Numbered from the whole stretch's first letter, positions 1 through 63,153 are shown. The stretch: 63,153 bases of DNA, filler included, from Hyphochytrium catenoides (GCA_900088475.1; 13 parts of 13 records of this genome joined end to end with filler, not necessarily neighbours in it), one strand, 5' to 3'. A program made the numbers and translations. The notes: a model not told the origin generated them from the letters alone.

Positions 1-271
1 GGATGGGCGACATACGGTTGGCCACACGAAGAACTATACCAAAGTCCTTGTACAGAGAGACGATACCCTGCAAGGCTGCTGGGCAGGTAAGCTCTTCCTA
101 TTTGAGAGCTAAACGCCCTTGAACATTGAGATATAATCAGAGAAAATAAGAGAGTGCATGACTGCTACGGGAGCGGAGGCGGGAGAAGAGAGACAGGATG
201 GCGCCAGAGAAGATGAAAGCAACGTGTATCCCCTCTATATAAGAGTGAGCTTTGGATGCTGCCAAGCAGGG

Positions 272-312
<41 letters not shown>

Positions 313-912
313 AGAGTCATTGCGCGGAGAGGTACACAGTGTGCCTGACCAACTTCTATGTTTAGAGGTGGAGATCCTAGCCTGCGCGAGGTTCCACGTG
401 ATGGGTAAAGTGCTCAACAGAAGTCAACCAATAAACCCACCGCAGATTGAGAGGAGGTGGGAACTAATCTGCTTTCGTACTTCCTCTCTTTCTTTCTCTT
501 TCTCTCTCTCTCTTTGTCTGTTCCTTTCCTCGTGCACGGGTGACTCGTATTTTCTCCGCGTCTCCCCTATCTGAGACTCTGTTCTTGCATGATTCTCCTT
601 TACTGAGTCTTTGACTTGCTTTTTAACGATAGCGTTAGGGTCCACCAGAAAGTAGCTGAAGAGCCGCACGGAGTGTCAGAAGCCAGCAATTGCTGCAGCT
701 CTGAGGGTTGTGGGTCTTGCGGACCGATAGCAGAAAGAGGGTTAGAGAGCGAATCTGCCGAAAGACAGAGCTGGACCGAGAAGTTCCACACTTTCACGAG
801 GCCGTTGATGGAGACACCAGCAGGGAGAGGGGCTATTGCTGCCAGTGTCGGGCTCTCGGTAGCTCTAACTATCACCGCTGCGAGCGTATTACTGAGGCGG
901 ATTAGGGCTTAG
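1..912 (+). CDS. CDKAL1: Threonylcarbamoyladenosine tRNA methylthiotransferase (CDKAL1/e-MtaB), 3' part: TRAM domain plus C-terminal membrane anchor
   Basis: Spliced reading (exons about 1-86, 366-457, 632-912, GT-AG): ...GHTKNYTKVLVQRDDTLQGCWAEVEILACARFHVMGKV... resembles the CDKAL1 TRAM domain. It ends in the hydrophobic helix AIAASVGLSVALTITAASVLL. The 5' part is outside the window. Confidence 0.8.
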
Positions 913-1182
913 GACTCTGTCTCTTGTCGCGTGATGGCACTATCTTTGCCCTTCTTGTGGAGTATCAACCGCGACTGGCTGCGTGACAGCTACCTGCCTG
1001 CTGTGGCATACCGTCCCTCTCTGTGTCGTCAACGTACGGTAGAATAGCTTCGTCTCATCATCCAGCTGAAGGGCAACGGGAAAAATGATGGCGCCTGCTC
1101 CCCCAGAACGAGAGAGGAGGGATAGGAGGGAAAGAGAGAAACTCCGGATCTCTGCTCGGTCCTCCGCGTGATCGTCCCGAGA

Positions 1183-4100
1183 TCAATCCCACCTGTCAAT
1201 AGTGATCTTGTCTCCTACTCTGATGATAGCAGATGACTCTTCCCCAGTCCATGAGAAGAAGACTCCAAAGAAGATATTAGCCTGTGTGCAGGGAGGATGG
1301 ACCACATTAGCCGTTGTGTTGCCAGCCGGATGAAAAGGAGAGAGAGGGGCGATAGCAGTAGATCTTAAGGATATGTAAATATAGAATGAACCACCTTCTT
1401 TCGCCTGTACCGCGAGAGCTCAAGAAGAGTCTCCCTTCCATAAGTGCCCGTTTCTGGGTCGATGTTCACCATTGAACATCTTGTGCAGAGACCGAGATAA
1501 GAGAGACGCACCTGCACAAGTGGAATGAAAGACAGAGGTCACAAATACGTAGATCAAGGCGCCTTGAGCAAGAGGGCCATGGCCAAATGAGAGCTTACAT
1601 TCTCTCCGATGCGGATCTCTCGCCAACAGTCTTCTGAGTAAGGCTCTGCGCCTCGCGCCAGTATGTTGGGTCGGAACCGGCGGTAACTGGGAGCAAGAGT
1701 GCCGGTTAGGAGGCAGCTTAACGGAGGAATGACCGAAAGATAAGACGACATTTAAGAAGACGGAAGGCAGGAAACTCCAAGGGATAGCTAAAGAGAGTAG
1801 TGAATCTTAGCCAGGCAGAGTCAATAGGCTAAGGCGGGTGCTACGGTTGCTCACCTGAAGTCATCCTCTGCCGGTTCTGTCCCGGTCTTTGTAGGAGTCA
1901 GAGTGGTTCGCTTGGTGAGCTCCTGCACGCTCTCTCTTGATACCAACAGAAGAGGACTTTCATTGGCGAAGCCTATCGGTATCTCTCCTGCTTTCCTTCT
2001 CAAGCATCTTGAAGCCAAATCCTGCCCCTGCTCCTCTCCGTTCGTTTCCCTCTCTTTATATCGCCGCTGGTCTTTAGAACATCCTTCTCTCTCGGTGTAG
2101 CTACGGACCAGAGTACAGGGGCGGCCTAAACAGAGTGAGAACCAATCGGAGACGTCCTTCCCGTATCGTTGGCTGGCACATTTCTCTCCACAAACTGTGA
2201 CCATTAACTCTCCCTCCTCTTGTCCTGCGGTGGTCTGATCGTCTTGCGCAGAACTATTTTCCTTCTCAACTCCGTTGCCTTGGGCACAGATGGCAAGTTC
2301 AAGGTCTGTCTCCATTCCCAGTTGGGGCGCGGAGACCCGGAGAATACGTCGCTCTAAATCTAGAGCAGGGATGATTAGGGAGAGAGAGGAGACATCCTTC
2401 TGTCTCAGCGCCTTCCCCGTTCCGTCCACGATTGCCCATTGCCTGTCATAGAGCAGACCGGACGCAGCGATGGGCCATTCGGTGACCTCAATACCTGTTC
2501 CATTGGCGCGGAGGGTTAGGGTACTTGTCTACCTCTTTCCCGCTCCACCTCGTGCATGCAATCCTCCTCAGCCTGGTGTTTCCCCCTGCTCTCTCCCTCT
2601 TTCTCTCCTTCTTAGTGTTCCCAACCTTTCATCTACCTGAACTTGCTTGCAATAGGGGCTACGTCTCACCTCGACACGACTTTATAGGGTAAAGTACCAG
2701 CTTGTCAACAGCTACCTGCTTGGCAACCTCTCCATAGCTGTCGCCCCCTTTACCGTTCCCAATGAAGGAGAACGTTGAAAGGCTGTTGAATAGGCCGTCT
2801 CCGACATGCTCCTTCTCCTGGAAGTTCTTCTCAATGAAATGTAGAAAGCGGTAGACATCCTCAAAAGAAGACGCGAAGCCGAGAGAGACTCTGACTGCAC
2901 CAGTAGGACGACCATCTATGAGATCGTGGTCATCCCAGCAGACGTGACCTAGGACACAAAGCAATGGTTGAGTTGGCATGGTGTACAGCGGGATAGAAAG
3001 TGCAAACCAAGGCTGGGGAGAGAAAGATGTAGGAAGGAAGACGTGGATTGGAGAGGACCAAGAGTGTGCTTCCTTATTCTCGTTGTGACTCCAAAGCCCA
3101 GGGGCCTACTGACTTACCAGCTTCAAGGTTTGCCATTAGGTCCTCGTCTGATAGCTTAAGATAGCTGCAGGAAGAGGAGGTTTCAGAATGGTTAGAGGTC
3201 TTACTTATATCCTCCGTAAGGCTAGAGCTTGATAGTTTGGTCCTTTTTGCCTTTCAAGTTGATGAGTTCTCTTGTTTATGGAAGCACCAACTGCGTGGGC
3301 TCTTCTTTCCTCGAAGTTGCATTCCCTTCTTCTACCTTTCCTTACTAAACGTCTCACCTCTGGCAAGCTCCAGGGTTGCAAAAGCAACCGGTTCTGAGAA
3401 GAATATTATTGAGCGAGGCCACTTTCTGCACCTCAGCATAGCCGACGTACTCTCCAGATGACCGGAGGATATTAAAAGCCAAGGTAGGGCCCTGTTCAGT
3501 ACCAGAGGAAGCAACCATTCAGTGACAACGCTAGTAAGTAAGCAGCAGATGGCTTTCTTGTCCTTGAAGGACGAACCGTAACAAGAGCCCAAACAAAAAG
3601 CGCAGAGGTGATAAAAACTGGAAAAAGAAGAGAGAAGAGGTGCTCACTGGCATTTTTTCAGCTTTCACCTTCAAGATTAGAAGTCAGCACACTGCGACAC
3701 AGGGGCAAGGCACCTAAGGCGGACTTGAGGCTGAGCACAGAGAGGCAGTACCTGCGCTTTGGCATCCTCCCGTTCCCAAGCTCCCCCATAAATCTCTACT
3801 ACTGGGCCCTGCTTTCCTGTTTTATGCCTCAACTCCCTTAGGTGTTTATGAAGATAGCGCGATAGAGAGTGCGTGTGCCTGTACCAAAACGAGTTGAAGA
3901 GGTAGGAAGCGTTGTGAAGCGTGAGACAGGACTCAGGGAGAAGGAATGAGTGAAGCATCGACAACAGGATGAAAAGCTGATACCGCAAATCCATGAGACA
4001 GGGAAGCAACGACTCCATAGCAGAAATACCGGGAGAGGGAGCAGACATAGCGCCAAGTATGGTGAATAGAGAAGAAGAGATAGAGGCAAAAGAACAGCTC

Positions 4101-4451
4101 AGGAGATGTTTGGATCTCTGACCTCTCTATCCTAGAGATCCCTAGCTCTCCAAAGAGCTTTAGTCCATGTTTTAGTGCTGCAACCCCCAAATAGTGCGTT
4201 GTCCCGTCTGAATAGCGCTCCGAAGGTTCAGAGCGATACCGCACGAAGGAAGACCCTACCATCGCCGCTTCGATGGTGCCTGAAGAGAGAAAACGAGAAA
4301 ATCGGGAGGTACCCTGAGCCATAGTCTCCCGTTAGACCTCAGCCGCCACCCGGATCGCAGGGAATTCACGGTGGTTCTAAGTATCCGCCCTGCTTTCACC
4401 TCCTAGCTATTGGTGCAAATAGCAGCTACGAGCTCACCTCCTCCGAAGTAA
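1183..4451 (-). CDS. MOCOS: Molybdenum cofactor sulfurase (PLP aminotransferase class V plus MOSC domains), multi-exon, 5' truncated at contig end
   Basis: Exon peptides [85 protein letters not shown] and [17 protein letters not shown] are ABA3/MOCOS hallmarks. The stop position is approximate. Confidence 0.9.
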
Positions 4452-4495
4452 NNNNNNNNNNNNNNNNNNNNNNNNNNNNNNNNNNNNNNNNNNNN

Positions 4496-4507
4496 TTAAT
4501 TAATTAA
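4496..4507. other. Artificial contig linker TTAATTAATTAA flanked by N runs (also at about 21653, 26260, 29362, 42676, 43873, 45500, 46824, 48887, 54904, 56836, 60210)
   Basis: The same 12-mer, with stops in all six frames, is always embedded between runs of about 45 N. Confidence 0.97.
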
Positions 4508-4904
4508 NNNNNNNNNNNNNNNNNNNNNNNNNNNNNNNNNNNNNNNNNNNNGAGAGAGAACGAAAGAGAGAGAGAGAGACAGAGAGACAGAGAGAGAGAG
4601 AGAGAGAGGCAGAGAAAGTGAGGAAGAGAGAGAGAGTGACGGAAGAAGAGAGAGAGAGAGAGAAAACGAGAAAGTGAGGAAGAGAGAGAAATGAGAGAGT
4701 GGGCAGGTAATAAGAAGAGAAAGAGATCAGTTCACCCAGAGAAGAGGTGGGTCATCTTCCTGAACAAGATTGGCCTCATGCTCCCACACCGCAGCTCGAT
4801 AGAACATCCAGTGAGTCACCCAAGAGAGAGAGAGGGCGTTACATCGCTGCTCCTAGGCTTCGGAGAGTGAGGATCCGAGACGGAGACTGCCCTACAGAGA
4901 AGCG

Positions 4905-5696
4905 ATGGCCTTCCTAGGGCCCAAGCAGCTGCTGCGGCTCTCCGTCGGCCGCTGGCCTCAGAGCTGCGCGGTGGCGACGCGCTGGCTGTCTTCTGCGCCT
5001 GAGAGGCCATCCATTGAGATTCCCAAGGGAAAGCTGGAGATAAACTTCTCGCGCTCGAGCGGCCCGGGAGGCCAGAACGTCAACAAGGTTAACACCAAGG
5101 TTGAGCTGCGCTTTAATGTAAGGCAATGGGGTACTCTCCTCCTCTCTCTCTTTTTCTCTCTCTCTGTCTCGCTCTGCATATCTCTCTCTTTTGGTCTTTA
5201 TCTCTCCCTTCTGCCATTCCTCTTGCCGGTCTCTCCTTGGTCTATATACTTTGCGCTCCCTTCCTCTCTCTCGATATTTCTCCCTCTCTTGGTCCCTATC
5301 TCTTCCTTCCAAAGCTCCTCTCACGGCCACTCGTCGCTTGACACTCTTGCGCTCTCCTTCTCTCGCTTGCTTTCTCCCTCTTTCTTCCTCTCAATCTCTC
5401 TTTTCTCTCTCTCTCTCTCTCTCNNNNNNNNNNNNNNNNNNNNNNNNNNNNNNNNNNNNNNNNNNNNNNNNNNNNNNNNNNNCTCTCTCTCACTCTCTCT
5501 CTCTCTTTCCTCTCTCTCTCTCTGTGTGTGTCTCTCTCTCTCGCTTGCTTTCTTTCTCTCTCTTCCTCTCTCTCCCTCTCTCTCTCTATATATATATATA
5601 TCCGTCTCTCTCTCTCAATACGCTATCTATCCCAGTCTTCTGGCCGGCTTCTTACGTCTGTCTTCCATTGTGATCAGCCCTAGAGCTTCACTCCTT

Positions 5697-5733
<37 letters not shown>

Positions 5734-6287
5734 GTTGGGCTCTCTCCTCACGTCTGTCCCTCTGGATCCTTCAGGTTAGGGAGGCAGATTGGCTGGAGGA
5801 GGAGGTAGCGGAGCGGCTGATAGAGCAGGAGCGGAACAGGATCAATAAAGCAGGAGAGCTGGTCCTTACGAGTGAAGCAGGTACAATGACTCTCTCTATT
5901 TCTCTCGCTGTTTGTCTCACGTTGCTTTACTTTCTCTCTCTGCCTCTCTCTCTCTCTCTATCCCTCCCTCTCTCTCCCACACACTTTCTCTCTCGTTTCT
6001 TGTCCCGATTGCCTCACCTTTACATCCTCTCTCTCCACCCTCTTCCGAAAAATCGCCCTATCTCGTCTCACAACTACTCTCTCCCTGGCGGACTAGGGCG
6101 CACACAGAAGATCAACTTACGCTTGGCCATGGATAAGCTGCAGGAGATGGTAGACAGAGCGGCGGAGGAGCCAAAGGAGCGCGCAATGTGGGTGGGACTC
6201 AGCCAGAAGACAAAGGACAGAAGAAAGCAGGAGAAGAAAGCGAGGAGTCAGGTCAAGCAGAGGAGATCCGGGAGATTTGATGACTGA
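4905..6287 (+). CDS. ICT1: Mitochondrial peptidyl-tRNA hydrolase ICT1/mL62 (ArfB-like GGQ release factor), 3 exons
   Basis: Transit-peptide-like N-terminus, SRSSGPGGQNVNKVNTKVELRFN, NRINKAGELVLTSE, RTQKINLRLAMDKL and a basic C-tail. Exons about 4905-5117, 5775-5880, 6097-6287 with GT-AG introns. Confidence 0.92.
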
Positions 6288-6792
6288 CTGAAGTCCCTCT
6301 CTCTCTCTCTCTCTCCCTTTCTCTCTCTCTCTCTCTGCTCCCCCTCAATAAACAGCTATTTATTCTATAACGTGGCTTCTCTCTCTCGCGCGCGCGCGCT
6401 CTCTTTTCTCGCATCTCTGACAGCCACCTCGAAGGCTTGCGTGTACTAGTAGCCAGGAGTAAGCTTCCTCTTGACAATAGGGTAGAAAGATCTGAGAGGA
6501 AGAGGAAAGAGAGAGAGGATGGAACCTGCGTGAGAAAAGTGCGCGGAGACGGTAGGGAAGAGTTCAGAGAACGGATTAGGGCTGAGAGTTGCCAACTATG
6601 TGGGCGAGAGAGGGACAGATCGGCTGGATGCCTCGGTAACGGGTAAGGATAGAGACCATCTGGTGCTGGGTGAAGAGATAGATATTGATTAGCAGAAGCA
6701 GCGCCATGCCATCTCTTTCTCTTCTTTACGTCTCTCTCTTTTGGAACAGTTTCTTCTCTGCGCTAATAAATAATTCCTTTTCAGACCCCACG

Positions 6793-7588
6793 CTACTTCT
6801 TCGGTGTGATCCTCTCCTGGCCCCACATGAAGGGCCTCAGAGCGCGAGGAATGATCACTGAGCCGTCTTCCTGCTGGTTCCCCTCCAGTAGAGCCACCAA
6901 AAGCCGGGGCACGGCCACTGCCGTCCCGTTCACTGTGTGAACAAAGTGCAGGCTCTTGTCTACCATTTCGTGTGCGTGACAGAAAGGGAGAGAAGGGTAG
7001 AGAGAGAGAGAGAGAGAAAACGTAACGTCAGACGAAGCCTCTGATGCTGAAAAACCACCTCGATCCCAGTACCATCTGACGCATACATTTATGCCTCTCT
7101 CGCGCCCGCGCAAGCAGCCGTGCTTTTCTCTTTGTCTCTCCCTGAGGTCACTGACTTCCCATCTCCCTTCTCTCTTTCCTGATTCTCGCTGGCTGTGGCC
7201 CCTGATTTTCCTCTTGCTTTTTTTCGGCAATCTGCTCCGTCCCGCTGTCTCTCTTCCTGCATTTTCTCTCTCTTTTCTGATTGAGGTCAATTCCCACCTT
7301 CCTTGGCCCTGTATCTTATGTTGAGCCTTCTGGCCTGGTAGTCCGTGCAGTTCGACGTGGAGCTGATCTCTCCGAAGCTTCCACGCGACGGAACCCACGC
7401 CAAAATATCATACTTTCGATACGCTGGAGCGCCCAGATCTCCTGTGGGCATCTCGCAGACCTGGTCGCAAAGGAAATAGTGGTGTTCCGTGTGAGAAAAA
7501 CACAGAGAGAGAGACAAAGAGAAAGGGAGAGCAAGAATGGATGGCAGGGAAAGAGTATAGGCATGTTTACAGGGCTGAAGGAAAATGT

Positions 7589-7626
<38 letters not shown>

Positions 7627-10450
7627 CCAGCTAATGAGCTAAGGCCTTACCTTGAAGTGCAAGTCCAGCTCCGAGTATATTTCTTCCTCAATAGCCAGCA
7701 TCTCCTGGTGGAGCTGCTCGCTCTGAGCTGGGGTGCAGAATGAGAACATCTCCACCTAGAAGACAGGAGATAGGAAGGTTAGCAAAGGACTCCGTGTTGT
7801 CCTCTCTCTCTCTCTTTCTCTCTTGCTCTTCTCTCCTGCGGATCCACAGCGCCGTCCTCTCTATTTCTCCTTTTGCTACCTCTCCCTCCCTCACACTCTC
7901 TCGTGTTGACTCTATACCTGCCCTTATCTCTTGTGCGCGCGCTGTGTGTCTCTCTCTCCGATTTTGAATGTTCTTTTATACCTTGGTAAACTGATGGAGT
8001 CTGTACAGTCCTTTCTCTCCTCTCCCTCTAGCACCTGCCTCCGTCCTGAAGCAGTGAGAGAGAGCTGCGAGACGAAGAGGAAGTTCGTCCTCCCGAAGGA
8101 TCTTTCCTGCTTTCATACCCGCCAGAGACAGTTCAGAGGTGCCCGCGAGGAAGAGGTCAGAGCCTTCGAGAGAGTAGAACTGAGTAGATTCTCCCCGCGG
8201 CTGGAACCCACAGCCTGCAAAGAGAAAAGACAGCAGAAATACGAGGGAGAAGGGTGAAAGTGAGAACACTGAGAAGTAGTATGGGGACTTCGTCTCTGTG
8301 ACCACGAGTCTCTTTCTAAGGCCCTGTCTTTGGCTAAATAAACCCAATGTCTTCCTTCTGAGTCCCTTGTCTTTCCTGTTTCCGCATGCTTCCCTTTTGT
8401 ATCCGTGCCACGTTCTCTCTCTTCTCTCTTCGTCTCTCTCTCTCTTTTTGTCTGTCTTGTCACTTTTTGGCACGTCTCTCAACCTATATTATTGCCTCTC
8501 TCGCCATGTTAGCACTTTCCCACCTTCGACGATGTAATGTCTGACCAAGTCAGGAGGAAGAACTATAGTCCAGCCCTTTTCTCTCAACTTCCCAATGGCG
8601 AAGAGAGAGAGAGCCAGCTCCAGCAGAGCCGCCTCATTCTTCAACACAGCGAACCGATGGCCAGCCACGTCAGCACCGCTCTCTAAGTCAATGAGGTCCA
8701 GCTGGATAGCAAAAAACGAAAGAGAATAATGGAGGAGAAAGAGCGAGAACGCATTAGGGCTTGGCGCATATCGTCCGATGAGAAGGAAGAAGAGAAGGGG
8801 CCAAGATAACTTCAAGAGTAAAACCGAGAAGATGAGAGGCCGAGAGAGAACAGAGACGAGGAACCTCACTCGCCGTGCCGGCTTGACAAAATAAAGGACT
8901 GAGATGAAATATTTCTGAGAGGGGCCGGCTTGTATACCTCCTTTCCCAGCTGTAAATGATCCTTAAGAGGGAACGTAAAGGCAGCTTTCTGGTTGATCTC
9001 TCTCAGCACCTTCGTGGCCTCCTCCTCCGTCCCCACGGGAACCTCTGGGTGCGTCCGATTGGGCACCTTCAGAGCCTCGACCTCCAGTTCCAGAGAGAGA
9101 CGAGCAGCTTCTTCCTCTGGAATGAGAGAGAAGAAAGTGGAGCCAAACAGGAATTGCAAGGACGAGGACGAGAGAGAAAGTAAGCGCTGGTGAGGTCAAG
9201 ATAGAGCCCAGAGAGAGAAAAGTAGGACGAGCATAGGAGAGAGAGAAGAGAATGAGTGGCTGATATAGGTCCTTACCTGCTTCCTTTTCTGCTTGCTTCA
9301 GTGCTTTACTTTCCTCCTTTAGGGCCTCGATCTCTTCCTTGGAGCTCCGGCCAATTGTGCTAGAAATCTGCGGCGGAGAAGCTTCAGAGAAAGGGAGAAA
9401 ATAACAGCGGCGAACAAAAGAGAGAAAGCAAGACCATTAGGCAGTAGACAGACCAAAACGCGAAGAGAAAGAATAAAGTAGAGAGAGATAAAGAGCCCAA
9501 AGATTGAGTGCGGCAAAGGTTGACGACCGGAAGGTGCGAATACCAGCTCTATGCGGATAGGAGGGCGAGAGAGAAACAGCGGGCAGAGAGAGAGAGAGAG
9601 GTCTGGTCTAGGCAGAGAACACGGGCGTACATGCGCGGAGAAAGGAAAGGACATCTGACGAAAGAGAGTGGGAGAGGAAGAAAGGACAAGAAAGTGACAG
9701 AAAGCAGGACTTTGCTGCATCTCTCTCCCACCTGGTTCCTCCTGTGCCTGAGGCCATCCAGCGTCCTCCTGGTGGCTGAGCACTGTTCATACAGCTCCAC
9801 CACGCGGTCGATGTCTGCCTCGGCTTGCCGGTCCCTAATGTTCTGTCGATGGTACTCCGCCTCCGCCCGCAGAGCCTTGTAGTCCCACCGCGCCTTCACG
9901 CTGGGAGCAGCTGGCAGAGGGAGACACACAGCGGAAGAGAGAGGGAGGATGTCAGGGAGTGACAGAGTACGCATGATCGGAAGGGAAAGAAGGAAGAGAA
10001 TGCTTGGATAAAGAGAGAAAGGAACATATTTAGCCCTCGCGTATACGACGTCTTTCCAAGGATGTGGGAAGGCCGAAAAAAAAAGGGCGGAAACGTTTCT
10101 CTTGCGCTTAGTTGGAACACGGGCCCCACCAGCTCCCGAGAGAGCTTCAGGCCGTGCTCTTGGCGGCGCGGGCGGAGCCGAGAGGGAAGGAAAGTGGGAG
10201 AACCATAGGAAGGAATAGCATTATCTGAGCGGCTGGACCTACTGTGTGAGCTGTGCCTCTGTTGTGAGCCGCACCGGGAGACAGGAAAGTCGCCGATAAG
10301 CTTTCTTGCTCGTCGGAGAAGTGAGAAGCTCATGTCTCCTCTTGGCACTCTGCCCAATGTACGTGAGTTCTTCTTTTCTGCCTCAGACTCCAGCGCCAGC
10401 GCCTGCTAGCGTCCTCATAGTTCGAAGCGGCACATTCTCGGCCGCTCGCA
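6793..10450 (-). CDS. SARS2: Organellar (mitochondrial-type) seryl-tRNA synthetase, multi-exon; start codon not resolved
   Basis: [42 protein letters not shown] (motif 2), [40 protein letters not shown] and [19 protein letters not shown] (motif 3). Confidence 0.93.
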
Positions 10451-10595
10451 ATGGCGTCTCCTGGCTAACGAGGAGAAAAGGTTCGATGCTCTTATTAGAA
10501 GCTGCGAGAGGATTGGAAAAGGACTAATGGCGTATCTTGGGGAAGGCAGTAGCAGGAATCATGTAAGACGAGAGTGAAAGGGAGAGCAGTAGAGG

Positions 10596-10642
<47 letters not shown>

Positions 10643-11618
10643 CGAGCGAGAGAGAGAGACAGAGAGAGCGAGAGAGAGAAAGAGAGAAAGAGAGAAAGAG
10701 AGAAAGAGAGAAAGAGAGAAAGAGAGAAAAAGAGAAGGAGAGAAAGAGAGAAAGAGAGAAAGAGAGAAAGAGAGAAAGAGAGAAAGAGAAAGAGAGAAAG
10801 AGAAAGAGAGAAAGAGAGGAGAGAGAGAGAGAGGAAGAGAGAAGAGCAAGAGAGAGACAGCTGTATTCAGTGGATAGCAGGCGCCATCACCCACGGATCA
10901 GAACGATGATCAAGGCAGCGGAACTAACCATAAAACTGTTTCTTTGATCTAATATTTAGTCTTTATTGGTTGATTACTGTAACCTTACAGTATTCGGTGT
11001 TTCATTCTTGACGTCTCACATAGATCTCATTCGGAATGGGGCACTCCTACTGTGCGAAGCGAGTTGTGTCTTTGGGATTCACAGCTTCTTTCTTTCTCCT
11101 CCTTCTGACGGATGATGGAGGAGAGAATCCATCCGAACCTTCCTCTTGACGCTTCTTGTGGCCTTTCTTCTCTCGCTTCGTTCTTCTGTCTTGGCCCTCT
11201 CTCTCTCTCTCTCTCTTTTTTTTTCTCTCTCTTTTTCTCTCTCTCTCGCTCTCTCTCTTTCTTTCTCTCTCTCTCTCCCGCTCGGGGCCATACCTCCGTT
11301 ATGACATCAACAAGCTCGGACAGCACGGGTACAATTGCCAATACGTCCCATGAGCTATTGAGCTTCGGACGTTTCTGTCTCTCTGTCTCGCTATTCTCGA
11401 GGTCTGCGTTCCTCCCTCATTTCTCTATTCTTCAACTGTCTTTCGTCGTCAGATACATCGCAGCTCCTGATGGCAGCTGCACCATGCGCCCACCCTGACT
11501 GACTGCACGATTCGTCCTGACTCGCCGGGAAGATATTGCCGCAGGCGAGCAGATCCATAAGAGAGCCTTCGGAGGGTGAGGCGGGAGGAAAGAGTGCACG
11601 AGGGGAACTATTGACCCG

Positions 11619-14600
11619 ATGGAGACGCTCTTCAAGCGCGTAGCGGCCTCGATATGCGAGGGAAGAGTGCAGGAGGACCACTGCCAGTCCTGCCTGGCGA
11701 GGGTGGAGAAGAATCAAACCTTCGTCCTCTCGTTCCTTGAAAAGATCTCTCTTCTCCTGCAGCTCAATTCGGAGGAATGCAGGTTAAGTGACGTTCAGGC
11801 CTGCGCCGGGCTGGGGTACGTGCTGCGGCTGCTGGAGGCTGTGAATGTTGAGGAGACAATCCATTCCGCAGACTTCCGCTCCGTTTTCCAGCCTTGGTAT
11901 CGCCTTGTTCTCTCCTCTCTCTCTTCCCATCACAGAGGTCTGCAGGAGGCGGTAGTGCAAATTCTTCCTCGCCTGCTCCCTGGAGAGATCGGCAGGCTGG
12001 AATATCTGGTGCACACCTGTGCTCTGGCGCCCTTCCGCTTGACGCCGCTGCAGGACTCGCTCGTGTTCCGTGTGCTCGCCAAGCACGCAGAGAGCCATGG
12101 GAAGGAGTTCTTGGACGTGGCACATCGTTTCATGAAATCCGAGAACATTGCGCTCCAGAGCGGGGTGCTTACGATGGTGGGCCACATGCTGCAGCAGGAA
12201 GAGTTTGACGTCGGAAATGTTCTAGATTCGGACTTTCTAAAGAGTTTGCTGGTACGCTTGGGGAGGCAGGAAGAGGACGTCGTCTCCTTCACGGTGGCTC
12301 TGTGGGTCTTAGTCATCCTCCTTCCGTCCCTCTCCCAAACCCTCTCTTCTCTCCGCGAGACCTTGCAGGAAATCCTGTGGAGGGCCTTAGAACTGACAAG
12401 CGTCTCTTGTCATTCTCTCTCTCGTTCGGTTGAAAGAGCAAGGGCTTTTGGAAAAGCGGGAGACAAAAGGAAGATAGACAGAGACCTTGCAGAGAAGAAG
12501 ATTGAGAAAGAAGACCATGGGAAGGCATCTCTTGAAAGGGAAAGCGTACGGGAGGAAGGAGAAGGTGGTCTGTATCTTCTCTCCCATGAGGAGGAGCTGT
12601 CTAGCACGGTCCAAAAATATGTGGTCCATCTCTATGCAGTCTTTCCGCGAAGTACTCTCCACACCCTCCAGCGCTTCCATGCCGCGTCAATCACTCTGCC
12701 TGTGCAACCAAACCCTAAGTGTCTCTCTCTTTCGGAAGCCCTAGTCAAGGATCTACGCTTCCATCCTGGCCTCCTCTCTCCGCAGGACGAGGAGGGAGAA
12801 AAACCACAAAGAACATCGGCGGAGTCGATACAGAGTGCGCTGGAAGAGCTAGTGATAAGCTCTCCGAGCGTTGCAACTCTACCTCTTCTTCCCTCCTTTT
12901 CACCACGACAAGCAGGAGAAGAGAAGGAGACAGAAGGCAAAACACTAGAGCGAGAAGCCTCTTTCATGGATCAGATCTTTCAACAATGTCGCGGCCTTTC
13001 TCTTGCTATGACTTTCAGTGATGGCAGGAAAGAGTCCTTCGCACCTTCGTCTGTTGAAAGCCCTCTCGCGCTGCCTCCCGAGTCCGTCGCGCTACTCATT
13101 CAACGCCTTTTGCTGCTCAGCAATGAGCTAGCGTACGAGCGATACATTGTTCAGGACTGCTGGAGGCAGCTGAGGCAAAGAAACAGGTCGATTTTCCTGG
13201 ATGACTTGCTCCTTTCTCCCTCAGTGCTATCCTGCCTGCCGCTTGCTTCTCCGTCTGCCTTGGCCCCTTTAGTTCCCTTCTTGATGTGGCAGTATCTACT
13301 CTTTCTCAGGTCACATGCTTGACCCTAGCCCTACCCTACTTTCCAGGAGTTAATTGCGATCGTATCGCCCGTCCATATCTCTGTGCTTTCAGCCCAGTTT
13401 GGAGCTGTCGGTGTAGATCACCTTTCCTAGTGTCCAGTGACTCCTAACTTGCCTGCTGGTGATCCTTAGATATTTCCCTGCAATGTTGTGGCTTTGTAGT
13501 CAGGTGCCATCTCTTCGCCTTCTCTTTATCTACCTCGAGTCATTGTTAATGTCAGCTATGCTGCTTCCTTTGTTCCTCATCTTAGGCACGAAAGAGCTCG
13601 GGAATCGCTGGAGCATGAGAACAAGGCGCTGCGGGAAGAGCTGGCGCGACAGCAGCAACATGCAAAGAAGCTAAAAGCTGCAGCAAACAGGCAAAGAGAT
13701 GAGCTCAACGCCTTCGAGGAGCAACAGAGGAGGTGGCAACATGAGGTGCAGGTGAGGAGGGCGGTCAATAATTATCTGGTATAAGGAGGGCACAGGTTGC
13801 ATCCGTTGAAAGAGAATGAACCTTTTACGAGGACACCAGACGCCAACCCAAGGTGACCTCCGGAGAGAGTGAATGGGCAGTTGAGAAGCGAAAGCAGTGA
13901 TTCACGAGCTGACCTTCATCCCGCCCGCTCTATATGTAGGATAAGCTATCGCTTCTCTCGTCGAACCTCTCGTCTTTGCAAAAAGAAGGAGTCGTGCTCA
14001 AAGGTGATGCTGAAGCAGCCCAGCGCCGGTCGATGAGCTTAGAGCAGCAGCTTGGTGCGGCACTGGGTCATGGGCAGCAGCTGCTGGCAGCCTTGAAAGG
14101 CCGAGGAGCAGAGGAAAGGAAACTGAAAGAGTGCCAACAGCAGGTTCAGGAGCTCACGAGGGTAAGGAATCCGGAATAGAGTCAGAGTGGGAAGAGCTTC
14201 TTTGTCTGAATAGTGAAGAAGCTGTGACGACCACCTTGAGGGCTGAGGAAGAGCGCAGGAGGAAAGGGCCGCCTTCAGTGTCTCTTTGCGCGGGCCTCGC
14301 CTGCCCCGGATGCTGGCTCGGGATGTACTTACTTACGGGACCATGGCTCTGCCCTTGTGTGCGGTCTCACAGCGTCAGTTGTGATTTCCCCATGTTTCTT
14401 CATCGTAGATGGAAGCTTTGCCCTAGCCATCGCCCTGCTTCTCTTCCCCTATTTGTCCAGTTTATTAACCCGTTACCCTCTGCCCCTTGTCTCCTCCCCC
14501 TACATCTTCGTTCTTCCTGTCCTGTATCTTCTTCCTCCATCTTTGGTGAACAGGAGCTGTTTGGCTGGGAAGCCCACCACCGTCTCTATATCGAGAGTTC

Positions 14601-16417
14601 GGCCAGCTGCGAGCTGCAGGACAAGGATGAGCTCATTTGCGTCCTCACGCAGAAACTGAAGGAAAGAGAGGGCGAGGATGGAGCCAGAGCGCTGACCCGC
14701 GTGCTTATCCCTCCTCAACTACCTGCCTCTGCTCAAACTTCCTCTGCCTTGAAGAGCTACGAAAGAGACACAGCAGAGAAAGAAGCAAAAGACACAATTC
14801 CCTCTAAGCTGGATGAGACTGCCCAAGAAGTGGGAAGAGATGAGTCCCCTGCTTCGATATCCTCCACAATGTCTCTGAGCATGAGGCAGCTCGCGCCATC
14901 GAGTGAAGGAGGTGAGTATAGTGGTCGCGACGATGTTGATCTCCAGCTGCGGGAGGGAGTGCCTGGGGTACCAGGGACAGATACCGTTGAGCATACTTCC
15001 TCCTTGTCTTCATTTCGTACGAAGAAAGTCAGAGGTGAGTGTGCGCTGTTCTATCTCGTGCTATTTGAGTGCATGCCTTGTTACTCCGCTCCGGTCGCTT
15101 CTCTCATCTCTTAGAATGTAGTTTCCCTCTCTAACGCTTTTTGTTCTTCCTTTCTTGAATTTGCACGGGCATGGCAGGCCTTGGCCTAGGCGCCGGTTTA
15201 GGCATCTCGGTCACCGTAGACGCCGCGCCTCAACCTGTCGTTACTCCACTGTCGTCCTCCGCTGCTCGGCGCAGCGGCCAAAGCTTCAAGAAAAGCAGTG
15301 GCATGGATCGGATCTTGCAAGTCTCCCCCTCCATTGCTTCTCTGGATAACAGAATGAGGGACGATCCAAGCTCCGTTAGTCAGATAGCCGAGCTGGAGAC
15401 CACAGTGGCCAATCAGGTGCTTTATCTCTTACTCTGCCGTTGCTCTTTAGTCTGGAATGCTTTAGCATTGTCACATCTGATGCCCAAGTCCTCTTTCCCG
15501 TTTCCCGTCTAAGCTGTCCAACCGCCCGGCCGTTCCTCTAGCTGAGCCTGTGCTACCGTCCCTGGGTTCTTGTCCTCATCCTCACCCATGCGGTCGCTCT
15601 CTCTCTCGCCGTCCTTCTACAGCGAGAAACAATTAATCGGCTCCACGACCTCCTCCATCAGCACCAAATGGCCTCAGAGGAAGACGCGAAAGTGGCGGCA
15701 GCGAGGTACAAAGAGCTTCGCAACTTCAACAAAGCGCTCGAGGTAAAGAGACAGGGAGGCGAACGAAAAGGCTGAGGAAAAGAAATACATCCTTCTCTCA
15801 GCGGCTGGGCAGATGCTGCTTTTTGTGGTGTTCCTCGGTCCTCTCTATCTATTCCCATCTCGGTTGCCTGAGGTTCTATATCTCCGCCCTGGTATAAGAG
15901 AAGGTCAAGAACTTATAACATCTTTCCTTTTGCCTTTGACTGAATCTAACTCCACCCTCCAATGGTGATCTGCTGCTTTGTGTGGATCCTTGGGCTATTG
16001 CAGTTCTGGCTTCCTAATCCCTGTCCTGCTGTCGTTTTCTAATTATTCCCGCAGAATCGGATCCTCCAGCTAGTCAATGAGAGAATAGCCACCGGAATCT
16101 TTCCTTCCACGCGCCCTTCCTCCCTTTCTTATTCTTCACAAACCTCCGTCGGGGACAAAACTGTGTCAGAGAAGGGAATTGGAACAATGAAAAGAAGCGA
16201 TGATGAAGAGGACAACCTTCTTCCCCCCTCGCTTCGCCCTGCCCTGGAATTGGACCCGAGCAGCAGCGGGAGAGGACCCATCGATCGGTTGCAAGGGATG
16301 CTGAACGGTATTATCCCTAGCAGAAGGGGCAGAGGAGTAGTTGAGAGAGAGCTCACGGGAATAGAAGGTGAATACGAGGCTCCTGGGGATACGGAAACAA
16401 AGGAAGGCAAAAGATGA
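11619..16417 (+). CDS. TSC1: Hamartin / TSC1 homolog (N-terminal helical domain plus C-terminal coiled coil), about 7 exons
   Basis: ALWVLVILLP, VHLYAVFP, LRFHPGLL, LLLLSNELAYERY and RYKELRNFNKALENRILQL parallel, in order, human TSC1 LVLITMLP, HRLYGMYP, VRIHPELV, LLLHNQLLYERF and RYEAQKRITQVFELEILDL (human motifs recalled). Coiled-coil exons at about 13586-13751, 13941-14161, 14554-15035, 15177-15416, 15624-15742, 16056-16417. The true start may lie upstream. Confidence 0.82.
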
Positions 16418-16949
16418 AGGATATGGCTCCGACCTGACCTTCCTGCTATCTGCTAATGCTAATGTGATATTTATTAGTCCTCTTCCCTTCTATCGACCAC
16501 GTAGTCTAACATCGAGGAGGGCGGCAACCCGTCCAAGAGCAATCCTCAGGACGCTTGGCGATTGCAAATATCGTCTCTGCTATCTCCTTCCGTCATCGAG
16601 AGCTACACTCTCCCCTAAAGACGAAGCTAGGTGCGTGGTAGGCACACTTTAGCAGCAGAACGCAAGACTCCAGGATGAGGCCGCAGTGTGCGGAGGATAG
16701 GAGTAGCTAATGGTCTCTAATATTGCTCTCCTTAGTATTGAGGAGCTTGTCTGTATGATCTATAATGCTTATATCCATCCTTCTGATACGGAACATAATA
16801 ATGGTAAGCGTATCGCCAGTTCTCGCACAATCAAGGGGCAGCCGGAAGGTTCCCTTCAGCAAGCAGACTTCTGCTAGCCGTGATTGCTACCGAGCGCCTA
16901 AACTTGGTGGTTCTGCTCGAAGGTCGGGAGCATCTGGGCCTGTGGAGCG

Positions 16950-18470
16950 AGCCCGTGCGCAAAGCAGAAGATCCAGAATAGAAGGAAGGAAGGGTTCAAA
17001 TAATTCGCCCTCCGATAATGCCATAGGAATTCCGTACATTATGCCATAGGATGCATGTTCCAAGGGGCTGCAACACCACCTTATTGGCGCTAATCAGGCG
17101 ATCGGAGCGTCTCTGCTTCCTAGATGACTCTTATCCTCATCATATCCAGCGGGCCCCTAGATAGTTGCAGCCTCAGTGCACCTAGAGCGTTGGCATCCAG
17201 GGCTTGCTCCACTCGTCCTTGTTTGTATCACCACTGGAATCCGTTAGAAGCTCACCATGCCACTACTGCTGCTTGCTGGGACTAGTGAGATTGATCGGTA
17301 CGGGTCCTTCGTCATCACGTATTGCGAAGTAATGGCAGGTGCCACCACCATGGTGAATTCAACATTCTAATCTAGTGCGTAGCTGGCAAGGATTACGGGG
17401 GAAGCAACAGCCCTCCTTCTGTACTCGACCGCCTGTCCGCAAGGAAGGGCAGTAGAAACAAGAAGGAAGGAAAGAGCTCAGTAGTTCGGACGATCGAAGG
17501 AGAACGAGCTTGTATTTGTTTGTAAGGGGAGGACGAGGCTGAGGGCGAAGGAGAAATAAGACACATCTGCGAAGGTGACTATCTACCCCAGCCTTATTAC
17601 CATCCGTTCCATTACCTTCCTTCTTCTCCTTTGACGTGGGTATGACAGCTGCAGTGGTGGTGGCGCGCACATGACATGAAGTCCATTGGTAATACTACCG
17701 CTGCGCAAGTACTCTGGTCGTGTTGTCCAATCTTCTGACGAACATGTAGTGCTGCAAGGTTTGGTCTCCTGTTAGCTACCTGAGACTTACTATGGTTCTG
17801 CAATCTTATTGCTATATTTATTTGTTATAAATAAGAAGAAGTAGAAGACGAAGAAAAGGAAAGAGGAGGAGGAGAAGAAGAAGGAGAAGAATAAGAAAAT
17901 GAAAATGAAAAAGTGACAAGAGTTACATAGCCCTCGACTCTTCGACACGATCTCCTCCTCCATCATCAGTGTCGGAAGAGCAAGAAGAATCAAAGTTGAA
18001 CACTTCCCCACTAATGATAGGAGACGAATGAGGGAAAGAAGAAGAGGGGTTGCGCCCGAGACCATCATCATCATGATTCAGGCTCAATCATGCAAGCAAG
18101 AGCGGGGTCCAACTGCTGGATCGGAATGCGTTTCACAATCTGTAGCGCATTCTCTTCTTGAATCGCGAAATAGATTCTGATATGAAGATTCAGAGCCGCC
18201 TTTTTTTCTAACCGAGACCAATGATCAAGAGGACGGGAAGCCTCAAGAGTGGCACGATCACACTGAAGCTTAACCAGCTGTTGCACAGCGTCCAGGACGA
18301 CATAGGGCATACCACCACCAAAAGACTCCCAGACAGCGGCACAAACTGTAGCCCCACAGGTTGACAGGGACCACCCATACTTCCTCCACTTCGCTTTCTC
18401 AGACAAACGACCTTGATACCCCGCAGCATGGGTTGCTGCATAGGGAAGGCTTCTGGATTGCAGTGACAAA
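16950..18470 (-). mobile_element. Highly decayed Copia-like gag/integrase remnant
   Basis: WSRLEKKAALNLHIRIYFAIQEENALQIVK resembles a Copia gag N-terminus. There are weak integrase C-terminal-like fragments near 17000-17300, with many stops and frameshifts. Confidence 0.35.
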
Positions 18471-19283
18471 TGTTAACTCTGCTGTTATTCCCTACGACAG
18501 CCGAAGAAGATCGCTTCCCTCCTACGATATCATCATCACCACCGTCCTTTGGTTGTTCCCTTGCCTACTAACCTCCTTCGCCCCTTCTCCTTCTTCTCCT
18601 TCTTCAGCTTCTGACAGCTGCTTCCAGCCGCTAACTCCTCTGCGCTCTCAATGCTTCTACGCTCTCCATGAGACCTCTGTAGGTCTGTATGGCTCCAAGC
18701 ATCATCTCCAAGTTGTAGCACTGGAATTGCCAAATCCCTCCGTCCTCCTTCTTGTAGCTTAGTGAGTACAAGTCACGTACAGAGGCTACTATGTATGGAG
18801 ATATACTTGGTCAACTTGTAACGGACCGGGAAAGAAGCTGTTGCCTACCTAACCTCATGGACCTTAGTCAAGTGAGGTCAGCGAACACTCCACCGGGCTC
18901 AAGTGGTGACTACTTTACTCTGGCATAGGAAACCTTAGGCTAAGAAGTTAACCTCTGCGTCTCTTATGAATATACCTGGACTCTCTCAATCTGAAGGGTC
19001 AGCAGTTACTGTGCTGTGCTGACAAATTTGTAGAGCTGGACTGATGAATGCTTGAGCTCTTAAAAAGCTCTCAGTTCCAGACTCTACCTTAAGAAAAAGA
19101 GGGAGAAGACACGAAACAAAGTGTTTCAGAGGTATAGTACGTAGGCTAGTATCACAAGGTGAGTCATCATGGGAAGTGAAGAAACAGTAACTGGATCTTG
19201 TAGATAATACAAGACACAATTACTAAGTAGATCAATCAACNNNNNNNNNNNNNNNNNNNNNNNNNNNNNNNNNNNNNNNNNNN

Positions 19284-19790
19284 GACACTGTTTTCCTAGT
19301 TTTTAGGTTGTCTAGTTGTTCTATTTAGAAACTTCACTTCCATGATGACTTACCTTGTGATAATAGACGTAGTTACTATAACTCTGAAACACTTTGTTCT
19401 GTGTCTTCTCCGTCTTGTGAGGTAGAGTCTGGAACTGAGAGTTTTTAAGTGCTTCTGTCAGCTTCGGCTCTCAACACCTCACGGCACCTCCTCGAGTGTC
19501 CGTCGGCCTCCGTCTTGTCCTTCCCCGGAAGGTAGACTTTGTCTCACTCAAGTGGATATGCTAATTCCGAATTCTGGAAGAACTTCTCGGAACCGAGGTG
19601 CTGGTAACACCTTTGGAGAATTCGGCAGTCATCTTCTTGGCTGGACAGTGTTGTAATTCCAAGAATTTGCGATTCATCTGAATTCTAACCACACAGTGCT
19701 TGACATCAATATATTTCGATTTTGGTCTTGGCATCTCGCAGACTGTTATTGTGCTCTTGTTATCTTGATGTGCGGAGATGGGTTTACTCA
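19284..19790 (-). mobile_element. Ty1/Copia 3' end: RNase H fragment plus LTR family A
   Basis: HQDNKSTITVCEMPRPKSKYIDVKHCVVR..LQHCPAKKMTAE, followed on the minus strand by LTR start TGTTGAGAGCC at 19476. Confidence 0.85.
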
Positions 19791-19879
19791 GTGTAAAATG
19801 TATGGGATTCGGAGACAATCTCATTGGAGGTTGCATGTCCTAAACCAATTACTAAGTAGATCAGCTATACGGCGGCATG

Positions 19880-21454
19880 ACTCTAGGAAATCAGGTCTGT
19901 GAGATATTGCGTGACAGAGGAAGTTGGACTAGTCACAAGAATCGAGTTGAGCTCTAATGATAGTAAAGAAAGCAATAAGAACAGTGAGTCTTCACTAGCG
20001 CCACAGCAACTTCTGTCAGCGATAAGAATGTCTTCTCCCGGGTGTGAGAAAAGTGAGACTGAGGGTCTCCTCTCATTAGGCTTAGCATGCAAAGGAAAGA
20101 CGAATAGGTCTTTCCTAACATAAAGTTCTACCCGAGAAAATGTATCATGTAGAGACAACAGAGCAAGGTCATGGAGGAGCCTGTGATAAGAGAGGAGGTG
20201 AGAGGAGAGAAAGCCCTTCTCTCCTGAAAGCTCTATCATGTTATGACTGCTGACTTGATCCTTGAACCTCTCCTGCAAACCTAGAAAGGCTCTCTACAAG
20301 TCTGTCTATTCTTCCCAGAGCAAATCCTTGTGTCCTTGTGCCAAAACCAAGAAGTTGAGGCAGCTCTTGCTAATAACAACAAATCTCGGTTGCTTATCCT
20401 GCTATGCTTGGGTAGGTGTCAAAGTCTGAAGCCTTCAAGTCCTAACGGATGGGTGAGACCAAGACTCCGTAGATCAAACGACGACACTCTGCACACTCCG
20501 TAGTAAAAATATGGCTAGAGTCCTCTGATGTTATCTACCGAATTTCCTTGTCGTTAACCATCCGTCACAGTATAGAGAGAGGATGAGCCGAACCTCAATT
20601 TCCAACCGATACAGATTGGGCGAATGATCTCAACGACAGGATATTCATCTCTGGCTACTCTTTTACTCTAGAGACCGGTGCTTTCAGTTGTAAGAAGCAA
20701 GACATAGCGGCCCTCTTCAACCAACACTGAAGGAGAGTGTATCTCACTTCGGACCGGAGCCAAACATGCAGAACACATCTCTCGTTTCTTACAGGAGCTT
20801 CAGTGTCCACTGATTGGACCCACCCTCGCACTTCAAGATAACAAGAGCACAATAACAGGCTGCGAGATGCCGAGACCAAAATCGAAATATATTGATGTCA
20901 AGCACTGTGTATTTAGGAATCAGGTGAATCGCAAAGTCTCGGAATTACAACACTGTCCAACACAGAAGATGACTGCCGACATACTCACAAAGGCGTTATC
21001 AGCACCTCAGTTCCAAGAACTTCTTCCGGAACTCGGAATTGTCCCCTTCACGTGCGTAAGACAAAGTCTACCTTGCTGGGAGGACAAAGCGGACGCCGAC
21101 GGACACTCGAGGAGTCTGGACGTGCCGGGAGGTGTTGAGAGCCGAAGCTGACAGAAGCACTTGAGAACTCTCAGTTCCAAACTCTACCTCACAAGAGGGA
21201 GAAGACACAAAACAAGGTGTTGGAGAGCTATAGTACGTAACTAGGCTATTTTCAGAAGGTAAGTCATTATGGAAAGTGAAGAAACAGTAATTGGGTCAGG
21301 TAGATGGTACAAGACACAGTTACTAATTAGAACAAACTAGACACCATGATAACTAGGAAAACAAGGTCCCATAAGCTCTCCATATCCATTCTGTCCATAA
21401 TAGTTGACTACATAACCTAAATAGGAATGTCTTCACTATCCCACACATTACACA
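19880..21454 (+). mobile_element. Decayed Ty1/Copia RT-RNase H, PPT and 3' LTR (family A, 21133-21454)
   Basis: TDWANDLNDRIFISGYSFTL..KKQ (RNase H start, about 20610), SKYIDVKH..HCPTQKMTADILTKAL, PPT GGGAGG, then TGTTGAGAGCC...ACA. Confidence 0.88.
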
Positions 21455-21760
21455 ATGGAGAGTTTATGGGACCCCTGTTTATCTAGAGTTCATGTCGCAT
21501 GAGGTCCAGAGAGTGCCTCGCGGACTGTTTTCGGTTCAGAGACATGCAGAATAGCCCTGAAATACTGGAAAAGAGAGAGAGTCTTCTTGTAGCAGTCTAT
21601 CACGACTANNNNNNNNNNNNNNNNNNNNNNNNNNNNNNNNNNNNNNNNNNNNTTAATTAATTAANNNNNNNNNNNNNNNNNNNNNNNNNNNNNNNNNNNN
21701 NNNNNNNNAGGACAAGGCGGAGACCGACGGACACTCAGGAAGTCTGGACCTGCGGGAAGG

Positions 21761-22406
21761 TGTTGAGAACAGAAGCTGACAAGAGCTCTAGAAGGCTCAC
21801 AGTTCCAGACTCTATCTGACAACAGGAAGAAGGCACTGTTGGAGTCTGAGGACACAGCTATGTGGACTACAAGCTGGCAAGCTTAACTACCCAAGTTTCA
21901 GCTCTAAACTCCCAGTAGAAGCCGAGATACGAAGCAAACGAATTGTCCCTAGTTATATCTATGGCTTATGGTCAGTACCCCGGAATACCTTCAGGACTGA
22001 CTATTCTAGACAGGGATATTTTCTATAACTCCATATCTTAGGGTTTATTCGTAATAGTTGGCATAGTCAGAATAGCTCTAGATTATGGGACCCCAGTTGG
22101 GCTTATAAGTCGAGCACTCTCATCTAATGACATTGTCCGATCATCCCATACAAGTCCAACAGGCACAAAACAAAGTGTTTCAGAGTTTGATAATTAGGGT
22201 TATTATCATCAGGTAAGTCATTATGTGACGTCAAGAAGTAGTAACTGGGTCTAGTAGTTTATACGAGACACAGTTACTCTCCAGAACAACTAGACAGCGT
22301 GATAACTAGGAAACAGGGTCCCATAAGCTCTTCATACTCACTTCGAGTATATCAGTAGACCACATAACTTAAATAAGAGTGTCTTCAAATCCCATACAGT
22401 ATAACA
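21761..22406 (+). mobile_element. LTR family A copy interrupted by a solo LTR of family B
   Basis: Homologous to 21133-21454 on both sides of the insert, and preceded by the purine tract GGGAAGG. Confidence 0.8.
21837..22161 (+). mobile_element. Solo LTR family B (325 bp) with 5-bp TSD GGCAC
   Basis: Termini TGTTGGAG...TCCAACA. GGCAC lies at both 21832-21836 and 22162-22166. Homologous copies at 24591-25164 (minus), 23385-23454 and about 25165-25330. Confidence 0.88.
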
Positions 22407-22734
22407 CACCCTACCTCTACCATGTCGGCCACCCTGACGGCATGATGATCGTTGACGGGGTGAGACAGAGGGGGTCAGCAGCCTGTATATATGTTAGGCT
22501 TAACGGAGGCTATAGTTAATATAAGACGGCTCGGGTCAGCTTGGGTCCCAATAGTAAATATTAGGCTTATGGACTCGAGTTCACACCCGAGCTGGAGAAG
22601 TTGGACTCGAGTCGGACTCAGGCCGAAATCGGACTCACGACCCATCACTACCAGTAGGGTCCCACAATCTAGACACTACCCTTTCAGGCTTAGAAGCCGA
22701 GCAGAAACTCATAATATAATTGTCTCCGAATCCC

Positions 22735-22990
22735 ATACATTCAACAGGTAGTAGATGGCTCAAGTCAGGGTTTTTATCCTCCCACATTCTATAAGGTGTA
22801 TTGGCGCGGAGCGATGATGTGGGATAGAGGTTTTCGGGCTGATTTGCGGCTTTAGGAGCTTCTCCCCAAAAGGATAAAGGAAGTTTCGCAGCGTGCAGCA
22901 TGCAGCGAGCGGATTGCACGAGAGTGCGTTGTTTTCCGTTCCGCAACACCGTTTTGTGCTGGCGAATACTTTGCTGTGAGTTCGTGTACT
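22735..22990 (-). mobile_element. Copia integrase fragment (frameshifted)
   Basis: Frameshifted QNGVAER-(K)-RTLVQSARCMLHAAKLPLSFWGEA..AAN...TPYRMWEDKNPDLSHL. Confidence 0.88.
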
Positions 22991-23067
22991 ATTCTCGTGC
23001 TTGGGAATACTTCTTAATAGCTTCAGAGCAGTATTCACCTCCTCGATCACTTCGGATTTCTGTAGTT

Positions 23068-23322
23068 TGCTGAAGTGCGACCGACGCTGGAACCAACAAT
23101 TGTACAGCGGACGACGCAGAGGGGAAAAAACCCTGGTACATAAACAAAACGGAGATTAGTTCAAGTGTACGTTTGGTGTATGGTGCATACTGGTTAGGAT
23201 GCCGGCATCAAAGACAGAGGTCCTGGGTTCGAATCCCGGAGCGTACAAAACTTTTCTCCGGTAAATCCAGACACTCCCCAATATTAGTTCAAGGTGCTCA
23301 CCACCAAATGATAAATCTAACA
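23068..23322. mobile_element. 255-bp solo-LTR-like element (family C) containing a tRNA-like sequence, 5-bp TSD TAGTT
   Basis: Termini TGCTGAA...CTAACA. TAGTT lies at both 23063-23067 and 23323-23327. A second copy of identical length is at 24810-25064. Confidence 0.85.
23167..23247 (+). ncRNA. tRNA-like / Pol III promoter unit inside element C (probably not a functional tRNA)
   Basis: Acceptor stem GTACGTT/AGCGTAC, box A-like TGGTGTATGG, variable loop AGGTC, T-arm CTGGG-TTCGAAT-CCCGG and downstream TTTT. The D region is extended and the anticodon stem does not pair canonically. Confidence 0.65.
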
Positions 23323-23384
23323 TAGTTTTACGTCCAGTTTTGTGTTTCTGCCAATCGAACAAAAGTGTCCAGACAGAAGCCGCG

Positions 23385-25164
23385 AAGCTGAAACTTGGTT
23401 AGTTAAGCTTGCCAGCTTGTAGTCCACCACATAGCTATGTCCTCAAACTCCAACCCTCCCCGCAGCTCGAACTCCCTATTGTGAAGAGTCGAAGCTGGAC
23501 ATTCGACACCTCCCCGCATGCTGTAGACCGCTAGAAAGAGATTACTTGGTTCTTGGCTTTCCATTCTACAGATTTCTGGATGTAGGATGAACAGCGCGGT
23601 TGCCGAGATGTTGTTTCCTTAGCCTCTTTGATGAACGCGTCGAGATCTCCAGAAAATTGCACATTGTCTGATTAATTCAGTGCTAGCTAGAAGGTTTGGA
23701 GAATATTGTTATCAGCGTCAAGGGTTTCTTGATTCGAGGCCTGCGTAATGATACATTGTCCTTCATTTGGATCCTCGGGACCTTGATGTTGGTTGCTCCT
23801 GTGCGTGCTTCCTCTTCGGAAAGAGATAATTTACTTGGTTGTTGGGACGTTTCCTTAGCGATGAGCTGGTTGTGTTCTTCACTTTACTGCTTCACGATAA
23901 GAAGTCTTCTTCTTTGATGAAGATAAGTCAATAATTTTCTCTAACGCTTTTGACAGATTCTGCTTAGAGCGCTGTTTCCAGAAAGACGGTCTGTGATGTT
24001 CTTCTGCTCGAGTTCCCAGCAATTCTCCGAAGGATGGCTGTTCCGCAAAATGGGCACTCCCGCCATTGGTCGCGAATGCTAATGTTTGATGATGATGATG
24101 ATCCTGGATGGGCCTTGTTGTTAGTCTCTTGACGACGGTGGTGATGAGGTTCCCTTATCCTTTGTTGATGTAGAGAGTATGCTGCAAAGCCTTCTCCATT
24201 ATAGCTCTTGTCGGTAGTGCGCAAAGCCCGTCTTCGGTGTTGTTCTCCGATAAGAAAATCATTTACGGCACTTAGGGTTCCGTGCACTTGGAAAAGAGGT
24301 GATTTTGAGCCGAAATCGTGCTGAAACCTTCCCTTCGAAAAGTGCTTGTATAGTTGAAATTTTCGCTGCAGGGGTAAAAATTTATACCGAAATTTTTTTA
24401 AGTGTAATTTTTCAATATTTCAAATGTTCCCTCAAAGTTTTGGTTCAAATATTCCCGAAAGTTTCGATGAAGTATGACTGCCGTTATCGGCTAGTTGATC
24501 TTGGTCTCGGTCGGAGTCGCAATGGTCCACTGGTTGGCTTAGAGCCTCAGAACAAGTTTCCGAGTCCTGGGGGACGCGTGGGCCCATAACTATAAGGGAT
24601 AATTGGACAATGTCATTAGATGAGAGTGCTCTACTTATAAGCCCCACTTGGGGTCCCACAACCTAGAGCTATTCTGCCTGTGCCAACTATTCCTAATAAA
24701 CGCTAAAATACTCAGCCATTGAGTAATCCCTGTCTAGAACAGTCGGTCTTGAAGGTATTCCGAGATACTGACCATAAGCCATAGAAATAAACAGGGACAT
24801 TTCGTTTGCTGTTGAACTGTGATCGACGCTGAAACCAAAAAGTGTACAGCGGACGACGCAGAGGGGAATCCCTGGTATATAAACAAAAATGGAGATTAGT
24901 CAAGAGTACGTTTGGTGTATGGTGCATACTGGTCAGGGTGTCGGCATCAAAGACAGAGGTCCTGGGTTCAAATCCTGGAGCGTACAAAACTTTTCTCCGG
25001 TATATTCAGACCCCCCCCCCAATATTATTTCAAAGTGCTCACCATCCAATGATATTATCTAACAGCTTCATATCTCGGCCTTCTGCTGGGCGTTTGGAGC
25101 TGAAACTTGGGTAGTTAAGCTTGCCAGCTTGTAGTCCACATAGCTGTGTCCTCAGACTCCAACA
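23385..25164 (-). mobile_element. Internally deleted Copia element: 5' LTR B (24591-25164), PBS, gag remnant, PPT, truncated 3' LTR B
   Basis: PBS GTTATGGGCCC (24590-24580), gag with frameshifted zinc knuckle ECPFCG..H...C at about 24060-24020, PPT GGGGAGG (23461-23455), then LTR B start GTTGGAGTTTGAGGAC. Confidence 0.72.
24810..25064. mobile_element. Second copy of element C (tRNA-like unit 24906-24986) inserted into LTR B
   Basis: TGTTGAA...CTAACA, 255 bp. The flanks match the uninterrupted LTR B sequence at about 21925-21945 (reverse complement). Confidence 0.85.
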
Positions 25165-25349
25165 AGTACCCCGGAATACCTTCAGGACTGACTGTTCTAG
25201 ACAGGGATACCTCTTTGACTCCATATCTTAGGCTTTATTAGGAATAGTTGGCATAGTCAGAATAGCTCTACTGTAATTGTGGCCCATAATTTGTTGGGTT
25301 TGTTTGGGATGATTGGACAATGTCATTATATTTATCTGTTGGTAGACCC

Positions 25350-25697
25350 ATCCCCGCACATCAAGATTACAAGAGCTCAATCAGTCTGCGAGATGCCGAG
25401 ACCAACAAAGTCAAAACATATTGATGTCAAGCACTGTGTGGTTAGGGATCAGGTGAATCGCGAGTCTTGGAATTGCAGCATTGTCCAACCAAGAGGATGA
25501 CTGCCGACATTCTCACAAAGGCGTTACCAGCACCTCAGTTCCAAGAACTTCTTCCAGAACTCGGGATCGTCCCTCCACTTGGGTAAGACATAAAACTAGG
25601 AAAACAGGGTCCCAGTAGCTCTCCATACTCATTCTGTCCATATGAGTAGACCACATAACCTAAATAACTTGCCTTCAAGATCCCATACACTAAAACA
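25350..25697 (+). mobile_element. Copia RNase H fragment plus 3' part of LTR A
   Basis: VCEMPRPTKSKHIDVKHCVVRDQVNR.. and frameshifted MTADILTKALPAPQFQ, followed by LTR A end ...CCCATACACTAAAACA. Confidence 0.8.
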
Positions 25698-25782
25698 GTT
25701 AGGACGTCGGCATCGAATACAAAGGTCCTGGTTCGATCCCGGTGCGTACAAAACTTTCTTCCCATCTATTCAGACACTCCCC
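25698..25782 (+). mobile_element. Truncated third copy of element C (3' half of tRNA-like unit)
   Basis: GTTAGGACGTCGGCATCGAATACAAAGGTCCTGGTTCGATCCCGGTGCGTACAAAACTTT...CAGACACTCCCC matches copies 1 and 2. Confidence 0.75.
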
Positions 25783-25925
25783 TTTAATTGACGAGCCCGA
25801 AGGGCGAAGCTTTTTTGTTTAGGTTTTTGCGTCAGGCGGTGCAGATTTTTTTTCCGATTTGTTGGTCCGCGTCTGTCTGCCTGTCTGTCTGTCTGTCTTC
25901 TGTCTGTCTGTCTGTCTGTTCACAG
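25783..25925 (+). mobile_element. Possible non-autonomous Helentron/DINE-1-like (HINE) end
   Basis: T-rich start, short hairpin GCCC-GAA-GGGC (25795-25805), then a (GTCT)n tract at 25871-25919. Confidence 0.4.
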
Positions 25926-28900
25926 GTAGTAAATCGTACCCCCCGACCAGCCCAATCCCGAGGATGACGTTAGTTCATGATTTCTTTCCAATCACCATTT
26001 CGATATGCTTTCTTGTTTCGAATAGATGTTAGTGCTTACGGAAATAGGACCATGGAAGGGGTGAAAAGAAGCCAAAAGGACTTTGGAAACAAATGCATAC
26101 GTCGTTAATTCTGTGATTGGTCAGTTTTTGTAAGCACCGAATAAGTAGTTCACAGAAAGCATATTGTGATGAACTTTACAGAGATGGGTGGCAATGCCTG
26201 AAGCTTCTGTATGAGNNNNNNNNNNNNNNNNNNNNNNNNNNNNNNNNNNNNNNNNNNNNTTAATTAATTAANNNNNNNNNNNNNNNNNNNNNNNNNNNNN
26301 NNNNNNNNNNNNNNNGTGCTGTTGTTTGTCCTCGAGCAACCGGGAAGACCGGACAGAGCAGCAGTGAGGCTGCGAGGTCGAGCGGAGAGACCCGAGAGAG
26401 CACGAGAGCTAAGGAGACCATGGTAGAAGGAGGACAACAGGGAAAGATAAATCAGAGAGAGAGAGAGAGAGAAGGACGGAGAACTGAGTGCCGTCGTTTC
26501 TTTCCTGGCAACTAGACCTGAGGACTGCTATACCATGGCTAAGAGCGAGAGGAAGGACGGCTAACGACTCTGCCCGTTAGTTTGGGACGCTGGAGCAGAG
26601 TATCAACAAGACGCAGGGAAGAGAAAAAGAGAGAGGAAGACAGCGAAGAAAGAGATCTCCACAGCGCGGAACAGGAAACGATTGCTGGAGCTGACACAGT
26701 GAAGTCTGGAAAAAAAATCAATTGCCATCGTCTCCGCCATTGACAACAACTGGGAAAAGTTCTAGGTTCTCTCTCGCTGCCCATAACACCTTTCTGTACT
26801 TTGAAAGACAGCAAGAGACAAGGGTAGAAAGGANNNNNNNNNNNNNNNNNNNNNNNNNNNNNNNNNNNNNNNNNNNNNNNNNNNNNNNNNNNNNNNNNNN
26901 GAGGTGATGCTTGGAGGAGGTGACGAAGAAAGAGCCAGTCATCAGAACCATGACATCCTGGTGAGACGAGGGCTGAAACAAGTTTATTCCGACTCTCATC
27001 ATCATAATGCTTGTCTCTCCCATTCTCTCTCTCTGGGTCTTTCTTTGTCTGTCTCTCCCTCTCTCTCTTTTCTCTCTCTCTCTATGTCTCTATCCCTCTC
27101 TCTTTTCTCTCTCTCTGTCTGGCTCTGTGTGTCTCTCTTCTCTTCTCTCTTTGGCTGTCTGTCTGTCTCTGTCTCTCTCTGTTGTGTCTGTCTGTCTGTC
27201 TGTCTGTTTCTTTCTCTCTCTCTTCTTCTCTCTCTCGCTCTGTATCATCTGGTCTGTCTTTTCTCTGTCTCTCTCGCTCTCTCTGTCTGTCTCTCACCCC
27301 TCCTCCTGTCCCCCCTCTCTTTCTGTCTCTCTCTCCCTTCTCCTCTTCACCAAAGCAATACCTCTCGACTCTCTGTATCGTATCACCTTCCCTTCTCCTC
27401 TCCTTTTTTCCTCATCTCTTCTCACTCTGTCTGACCGTTCCAGTACTCTGTCTTGAGGGCCACCTGGAACACAGGCCATACAGATACAAAGTTCTAAGAG
27501 TTTCTGCTATTTTCTTCAACTTCCTCGAGCCGCACCAGCTGAGACCTTCGACAGTCAGATTTTCAACGAAGAGAAGACGCTAGCGACAGCAGAGATTCTC
27601 CTTATCTCTTGCATATTGAGGAGAAGCGGCCAACAACGTCTGCTTGTCGATGGCCAACCCCAAGGGTAGTAGTACGCAGCGAGTCCAAGGGATTCTCGCG
27701 GCAGAAGTGGGGGAGGAGCGTCCAGGAAAGACAGAGCGACTGGAAGGAAAGGAACGCAAGATGCATGAAGCTGGACAGCCCGCCGTGAAGGGAAGGAAGA
27801 CTTGGGCCTCGGTGTTTCGTAGCTGGTTCTCTTCTTCCGACAAGCACCTCGCCCCGGCAGCTGCAGAAAAACGCAATGCCACGGAGAAGGGTGATGCTCG
27901 TCAGCCACTGTCCCTAAAGCCAGACCAGAGCCACACAAAGAGGCCTGTCGTTGCAGATAAATCTCATGCAGGTCCAAGCAGGCCGCGTCCGCAGTCTCGT
28001 CGAAATTCTAAGCTGAAGTTTGCAAGTGATTGCCTAGCGTTTACTCCTGGCTGTTGATGGCAGCCTGAAGAAGAAGCTTATTTGCCGGACTTTCTTTCAT
28101 CTTCTTGCCTGCGCGAAATGCGTCCGTGGAGATTGCACAGCTTCAGGCTGACTCAATCGACTACAAGCTTAACAGAGATTGAGAAGACAACTGCTTTCTC
28201 CTTCGGAGAGCCCGCCTAAACTTTCCTGCTGCGACGCTATCTTGCTTATAAGAAGATCTCCGTCGCCGATGGCTCATACTTGTGCACTTCCCTCCTACTG
28301 CGTCAAATCTAGACGAGTGGCTTTCAGAGTTGCGTCGCCTTGGTATGGGAACTTAGACAGGCATGTCTGCTATCAATCATGCGCCACATCAGGGCCACTG
28401 GTGGGTCGTAGCAGGAAGGCTCTGACCCCAATAATGTTATTGTGGAGGTGAGTTGTTGTTGACCTTAGCTTAGGAAGGGCCTTGGTGGCAGCGGTCATCC
28501 TCTTCTGTACTGGTTGATACGCTGGATAGCCTTGGTAAGCGTGACACTGGCATCTTCCCATAGAACTGATGGTGAGCTCTCGAGCTATTGATCTTTAACA
28601 TGGCAGCGCCTGAGTTCAAAGCGACAGTGCTAGTAGTGCTGCTGGCGGAGCTGGAGTAATGCAACGGTGCCGGCTCGAAGTAATTGGAGGTGATCATACA
28701 GCCTCAGCCTCAAACGCCTCGAAGGAGGACCTAATATCCTGCAGATAGTCTCCCCATTCCAGTTGAAAGCAGCATCCCGTTCCTGACACTATCAGGTTGT
28801 TGGTTATTGATAAGGCTTTGGTGCAGAGTAGCCAGGGCCTTGGTGTATTGACAACCATAGATCTTTGTCTCATAAAGCCTTCTTCCGTCTCACATGGCTC

Positions 28901-30109
28901 GTCGCGATACGACGTCCCCAATCATCAGCGAATATGATATGGCTTGTCCAAAAGCTGAAGCTTCTAGAGCTCCGCTTAGTCTTCGGAGTGCAACTTGAAC
29001 CCAGAGAAAGAAGCCGACTGTACAGAGGACAGCCGATAGTAGCATCCTTCATCATTGTCTTTTATCTCTAGTACTCTCCTCATAGGATAACCCCGTTCTT
29101 GTGGAGATAATCAACTATACTTTTCTATTGACGGCCTAAGTTGTTACGTGCACACAACCAGCAAAGAGTCCATCGGACGGGGTGCTGGCTATAAGTGGAG
29201 CTCGGTCAATGGCTAGGACCACTCTCTAACGATAAAAAGCAGAAAGGTGTTGGTTGCTGAGCAGGCGGGGATCCAGAGTGCCTAAGCATTCAGATCCACA
29301 TCTTTTATAAGGCAAGGNNNNNNNNNNNNNNNNNNNNNNNNNNNNNNNNNNNNNNNNNNNNTTAATTAATTAANNNNNNNNNNNNNNNNNNNNNNNNNNN
29401 NNNNNNNNNNNNNNNNNCTTCTTCAACGGAACCTAAACGCTTCATGGCTGTGCCAGAGTCAGTCGTCGACAAGGCTCTTTCTTTCCAGTCGAGGTCCCAC
29501 AAACTCTTCTCTTGATCATAGACAGGGTAGGAGATGAGGAAGAGGAACAATAGAGTCACTAAATGACAAGTAAGAGAGAGAGAGAGAAAAGGCAACAATA
29601 GTAGCAGAATGATGAAGAAAACAAGAGAGAAAGACAGAGGATGCCAAGCTAAAGCTAAGGGGAAAGAGATATACCATTGTAAGATTGAATTAAGGTTAGG
29701 AAAGAGTAAGGACCGAAGCTTCTCTCTCTCTTTCTTCACTCGAGGAAAGCCGTGGCGTCGTTTGTCGTACGGCGCCGCGCTTGAGCTTCTACAGTCATCT
29801 GTACAGACTCTGTCACTCTCACTCTCTCTCATGCCGCCTGCTTGCCTCTCGCAACAAGTATATCCTGTCAAATGGGCAAGAGAGAGAAGAGACCTCTTCT
29901 CAAGCGAGAGGAAGGAAGGACAATTGAAGAGTAGGAAGGAGCTGAGCCTAGAGAGAAGGAAGACAAAATAAAGAGTGAACCCAAAGTAGACAGTTACGCC
30001 CTTTCCCTCTCTTTGAGAGAGAAAGAGAGGAAAAGAGAGAGAGAGAGAGGCATAGGATATTCTGGTCGGGGTGGTTGTACGTCTGTCATGACCCCTTTAT
30101 CTCCGTCAT

Positions 30110-31158
30110 TTATACAGACTTGACGGCGTCCGTCACGATCCTGTTCTGCGAGTTTCTTTTGTTCTTTCGTCTGTTTCTCTTCTTTTGAGACTTGGACTTG
30201 GAAGGGCTGGACTGCTCAGAGAGAGGACTTCCACCTCGTGAGTCTGTCACCGGAGGCGTTTCTAGCTGCGTGTCCACCTGGGGAGAGCCCTTCTCTCTCT
30301 CTTCCTCTCTCTCCTGTTCTGGCTGCTCTTCTACTGCTTTCTGATTGCCGTTCAGAGAGAGAGAGAGGGAAGCTGGCTGGTTGTTCTCTCTTTCTTCTTC
30401 CGCGGCTTGTCCTGGTTCTTCCGTCTTCTCCGTCTCTGGCGCCTTGGAAGTGTCAGCATAGGCGGGAGACTCTTGCACGGACTTGGGCACGGGCTCTTCT
30501 GTCTCTTGATTATTTTCTTCCTGCTGCTGTTCCTGCGGTATCTCTTTCTCTCTCTCTTCCTCTTGCTGCACGACAGTCTCTTCTCTTGGTGCTTGGCTCT
30601 CCTCGGTCTCTTTCTCTTGCGGAAGAGCTTCTTCCTCTTTCTGCTCTTCCACTTTCGCCCCTTCTTCTTCTTCTTTCTTCGAACTCTCTTCCTCTTCTCT
30701 CTTCACCTCTCTCTTATTGTCTCTCTCTTCTCTCTTCTCTTCCTCCTTCTCCTCCTCTATGAGTTGGCTCTCTCCGTTGCTGAAACGAAAGACATCGTCC
30801 AGGTCGTCAAAGACGCAATCTGTCAGTTCTACGTGGATGGGAGTGGGAGGAACAGGTTCTTCGTCCTGCAGGGAGAGAGAGAGAGAAAAAAGAAGATCAG
30901 GAGAGAAGGAGAGCGAGAGAGGGAGGAAGAAGAGAAGAGAGAGAGAGAAAGCGAGCGATGAAGAGCGGATGAAAAAGAGAAAGAGAGGGAGAAGAGACAA
31001 ATGGAGAAAAAAAGAGAGCCAGACCGCACGTTAAAAAGATATTTTGCCTGCACCTCTCTCCCTCTCGCACCTGGACACTTTCAGCTTCTTTCTTGGTGCG
31101 GAAGGTCGGCCGTAGGCTCAACAACTTAGCCGAGAACCGGCGGGCAAGCGAGGTCATC
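30110..31158 (-). CDS. Hypothetical acidic low-complexity protein with basic C-terminal NLS-like tail, 2 exons
   Basis: MTSLARRFSAKLLSLRPTFRTKKEAESVQ|DEEPVPPTPIHVELTDCVFDDLDDVFRF... Glu-rich body, ending KKRNRRKNKR. GT-AG intron about 31071-30867. Confidence 0.55.
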
Positions 31159-32463
31159 TTGACTTGAGGAGAAGGAGAGAGAGAGAGATGCTGTCTCTCG
31201 ATCTGGCCTCTCTTTTCTATCTTTTCCTGGATCTGCAAGCTCTGTGGCAAGGGCTGCAGAATAATCTCTGTCTTCTGTTGGAAGATGGAGCGGAGCCATC
31301 AGCGGCACCACCACCAGCAAGCACAGCGAAAGGAAAGGAAGAAGAGAAAGATCAAATCAGCGAGGGACTTGGGAGAGAGAGAGAGAAAAGAGAGAGAAGA
31401 GGGAGGGAGAGGAGAGACAAGAGAGAGAGACACACACACAAACACAGAGAGAGAGAGAGAGAGAAAGAGAGACAAAAGAGAGAGAGAGAGAGAGAGAGAA
31501 AGAGGGAGAGAGAGACAGAGAGAGAGAGAATCAATCAAAATAAGGAAAAAAAGAAGCCGCCAGGCAGGTCCGCCGCTGCTGCTGATAGACGAGGAAGACA
31601 GGAAGGGACATTCCCCTGACTAGTGAGCCAGAGTGAGTAGACGTCAGACAGACAACCATCAAGGTACGATAATTTGGCTTTTGGTTGTATATGCTGCTAG
31701 ACAGATCAAAGAGAGGTACAGTAAAGACAAAGAGAGATGGCAAACGCAATGAGGTCTGATGATGGAACACTTTCTGATGGGACCTAGCAAAACATTACTA
31801 ATCAGCGTAGCAACATAAATACTAAGGAATAAGCATTGGATACGGGCGTATTATTAGATTGCTAAGTCATAGTAATACTGGAACTGCGCCTATCGTACAT
31901 AGATCTATTACTGATTATGTGGACAGCTAGTCCTAGTAATAGGCGGCTCTGACTGTCAACATCGTTCATCAATGCGTTTCTGCCTAATAAAATGTATGCT
32001 CTTAGGCCTAAACGGGACCTTCCCGTGCAGATCACATATATACAACCAGAATTCCATCTTTATACAAATAAATAAGCATTCTGATTCAGAAGATTAGCGT
32101 CGAGCATTGATGCCCAAAGTTTTGTTGAAGCTCTAGTGTCTCCTAATATCAACTATGGACTTCCTCTCTGCACTGGCGCCACTGATCGAACACGGCACCG
32201 AAGCTTCAAAAGCGCGGCACCAAGGCGGCCCAGCCATCGCGTCATCGCTTCGGTTCATCACTTGCAGAGCGAGAGCGAGCGAGCGAGAGAGAGAGAGNNN
32301 NNNNNNNNNNNNNNNNNNNNNNNNNNNNNNNNNNNNNNNNNNNNNAGACAGAGAGAGAGAGAGAGACAGAGAAAGAAAGTTTTCATGCTTTCTACAGTCT
32401 CTCTCTTTTCCTCTCTCTCAACAAGACACAGCTGAAAAGAAAGAGTGAAAAAAAAGAGAGAGA

Positions 32464-32503
<40 letters not shown>

Positions 32504-32554
32504 CAGCTGCATAAAAATGAGGGAGAGATTGTGTCAGGGAGAACCGCTTTATAG

Positions 32555-32597
<43 letters not shown>

Positions 32598-32998
32598 GGC
32601 AGAAGAGTCAATAGGGAAGAAGCGAGAGAGACATGGACAAAGGGCAAAAGGGAGTTAGAGACAAAAGAAACAGAGGGAGCCAGAGACAGAGAGAGAAAGC
32701 ACAAGTAGCAGGAGGAAATAGAAGATGTACTCCCAGCTACACTTCTCCCACCAAGAGTGAGATTGCGTTGAGCCTGAAGGATGACGCGGAGAAGAGAGCC
32801 GCCAACATTGGGAAAGGCGTAAGCACGCAAGGGAAGGCGCCGAATTATCGACTGCACGACGCCGTAGCAGGGATTAGCTAGACAGCAGCCGCGGCTATTG
32901 AGAGGCTACAGGGAGAGAGCTTCACTGCAGACGATTGACCATGCCCCTTCATGAGCTGCCAGCATTTCTTACATACCGGCACCTTGCGGGATTTGGCT

Positions 32999-35900
32999 TT
33001 ATCCATAGGCTGTGCCGCCGCTGATTTGAAGCAAAATCAGTTGAGTCAGACTTTGAAGAGACCTCTTCTTCCTCCTCCTGCTGCACGTCAGCGTTTTCTG
33101 CTTGAGCCTGGTTTGCCGCTGCAGCTGCACGCGCTGTCTCCGCCTAATTGTCTCTGCGGAAAACCAAGATATGATCTGCGCTTCTGACAGAAGAAGCTTT
33201 CTGTTTGCCATTAGCAACAGAGAACTCTCGGGCCATCCTCGCGTGGGCCTGGCGCTCACTTATACGAGAACCTTGGTTCTCGTACTGCTGGCGGAGGAAG
33301 CTAATCTGCTCGGAAGTGAAGCGGTTCGCACCCTTCTGTGCCGGGTTTACGGTACATATCAGGGTGGTAGTATCGGCTCCTCTGAAGTCGTTCATATAAG
33401 AAGAAGATAGCCGTCAGCAGGGTCGTTGATACTGTTTCCTCCACATGTGCCCGCTGCGTCTTACCTCTTCATGATCAGGAGATGAAGCTGACACTCGTGC
33501 TCCATGATCCTCATCCTCCAAGCTTCCCTCCTCCTCTATCTCCATGTATTGCAGGTAGTCGTCCTCCTCTTCGACCTGATGAGCCTACCATTCACCTATC
33601 AGGTAAATGCCTAGTCTAAGAAGCTAAAGCAGGGAAGGAGAGCACTGACCAAAGCGTTGATGTCTTCAATGGAAACAACAATATCAGAGAGTAGTAGAGA
33701 GTCATCGTCATCCAAGACTCCATCATCGGACTACTCTCTTCAGTGTCACCCCTCTCCTCTTCCTCCGCATCGCTTACACTTGTCCGCAAAGGGGTTCTGA
33801 GTACTACTGACCAAGGCAACAAAAGTAACAGGTTTGAGCGAGGCTAGGAGACGAAGAGTCGTCAGTGCGGTAACCCGACTTATGCCGTACCGCCACCTTT
33901 GCGCGCATTGGACACATTAAGAGTGATGGCCAGTGTCTACACCACGTCGCTTTCGCCGTTTGTCCCCTTCCTCATTCTCTGGCTGTAGGCTTCTCTCTCC
34001 TGAGCAGACATTGGCCTAGCTGGTTTCACTAACGACGCTCGATCCCTTCAGCCTCTCACAGCTAAGGTAAGGGTGTAAGTTCCTTTGACTAACTAGTTCT
34101 GTCAAGTCAAGGTCTGAGGGGCCATCAACATATAAAAGGGAACGAGTAAAGCGACTATCGCTTCCCCATCAAGTGTTAGATCACCCGCCAGTGCGTCTAT
34201 AGGCAGCAGCAATGCCCAGTGATAATTCTTCACTTCCTGGGCCAGCTTTTGAAGGCTTGCACTGTCCAAGAGCTTCCCTCTACCTATGCCATAACGGTGA
34301 ATAATCTGGCACCTACTTTTCCCTGAGGAGGCGCTGGTATTGAGTCTGGGCAGCTGCGTCTATTCACCTGAAGCCTCTTCTGTCGGACAATTGCTGATAC
34401 CTTCTTCTTCGACCTACTGCCGCCAAATAATAGTTCTTGATTCCCTCTTGGGTTAACACTTTGGTCTCTTCTTGGCGCTCGAGAAGGGAATCAAGGCTAC
34501 TTATTGGCGGCAGTAGGTCGAAGAACCTTCACGTTGATGGAAGCGCCCCTCTAAGAGATCACCTGATGTTACTCGATCCCGATCTGAAGAAAGAAAGATC
34601 AACAGTTGCCGACCGAGATCAGCAAAATCCTGATCTACGCGATCTTCTCCCCCACCAGCCTCCGTAATGAGATGGGACCTATAACCTTCATTCCACTTGG
34701 GGCGGCGGAGGAAAGACCGAGGAAAAATCCTGTTCCAGAGTGATTCCCAGCACCATCACTCTGCACAATAATGACCTGCTTCTTCTTGCCATCAGTGGCT
34801 GCAGAAAGCTCCTGCAGGCATGTCGAAAGGAGAACCAGCGATTGCGACCAATCTTGTTGACTTTCGTCCGAAGACAAAGCTCGGATGCTAGTGAACTGGA
34901 ACACACCTAGATGTTAACCACAAGAAGGAAGGCATTGAATCTAACAGTCGTTCTAGCAGCAATTTTAGCGATAAGACTCCTCTCATCAATGTGCAGCTCG
35001 TACTTGCTTCATCCTTATAGATAGCCACGGCGCCGAAGATTGATTCCTGACTTGCCGATGTACTGCGCCTGAGTCTCACGATGCCACCGTGGCAGCCATT
35101 TTATCTTATGGTCGATTATGACCACAGCTTAGCCGCGCTGCTTGAGCCCATCACGGACTCAGAGTTTGGCGAGGGTAGAAAATCTCTTGCGCGCTTGATG
35201 GGCACCATAGTGCTCTCTATTGCGCTCACAGACAGACACTCTGTCTTGACTATCCTCCATGATACGATGGCTGAGATCAGACAAGGGAAGTGCTGATATT
35301 CCACTAGGTAGCCTCGTCTATCAAGCTTTCAAAGATTGCCTTCCATTTGCCCTTGAGCTCGCAGCTAATGACAAGAGATTAGAGTCCCTAGGCCAGATTA
35401 TCCCTGCAGAAGGGCTCAGCGATATTTTTGTGCAAGCTTACCATCCTTTGGGTCTCGTATCGTGATCATGAGTGCAGGGATGGGCGAAGGTATCATCTGT
35501 CTTTCCTGAATTATCATCATACAAGGAAAGTCCATGTCTAAGGCACAATCGACCACTCGATGAGGAGGATAACTGAAGTTCCTGCTTGAAAGCATTCCAG
35601 TAGTCGTTCTGCAGGGCTTTGACTGTCTTCAGCAGTGCATCCGCTCGCTGCGTGTGTGTCGGCGCGCAGTACGGCTGTTGCTGTGGGTTGCTGCTGAGGA
35701 GGTTGAAAAGCAATAATGTCATGAAGCTCAGCTCGATGAGAAGGTCTCTCAAGTCCTGGAAGGGTTTGAAGCCATACTTCGCACATTGATCGCAAAGACA
35801 CGATGTCGGGCACCATCTCTTCAGTCCCAAGCTTCTTAGGAATAGCTCGGAACTTGGTCTTTCGACGTACATCCTTTTCTCCTCGTCGGTCCAAGACAAG

Positions 35901-37000
35901 CCCCACAATATATCGCCTATGGAGCTTGAACAGATCGCAGTTGTTGTGCATCTGATAGAAGACACCTTGCTTGCCGTCACGTAACGTAGGACTTGCGAAG
36001 AGAACATCCTGGTCCTCCTCCAAGAACTCCGTCAGTAGTAGTTCCCTTCCTTGAGTCCGGTCGCGCTTGATTGTCTGCGCCTCCACCCTGGCGCCAGCTC
36101 CATGATGTCTCAGTGCGTAGTAAATCCTCAATTTGTGAGCAGTTGTAGATCGCACTCCAAGCAGAGTAGAGTCGACGCTGACAGGTGGTAGGTAGAGAGC
36201 AATTAAGGAGCTCATCTGCAACCTATCGCCAGGCTTCTCCAGAGTCTGAAAGGAAAGACCTTGCAGATGGGCTCCTACTCCCGCTGGTGGTGCTTCGACG
36301 GCGGATATAGAATCCAACAGCAGTTCATTGTCAACGCCGTCATCAGCCAGCGAGCCAGATCTTCTATAAGACTTCTTAACCTCAAAAAATAAGACCTGAA
36401 GAGCTTTAGCAGGATTTTCTGCTGGCTGAGTTTCCTTCATCGCCTTCTTCTCTAGCTTTTCGTGGATTAGTCTCGATAGATCCCGCTTTGATACTAAGAA
36501 GTTCATCCCTTGGTAACCTCAGCTCAGCATCCGTCGTGGCCCCATCGTCATCTACTAGTTCTTGTTCGTCTCCTTTACCACTTATGGCCAAGCTTCACTC
36601 CTTCATCATTGAACCCAAGCAAGGCACGGCCGTGTTTGACCTGCCATGGATATCCATAGTAGTCCTTGGCTGCCTTCGTCTTCCACATCTCACAGGGGGA
36701 TCTCCCTTCTTCGTATTAACGGGCGGCGTAAGGGAAGGTTTGTCTAGATCGACGCACTGATATAGACGGCCTTCCCACACACTATCATCCGCAGCTGAGG
36801 ACTCAGCAGCTGAGGGCTCCTCCCTTGCAGTGCAGTCACCTTCCAAGAGAAAGATCGATCCCGCAATTGCTCCCCGCTCCGGAAGGTTGTAGCTCCTCTG
36901 GCCAATCCACCGACCAGGAGAAGACAGCTGAAGGCAATCTTGCTGTGTATCAGACTGTTGTTCGCTGCCGAAGGAACTCCATGCAGTGATCATCATCCAA
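32999..37000 (-). mobile_element. Decayed Sola-type (Sola3-like) DDD transposase pseudogene
   Basis: Frameshifted motifs: CLCDQCAKYGF, IIDHKIKWLPRWHRETQAQYIGKSGI (cf. DWAMKFLP..RESQ..WFGKRGISWH), QSDGAGNH and EAGGGEDRVDQDFA. C-terminal homeodomain-like RFTSEQISFLRQQY...LSEAQIISWFS. Subfamily assignment is from recalled motifs; TIRs not found. Confidence 0.62.
34405..34525. repeat. Inverted repeat, about 45-bp arms with a loop of about 30 nt
   Basis: Left arm TTCTTCGACCTACTGCCGCCAAATAATAGTTCTTGATTCCCT versus right-arm reverse complement TTCTTCGACCTACTGCCGCCAATAAGTAGCCTTGATTCCCT. Confidence 0.85.
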
Positions 37001-38915
37001 AGCTTGTTATCAACCCATCATGGCAGTGTTGTCGGAGGAGCTGCTTCATTAGCAGCTCCAGGGGCGTGGCGAGACAATCTTGACAATATTTTGAGTGTCA
37101 GCGGCACAGGTGATGCCAGTATATCACTTTGGTTGAAGTCCTTCTGGTCAATGCGACGTTTGACCTCCTCCTTGTTGGACATCATCATCATATCATCATA
37201 CGAGAGAGCGTCGCAGGTGGCTTGTTGGCGGCAACGATGATGACAAGTTGTCAGACCAGAGAGAAGAAGAGGAAAAGAAGAATCCTTGGTGTAGATAACG
37301 ACGCTGCTGCCTTACCGAAGTCGGGTCCTCCTCAATTGCTCGTAGGGTTTTGGAGCTGAACCCTATCGTGCTGACGGCAGACGACAAGACAGTTTGCCCT
37401 TACACCTCCATCATAGAACGTCGGAGTCTTCACATGATGGCCTCGATCCAGAGCTCTTGATATGAGAATGGTCTACCATGGACACTGACAGCCTTGGTTG
37501 GCAATCATAACAGTGAAGACGCGGGCCAGGAGGTTAATGCAAGCTCCTTCTCGTCTAGAGTAAGCTCTCCGTGGAAGTGGTTAGACCTTAGACCCGCGGA
37601 GATGAAGCTCTCAGCAATGAATGACTTCCAGTATGCACAGACCGAAGTGACCACCATAAGGGATGGCCCGATTAGCATGAAGATCTCTGGGAGTCCTCAA
37701 ACCTAGCTTCCCAAGAGCCGCGTCTTGCTGACCCGCTGCCGGTGTCTTCCAGTAGGCAAACATTTAGAGCTAACTTTGACGTTGATCCTTAGTTGACTCT
37801 GCTCTAATAAAAGCGGGCAGCTTATGGGAAGGCGCTCAGCTTGCGAGCTCAATGCGCTTGGTACTAGCGAGCGAAAGAGAGAGGAATGGAGCGAGAAACG
37901 CGGAGAGAGAGAGAGAGAGATCTGATGAGATAGGAGCAGTGAAAAAGAAGGAAGAGTGCCAACTAACGATGGCCTGCTGCGCTCTTGAAAGAGGGAAAGG
38001 GATGTCATGAGACACGAAGTTGAGCGTTAGACTCTTCTCCACGAAAAAGAAGAGCTTAACCGTAAGAGGCAGCTTCAATGACAGAGAAACATGCGCTTAA
38101 CCTTTATTGTTGCCCTGCCTGCAAGCCCAAATCTGCCGCTGACGGCCGAACGGGCGTCCTTCCTCTTGAACATTTCCTCTCATGAGTTTAGCGTCAAGAC
38201 CGCTAGACGAGCGGTAAATTTCTTGTAGGCATCTGCTTCTTAGGCAACGTGGCTCTTTGTTGGTCAAGCTTAACCTGCAGAGTCGTCATCCCGGAGACGC
38301 TGTGCCTTTCTGACTTTATCTAGCTCATCATAAGGAGAATGTGATTGTCCGCCAAGGGCCGAGTATGATGGTTCGTGGGCCAGGGCGAAAGGCAAGGCAA
38401 TCAAATTGAAGGCTTGATCGGTTATGGTGACCCACGGAGCCGTCCCTGCAGGTCTCCTCGTCCTCCTTGTCTGCCAGCTTGTCCAACTCTATCGCTTGGG
38501 AAGGCTACCTCTTTCTGAGATGAAAGCCTCAAGGAGAGGAGCATGGGCTACCTTAAGAGTGAGAAAGAGAGGGCGCTGCGATCCGCGCAAGAAGGTAGCA
38601 GATATACACCAGCTTTAATTAAGAGAGAGAGAGACACAGAGCCTTCAACGATGGACGGGCAAGAAAACGAGTATCCTGAAAGGGAGGAAGCACGAACAAG
38701 GGAGGAGAGAAGAGAAAAGCCGAGGAAGACGTTGCACTAGACCGTCTATTGGCAATTGATTGCTATTATACAGATGATCCTGTGCCGCCTAGAGCTAGAG
38801 CAAAGTAACAGATACTAATACAGGCTGAGGAAGAGTCTCCTCTTTAACTCTCTCTCTCTCTCACAAGAATAGTGTACAGAAGTGCCGCTCTTGTCTCTCC
38901 TCTCTCTCTTTGCTC

Positions 38916-38965
<50 letters not shown>

Positions 38966-39149
38966 CGTCCAGCTTGACTCAGCCATTTCATAGTGATACA
39001 TAGACTTTTTGACCCTGCTTTCTCCTCTCTCTATCTCTTCCCGAGATCTCTCCAGAGCGATCAATAGGCGCGATCGCATCTCTCTTCTTAACCCTTCTCA
39101 ATGATAGCAGAGAAAGAAGAGAGAGGGTGTCTCCTCTGTCTGTGACTCT

Positions 39150-41138
39150 TCAGACCAAGCCTCTCACCGGGTCGAGCTCTCGTTCTAACTGAGGGACGAG
39201 AGCCGTGCGAGGGAGGATGCGCTTGCGGAGCCCCATCAAGCTGACGTTAGGGGATACCACTCCTTCCTCTTCTTTCTCTTCCTTTTCTCCTCTCCCGTTC
39301 TCTCTTGCCTCTCCTCTCTCTCTTCTATCAGTCCTCCCGTCTTCTCTTTTGTTCCTGCCACCGTCTTCCTCCTCTTTTGAGGAAACAAGTGACAACGCGA
39401 CATTGCTTTTGCTGCTTCCTTGGTGATCACTTTCGGAGAGAGAGAGAAGGACCTCTCGCTCAGTTAACCCTCTCTCTCCTTCCTTGGGAATCCCTGCCAC
39501 AGAATTGTTGCTGCTGCTTTCCTCGACATCGTCCTCAGAGAGAGAAACAGGAAAACGACTCCCTCCTTTGGCAGTTCCTCTCTCCTCTTCCCCTCCGCCA
39601 GCCAGAGAAGAAGAGAGACTGCTGTTGCTCTCTGTTTCTGAGCTGCCACTGCTCAGTCTCCCAGATCTGGACGAGGTATGTTCCCGGATCTTGTCCTTAA
39701 TGTCCTCCTTTATCATGGATATATCCTGGGTGATCTCCGCTCTGACATCAGGAAGCGCCGTCGTCAGTCTTGTCATGCCCAAAGCTACTGTCCGCGTATT
39801 ATCTTGGGCTATCCTGAAGATCTTGAGGACATACTCTTTCTTTGCGTCAAACTCAAAGCGCGAAGCACGCTGAAGCGCTGTATACAGTGACTGTCCGAAG
39901 GTGAAGAGCGTCTCTTTCACGCCTTCAGACAAGAAAGAGAGAGGAAAAGCCACTGTGGAGAGAAGGCTTCGAAGGAGAGAAGTTAGCAGAAGCAATGCTG
40001 TGGAGAGAGCGCGGAAGAGAGGAGCAAATGGTCCACGTATGACGCTCCACGCGTAGGTCACTGGCTCTAAAAAGTGCCGGACCAGGTCTCTCACGGGCTG
40101 GAAGACGATGCGCAAGAAGAGAAGAGAGGCGTCCTTCACACCAGCAAAGAGAGAGACCAGCGGTGTCCCCAGCTGCCTGACCAGCAAGAGAAAGAGGTCT
40201 CCCAGCTGCGTGACGGCTGAATAGACGGGGCTCTTCATCAACCTGATGGCGGAGAGAGAGGAAGAGAAACACTGCTGCAGGACAGGCCAGAAGGGACCCC
40301 ACATGGAGACAAACAGGACTTGAAGAGGATCCAAATAGCTCTCTAACAACGCTCCGGCAGTGTTCATAAAGCTCTCAATCACGTCGTAGAAGACACCCAA
40401 GAGAGGAGAGAGGAACTGGTGCAGCTTCTCTCTAAAGTAGGTGATAAGATGGCGGAAGAGAGAGAAGTGCTGATGGAGCTGCCATAGACCCCAGACGACG
40501 GAGAAGAGAGTCCAGCAGAAGAGAAGAGTCTGGATGCCTTGTCTCCAGAAGGGAGAATATCCAGGAAACCAGGGTCCCCAGGAGGGAAGACCTTTCTTTA
40601 TCTTCTGTCTCCCTCTTGCTTTATACGCTTTGATGCTCTCGATCACCTCCTGAAGGTTCCCCAGCTCTTCTAGGTTTACATAGGAAACAACCAACCTTGT
40701 GCTCCACTGCTTGCCGTTGAGAGAGAGAGAGAGAGGCTGTTGGAGCTCCACGGTGAACTTGGAGCGAAGAGGAAGGTAAGAGGTGCCCTCGCTTAGCCCC
40801 TGCATCTGCAGGTCAATCCCTGTGATGTTGCTCATCTCAATCCTGAACCTTGACAATCATTGAGAGACGAGACAGAAGTGAATGTACCGTCAGATGTCGT
40901 GGAAAAGGACTTTCTTCTCTCTTCTCTCTTTTCTCTTCTCTTTCCCTCTTCCCCTTCCTCTCAATTCTCGATAACCTTTCTCTCTGAAAACCTTTCTGCT
41001 CTTTTCTAATCTCCTTCGCGTGGACTTGCAGTTTGCTCAAGAAATTCTTCGTCTTCCCCTTTCTCAGTCTTCCCATTACTTATTACTCCCTGTCTCTCTT
41101 CCTCTCCTCCTTCTGGGTCCCTCTCCCTAACTCTCCCT

Positions 41139-41174
<36 letters not shown>

Positions 41175-41393
41175 CTCCCTACCTGAGAGGCGCCTGTTGG
41201 TCCTTCTCCTCTCTCCTCGCTCTGCTCAGCGGCCAGAACCTTGTCCTCTGGACGACGGGCATCTCCCAGACCACAGCGTCAATGCCGCGGGTCAGCACGC
41301 CTTCCTGGCAAGGGAGCCGATGACGGCCGAAGCTGACCTCAGAGCAACGCGTCTCTGCTGTCACCTGCTGCCGAGCATTGCGCATGACAGACC

Positions 41394-41480
<87 letters not shown>

Positions 41481-42288
41481 GGTGAGAATGTAGAGCCATC
41501 AGCGAGAGTAGCAGAAAAGAGAAAGAGAAGGAGAGAGGGCCAAGGGTGAGTCAAGAGCAACAAAGCAACAAAGGAGGGAGAAGACTAGAGAACGAGGTCG
41601 TTCGAGGAAGAAGAAGCGGCTTCGTGAAGAGAGAACGGAAAGAAGAAGCAAGAAGCCACTTTGAATGCAGTTGTAACTCTCAAGAGAGAGAAGGGGAGAG
41701 AGAGAGAGAGAGGCCCAAAATCACGCCAACATCGTACGAGTACCTTCTTCCTCTGACAGCATTGGTCAGTGAGACCTCACTGTCATCTAAGGAGAGAGAG
41801 AAGGAAGGAGACATCATGGCGCTTCTCTCTCTCTCTCTCTTGACACCACCACCACCATTAGCAGAACCTAGAGAAAAGGAGAGAGGAATCTTTCCTTCTC
41901 CTCCCTCTTCCCCATCCCCCGCTACCGCCTCGTAATACATCTCCACGCTCTTGGATGGTGTCCTAGCAGTGCTTCGCCTTCTCCGACAACGGGGAGAAGA
42001 GGAGAGACGCTGTCGGGAGAGAGACGAGGGAGAAGGAAGGACAAACTCGGCATAGTCTCCGCTGTGTCTCTGTTGCTCTTCTTCATGGGAGAAGCGCCGA
42101 TGGCGAGAGGGAGAAGGAGGATATTGCTGAGAAGGAATGGCAAAGTGACTTAGCTCTCCGCTGTGTCTCTTCCTCTTTGGCGAGCTTGGTAATTTCATCT
42201 CTCTCTCTCTCTCTCTCTCTCTCCCTCTTCTCTGATCGCCTTGTCTCTCTTGCGGACCGTCCCCGTCGTAATTAGCTACTGCCGCCAA
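39150..42288 (-). CDS. Hypothetical membrane protein, 3 exons
   Basis: 568-aa stop-free terminal exon (39150-about 40850) with TM segment TLLFCWTLFSVVWGLWQL and long amphipathic helices. Upstream exons 42288-41744 and 41392-41184 join in frame via GT-AG introns. Confidence 0.6.
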
Positions 42289-43719
42289 GCGACTGGTAGA
42301 GAAGAGAGAGCAAGCTGGTTATTAGAGAAGTCATTGCCCCAGTTTCCTCTTCTCTCTCTCTTCATCGTCCTCCTGGAAATGACCGTTCTCTCTCGTCTAT
42401 TATGGGTTGACCACTCTTTCTTCTCTTTCTCCTCTCTCTCCCAAGTCTTCTGGAATGGAAGCGAGAGAGAGAAATAGTTCCTACCGTCTCAGAGAGAGAG
42501 CGTCTCAGGGAAGAGAGAGATGACGAAGAACGGAGAAGAGGTTCTGCCACGCGGAAAGTCCTCACTCATCAAAAACGGGAGATAACTGTTCTGTCGGACT
42601 AAGCTATAGTGTGAAGTAACTTACCCCGACANNNNNNNNNNNNNNNNNNNNNNNNNNNNNNNNNNNNNNNNNNNNTTAATTAATTAANNNNNNNNNNNNN
42701 NNNNNNNNNNNNNNNNNNNNNNNNNNNNNNNGTGAGGGAGTGAGAGGTAGACTAAGAAAGCCTTTGTTGAGAAGGATTCCACTATTGCTGCCTGCTGTGA
42801 TTGCCGCAGTCAACCCACCTTCGTAGCATGTATCTTCTGTTTGACTAGCAGCTCTTCTTCTCTGGCTTCCTTCCCCTTCCAGCAGCTGCTAGTATCACAC
42901 TAAGAAGTAGCTTTTTCCTCTTCTTAGAAAGCACCACCGCCTTGATGGATGTCCCAGCAGGGCAGCAACGCCAATTATTGCAGGACCAGGCTAGGCTACC
43001 CGTTCCCATCATCGCCATACTAGCAGCCCTGCTATCGTTTTCTGGTCATCGTCGTCTCCTTCTCCTCACTCTGTTGTTGCTGCTGAAATGACATCATCCG
43101 CCTTCCTGAAAGCATCAGCAGCACCCTAATCACAACCATCATGAATCCTGTCGAATGAGCACCACCACCACCATAGGGTTGAAAGAAGAACAACGAAGAA
43201 GTAGATTAGCCAATGCCATCATCTACGCCGATCAAACGTCCCTTCTTCTGGTCGGTAGTAGTGAGCGACCATCGCTCCTGGTGGTGAGAGAAAAGACTTC
43301 TTCTACCTGCATCCACCCTGACCAAAAACGCAATGTCATCAACCCACACAATACCACAAGAAGGCATGACGGCGAGACGCCTGTGAACACAGTCAAAGTC
43401 TCCAACAAGCTCTGTGAACCAAAAAATACCAGCTTCTGTGAGAACAGACCGAAAAGTGACAGGTCACTCTTTGGGGACCTGGCTAGACAGCAGAATACCA
43501 CAAAAGTGTGCTGTCAGGTTGGAAAGGACATCTAAATACCTGCAAAAGAATCTTGGGAGACGTTCGTACACGATTTTTACCTGAAACTGGAGTTTTAGAA
43601 CTGTAAATTACCCTAAAATGACTCTCAGGAGTTTGCTTTATACAGATTTTTACCCGGCAAATACTACACTTTACTTTGTTTTTACAGTAAAGTACCACGA
43701 TTACTGATTTTACAGTGTT

Positions 43720-43828
43720 TAGAAGTCCTTTAACTTGATCGGCACGATTGTTGCTTGGCGCGAAGATCAACAGGTCGTCTACGGAAAGTCGACACGATGG
43801 TCGGCTTGCCATCCTCCCCGGACCTGTT
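43720..43828 (-). mobile_element. Copia reverse transcriptase fragment
   Basis: VDDLLIFAPSNNRADQVKGLL is the Copia (Y)VDDLL catalytic motif, frameshifted just upstream. Confidence 0.7.
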
Positions 43829-43955
43829 NNNNNNNNNNNNNNNNNNNNNNNNNNNNNNNNNNNNNNNNNNNNTTAATTAATTAANNNNNNNNNNNNNNNN
43901 NNNNNNNNNNNNNNNNNNNNNNNNNNNNATAAAATAACGAAAAGGAAAGAAAGAA

Positions 43956-43996
<41 letters not shown>

Positions 43997-44079
43997 GCCG
44001 CAAAAAGCACACTTTTGACAAGGATTAGAAGGGGCACCACTGTCTTCTCTCTGTCTCTCTCTGTCTCTCTCTTTCTTAC

Positions 44080-44218
44080 CGCGTCGACTCCATCAAAAAC
44101 TCGCTTGAAGTCTAGAATCTGTTTCCTTCGAATTTCATCGTTGCCTTGGCCGGGCTGCAGGCCCTCGGGATACATATCCACCAGGTCTCCGCACACTACC
44201 ACAAACTTAGGCTTGAGA

Positions 44219-44257
<39 letters not shown>

Positions 44258-44974
44258 CGTTAGAAAAACGTAGAGAGATGGGAGAGAAATGAGAAAGAGA
44301 GAGAGGGAGAGAGAAGACATCCAAGACTAAAAGGAGCAGAGAGTCTGCGCGGAAGAAAGAGAGAGGAACAAGAAGAGCCATGACAAAGAGAGAAAAAGAG
44401 GAGAAAGAGAGAGAAAGAGGGAACGAGAACTAAGCGGTAGACCTAGGGCGGGGAATGAGAAAGAAGAGAAATGGGAGAGAGCGCAAGAGAGAGACAGTGA
44501 AAGAAGAGAGACAAAGGAATGACTACGAGAGAGAGAGAGTGAGAGAGAGAGAGAGAGAAGAGAAGAGACATACATATTTATGTGCCTTACGGCCTTTTCA
44601 GCCAACTCCATGTCTTTCTCCCAAGAGGCGTTTGCCTCCAGCATCCCAAACTGCGTATCTCCCAGCTGAATAAAGAAGAAAGGGCCTTGCCACTCTCTCT
44701 CTCTCTCCTCAGGAAAATCTCTGTGTGTCCGAGAATGTGCCGCGCTCCAGCGAGAGAGAGAGAGAGAGGAAGACTCTCTCTTCTCCTCCCTCTTCTCTTC
44801 CTCTCCGGTCTTTCTCTCTTTGTGGAAGGAGCGGGTACGAGGGCGAGAGGCGTTCATTGGGGAAGAGAGAAAAGAGAGAGAGGAAGACCGAGGCTTTTTT
44901 CTTTTTGGCACTGTGCGCCCGTCTCTCTTTACAGAGCTTTCTTCCTGTAACATCTCTCTCTTCTCCCTCGCCAT
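44080..44974 (-). CDS. CPPED1: Calcineurin-like Ser/Thr phosphoesterase CPPED1, 5' exons (3' lost at contig end)
   Basis: WQGPFFFIQLGDTQFGM...MELAEKAVRHIN | PKFVVVCGDLVD...QILDFKRVF. Confidence 0.85.
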
Positions 44975-45409
44975 CAGGAGAGAGAGAGAGCGAGTGGCAC
45001 GGAGAGAACGCCGCAGATGTTTGTATGGGTCTCTGTGTGTGAGAGCGAGAGAGAGAGAGAGAGAGAGAGAGAAAGAAAGAGAGAGAGAGAGAGAGAGAGA
45101 GGGAAAGAGAAGAGAGACGAGAGACAGAGTGGGGATGATAAAGAGTGGCGAAGAGAGAAGAGGCTGACGGAGACGGAGATTATCCTTCCTATTATCTAAT
45201 TCATTCTAGGGAGGTCAAGCGCAGCACCAAGCAAGCTCCATCTTCTCCAGTAAAAAAGGGACTCTCTCTCTTCTCTCTCTCTCTCTCTCCCGTCTGATGC
45301 ATGCTCGCGGTCTTGTCGTTTCTACGTTGTCTCTGTTCTGCTCGAGACTCTACTTCTCTCTCTTCTTTTGAGCTTGCACCAGAAATAAGGGAGGGAGAGA
45401 GACAGAGCG

Positions 45410-45448
<39 letters not shown>

Positions 45449-46879
45449 TTGTGTTNNNNNNNNNNNNNNNNNNNNNNNNNNNNNNNNNNNNNNNNNNNNT
45501 TAATTAATTAANNNNNNNNNNNNNNNNNNNNNNNNNNNNNNNNNNNNNNNNNNNNATCTTCAGCGTAGTCTATCTCCTCTTCTGAGCTCTTCCATGTGGC
45601 CGGTTGTACAATCCTAAGAGTTAGCCACCCTTGGCTGATTCGTCCTGTTGAATTGCCTTTCCTATTTGTTCTGAGGCGGTTCCTTACCCAATCTTTTCTT
45701 GCGGGTCAAGAAGCCGCTTGGGGTTTACTTGCTGTGCTGCTACTGCTACGGGAGGATAGGATAGGAGAGAGAATGAGAGGGAGAGCAAGATGAGGGGAGA
45801 GGGGAGAGCAAGATGAGGAAATAGGGGAGAGAGACGGCAGAGATAAAGGAGAGGGGGAGGAGAGAGGAGACTGCAGATTGTACAAGATTCGTCCTCGGAA
45901 GAGTACTCCTCCTCCGCCGTAGTGGATTATTAGCAGCGTTGTTGACGAGAACAGTCCGAGGGTACCCCTTGATGACTTCAGAAGACGACGACTCTCATCC
46001 ATCTGTAGAAGAAGGCTTTAATCAAAAATGTGAATGAAGAGTTTGAACACTGATGATGAGCTGACAAAACAGGTTCTGTGCTTTATCATCGATCGATTAG
46101 AAGAAGATCCTCTCTTCTGCCTTACAATATCTTGAACAAGAAGAGAGAAAGGAAGTGGAGATTTTTAGCTACTTGCCCCCTATATAGTATGACAGGCAAT
46201 GCCGAAGCGGTGATGATATTCGTTCGTCGCAGAAACCGAAAGCGATAGAACAATTCAAGAAGGGAGAGAAATTGACGAGTACTCTCTCTCTCTCACACTT
46301 TCCCTCCCTCTCTTTCTCTCTTCTTTTCTTGTTCCTTTTCTCAAGAAATACCGCACCTTTCTCTCCTTCATTCTCTCGTCATCTTGGTCCCAGTCTATCC
46401 ACGCTTAGTACGTTGACTTTTTTCGGAGGGACGGAGAAAGACGTCGAAGCGAGAGAGGGAATGCCACGTATACGGAAAAGCATTGGAGGTAAAGGCGTTG
46501 TGTCTCCGTTGTTATCCAAGCCAGGCGCATACATGCTTCAGGCGTCAGCTTCCGCTGCTTCTGGTCGCCAGACCCTCTCTACTCTCCTTGGCAGAGTGAA
46601 AGAATTGAGGAATGAAGGAAGAGAAGAGGCCAACAACCAGGAGGAAGAGAGGAAGATGGAGGTGAAAGGGATAGACATAGTGAGAACGTGACGGGAACAT
46701 GGAGGTAGATAGACGGGAGACAATGAACGTTTGTACCGTAATAGAGAGTGGAGGTAGCCGCCGCAGATCCTAGTGCATANNNNNNNNNNNNNNNNNNNNN
46801 NNNNNNNNNNNNNNNNNNNNNNNTTAATTAATTAANNNNNNNNNNNNNNNNNNNNNNNNNNNNNNNNNNNNNNNNNNNN

Positions 46880-47682
46880 ACCTTACTCGAGGTGCTCAAG
46901 CTCGGAGCAACCCTCTCGGCTGTTCTAGTGTTTCTAAGTCCGGTACCTACAATAAAGCAAATCAAGCTAAGGAGAGCTACAGGAGAGCTACCAGTGGTAC
47001 CTTACGTTGCTATGGGCCTTAACTGTAGCATGTGGTACGTATTGCTAGACGGGTACATGAGGGACTGCTACTGGAAAGCCAATGGTATGAGTTATCAAGT
47101 GGCTCAAAGAAAATCTTACCACTATGTGTCTCTTGCATTAGGTTAATCTATGGTGCGTTACTGGGCAACCTCTTTCCCCTAGGCTTGACAAACCTTATCG
47201 GCGCCCTTTGCAGTTCATACTACATAGTCCAGTATTACCTTTGCTGCCCAAATAAGCAGTACACCCTCAAGTACGTGGGAGGAGCTCTTGGTATATTGGC
47301 CTGCACCATACTCTACATATGCTTTTCAGTCGACAGTCCAACTGCTATTGTGAACCATGTCGGATACCTTGGTTGCCTTATATGCGTGGCAATGTTCGGT
47401 GCACCTTTGGTGACGTTGCAGACGGTGCTGAAGTCAAAGAGCACGTCTTCCATGTCTTTCCAGCTTACTGCAGCCAATACCTTGTGTAGCTCTCTGTGGT
47501 TCCTGTATGGGGTCACAATTAGCGATTCCTTCATCTGGGCTCCGAATGCGGCAGGGCTCAGTCTCAACCTCGTTCAGCTGGCACTTTTTGCAAAGTTTGG
47601 CCGGGCGCAACCAAGCAAGTACAGTAAGTTGGATTTACAGACTCCGACACCGATGAAATCCAGCACTGCTGAGAGAGTGTGA
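46880..47682 (+). CDS. SWEET: SWEET (MtN3/saliva) sugar transporter, 5' truncated, one intron (about 47036-47141)
   Basis: FLSPVPTIKQI...PYVAMGLNCSMW|LIYG...TNLIG, MFGAPLVTLQTVLKSKSTSSMSF, WFLYG...FIWAPNAAGL. Confidence 0.93.
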
Positions 47683-48942
47683 GGAATCTCTACATGGCTA
47701 AGGAAAGGAATGAGTGCATGTCGCATAAGCCTTGTTGCTCTTACTTTGCAAGTCAGACTAGAGTGCTGGCAAAGCTCTTGGCCTTGGGTCGTTTTGGGTG
47801 ATCACCGTCGTTCGGAGAACGGAGTTATCTAGTGAAAGTTCGAATCTATTCAGTTCAGCTTTCCCAACTTGCCCCTCAGATATACCACACAAGGGGCCTC
47901 ATGGCTGGATTTGCTTGGATAGGCAGTCTCTTACTTGGAGGCTCTACAGGGGCTCACCGATCGCGTGTTCTTGGCAGTCGGGCTTTGAAGTCTGTCACTG
48001 AGATGACCAGCTTAGGTCGTCAATCGTATTCTTCCAGGGCCATTTTGTGAGTCTATAATATATGGTTCCAATTATGTCTTATATAACCGTGGAGACAACA
48101 ACTAATGGGTTCACCCGATACGGCACATAAATAGCAATAAATAACTCAATAAATAACTTTTGTTGGCCCGGCCGTCGCAGAAAGAAATACGATATCGTTG
48201 GCGCGATGAAAAATGCCGGGAAGGTTTGGCTTCAGTGCCCCAAGTGGCAAGCACACCGCTCGGGCAAAAAGTAGAAAAGAATACGGGAAGGGGAGTTCTA
48301 GGTCCTTTCGTAGGGACAGTGGGTTCATCGGACAGAGCCAAATCAAACTGGTGCCGGAAGTCGTGTCACTGGTATCAGAATAGGGGCTTAGAGCAACTAC
48401 ATTGCAGCACTGAAAGAGCTTGAACCCCAGTTGAGAGACTCCGCATACCAGAAAGAGAAATTACGGTCCAACTTACGAAGACAGGTATGCCACCGCTACA
48501 TGGAGTTATGAGAGCACTGCCGTGAGCGATAATAAGGGCAAAAACTTCTAGGTCCATTCAGTGGAACTATGCAGCCAGCTTCAAACATCGAAGGATCCCG
48601 TAACCAGACTGTTGTGCCGTGCTATAGAAAAGGGAGGGTTGAGCTATGGAATCCCTACGTTGAGAGCTCCTTTGCGAAGGATGGTGAGAGGAAAGAACTT
48701 CTAGGTCCTTTCAGTAGGGACTATGCAGTCATCTGGGAAAAAGTCGAAGGAGCTGGTGCAGGAGACTGTATCTGTCGTATCAGAAGAGGGGCTTCGAGGG
48801 AGGACCAAAGCTTTACTGAACTTGCCCTGAAGTTCAGAGACTNNNNNNNNNNNNNNNNNNNNNNNNNNNNNNNNNNNNNNNNNNNNTTAATTAATTAANN
48901 NNNNNNNNNNNNNNNNNNNNNNNNNNNNNNNNNNNNNNNNNN

Positions 48943-49219
48943 CCATGCAGATTATATGATGAAGGCAGAGCAGGTCCTGCAAGCCGTTGACATGCTGGAA
49001 CACGTCTATTCGCTTGCTGCGGGACGGTATGGCTCTTTCTTTACTTTTTTTGCCGCCATTTTAGCGCTGACGTTACCCTGAACCCTCTTTGCCTTCAGAA
49101 ATATTTCGTTGCTGGTGTTGGGATTCGCATTGGCTTTTCTCTACGGTCACATTAGAGCAGTGCAAAAGGCACGGACAACGGCGATAGCTTTCTATAAGGA
49201 AACGAAGCTCACAGTCTGA
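48943..49219 (+). CDS. 3' end of an unknown gene with a C-terminal TM helix
   Basis: ..LEHVYSLAAGR|NISLLVLGFALAFLYGHIRAVQKARTTAIAFYKETKLTV*, with a GT-AG intron at about 49027-49098. Confidence 0.35.
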
Positions 49220-49351
49220 TCAACAATAACAATGTGACCTATTGATTTATGTAGCATAAAGGTCCATTTCGATAAAAAGCATGTCCAAATGGCATTAGTA
49301 GTTAAACCCGGCATAGCCTTATGCCGTAGGCACTTTTGAAAGGCCAGTGAT

Positions 49352-52300
49352 TCACTGCAAAGTGCCTGGTAAAATAGGACCAAGAAGTTCAGGGGTCCTG
49401 ACCTCTATCAGCTGCTGCTGGCGGATGATATGGCCGGCGTCCGCTAGCTCTTTCTCCCTACAAGCCTCTCCTCCATAGTTTCTCTCTACGGAGACCGGCA
49501 TGTCTAATATAATGCTCTTCTTGCGAGATTTTCGAGCGATGCTTGTTGCACCTTGGATCCCTCCACTCTGCGTTGATATGCCTGCAATAATCATCAGTTT
49601 AGTTTCCGTATGGTCGACTGTGCAACAGTTTGGGTTGCTAATCTTTTTGCGTCGTCTCTCTAGCTAGCTCCCGGACCTTCTTCTCCTCTACATGCTGTGT
49701 ATACACAGTTGGGAGCCGTCTTTCGTACCCACCAAGTTCTTTCATGAGCTCCCGGATACTAGTGACTTCTGGGTCCTCTGCCTGTTTTTTCTGACCGTTT
49801 CTCAGGAGCGCGATGTATGTCTCGGTAGTCTCCTTTTCTAGCTGCTGCTTCAATGTCTGGTTATCCGCAACATCTTCCATTTTCAACCTCCTAAATGAGC
49901 ACCGTGAGCACCAAGGCACTTAGCAATCGAAGTAATTGGCTGATACGAGAGGTTGGCAGAGTACCCACGGAACGAGAAGCGAGAGAGATGAGTAGCAGGC
50001 GCAATAGCAGAAGGGCAGTTAAAACTGCATGGAGATAGCAGCGAAGGGTACGGAGTTCTCCACCAATCACTTCGACAGGAACTTCTGACCTAACAAGCAG
50101 GAAGAGGAGCTGCTTCCTGAAGGTGAAGTTTAGCTTCCTGGGGCCAGACTCCTCTGATTCACTTTTCTCTATCCCTGTTCGGCAGTGCTGCATTGCTTCA
50201 TCAAGCCTCCCCAGGTGACCCTACAAGCCCGCACACCACACAGAGTGGAAAGATGGCGCTGCATCAGAAGACTCGTCTTATGGTGGGAGGACAACATCAA
50301 CAGAAGGAGGTACTCAACAGAACGAGAAGAGAAGCAATAAGCTTCAACTGAAGTCAATACTGGTTAATCTGGACTCAGATCCCAGCACCAGAGAGGATTG
50401 AGAAGGGCATCTTTGAAAAGAGATGCTTGTCTGCTACCTCTGCCTGCGCTGCTCCTAGGAGCGCCTTTAGCGCATATTGGGGGCTGGATGGTGCCGATTT
50501 GAGGTGAAGCTTTGTGTACAAAGTTAGTGCCTCATCACTCCGACCGGCCTGCAGAGCAGTAGAGGCCCACAACTGAAGAGTGACCAGGGTAGAGTGATGG
50601 TCTGGTCCGAGAGATTGTTCCTTCCGAGCGGTCAGAACCCGAAGAACCTGAACAGCATCCGACCATCTGGGTGGGAAAGTGCAAGAAGGCCAGCGTAAAA
50701 AGGTTTAAGAACATGGCCAGGTAGAGCTACGAGCTAAGGAAGACCGAAGCAAAGGAAGAAAGAGGAGAGACCTGAAAGTGAAGTGATTAGAAAGACATGG
50801 ATTCATCCACGGCGATAAACTAGAGCTAAGGCGACAGTCCGGGAAGATATGAAGACAAAGCTTATGCCGTATAGGAGCCAGGAACATCATGCTGAAACGT
50901 ATATGCAGGACATATCTGTGGCATTGTAGGTTGTGTGTATCCTGACAAGTAGTTACCTTGAGCTCTCGGTGAGCAGCTTGGCCAACTCCGTCATGCTCTC
51001 AAACGTCTCTTTGTGGGTGAGCCCCAGATGGCTCTCCTTTCCCCTTATCACGGCCCGGAGCAGGGTCTCTGCCTCAGCAAACTGACCTTGGCTCCTCAGA
51101 AGCTGGACGATCAAGAGATATGTAAGAACATGTCGCTATAGTCTGCCTACTACTACAGTATCAAGCTCTGAGGTTATCAGACGGCCAAGAAGCAAAAAAA
51201 AAACAGATGCTGCTCTCTGTGAAGAGGGCACACATGAGCAAAGCAACAGACCAATCCCTCTTTAGTACCCACTTGAGCGACTGCAGAGAGATAAGATGTC
51301 GTGCTGTACCTGTGCCAAATGCTCAGATGTCTTCAAGACCTCAGCACTTTCTGCTCCATGAACCTTCCGTTGCAGTTTGAGAGTCTTTCTGACCACCACC
51401 TCCGCCTCAGAGAACTTATTCTGGCTGGTGAGGACAGAGGCAAGATTTATGTATATTCCAATGGTCTCTGGGTGAGTGGAGCCCAGCACTTCTTTGCTGA
51501 GATGCAGAGCACGCAGCATGTAAGATTCCGATTCAGGAAGCTTGTTCCTCTCTTTTAGCAGGAGGGCGAGGTTATTCATAGCTATCAGTGTCTCTGGATG
51601 AAGTTCTCCTATTCGCGTGGTCGCCAGTGGCCCGTAAAGGACAGATGAAAGGGGAAGCCGACTAAGTCAGAGCTAGCATTGAAAGGTGAGCTAGTAGTAA
51701 CAGAAACGCGAGCCTTAGAAGAGCCTCTTATTAATAGTGGACGGCGAGGCCAGTGAGAGCGACGATGAGAAGAATATGTTAGGGCTCGCCAAGTGTCCCC
51801 TCACCGGCCGCATGAGACAGAAAGATGAGACAGGGAGCGATTACCTAACGTCTCTTGGGTTCTCACAAGTCCCTTATGCAGGAAAGCCTCTGCCTCCTCA
51901 AGCTTCCCTTCGTCTTGTAGCAGAACGGCTAGATTGTTCAAATGAATAATTGTCTCAGGGTGCCGGCCCCCCAAGAGCTCTTCTGCGTGCTCCAAGATAG
52001 TTCTCTCCACAGTCTCTGCCTCCTGAAGAGATCCCATATCCGTCAAGACCTGGGCTAGGCGATTTTCTATAAAGAGCCGTCGAACCTGCCAATTCCAGGG
52101 ATAAGAAAACTGCCGCTCGGACGCGATCGGAAAGAAGGATAATTGATAAGCATGGCTCAAAGTGAAAGTGGTAAGGGACGATAAAGGAAGAGGGTAGACA
52201 AAGCCTATTGGCGGCGTGTCGCCTCAACATGGCCGAGGGAAGGAAAAGGGGTAAAATGGGCAAGCTATACCTCCTCCTCGAGTGTCAACTGAGCCTTTTG

Positions 52301-54464
52301 GACAAATTCATCTCTTGCTGCTTTCAAGATTCTTTTGGCGTCTTCGGACCTGTGCAAAGCATGCAGCACAGAGGCCAAAATACCATCGTCTAATCTTTTG
52401 ATGTTTGCTTCCCTGTCCTTGGTAATGAGCTCCATTACCATGCTCAGAACTGCGGTCGAGAAAGCCCGCACGTAAATGGCGCTATCGAAAGAGCGCGTTA
52501 CCTACGAAGAGTGAGCGGATTGTTAGGAGGGACTGCCTTTCGCAACAAGAGCAGGCATATAAGTCCTATCCCAACAACGAAAAACACCATCAAGAGATAC
52601 TGGCATGTCCATCGAATTTTGGGACGGCTGGGGAAGGAAGAGAAGCCCTTCCGCCAGAGTGGGGAATGTAACGAAGTAATATGACAAACAGAGGATGATA
52701 GATAGAGTTCAAGGCTTGACGAAAAGAGTGGCCAGGAAAGCTGAGTTCGTACCTTCTTCTCTATGACCCAGCGATAATGGCGGTAACCTTGGTGCTTCAT
52801 GAACTCCCAATACTTCAATAGATGACACTGCACCTCACATACATGGCCATTGACCATCATATTCACCTGCAGAAGCCGCAAGTCATGGAGAAGTTTCTTT
52901 AGAAACGTTGTGTCGAATAAGTGGTGCATCTTCTCCCCCTTCCACCCCCCAACGCTTGTCAATAAACAACTTGCGGAACCTCCTAGACCGTAGGCACTCC
53001 GAAAACCTCAACGGCGCTGATGGCTGAGGAATGGAATCTCCGCACTCTCACGTAATCAACTTTTCATTGTGTTCTCTGGCAAGGAAAGCTGAACCTTAAA
53101 GAACAAAACCGTGGTCTTCTCCCGTCGGCGGAGCCTATTAGGCATAGACTTACTTTAACATCTCGATATCCACCTGGGATGCAAACTCCAATGAAAGAGT
53201 TCTTCACCCTCGCCACGGTGAGACTAAGCTCTTTACCGTCTTCTGTTCGAACCATTCGTTGACTCGAATGCTCTGGTGATAGGAGAATCTCTACCGCCTG
53301 AGTTAAGCTAGGAAGATCCTACGCGATGAAGAAACACCAATCAAGCAAGCCAAAGGTGGCCATTGTAAGCGGTTGAAACTTCGAAGCAATGCGACCATGA
53401 GGAGCGACGAAAGTAGTCGAACGGGGAGTGATGTAAATAGCGGGTAATATTGATTGAGAAAGAAAGAGAGATGAGACGAGAGAGAGAGAAGAGGCGAGTG
53501 AGAGAGGAGCTTGAAGGAGAGAGAGAGAGAGAGGCGAGAGAGACATTGAAAGAGAGATAAGACAGAAGAGGGAACTAGTGGCTCTGCCTGAAAGTGACAC
53601 CTTGAAGACTATCGATCCCCGGACGATGTCAATGATCCTGCCTAGATCTCCTCCATAGTCTTCCTCTGCTTTCTCTATTGCTCTCTCCTTCGTCTTATCA
53701 GGAGCCATCCATACTTCAGTCACCCCTTCCAAGGACTTTGAGCACTCCTGCAAGAACTTCTCCAATATAGGTCGCGCCTGAAAGAGACGCACGTGAGGAT
53801 CCATAGATAACGATTGTCAGAGAGAGAGAGCGTGTAGAAATAAGAGTTGGAGAAAGAGTTAAATGATGGACGCTAAAGGAGAACAGGGTGAGGAACCGCT
53901 TGGAACCAACTTGTTCTAGACTGCCCTGCTCAGTTCTAGTTTGCTTTACCTCCTTCCCGGACTCGAAGACCTTATCGACGGTCCTGAAGGGCGAGTCTGT
54001 GTCATTTCTGTGACAGGTCGGCTCTTCCCCATCTCGATCATCCTCCGCAGAGATGCCTGCCAAGCTGCATCGTCGGAGCACTGGTCCTACAACTTGGAGT
54101 TAAGACAGGAAGGCTGACAATCGGTACACCTCCTTCCGCCCACCTGAAAGCTGAGTGCTGCGCGAACGGCGAAGCATCCTCTTTCTTGACTCTGCCTCAG
54201 GGGTGACAGCCATTGCCGCGAGGTTCATTATATCGTTGAACTGGCCTTCACGCTGCATTCTGCGATACATGGCATCGTAGATTATCTGACCAAACTGCAC
54301 GGTAGAGCCTGGAAGGGAGAAGGGGACGTTTACTTCTTAGCTCCTCTGTATGCACTCCATTTGCTCTTTGTAGTACCTTCAACAAGAAGCCGTAGACAGT
54401 GCTCCGCTTGGCTCTGGATTGGGTCTTCCTGTTCGGGTTCGAAAGCCTTCACGACATCCACCAT
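49352..54464 (-). CDS. RelA/SpoT-like nucleotidyltransferase (alarmone synthetase-type) fused to kinesin-light-chain-type TPR repeats, more than 10 exons
   Basis: Spliced NTase domain (exons about 53780-53601, 53318-53154, 52867-52753): KTKERAIEKAEEDYGGDLGRIIDIVRGSIVF...RVKNSF...GGYRDVKVN...CEVQCHL...HQGYRHY. About 6-8 TPRs follow (LGGRHPETIIHLNNLAVLLQDEGKLEEAE, HPETLIAMNNLALLL, LGSTHPETIGIYINLASVL, LGPDHHSTL). The 3' end is uncertain (50375 or as far as about 49352). Confidence 0.78.
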
Positions 54465-54967
54465 ACTAGCTGATAAGTCCTTAGAATCAAGGAAGGATTA
54501 GAGGCAAACTCTTCAATTTGATGATGCTTCTATAGCAGCGAGCATTGGGTGGCTCAGTGTGCTTCCTCTTGATGTTGCTGATAGCAACAGACCATCTGCT
54601 GCTTTATCATGGCTGCTGATGGCGACAAAGATAGCCGGTATTGATGAAGAACCCAGGGCTCTCTAGCAGCAGTATAGCTGCAGGCAATATCTAGCTTCTT
54701 ACATTGGCCTTGGACTATCTCAGAATGATGGAACTGCCAACCAAGAGATAGAACGAGGGAACGAGTTCGACCTAATGATATACGTCGTCGCCTCCCTAGC
54801 TACCTGCTCCTCCTCTTCACCATCCATCCGGGCAGGAGCCTCTCGGTGATCTCCCTGTTNNNNNNNNNNNNNNNNNNNNNNNNNNNNNNNNNNNNNNNNN
54901 NNNTTAATTAATTAANNNNNNNNNNNNNNNNNNNNNNNNNNNNNNNNNNNNNNNNNNNNGAGAGAGG

Positions 54968-55000
<33 letters not shown>

Positions 55001-55461
55001 GAGAGAGAGCAAGAAAAGCCAGAAGAGAGGGTTACAGTCAACATAGTACCCAGGAGAAAAGGCTCAGAACGCCATGCTAAAGCCACTGAACGTACGACGG
55101 GAAGGAGTCACGGACCTCGTTCTTTAAGTGAGGGATCTTTTACTCCTTCCTCCTCTCTTCGTTCTTCCTTGCTGCTTCTTCTTCCCTCTCTCCTTTCTCT
55201 ATTGCTCATCATTGTTCAAGTTTCCACGGCTTCCACACACTCGCTTCGTCCAGACCTCAATAGGAAATCACGCTTACCTTCTGAGAGCGACAGCAGAACG
55301 AGGCCAATAAGAGACAAGACCTTTGCTTCTGTGACTCTTTTTAATAGCAGCTCCCAGCACCGGCAGCAACCTACCAGCCGCCGTCGTACATCCCTTTGGC
55401 CCTGCCAGCACGGAGAAACCCATATCGAGACGACAGGAAAACGCAGAAGAAGGAAGGAAGA

Positions 55462-55957
55462 ATGCAGTTCAAAGGTCGCCGCAGTTCTTCCCGCGCTGTC
55501 ACTCTGTTGGGAGCTCTATTCGCCGCAGCTACCGCGGGACTGCTCCTGATCACGCCTCCTACCTTTGGAGCTGCTCTAGCACAGCCCGCTGCTGAGGTTA
55601 CCGGCGGGGGAGCTCCTGGTGGCTACGGCGCCACTCGAGGAGAGTGCGGCCGGTGCATGGGACGATGCCCTTGCTAATTCTTTGGAGGAGGTCAATGAAG
55701 AGGGAACTGCCCTCCGAGGACGAGGTCTCCAGCAGCTGCGTCAGTGCTCACAGAAATTTAATTGCGAGAATGTGAGCGGCCCTTCTGACCACGTACGCTA
55801 CAGCGCGAGACCTTGGAAAGGTTGCAGCTGTCGCCAACAAGATCCACGGTATATGAATGCATGCGTGATGCGAAAGCGTCAGCCGGTGAGGGTATCCTGC
55901 TTAGACCCGCAGGGGCGACGCTCCCTAAAGACGTTACAATGCTTTATCGCATGTTAG
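55462..55957 (+). CDS. Small secreted Cys-rich prepropeptide (one apparent frameshift at the G-run 55606-55610)
   Basis: Signal-like AVTLLGALFAAATAGLLLI, acidic pro-region, LRGRGLQ, then an 8-Cys domain. Removing one G joins ORFs 55396-55677 and 55619-55957. Confidence 0.6.
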
Positions 55958-56512
55958 TCTGATGGTGAGCGCAGACAGGAGAGAGAGAGAGAAGAAGAAG
56001 AAGTTTCTAGCTCTTTTCTTGCTGACAAGCGCTCTCCTTAGCGAAAGATAACTTTATGTATGATTCTTCACGGGAGAGAGAGAGAAACGCTCAGTTGGCA
56101 GCCGGGCGTATCCGCTTTTTACTACCCGCAACGATGACGGAGCGAGAGAAAGAGAGGAAAGCGGAACTGGGAAAGAGAGGGAGAGAAAGAGAGAGAAAGA
56201 TGGAGGAAAAAAACAGAGGAGACAGAGAGAGAGAGAGAAGAAGAAGAACAGACCAGGCTGGTAGATCTTAACATAGCATTACATTGACCTATAGCTTATG
56301 GTTAATAGCAGACGATACTACGCGGCTGGACAAAACGACGCAACGGAAGAAGAGAAAGAGTCCGAATAGATGAAAGAGGGAAAGCAGACAAGCAACAAAA
56401 AGACACAGAAAGAAGAGAGAACAGGGCACTGACTCACAGAAGGAAATGTGAGAAGTTCCCCTCCTCAACCTCTCTCTCTCTTTCTTCCCTAAATCCTTGC
56501 TTTCCAGTCTTC

Positions 56513-56791
56513 CTAGTTCATATCGAAGAAGCTGCGGAGAAAGCGCTGCTGCTGCTTGGCATTGTTATTGTTCTTTCCTCCTCTCCTCTTCCCCTTGTTG
56601 TTCCTCTTCCCGCGTCTCTTTCCTCGTCTCTTCCCTCCTTTCTTCCCTTGTCCTTTCTTTCGGAACTTTCTTCTCTTCCCATTGCGCTTCTTCCCCTTTC
56701 TTCTCCTTTTCTGGCGTCTCTTCCTCGCCGCCTGGGTCGCAGGCTGCGTCGTAGCTGCTGCTGGAGCTTCTGTGGCCGCTGCTTCTGTCAC
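56513..56791 (-). CDS. 3' end of a protein with Thr/Ala-rich linker and polybasic Lys/Arg/Gly tail (5' lost)
   Basis: TEAAATEAPAAATTQP, then RKRRQKRRRKGKK...RFLRSFFDMN*. Codons are varied, so this is not a simple microsatellite. Confidence 0.55.
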   Translation of the reverse strand: MTEAAATEAPAAATTQPATQAARKRRQKRRRKGKKRNGKRRKFRKKGQGKKGGKRRGKRRGKRNNKGKRRGGKNNNNAKQQQRFLRSFFDMN

Positions 56792-56905
56792 NNNNNNNNN
56801 NNNNNNNNNNNNNNNNNNNNNNNNNNNNNNNNNNNTTAATTAATTAANNNNNNNNNNNNNNNNNNNNNNNNNNNNNNNNNNNNNNNNNNNNTCTCTGTCT
56901 CTCTC

Positions 56906-56947
<42 letters not shown>

Positions 56948-57138
56948 CGCTCTCCCTCTCTCTCTCACACTCCTCTCTTAGATCTGTAGCGTCCCCTTCT
57001 CCCATCAAATCAAACTCCCGCCGTCCGAAAATCAACCGCTTAACTCTCTGTTGAAGTTAAGTGAGCGATTCAGTTTGCCGAAAATAGACCGCCTATTCCC
57101 TTCTCTCCTCCCCATCAACTTTCTGGTTGTTGGTTCTT

Positions 57139-57190
<52 letters not shown>

Positions 57191-57557
57191 CTCTCTCCTC
57201 TCTCTCTCTCTCTCCGCTCCAGCAATGCTCTCTATCCAAAACCTTGCGCGGTGCTGTCCCTTGCTCTCTCGTTCTTTCTTGCCTCTCGAAGTAAGAGACG
57301 GCGATCTGAGTTCAGGAAAGCGAGAGAGACACACACATACAGACAGATTTTCTCACCTGGGTTTCCCGCCATATCTTCCGCCTCGAAGTGTCTCTCTTGG
57401 CGACACCATCTCTCCTCTCCTTCGCACCCAGGTCTCTGCAGATTGAACGCTTGATAGAAAGAAGAGTAAGCAGCGAGCGAGTCAAAGAGTGAGAGAGAGA
57501 GACAGAGACATATAGAAGTCCTTCTCCGGGAGGAGAGTAGAGACGAGACGCGGGAGG

Positions 57558-58598
57558 ATGGACTCGGAGCAGGTTATGGAGAGGACCGGGATGGGCGTTA
57601 TGGTGAGTGCAAAGGGGAGAGAAGCGAGACAGAGAGAGAGAGAGAGAGGCAGAGAGAGAGAGAGAGGCAGAGAGAGGCAGAGAGAGAGAGAGAGCCTCTC
57701 TGGTCGTTATCCTTGTTCTGCCCCTTCTCCGCGCTGGATAGTTGCTCCTCTCTCTCCTTTGGCCTTTGCCTTTTTCCCTCTCTCTCTTCGTCCGTGGGTC
57801 TTTCTCCTTCTCTTCTTTCTCTCTCTGTCTCTCTCTCTCTGCTTCTCTTCTGTACTTTTTTCGCTGACCACTCCGTTGCCCGTGTTAGAAGCAGGAACCG
57901 CAGAGCCGTGGCTTTCTCTCGGCGCTCCTGGTAAGATCTCTCGCCGTCTTCTTACACTTAGCCTTTGGACGGCTGACTCAAAGCTTCTTCCTTTACTCTA
58001 ATCCCTCTCATTTCTTTCTTTCTCTCTCTCTCTCTCTCTCTTTCTATCTTTCTTTCTCTCTCTCTCTCTCCCTCTTGTTCATGCTTAGGCTGGAGGTATG
58101 GCGGGCACCGCTGTAGATGTTGCGCTCTTCCCTTTGGACACACTGAAGACGCGGCTGCAGTCTCCGCAGGGCTTCTTCAAGGCGGGAGGCTTCTCAGGCA
58201 TTTATAGAGGACTCTCAGCCGCAGCAGCGGGCTCCGCGCCGGGAGGTGAGCTAGCGAGAGAGCTAGACGGCGTTGCCTCTTCTCCCACTTTGTTCCTCTA
58301 CTTCCTGGCGCAAAGCGCGCTCTCTTCTGGCCGCCTCCCGTACGCGCCACGCTCTCTGCCTCGGTCGCTCTCTCATTTCTGTCTTTCTCTTTATAAGCTC
58401 TCTCGCTCCCGCTCTCTCTTTCTCTCTCTTTCTCAGTCTCGATCTCTGACAGTTCCAACTCTTTCTGACCTCATCTTTCTCTTCTGAGGTGTCTGTCATT
58501 AGACACATCAATTATCCTCTTTCTCTAAAAGGACTACTCACCACCAACCCGTCCTTTCTCTCTCCCGCGCTGCCCCTTGCTCTCTCTTTCCTCTGCTC

Positions 58599-58633
<35 letters not shown>

Positions 58634-60165
58634 ACTCTCTCTCTTTCTCCCTCTCTCTCTCTCTTTCTCTCTCCGCACCGTTGCCTCTCACTCTACTCGG
58701 CTCTCACTATGCAGCGGCTCTCTTCTTCAGTACTTATGAGACGGTGAAAGGGCTGGGGCAGCCCCTATTTCAGCCGCATCAGGACCATCTCCTTCACATG
58801 TCAGCAGCAGCCTTTGGAGAGACAGTAGGGCCGGGGCACTCTCTTTTCTTCTTCTCAACGTGTTTTTTTGCATCGTTTGCGTTGCTTCCCGCTCTCTCTC
58901 CGCCTGCCAATCTTCCCCATGGCCTCATAGCCTCTCTGTTGAAGTTGCTTCTGGAAGAGAGTTGAGCCGCTGTTTGTCTCCTCTCCCTCCTTCTCTCTCT
59001 CTCCATCCCTCCCAACCCCCTTCCTTTTCTCTCTCGCTCGTTCACTCTGTGCCTCTTTCTGTTTGCGCCATAGTCTCTTGCCTTGTTCCTTCCTGGTAAT
59101 GTCACTCCCCTCTCTCTCTCTCTCTCTCTCTCACACTCTCTGTCTGTCTGTGTCTCTCTCTCTACTTCTCAGGCCGCTTGTTTAGTCCGCTGCCCCACGG
59201 AGGTCGTGAAGCAGCGGATGCAGACCGGCATGTACAACTCTATGGGAGTGGCGGTTCGGACGATTCTCAAACAGGAAGGCCTTTCGGGCCTCTTTACAGG
59301 CTACGGGACCATGATCATGAGAGAGGCAAGACCACTATTGATGCCCTTGCACAGGCTCTCTTTCTCTCTCTCTCTCTCTCCCTTTGCTAACCACCTTTTC
59401 TCAACTTTCTGCAGCTCTTCGTGGCCTCCTTCACCCTCTCTCTCCCCCTCTCTCTGTCTCTCTCATGAGCCTTCTGACCATGTGACAGTCTATCACGTCT
59501 ACGGCTCTAACGCAGTGCTTCCCTCTCCTCAGATCCCGTTCTCCTTTATCCAGTTTCCTTTGTGGGAAGGAATGAAGGTAAGACCGTCAAGACGAGCACC
59601 GAGAACTGGGTGGACTGACTGCCAGGCCTCTCTCTCTCTCTCTCTCTCTTCTTTTGTCCCCGGGTCAATCTATTCCTGGTAGAAACAATGGAGCGCGTAC
59701 CAGCAGGAGCCTGTGAGCTCCCTCCAAGGAGCGATCTGTGGGTCGACGGCCGGAGCCATCGCCGCTGCTGTGACAACTCCTTTGGACGTGGTGAAGACAA
59801 GGCTCATGCTCGGCAAGGTGAAAGGCTTTGTCTGGTCTTATTAGCTGATTCTCACCCGCACGCCTTGCAAGCGTTCTTTCTCTGTTTGTCTATGTTTGGC
59901 CAAGGTCCTAGCCGCCCCCGCCTTGACAGTCTCCTATGGGCTTCATTGTTCATCCCGCCTCTGTTCTCTCTGCCTCTTCTCTCTCTTCACTCTCTCTCTC
60001 TCCCCTCCCCTCTCTCTCTCTCTTCCGCTCTATGCCACTTTCTCTCTCTTTGTTGCTCTCTCTATCTCTGTCTCTCCCCTCCCTCCTGTGACATACACTG
60101 ACTGCATTCCTCCTCGGTTGTCTCTTGAAGGACCCTCGGGGAGTTCCCTACCGCGGGATGCTGGA
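57558..60165 (+). CDS. SLC25A26: Mitochondrial S-adenosylmethionine carrier (SLC25A26/PET8), multi-exon, 3' truncated
   Basis: [69 protein letters not shown] and [16 protein letters not shown] give three carrier signature repeats. Confidence 0.93.
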
Positions 60166-60399
60166 NNNNNNNNNNNNNNNNNNNNNNNNNNNNNNNNNNN
60201 NNNNNNNNNTTAATTAATTAANNNNNNNNNNNNNNNNNNNNNNNNNNNNNNNNNNNNNNNNNNNNTGCTTCTCCTTCTCTCTCTCGTTCTGCAGCTCCCC
60301 TCTCGTCCCCTGCACCGTCTGCTGTCTCTGTAGGTAGTGCTGGCGGTGCTACGGCAGAGAAGGAGAAAGAGAACTAGGAGGATTTGAGAGACACGGGAA

Positions 60400-61348
60400 G
60401 AGGAGAGCATAATCGCTGACAAGAGACACATCTGTGCCTGTCAAAAAAGTAAAAGATAAATAACATAAGAGGAGGCCTTGATTCTTTTCCCTCTCTCTCT
60501 CTCTCTCCTCCCTTTCTGCCGCCATGCCTGCGCCTTGGTCCTGCTGTCGGATCAGACAGAGAGAGGAGAAGCTGCGTCCTGCCGCCATCGTCATAGCAAC
60601 TTAGTCACAAGGGCTGAGAGACACATAGATCTCTGAAGAGCAGAGAGACAAAGATCTCTGGAACGAGACGCTTTATCTCCTTGAAGTATGCAGAAGTGGT
60701 CGAAGATAGAGAGAGGGACCAAAGGAACCTGGTAATGAAGGAAAGAGAGAACCAATTGGCGAGAGAGAGACAAAGGGACAGACTTGCACTTCTTTTAGCC
60801 GCCTGAGGTCTTCGGGCCACGTCTACGGAGACCCAGGCCTCCTTCTCCGAACGACGTAGCATCCGGGGACGACGGCTCGTTCTCTGTCTCGCTCACTTTG
60901 ATTTGGTTATGCTTTTCTTGATCAATTCCTTCGTCATCTTTCTTTCCGGTGATCACTGGCAGTCCTTCCTCTCTTTTCTCAGTCATTTTGCGCGTTGAGA
61001 CGCGTATGGGAAGAGTCTTCCTTCTCCTCACAAGAGGAGAGACTTTCTCCTGCCTAAGAATCTCGGTAAGTCGAAGTACTATCTCTGTTTTGATGGTGTT
61101 GGCCGCTTGTCGGCCGTGCGTCTGAGAGAGAAGAACGTGCGCCAGAAAGCGATGAGGTCCTTCCACGTCATACCAGAGCCTGAAGGGCAAGTCCATTAAC
61201 AGAATGGCACCAGGAAATCAGAAACGACAAAGGGACAAAGAAATTTAAAGAAAAAAGAAGACAGAAAAAGATAGATAGAACGAGACAGAAGAGAGAGAGA
61301 GTGAACTTACTACAGAGAGTCTGCGAGGAAGAGCGATAGGAGGAGAGA

Positions 61349-61389
<41 letters not shown>

Positions 61390-62891
61390 AAGAACAGGGT
61401 AGAGAAAACCGGAGAGCGGTGCAGGAGCTTGTGAGCCACCTGGCGTTGGCCTTTTTAAGGATCTTTGTCCCTGCGCTGAGCTTCTCTTCGATCTCCCGCA
61501 AAACGAAGTCCAGTCGCCTCATCACCACCCTGCACCAATAAGAAAAAGTGGAAGAGGGGCAAACGAGAAATTGATGGGGCAGAGAAGCCATCGAGGCTAG
61601 TTTGTCACTATGATACATATAGAATGAAGAACGAGAAAAGAGAGAGTGATAGGGAGAAGGGAGAGAGACCGAGACGAAGGGAAGGCGGAGTACTCAGGAA
61701 TGGCAGGTGTGAATCACAAAGAGCAGCAGCAGTGAGGAAGTACATAGACATGAAGGGTCAGATCAAGAGCAGTAGAACGAGAAAGGCAAACGAAGGGCGC
61801 TTATTACGAAGACGAGGAGGAAGAAGAGAGACAGAGGGAGAGACAGATGGGAGCACTCGAACAGAGATAGCAGGTAAGAAAGAAGTAGAAGGTTATAGGA
61901 CACCCCGCGAAACATGAGCTTTCCAGCCTTTAGGAGCCTGTCCATGGTCCCTACCTAACCTTGGAGCTGGGCGTAGAGGGGTCCAAAGCCACCGGAAGAG
62001 TTAGGCTGGCGAAAGAAGGTTTGGGGGCAGACAAGCGCGAGGACATTAGGGAAGAGGAGGAGAAGGACATAGCACTGACAAGCAACTACTGCTTCATCGT
62101 GAAATGAGTAAGAGAAACACCAACCGAAGAGAGGAAGACATGGTTTAGAGGCAAAGACTGTGCGGTGTACATCCTGAAGAAAGAAGCTGAATGAAAGGAT
62201 AGTGCTGGGGAAGAATCACAAAGCCTTGAGAGCCGGACTCGGTTTCGTAAAAATTGCTTAGACACCTTATCAAAGGGTCTTCCTCCTCTACTCTGTAAGG
62301 CTTGACCAGGAAAAGACCGTTGGGAAGGTGGACCTGCGCCTGGTCTGACCTTCGCAGCACCGTGTGACGGACGCTGAATGCCTCAATAACACCCTCGTGA
62401 CCAGCCATTGCTATACAGAGAGAGACATTAAACAGAGCGAAGGTTAGAACAAGAGAGGCAACGGAAGCAGCGTTGGAGCGGAGGAAGGAAAGGTGAAGGA
62501 GGATGGGGAGTTTATTGGAACACTGAACGGAGGAGGAAGAGAGAGGTGAAAGACAGAGAGAGAGAGAGAGAGAGAGAGAGTCGCAGACAGAATGAGCAAT
62601 GTACCTAAGATGGCTCCCTCTCTGATAGAGCTGGAGAAGAAGAGGACAAAGCCTCCAAAATTGTTGCACAAGAAGCCTCGCGCACCTAGAGTCAGACCTG
62701 AAGAATGTGTTAAGGAGAAGGAAAGCACGGGACGGAGGTGTGAAGAGATAAGAAAAGATCATCACCTTTCGGGAAGAACAAGCAAAAGGCGTTGAGTCTC
62801 CCTCCTCTCTTCTCTTCCTCTACCTATTTGCTTTACATCTCCCTAGGTAGCTCCGCTCTTTCGCATTTCTCCTTGCGCCGCCGAAACCCAG

Positions 62892-62929
<38 letters not shown>

Positions 62930-63153
62930 CTGCCACGCTATGGCTCTCTATTATCCTTCTCTCGTGTCTCACCTCCAAATATCCCTATGATCAGCATTGT
63001 GATGTTCGGGGGCACGCCCAGGTGCACACAGATGAGCGAATAGCCGATGATGAGAATCAGAATAGCGGCGAGGAAGTAGACGAGCTCCGTCACGGCGTTT
63101 TTTTGGACAAACATTGGACGGCCCTCGCGATGATCCCACCGCTTCTCCTCCAG
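60400..63153 (-). CDS. Unidentified multi-exon gene, probably a membrane protein
   Basis: Coding-like exons bounded by GT-AG (ELVYFLAAILILIIGYSLICVHLGVPPNITMLIIGIFG; AGHEGVIEAFSVRH...; MDLPFRLWYDVEGPHRF...). Introns are TC-rich on the minus strand. No family recognised. Confidence 0.45.

Follow-up and report, generated by a model that had tools for sequence, protein, structure and literature searches.

Could a spliced eukaryotic gene carry a RelA/SpoT-type (RSH) synthetase governed by a C-terminal TPR array, and what would such a protein do? The question is raised by the minus strand of positions 49,352 to 54,464 in a 63,153-nt stretch of Hyphochytrium catenoides DNA (hereafter, the window), where an initial annotation had proposed a RelA/SpoT-like alarmone synthetase fused to TPRs. 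Bacterial stress signaling is built around RSH enzymes, and some of them are toxins. The only eukaryotic RSHs that, to our knowledge, have been studied are the plastid RSHs and the hydrolase Mesh1, and we know of no study of an enzyme-TPR fusion.

Exon structure of the gene

The gene model comprises 13 minus-strand exons, all bounded by canonical GT-AG splice sites, which join in frame into a 791-residue protein. Removal of the 12 introns leaves ~2.4 kb of coding sequence with 0 stops. An intact stop-free product of this kind is far beyond chance; the 13-exon model that yields it rests on homology and splice signals.

The first exon, E1 (54377..54464, residues 1 to 29), extends from a putative start ATG at 54464 to a GT donor. 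This ATG is the first after an in-frame stop, which lies 12 codons upstream, and is provisional because E1 has no homology support. E2 (54144..54308, residues 30 to 84) has frame-compatible AG/GT borders and would encode an N-terminal extension; it has no homology support either, and the Pfam scan of exons found no family in it. The RSH-like domain begins in E2b (53950..54086, residues 85 to 130), where profile and BLASTP alignments place its first helix from about position 54000.

The next three exons carry the motifs of the enzyme. E3 (53601..53777, residues 131 to 189), recognized by translation, a Tas1 match, and family columns, contains the ATP-binding motif K158-x3-R162-x3-K166, Y171-G-G, and the catalytic-Asp strand D180-I-V-R183-G-S. 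From translation, E4 (53154..53318, residues 190 to 244) contains a variable loop and the G-G239-Y-R-D-V-K strand. E5 (52753..52866, residues 245 to 282), assigned by translation and a gapped alignment of 20 relatives, contains the C-E255-V-Q257-C-H strand with the catalytic Glu and, in the same alignment, H269-x2-Y272-x3-R276. All three exons (53777-53601, 53318-53154, and 52866-52753) are in phase 0, and their translations contain DKTKERAIEK...RIIDIVRGSIVFK, ...GGYRDVK, and VNMMVNGHVCEVQCH...HQGYRHYR, respectively. The motif strings quoted when the domain was described as three exons long were thus reproduced, but its N-terminal helix starts in the preceding exon, 54086-53950.

E6 (52271..52501, residues 283 to 359) would link the enzyme to the repeats. 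It is in frame, has GT-AG borders, and is colinear with the linker of L004, a related locus considered below; no Pfam family above threshold and no Walker A motif were found in it. An extra 15 residues at the E5/E6 joint, with tgg|gtcata as an alternative donor, were considered; the gapped alignment makes this insertion unnecessary. The donor itself remains frame-compatible. The TPR array occupies E7 to E11 (50090..52085; E7 52085-51845, E8 51608-51310, E9 51102-50957, E10 50666-50438, and E11 50220-50090). E12 (49638..49890), which is frame-compatible, would encode a charged C-terminal tail; it has no homology support and no Pfam family in the scan. Two 3′ ends are candidates: E12 may run on to its TAG at 49638, or splicing from a donor that follows MKELG may add 49583-49352, the end taken in the initial annotation.

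Family, fold, and active site of the enzyme domain

Splicing had been claimed to rebuild an intact synthetase-like domain. A family profile built from 12 relatives, with the window sequence left out, matched the spliced product with 138.5 bits as one contiguous domain (residues 114 to 282), gapless at 4 exon joints. BLASTP alignments to intron-free relatives, which begin at residues 103 to 117, are colinear over residues 103 to 319. The claim therefore stands.

The RelA_SpoT family of Pfam (PF04607), suggested as a check, gave a mixed outcome. No match was found in single exons or ORFs, because these pieces are too short. Among relatives, P0005 scored 33.6 bits, above the gathering score of 27, P0014 scored 24.4 bits, below it, and most others gave no match. 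The domain escapes Pfam in most cases, so routine annotation does not see it. Members are also rare in very large databases. A word-indexed protein search with P0004 retrieved 3 proteins only, and an Atlas search with E3 returned unnamed clusters only; for P0014, the nearest Atlas clusters consist largely of diatom proteins. A locus search with a tighter alignment (A3) yielded 3 metagenome loci and 1 bacterial genome, and the same alignment found no locus in IMG/VR. Because bacterial family members exist, domestication of the domain from bacteria is plausible. The deep nodes of the domain tree have no resolution, so the tree permits no statement on a donor or on a single origin of the TPR fusion.

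We modeled structures for two relatives, P0014 and the domain of Pelagomonas calceolata. P0014 is the closest relative (34% identity), and the core of its AlphaFold model has pLDDT > 90. All of its top 50 Foldseek matches (50/50) were RSH synthetases. VIA-align placed RelQ first (Z 14.7), followed by Tas1 (Z 13.1; rmsd of 2.6 over 144 residues), and CapRel (Z 12.2); RSH proteins spanned Z 14.7 to 8.4, with Pol-beta transferases and others at or below 8.4. The Pelagomonas domain gave the same picture (Z 14.6), and for both models the lists were topped by RelQ, RelP, Rel, Tas1, and CapRel (Z 11 to 15). The two CapRel structures scored Z 12.2 and 11.7 against the modeled relatives, and FaRel2 scored Z 7.6 against the Pelagomonas domain. 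The fold is that of RelA/SpoT synthetases in these models, and it is predicted for the window protein through its relatives (26 to 38% identity) and the 138.5-bit profile match. This agrees with the RelA/SpoT-like assignment made at the outset.

Sequence comparison gave a narrower answer. Against all PDB sequences, the family profile matched Tas1 with an E value of 4.6e-11, and the next matches were unrelated proteins at 0.1 or worse. No RSH other than Tas1 was found; CapRel and FaRel2 were absent up to E 10. With E3 alone, the best PDB match was again Tas1 (6ox6, E 0.0074), while phmmer searches of PDB with E4 or E5 alone returned nothing useful. Judged by sequence, neither CapRel nor a (p)ppGpp synthetase is the nearest solved relative; that place goes to Tas1, a toxin that makes (p)ppApp.

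The active-site residues are conserved. All 10 columns that are invariant among 20 relatives are kept in the window protein (K158, R162, K166, Y171, D180, R183, G239, E255, Q257, and Y272), which bears out the ATP-binding and catalytic motifs noted earlier. Six of these residues (D180, E255, K158, R162, K166, and R183) also align with the corresponding residues of Tas1. The last of the proposed motifs, H-x3-HY, was misread: gapped alignment gives H269-Q-G-Y272-x3-R276, that is, a C-terminal H-x2-Y motif. An apparent replacement of the invariant His by Tyr was an artifact of ungapped profile alignment; the gapped alignment retains the His. In characterized enzymes, this Asp and Glu correspond to the catalytic pair that binds Mg: D107/E174 in RelP and D264/E323 in RelSeq (PMC7983052).

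The TPR array and conservation of the fusion

On E7 and E8, Pfam matched both TPR_10 (E 1e-13 to 1e-19) and TPR_12 (E 1e-12); E9 matched TPR_10 (E 2e-6), and E10 matched TPR_12 (E 5e-6). The array consists of six clear 42-residue units starting at residue 365, followed by one or two degenerate ones (about seven in all). The 42-residue register is maintained, and identity between units is 24 to 45%. At this level of likeness, the repeat sequences carry no feature that would favor an immune sensor over a scaffold.

The order of enzyme and then TPRs recurs in single reading frames of metagenomic contigs and of P. calceolata. In the L004 locus, a single uninterrupted ORF encodes the C-terminal half of the enzyme domain together with a TPR_12 array (208 bits). 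The intron that follows GYRDVK in E4 is found in the identical place and phase in L004, and the window model is colinear with this locus over 521 residues (E 5e-43). L007 (1120 residues) and L008 (983 residues) are single ORFs combining the domain, TPRs, and Myb; the 983-residue form is the Pelagomonas protein CAH0369265.1. The enzyme-TPR fusion is thus conserved and present also in algae, and the multiple repeats described initially belong with the enzyme in one gene. Other partners of the enzyme domain are a globin in P0023 and Ephrin_rec_like repeats in P0012. Such sensor-like partners (globin, ephrin-receptor-like repeats, and TPR plus Myb) fit a regulated output domain. In the Pelagomonas form, the Myb points less to defense than to regulation, perhaps linked to DNA. 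In existing annotation, the Pelagomonas fusion is described only as a TPR or Myb protein.

Several domains of characterized RSH systems were looked for. In agreement with the initial annotation, no HD, TGS, or ACT domain was found in this piece of the window by Pfam scans of exons and ORFs, and no EF-hand either. In L004, the next gene upstream is a TTL gene on the opposite strand. If the ATG at 54464 is the start, the first 40 residues contain 7 acidic and 2 basic residues, which is unlike a targeting leader and consistent with the absence of an obvious plastid leader noted before. Plastid long RSHs (RSH1-4 of plants and algae) belong to the same superfamily, but they carry a transit peptide as well as HD, TGS, and ACT/EF-hand domains; a plastid long RSH was rejected on the lack of HD, TGS, ACT, and EF-hand in this piece. 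Between the enzyme and the repeats, the linker is only 77 residues long; no Walker A was present in the 791-residue model, and no NTPase family, including the NACHT/NB-ARC ATPases, in the Pfam scans. Pfam scans of the exons and ORFs of the piece showed no PAAR, MuF, or Tis1-type gene and no visible hydrolase or immunity partner; the locus is a single eukaryotic gene and no operon. PADLOC run on the relatives gave no relevant defense-system match, only a generic TPR model.

Predicted function and alternative readings

Taken together, the locus is one nuclear, intron-rich eukaryotic gene whose product comprises a short N-terminal extension, an RSH synthetase-fold domain, a ~77-residue helical linker, and a TPR array, and we lean toward reading this product as a TPR-gated pyrophosphokinase. 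The window protein is probably a TPR-controlled nucleotide pyrophosphokinase. The enzyme would transfer pyrophosphate from ATP to the 3′-OH of a nucleotide. Our first guess for the acceptor is adenine nucleotides, because Tas1, the closest characterized relative, produces (p)ppApp and depletes ATP; (p)ppGpp synthesis or modification of the tRNA CCA end, as by CapRel, would be alternatives. We know of no reliable sequence signature for an adenine-nucleotide acceptor. The TPR array would be the regulatory or ligand-binding part and may restrain the enzyme as long as no protein partner is bound. The whole unit would then be a single-polypeptide sensor-effector without an ATPase switch, and its output may be either a signal or a growth-arresting poison.

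Known systems resemble parts of this design. Tas1, also called Apk1, a type VI secretion toxin of Pseudomonas aeruginosa (PDB 6ox6), shares the RSH synthetase fold and the motif string K-x3-R-x3-K...DY-G-D...D-x2-R, G-Y, E-x-Q, G-H-x2-Y. Tas1 is bacterial, PAAR-delivered, and neutralized by the immunity protein Tis1 (PMC10083569), whereas the window protein is eukaryotic and intron-split, lacks PAAR/MuF, carries the C-terminal TPR array, and has ~20% identity to Tas1. For control of the enzyme, the best analogy may be CapRel SJ46, a fused toxin-antitoxin tRNA pyrophosphokinase (PDB 7ztb and 9erv) in which an N-terminal RSH-fold enzyme and a C-terminal sensor form one chain. The likeness would be one of logic, not descent: the CapRel sensor is a small zinc-finger-like domain rather than TPRs, and CapRel is bacterial or prophage-borne and out of sequence reach. 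Among eukaryotes, a RelA_SpoT domain also occurs, as a rare N-terminal effector, in fungal NLR-like proteins that carry WD40, TPR, or ANK repeats and have been proposed to be receptors with enzyme effectors (Dyrka et al. 2014, PMC4986451). Like them, the window protein joins a eukaryotic RelA/SpoT-type domain to superstructure-forming repeats, but the fungal proteins have a NACHT/NB-ARC module between effector and repeats and a domain that PF04607 recognizes, while the window protein has no NOD by Walker A or Pfam and its family is mostly missed by Pfam. The NLR-like analogy drawn earlier is therefore loose, since the NOD ATPase is absent, although C-terminal superstructure-forming repeats are present. 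The original interpretation is supported in its fold, kept residues, TPR fusion, and absent domains; the TPR-triggered switching, messenger or toxic product, cytosolic location, and defense role that it also proposed are putative.

A possible, less probable reading is that of a housekeeping or stress alarmone synthetase that makes (p)ppGpp or a related messenger, directed for instance to the plastid or transcription, with TPRs that only tether it and sense no invader. The structural match of the relatives to RelQ/RelP is as strong as to Tas1 (Z 14.7 versus 13.1). RelQ (SAS1) and RelP (SAS2), the best structural matches of the modeled relatives (Z 14.7 and 14.3), have the catalytic Asp and Glu in common with the window protein. 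They differ from it in that SAS proteins are bacterial, consist of one domain, form homotetramers that make (p)ppGpp, and have no repeats. The Myb end of the Pelagomonas form and the globin of P0023 are both typical of regulation, and similarity among the TPR units is not high. Divergent RSHs also provide a precedent: unplaced synthetase-only divRel proteins were noted in fungi, Dictyostelium, and diatoms, with a patchy distribution and a suggested bacterial origin (Atkinson et al. 2011, PMC3153485). They share with the window protein a eukaryotic RSH synthetase domain without an HD hydrolase and a patchy distribution; TPRs are nowhere mentioned in that paper. Against a housekeeping role, however, the family profile reaches only Tas1 among solved RSHs, with no significant profile-level match to RelQ/RelP; the family is patchy and rare, unlike a core pathway; and no targeting leader is apparent.

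It is unlikely, in our estimate, that the TPR-controlled pyrophosphokinase is a NOD-less single-chain immune sensor of algae and protists, in which TPRs would recognize a viral or foreign protein and the Tas1-like enzyme would convert ATP to (p)ppApp, shutting down the infected cell. If true, it would be the first (p)ppApp synthetase of a eukaryote, and eukaryotes would have a counterpart to bacterial abortive infection via CapRel or Tas1-type enzymes.

The gene has wider implications. It shows that one branch of the RSH fold, akin to Tas1, is encoded by a spliced nuclear gene and joined there to a repeat sensor; marine algae of ecological importance, Pelagomonas among them, have this fusion as well. 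Were the enzyme active, one would have to ask whether nucleotides of the (p)ppApp or (p)ppGpp type play a part in the cytosol or nucleus of eukaryotes, and the protein would offer a simple two-part system for TPR gating of an enzyme.

A translation toxin that pyrophosphorylates the tRNA 3′ CCA end once its TPRs are engaged, stopping translation as CapRel, FaRel2, and PhRel2 do, seems improbable. CapRel and, at a lower Z, FaRel2 are among the structural matches, and CapRel is likewise a single chain with a C-terminal sensor, but neither is reached by the sequence profile that finds Tas1. More doubtful still is an inactive relic, that is, an unexpressed gene or a domain turned binding module: the first and last exons lack homology support and single exons miss PF04607, but 12 introns splice in frame without a stop over 2.4 kb, and every invariant family residue is kept, catalytic Asp and Glu included. 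Last, a gene for a small synthetase and an adjoining one for a TPR protein might have been misjoined, since exons are linked only by splice signals and frame, but this very improbable reading is effectively ruled out by the L004 ORF that contains the C-terminal half of the enzyme with the TPR array, by the single ORFs of L007, L008, and the Pelagomonas protein, and by colinearity with L004.

Gene model and splicing of the enzyme domain

The piece containing the gene (48943-54859) has a G+C content of ~49% with no strong skew, and a row of ORFs, all on the minus strand, runs through it. On this strand, a model of 13 exons with AG and GT borders was predicted: E1, 54464-54377; E2, 54308-54144; E2b, 54086-53950; E3, 53777-53601; E4, 53318-53154; E5, 52866-52753; E6, 52501-52271; E7, 52085-51845; E8, 51608-51310; E9, 51102-50957; E10, 50666-50438; E11, 50220-50090; and E12, 49890-49638. 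Joined, they give 2376 in-frame coding bases and a 791-residue protein with zero internal stops; the introns are 57 to 290 bases long. An in-frame stop lies 12 codons 5′ of the putative start ATG at 54464, and upstream of this ATG stops are present in every minus-strand frame. The gene flanks, 48956-49081 (plus strand) and 54465-54859, contain short ORFs only. Intron 4 carries an imperfect GA/CT microsatellite of ~45 dinucleotide units (53456-53570), and an Rfam scan of the whole piece returned zero RNA families at threshold.

The initial annotation had assembled a RelA/SpoT-like domain from three exons, which correspond to E3, E4, and E5; their translations contain the motifs it quoted. Single exons are too short to give a Pfam domain match for the enzyme part. 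The top PDB match of E3 alone was the toxin Tas1 (6ox6; E = 0.0074), and an exhaustive phmmer search with this exon recovered 11 weak relatives at E ≤ 0.001 among 1.8 billion representatives. Alignment of the spliced model with these relatives was unbroken over residues 103 to 319. A profile of 12 relatives (A1), built without any window sequence, matched the spliced product with 138.5 bits as one domain (residues 114 to 282), and the match crosses four exon joints without a gap. Since a profile free of window sequence runs gaplessly across four joints, the predicted splicing is validated by homology, and the intron-split enzyme domain proposed earlier is borne out.

Fold and active site of the enzyme domain

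When the family profile was compared to all PDB sequences, Tas1 was matched over the whole catalytic region (E = 4.6e-11); no other RelA/SpoT homologue (RSH) was found, and the next matches were unrelated proteins with E ≥ 0.1. The Pfam family PF04607 scored above its gathering score in only one relative (P0005, 33.6 bits) and slightly under it in the closest relative, P0014 (24.4 bits; 34% identity to the window domain). Precomputed Pfam domains covered the enzyme region in none of the relatives. In the AlphaFold model of P0014, the core has pLDDT >90, and the best 50 of 50 Foldseek matches are RSH synthetases. VIA-align superimposed this model on RelQ (Z = 14.7), RelP (Z = 13.8), Tas1 (Z = 13.1; root mean square deviation of 2.6 over 144 residues), and CapRel (Z = 12.2), compared to Z ≤ 8.4 for polymerase-beta-type transferases. 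A second model, made for the N-terminal domain of a protein from Pelagomonas calceolata, yielded the same match list and the RSH synthetase fold (RelQ, Z = 14.6).

Across 20 relatives, ten alignment columns never vary, and the window protein keeps all of them: K158, R162, K166, Y171, D180, R183, G239, E255, Q257, and Y272. D180 and E255 are the counterparts of the two catalytic residues that bind Mg in RelP and RelSeq (PMC7983052). An ungapped alignment suggested loss of the histidine in the last motif; in the gapped alignment, H269-x2-Y272-x3-R276 is intact. Judged from sequence and from models of its relatives, the window domain has the RSH synthetase fold, and its active site is apparently complete. 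The nearest characterized member of its branch is the (p)ppApp synthetase Tas1/Apk1 (PMC10083569).

The TPR array and conservation of the fusion

A linker of ~77 residues encoded by E6 connects the enzyme domain to the repeats. Pfam TPR_10 and TPR_12 matches fall on E7 to E10, and from residue 365 the protein follows a strict 42-residue register of six units, which are 24 to 45% identical among themselves, and then one or two degenerate units. No HD, TGS, ACT, NACHT, or NB-ARC domain was matched in any exon or ORF of the piece, and the 791-residue model lacks a Walker A motif. Neither the N-terminal 113 residues nor the C-terminal 85 have any match. If translation begins at the putative start codon, residues 1 to 40 are acidic (7 D/E versus 2 K/R), and the predicted N terminus is unlike a signal peptide or a transit peptide.

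The same architecture is found elsewhere. On L004, a JGI metagenome contig, the ORF of P0018 ends at GYRDVK and is followed by a 70-base GT-AG intron (L004:3243-3312) identical in place and phase to the window E4/E5 intron (53153-52867). The rest of the enzyme domain, its second half (HLCELQLH...GHKVY), opens the next ORF, which continues uninterrupted into a TPR_12 array (208 bits). The window model and the spliced L004 product are colinear over 521 residues (E = 5e-43). L004 has ~40% G+C and therefore comes from another organism than the window; the intron position in common suggests a common eukaryotic ancestor of the two genes. A split tubulin-tyrosine-ligase gene lies beside the L004 gene on the opposite strand. 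Eight further ORFs of this group (P0019 to P0022 and P0025 to P0028) likewise end after GYRDVK; the P0021 contig is from the same sample as L004.

Two other contigs (L007:2139-5501 and L008:246-3197; protein P0047) each carry the RSH-like domain, a TPR_12/TPR_10 array, and, at the C terminus, a Myb DNA-binding domain within one uninterrupted ORF, 1120 residues long in the first and 983 in the second. The shorter form is P. calceolata CAH0369265.1, deposited simply as “Myb-like domain-containing protein.” P0014 and P0004 are both truncated at what reads as the beginning of TPRs. By comparison with these other sequences, the predicted enzyme-TPR fusion is real; it is conserved across several algal lineages, and public records lack its annotation. 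What the initial annotation observed, a RelA/SpoT synthetase-like domain (here the Tas1 profile match and the fold of two relatives) in one gene with a TPR array and no HD, TGS, or ACT domain, is confirmed; its interpretation is supported in part only.

Relatives, precedents, and possible activity

Scans other than the phmmer search added a handful of relatives, and as far as these sequence searches reach, the enzyme-domain family is rare. Atlas searches led to diatom clusters. A Guillardia theta protein (P0001; XP_005840511, 1281 amino acids) contains two nearly identical RSH-like domains (residues ~421 to 601 and ~1123 to 1279) and no TPRs. In P0023 (424 amino acids), the C-terminal partner of the domain is a globin; in P0012 (1178 amino acids), it is joined to ephrin-receptor-like cysteine-rich repeats. 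A bacterial member, P0024 (L001:6001-7086, Deltaproteobacteria metagenome-assembled genome), is separated by ~2.5 kb from an eCIS_core protein of 2796 residues. A 78-residue ORF begins 10 bases past the P0024 stop, an arrangement like that of toxin and immunity genes. A second, 740-residue bacterial member is encoded in a Cytophagaceae genome (L009). P0011 lies on a 137-kb ENA contig (L003) among ~20 small ORFs on one strand, mostly without families; those recognized nearby are HNH, DUF4326, DUF5672, DUF559, and Peptidase_C1. This contig looks viral. An IMG/VR search with the DIVRGS pattern found no relative. Since the deep nodes of the domain tree lack resolution, we make no claim on a donor.

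RelA_SpoT effectors are already known from fungal NLR-like proteins; unlike the window protein, these have a NOD and a Pfam-recognizable domain (PMC4986451). Eukaryotic synthetase-only RSHs have been cataloged as unplaced “divRel,” with TPRs not mentioned (PMC3153485), and the Tas1 relatives described in surveys were proteins of bacteria and phages (PMC10083569). A full-text literature search of a limited collection returned no paper on protists or algae that describes an RSH-TPR fusion. The window gene is a spliced eukaryotic gene in which a Tas1-like RSH domain is joined directly to TPRs.

We favor, with moderate confidence, the view that the window protein is an active, TPR-gated nucleotide pyrophosphokinase. 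The domain would transfer pyrophosphate from ATP to a 3′-OH; since it is close to Tas1, adenine nucleotides are our first guess for the acceptor, in which case (p)ppApp would be made and ATP consumed. The product may instead be (p)ppGpp, as the structural match to RelQ and RelP is equally strong, or the acceptor may be tRNA, as the structural match to CapRel would allow. For the TPR-gated pyrophosphokinase, the simplest control would be for the C-terminal part to inhibit the enzyme until a ligand binds, by analogy with CapRel SJ46. An ATPase switch and a hydrolase domain are both missing from this architecture. Repeated pairing with sensor-type modules (TPRs, globin, and extracellular repeats) suggests that the domain is a regulated output domain. 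Its product may serve as a messenger or may arrest growth: the Myb-bearing Pelagomonas form leans toward regulation, and Tas1 kinship together with the eCIS-adjacent bacterial member leans toward toxin ancestry.
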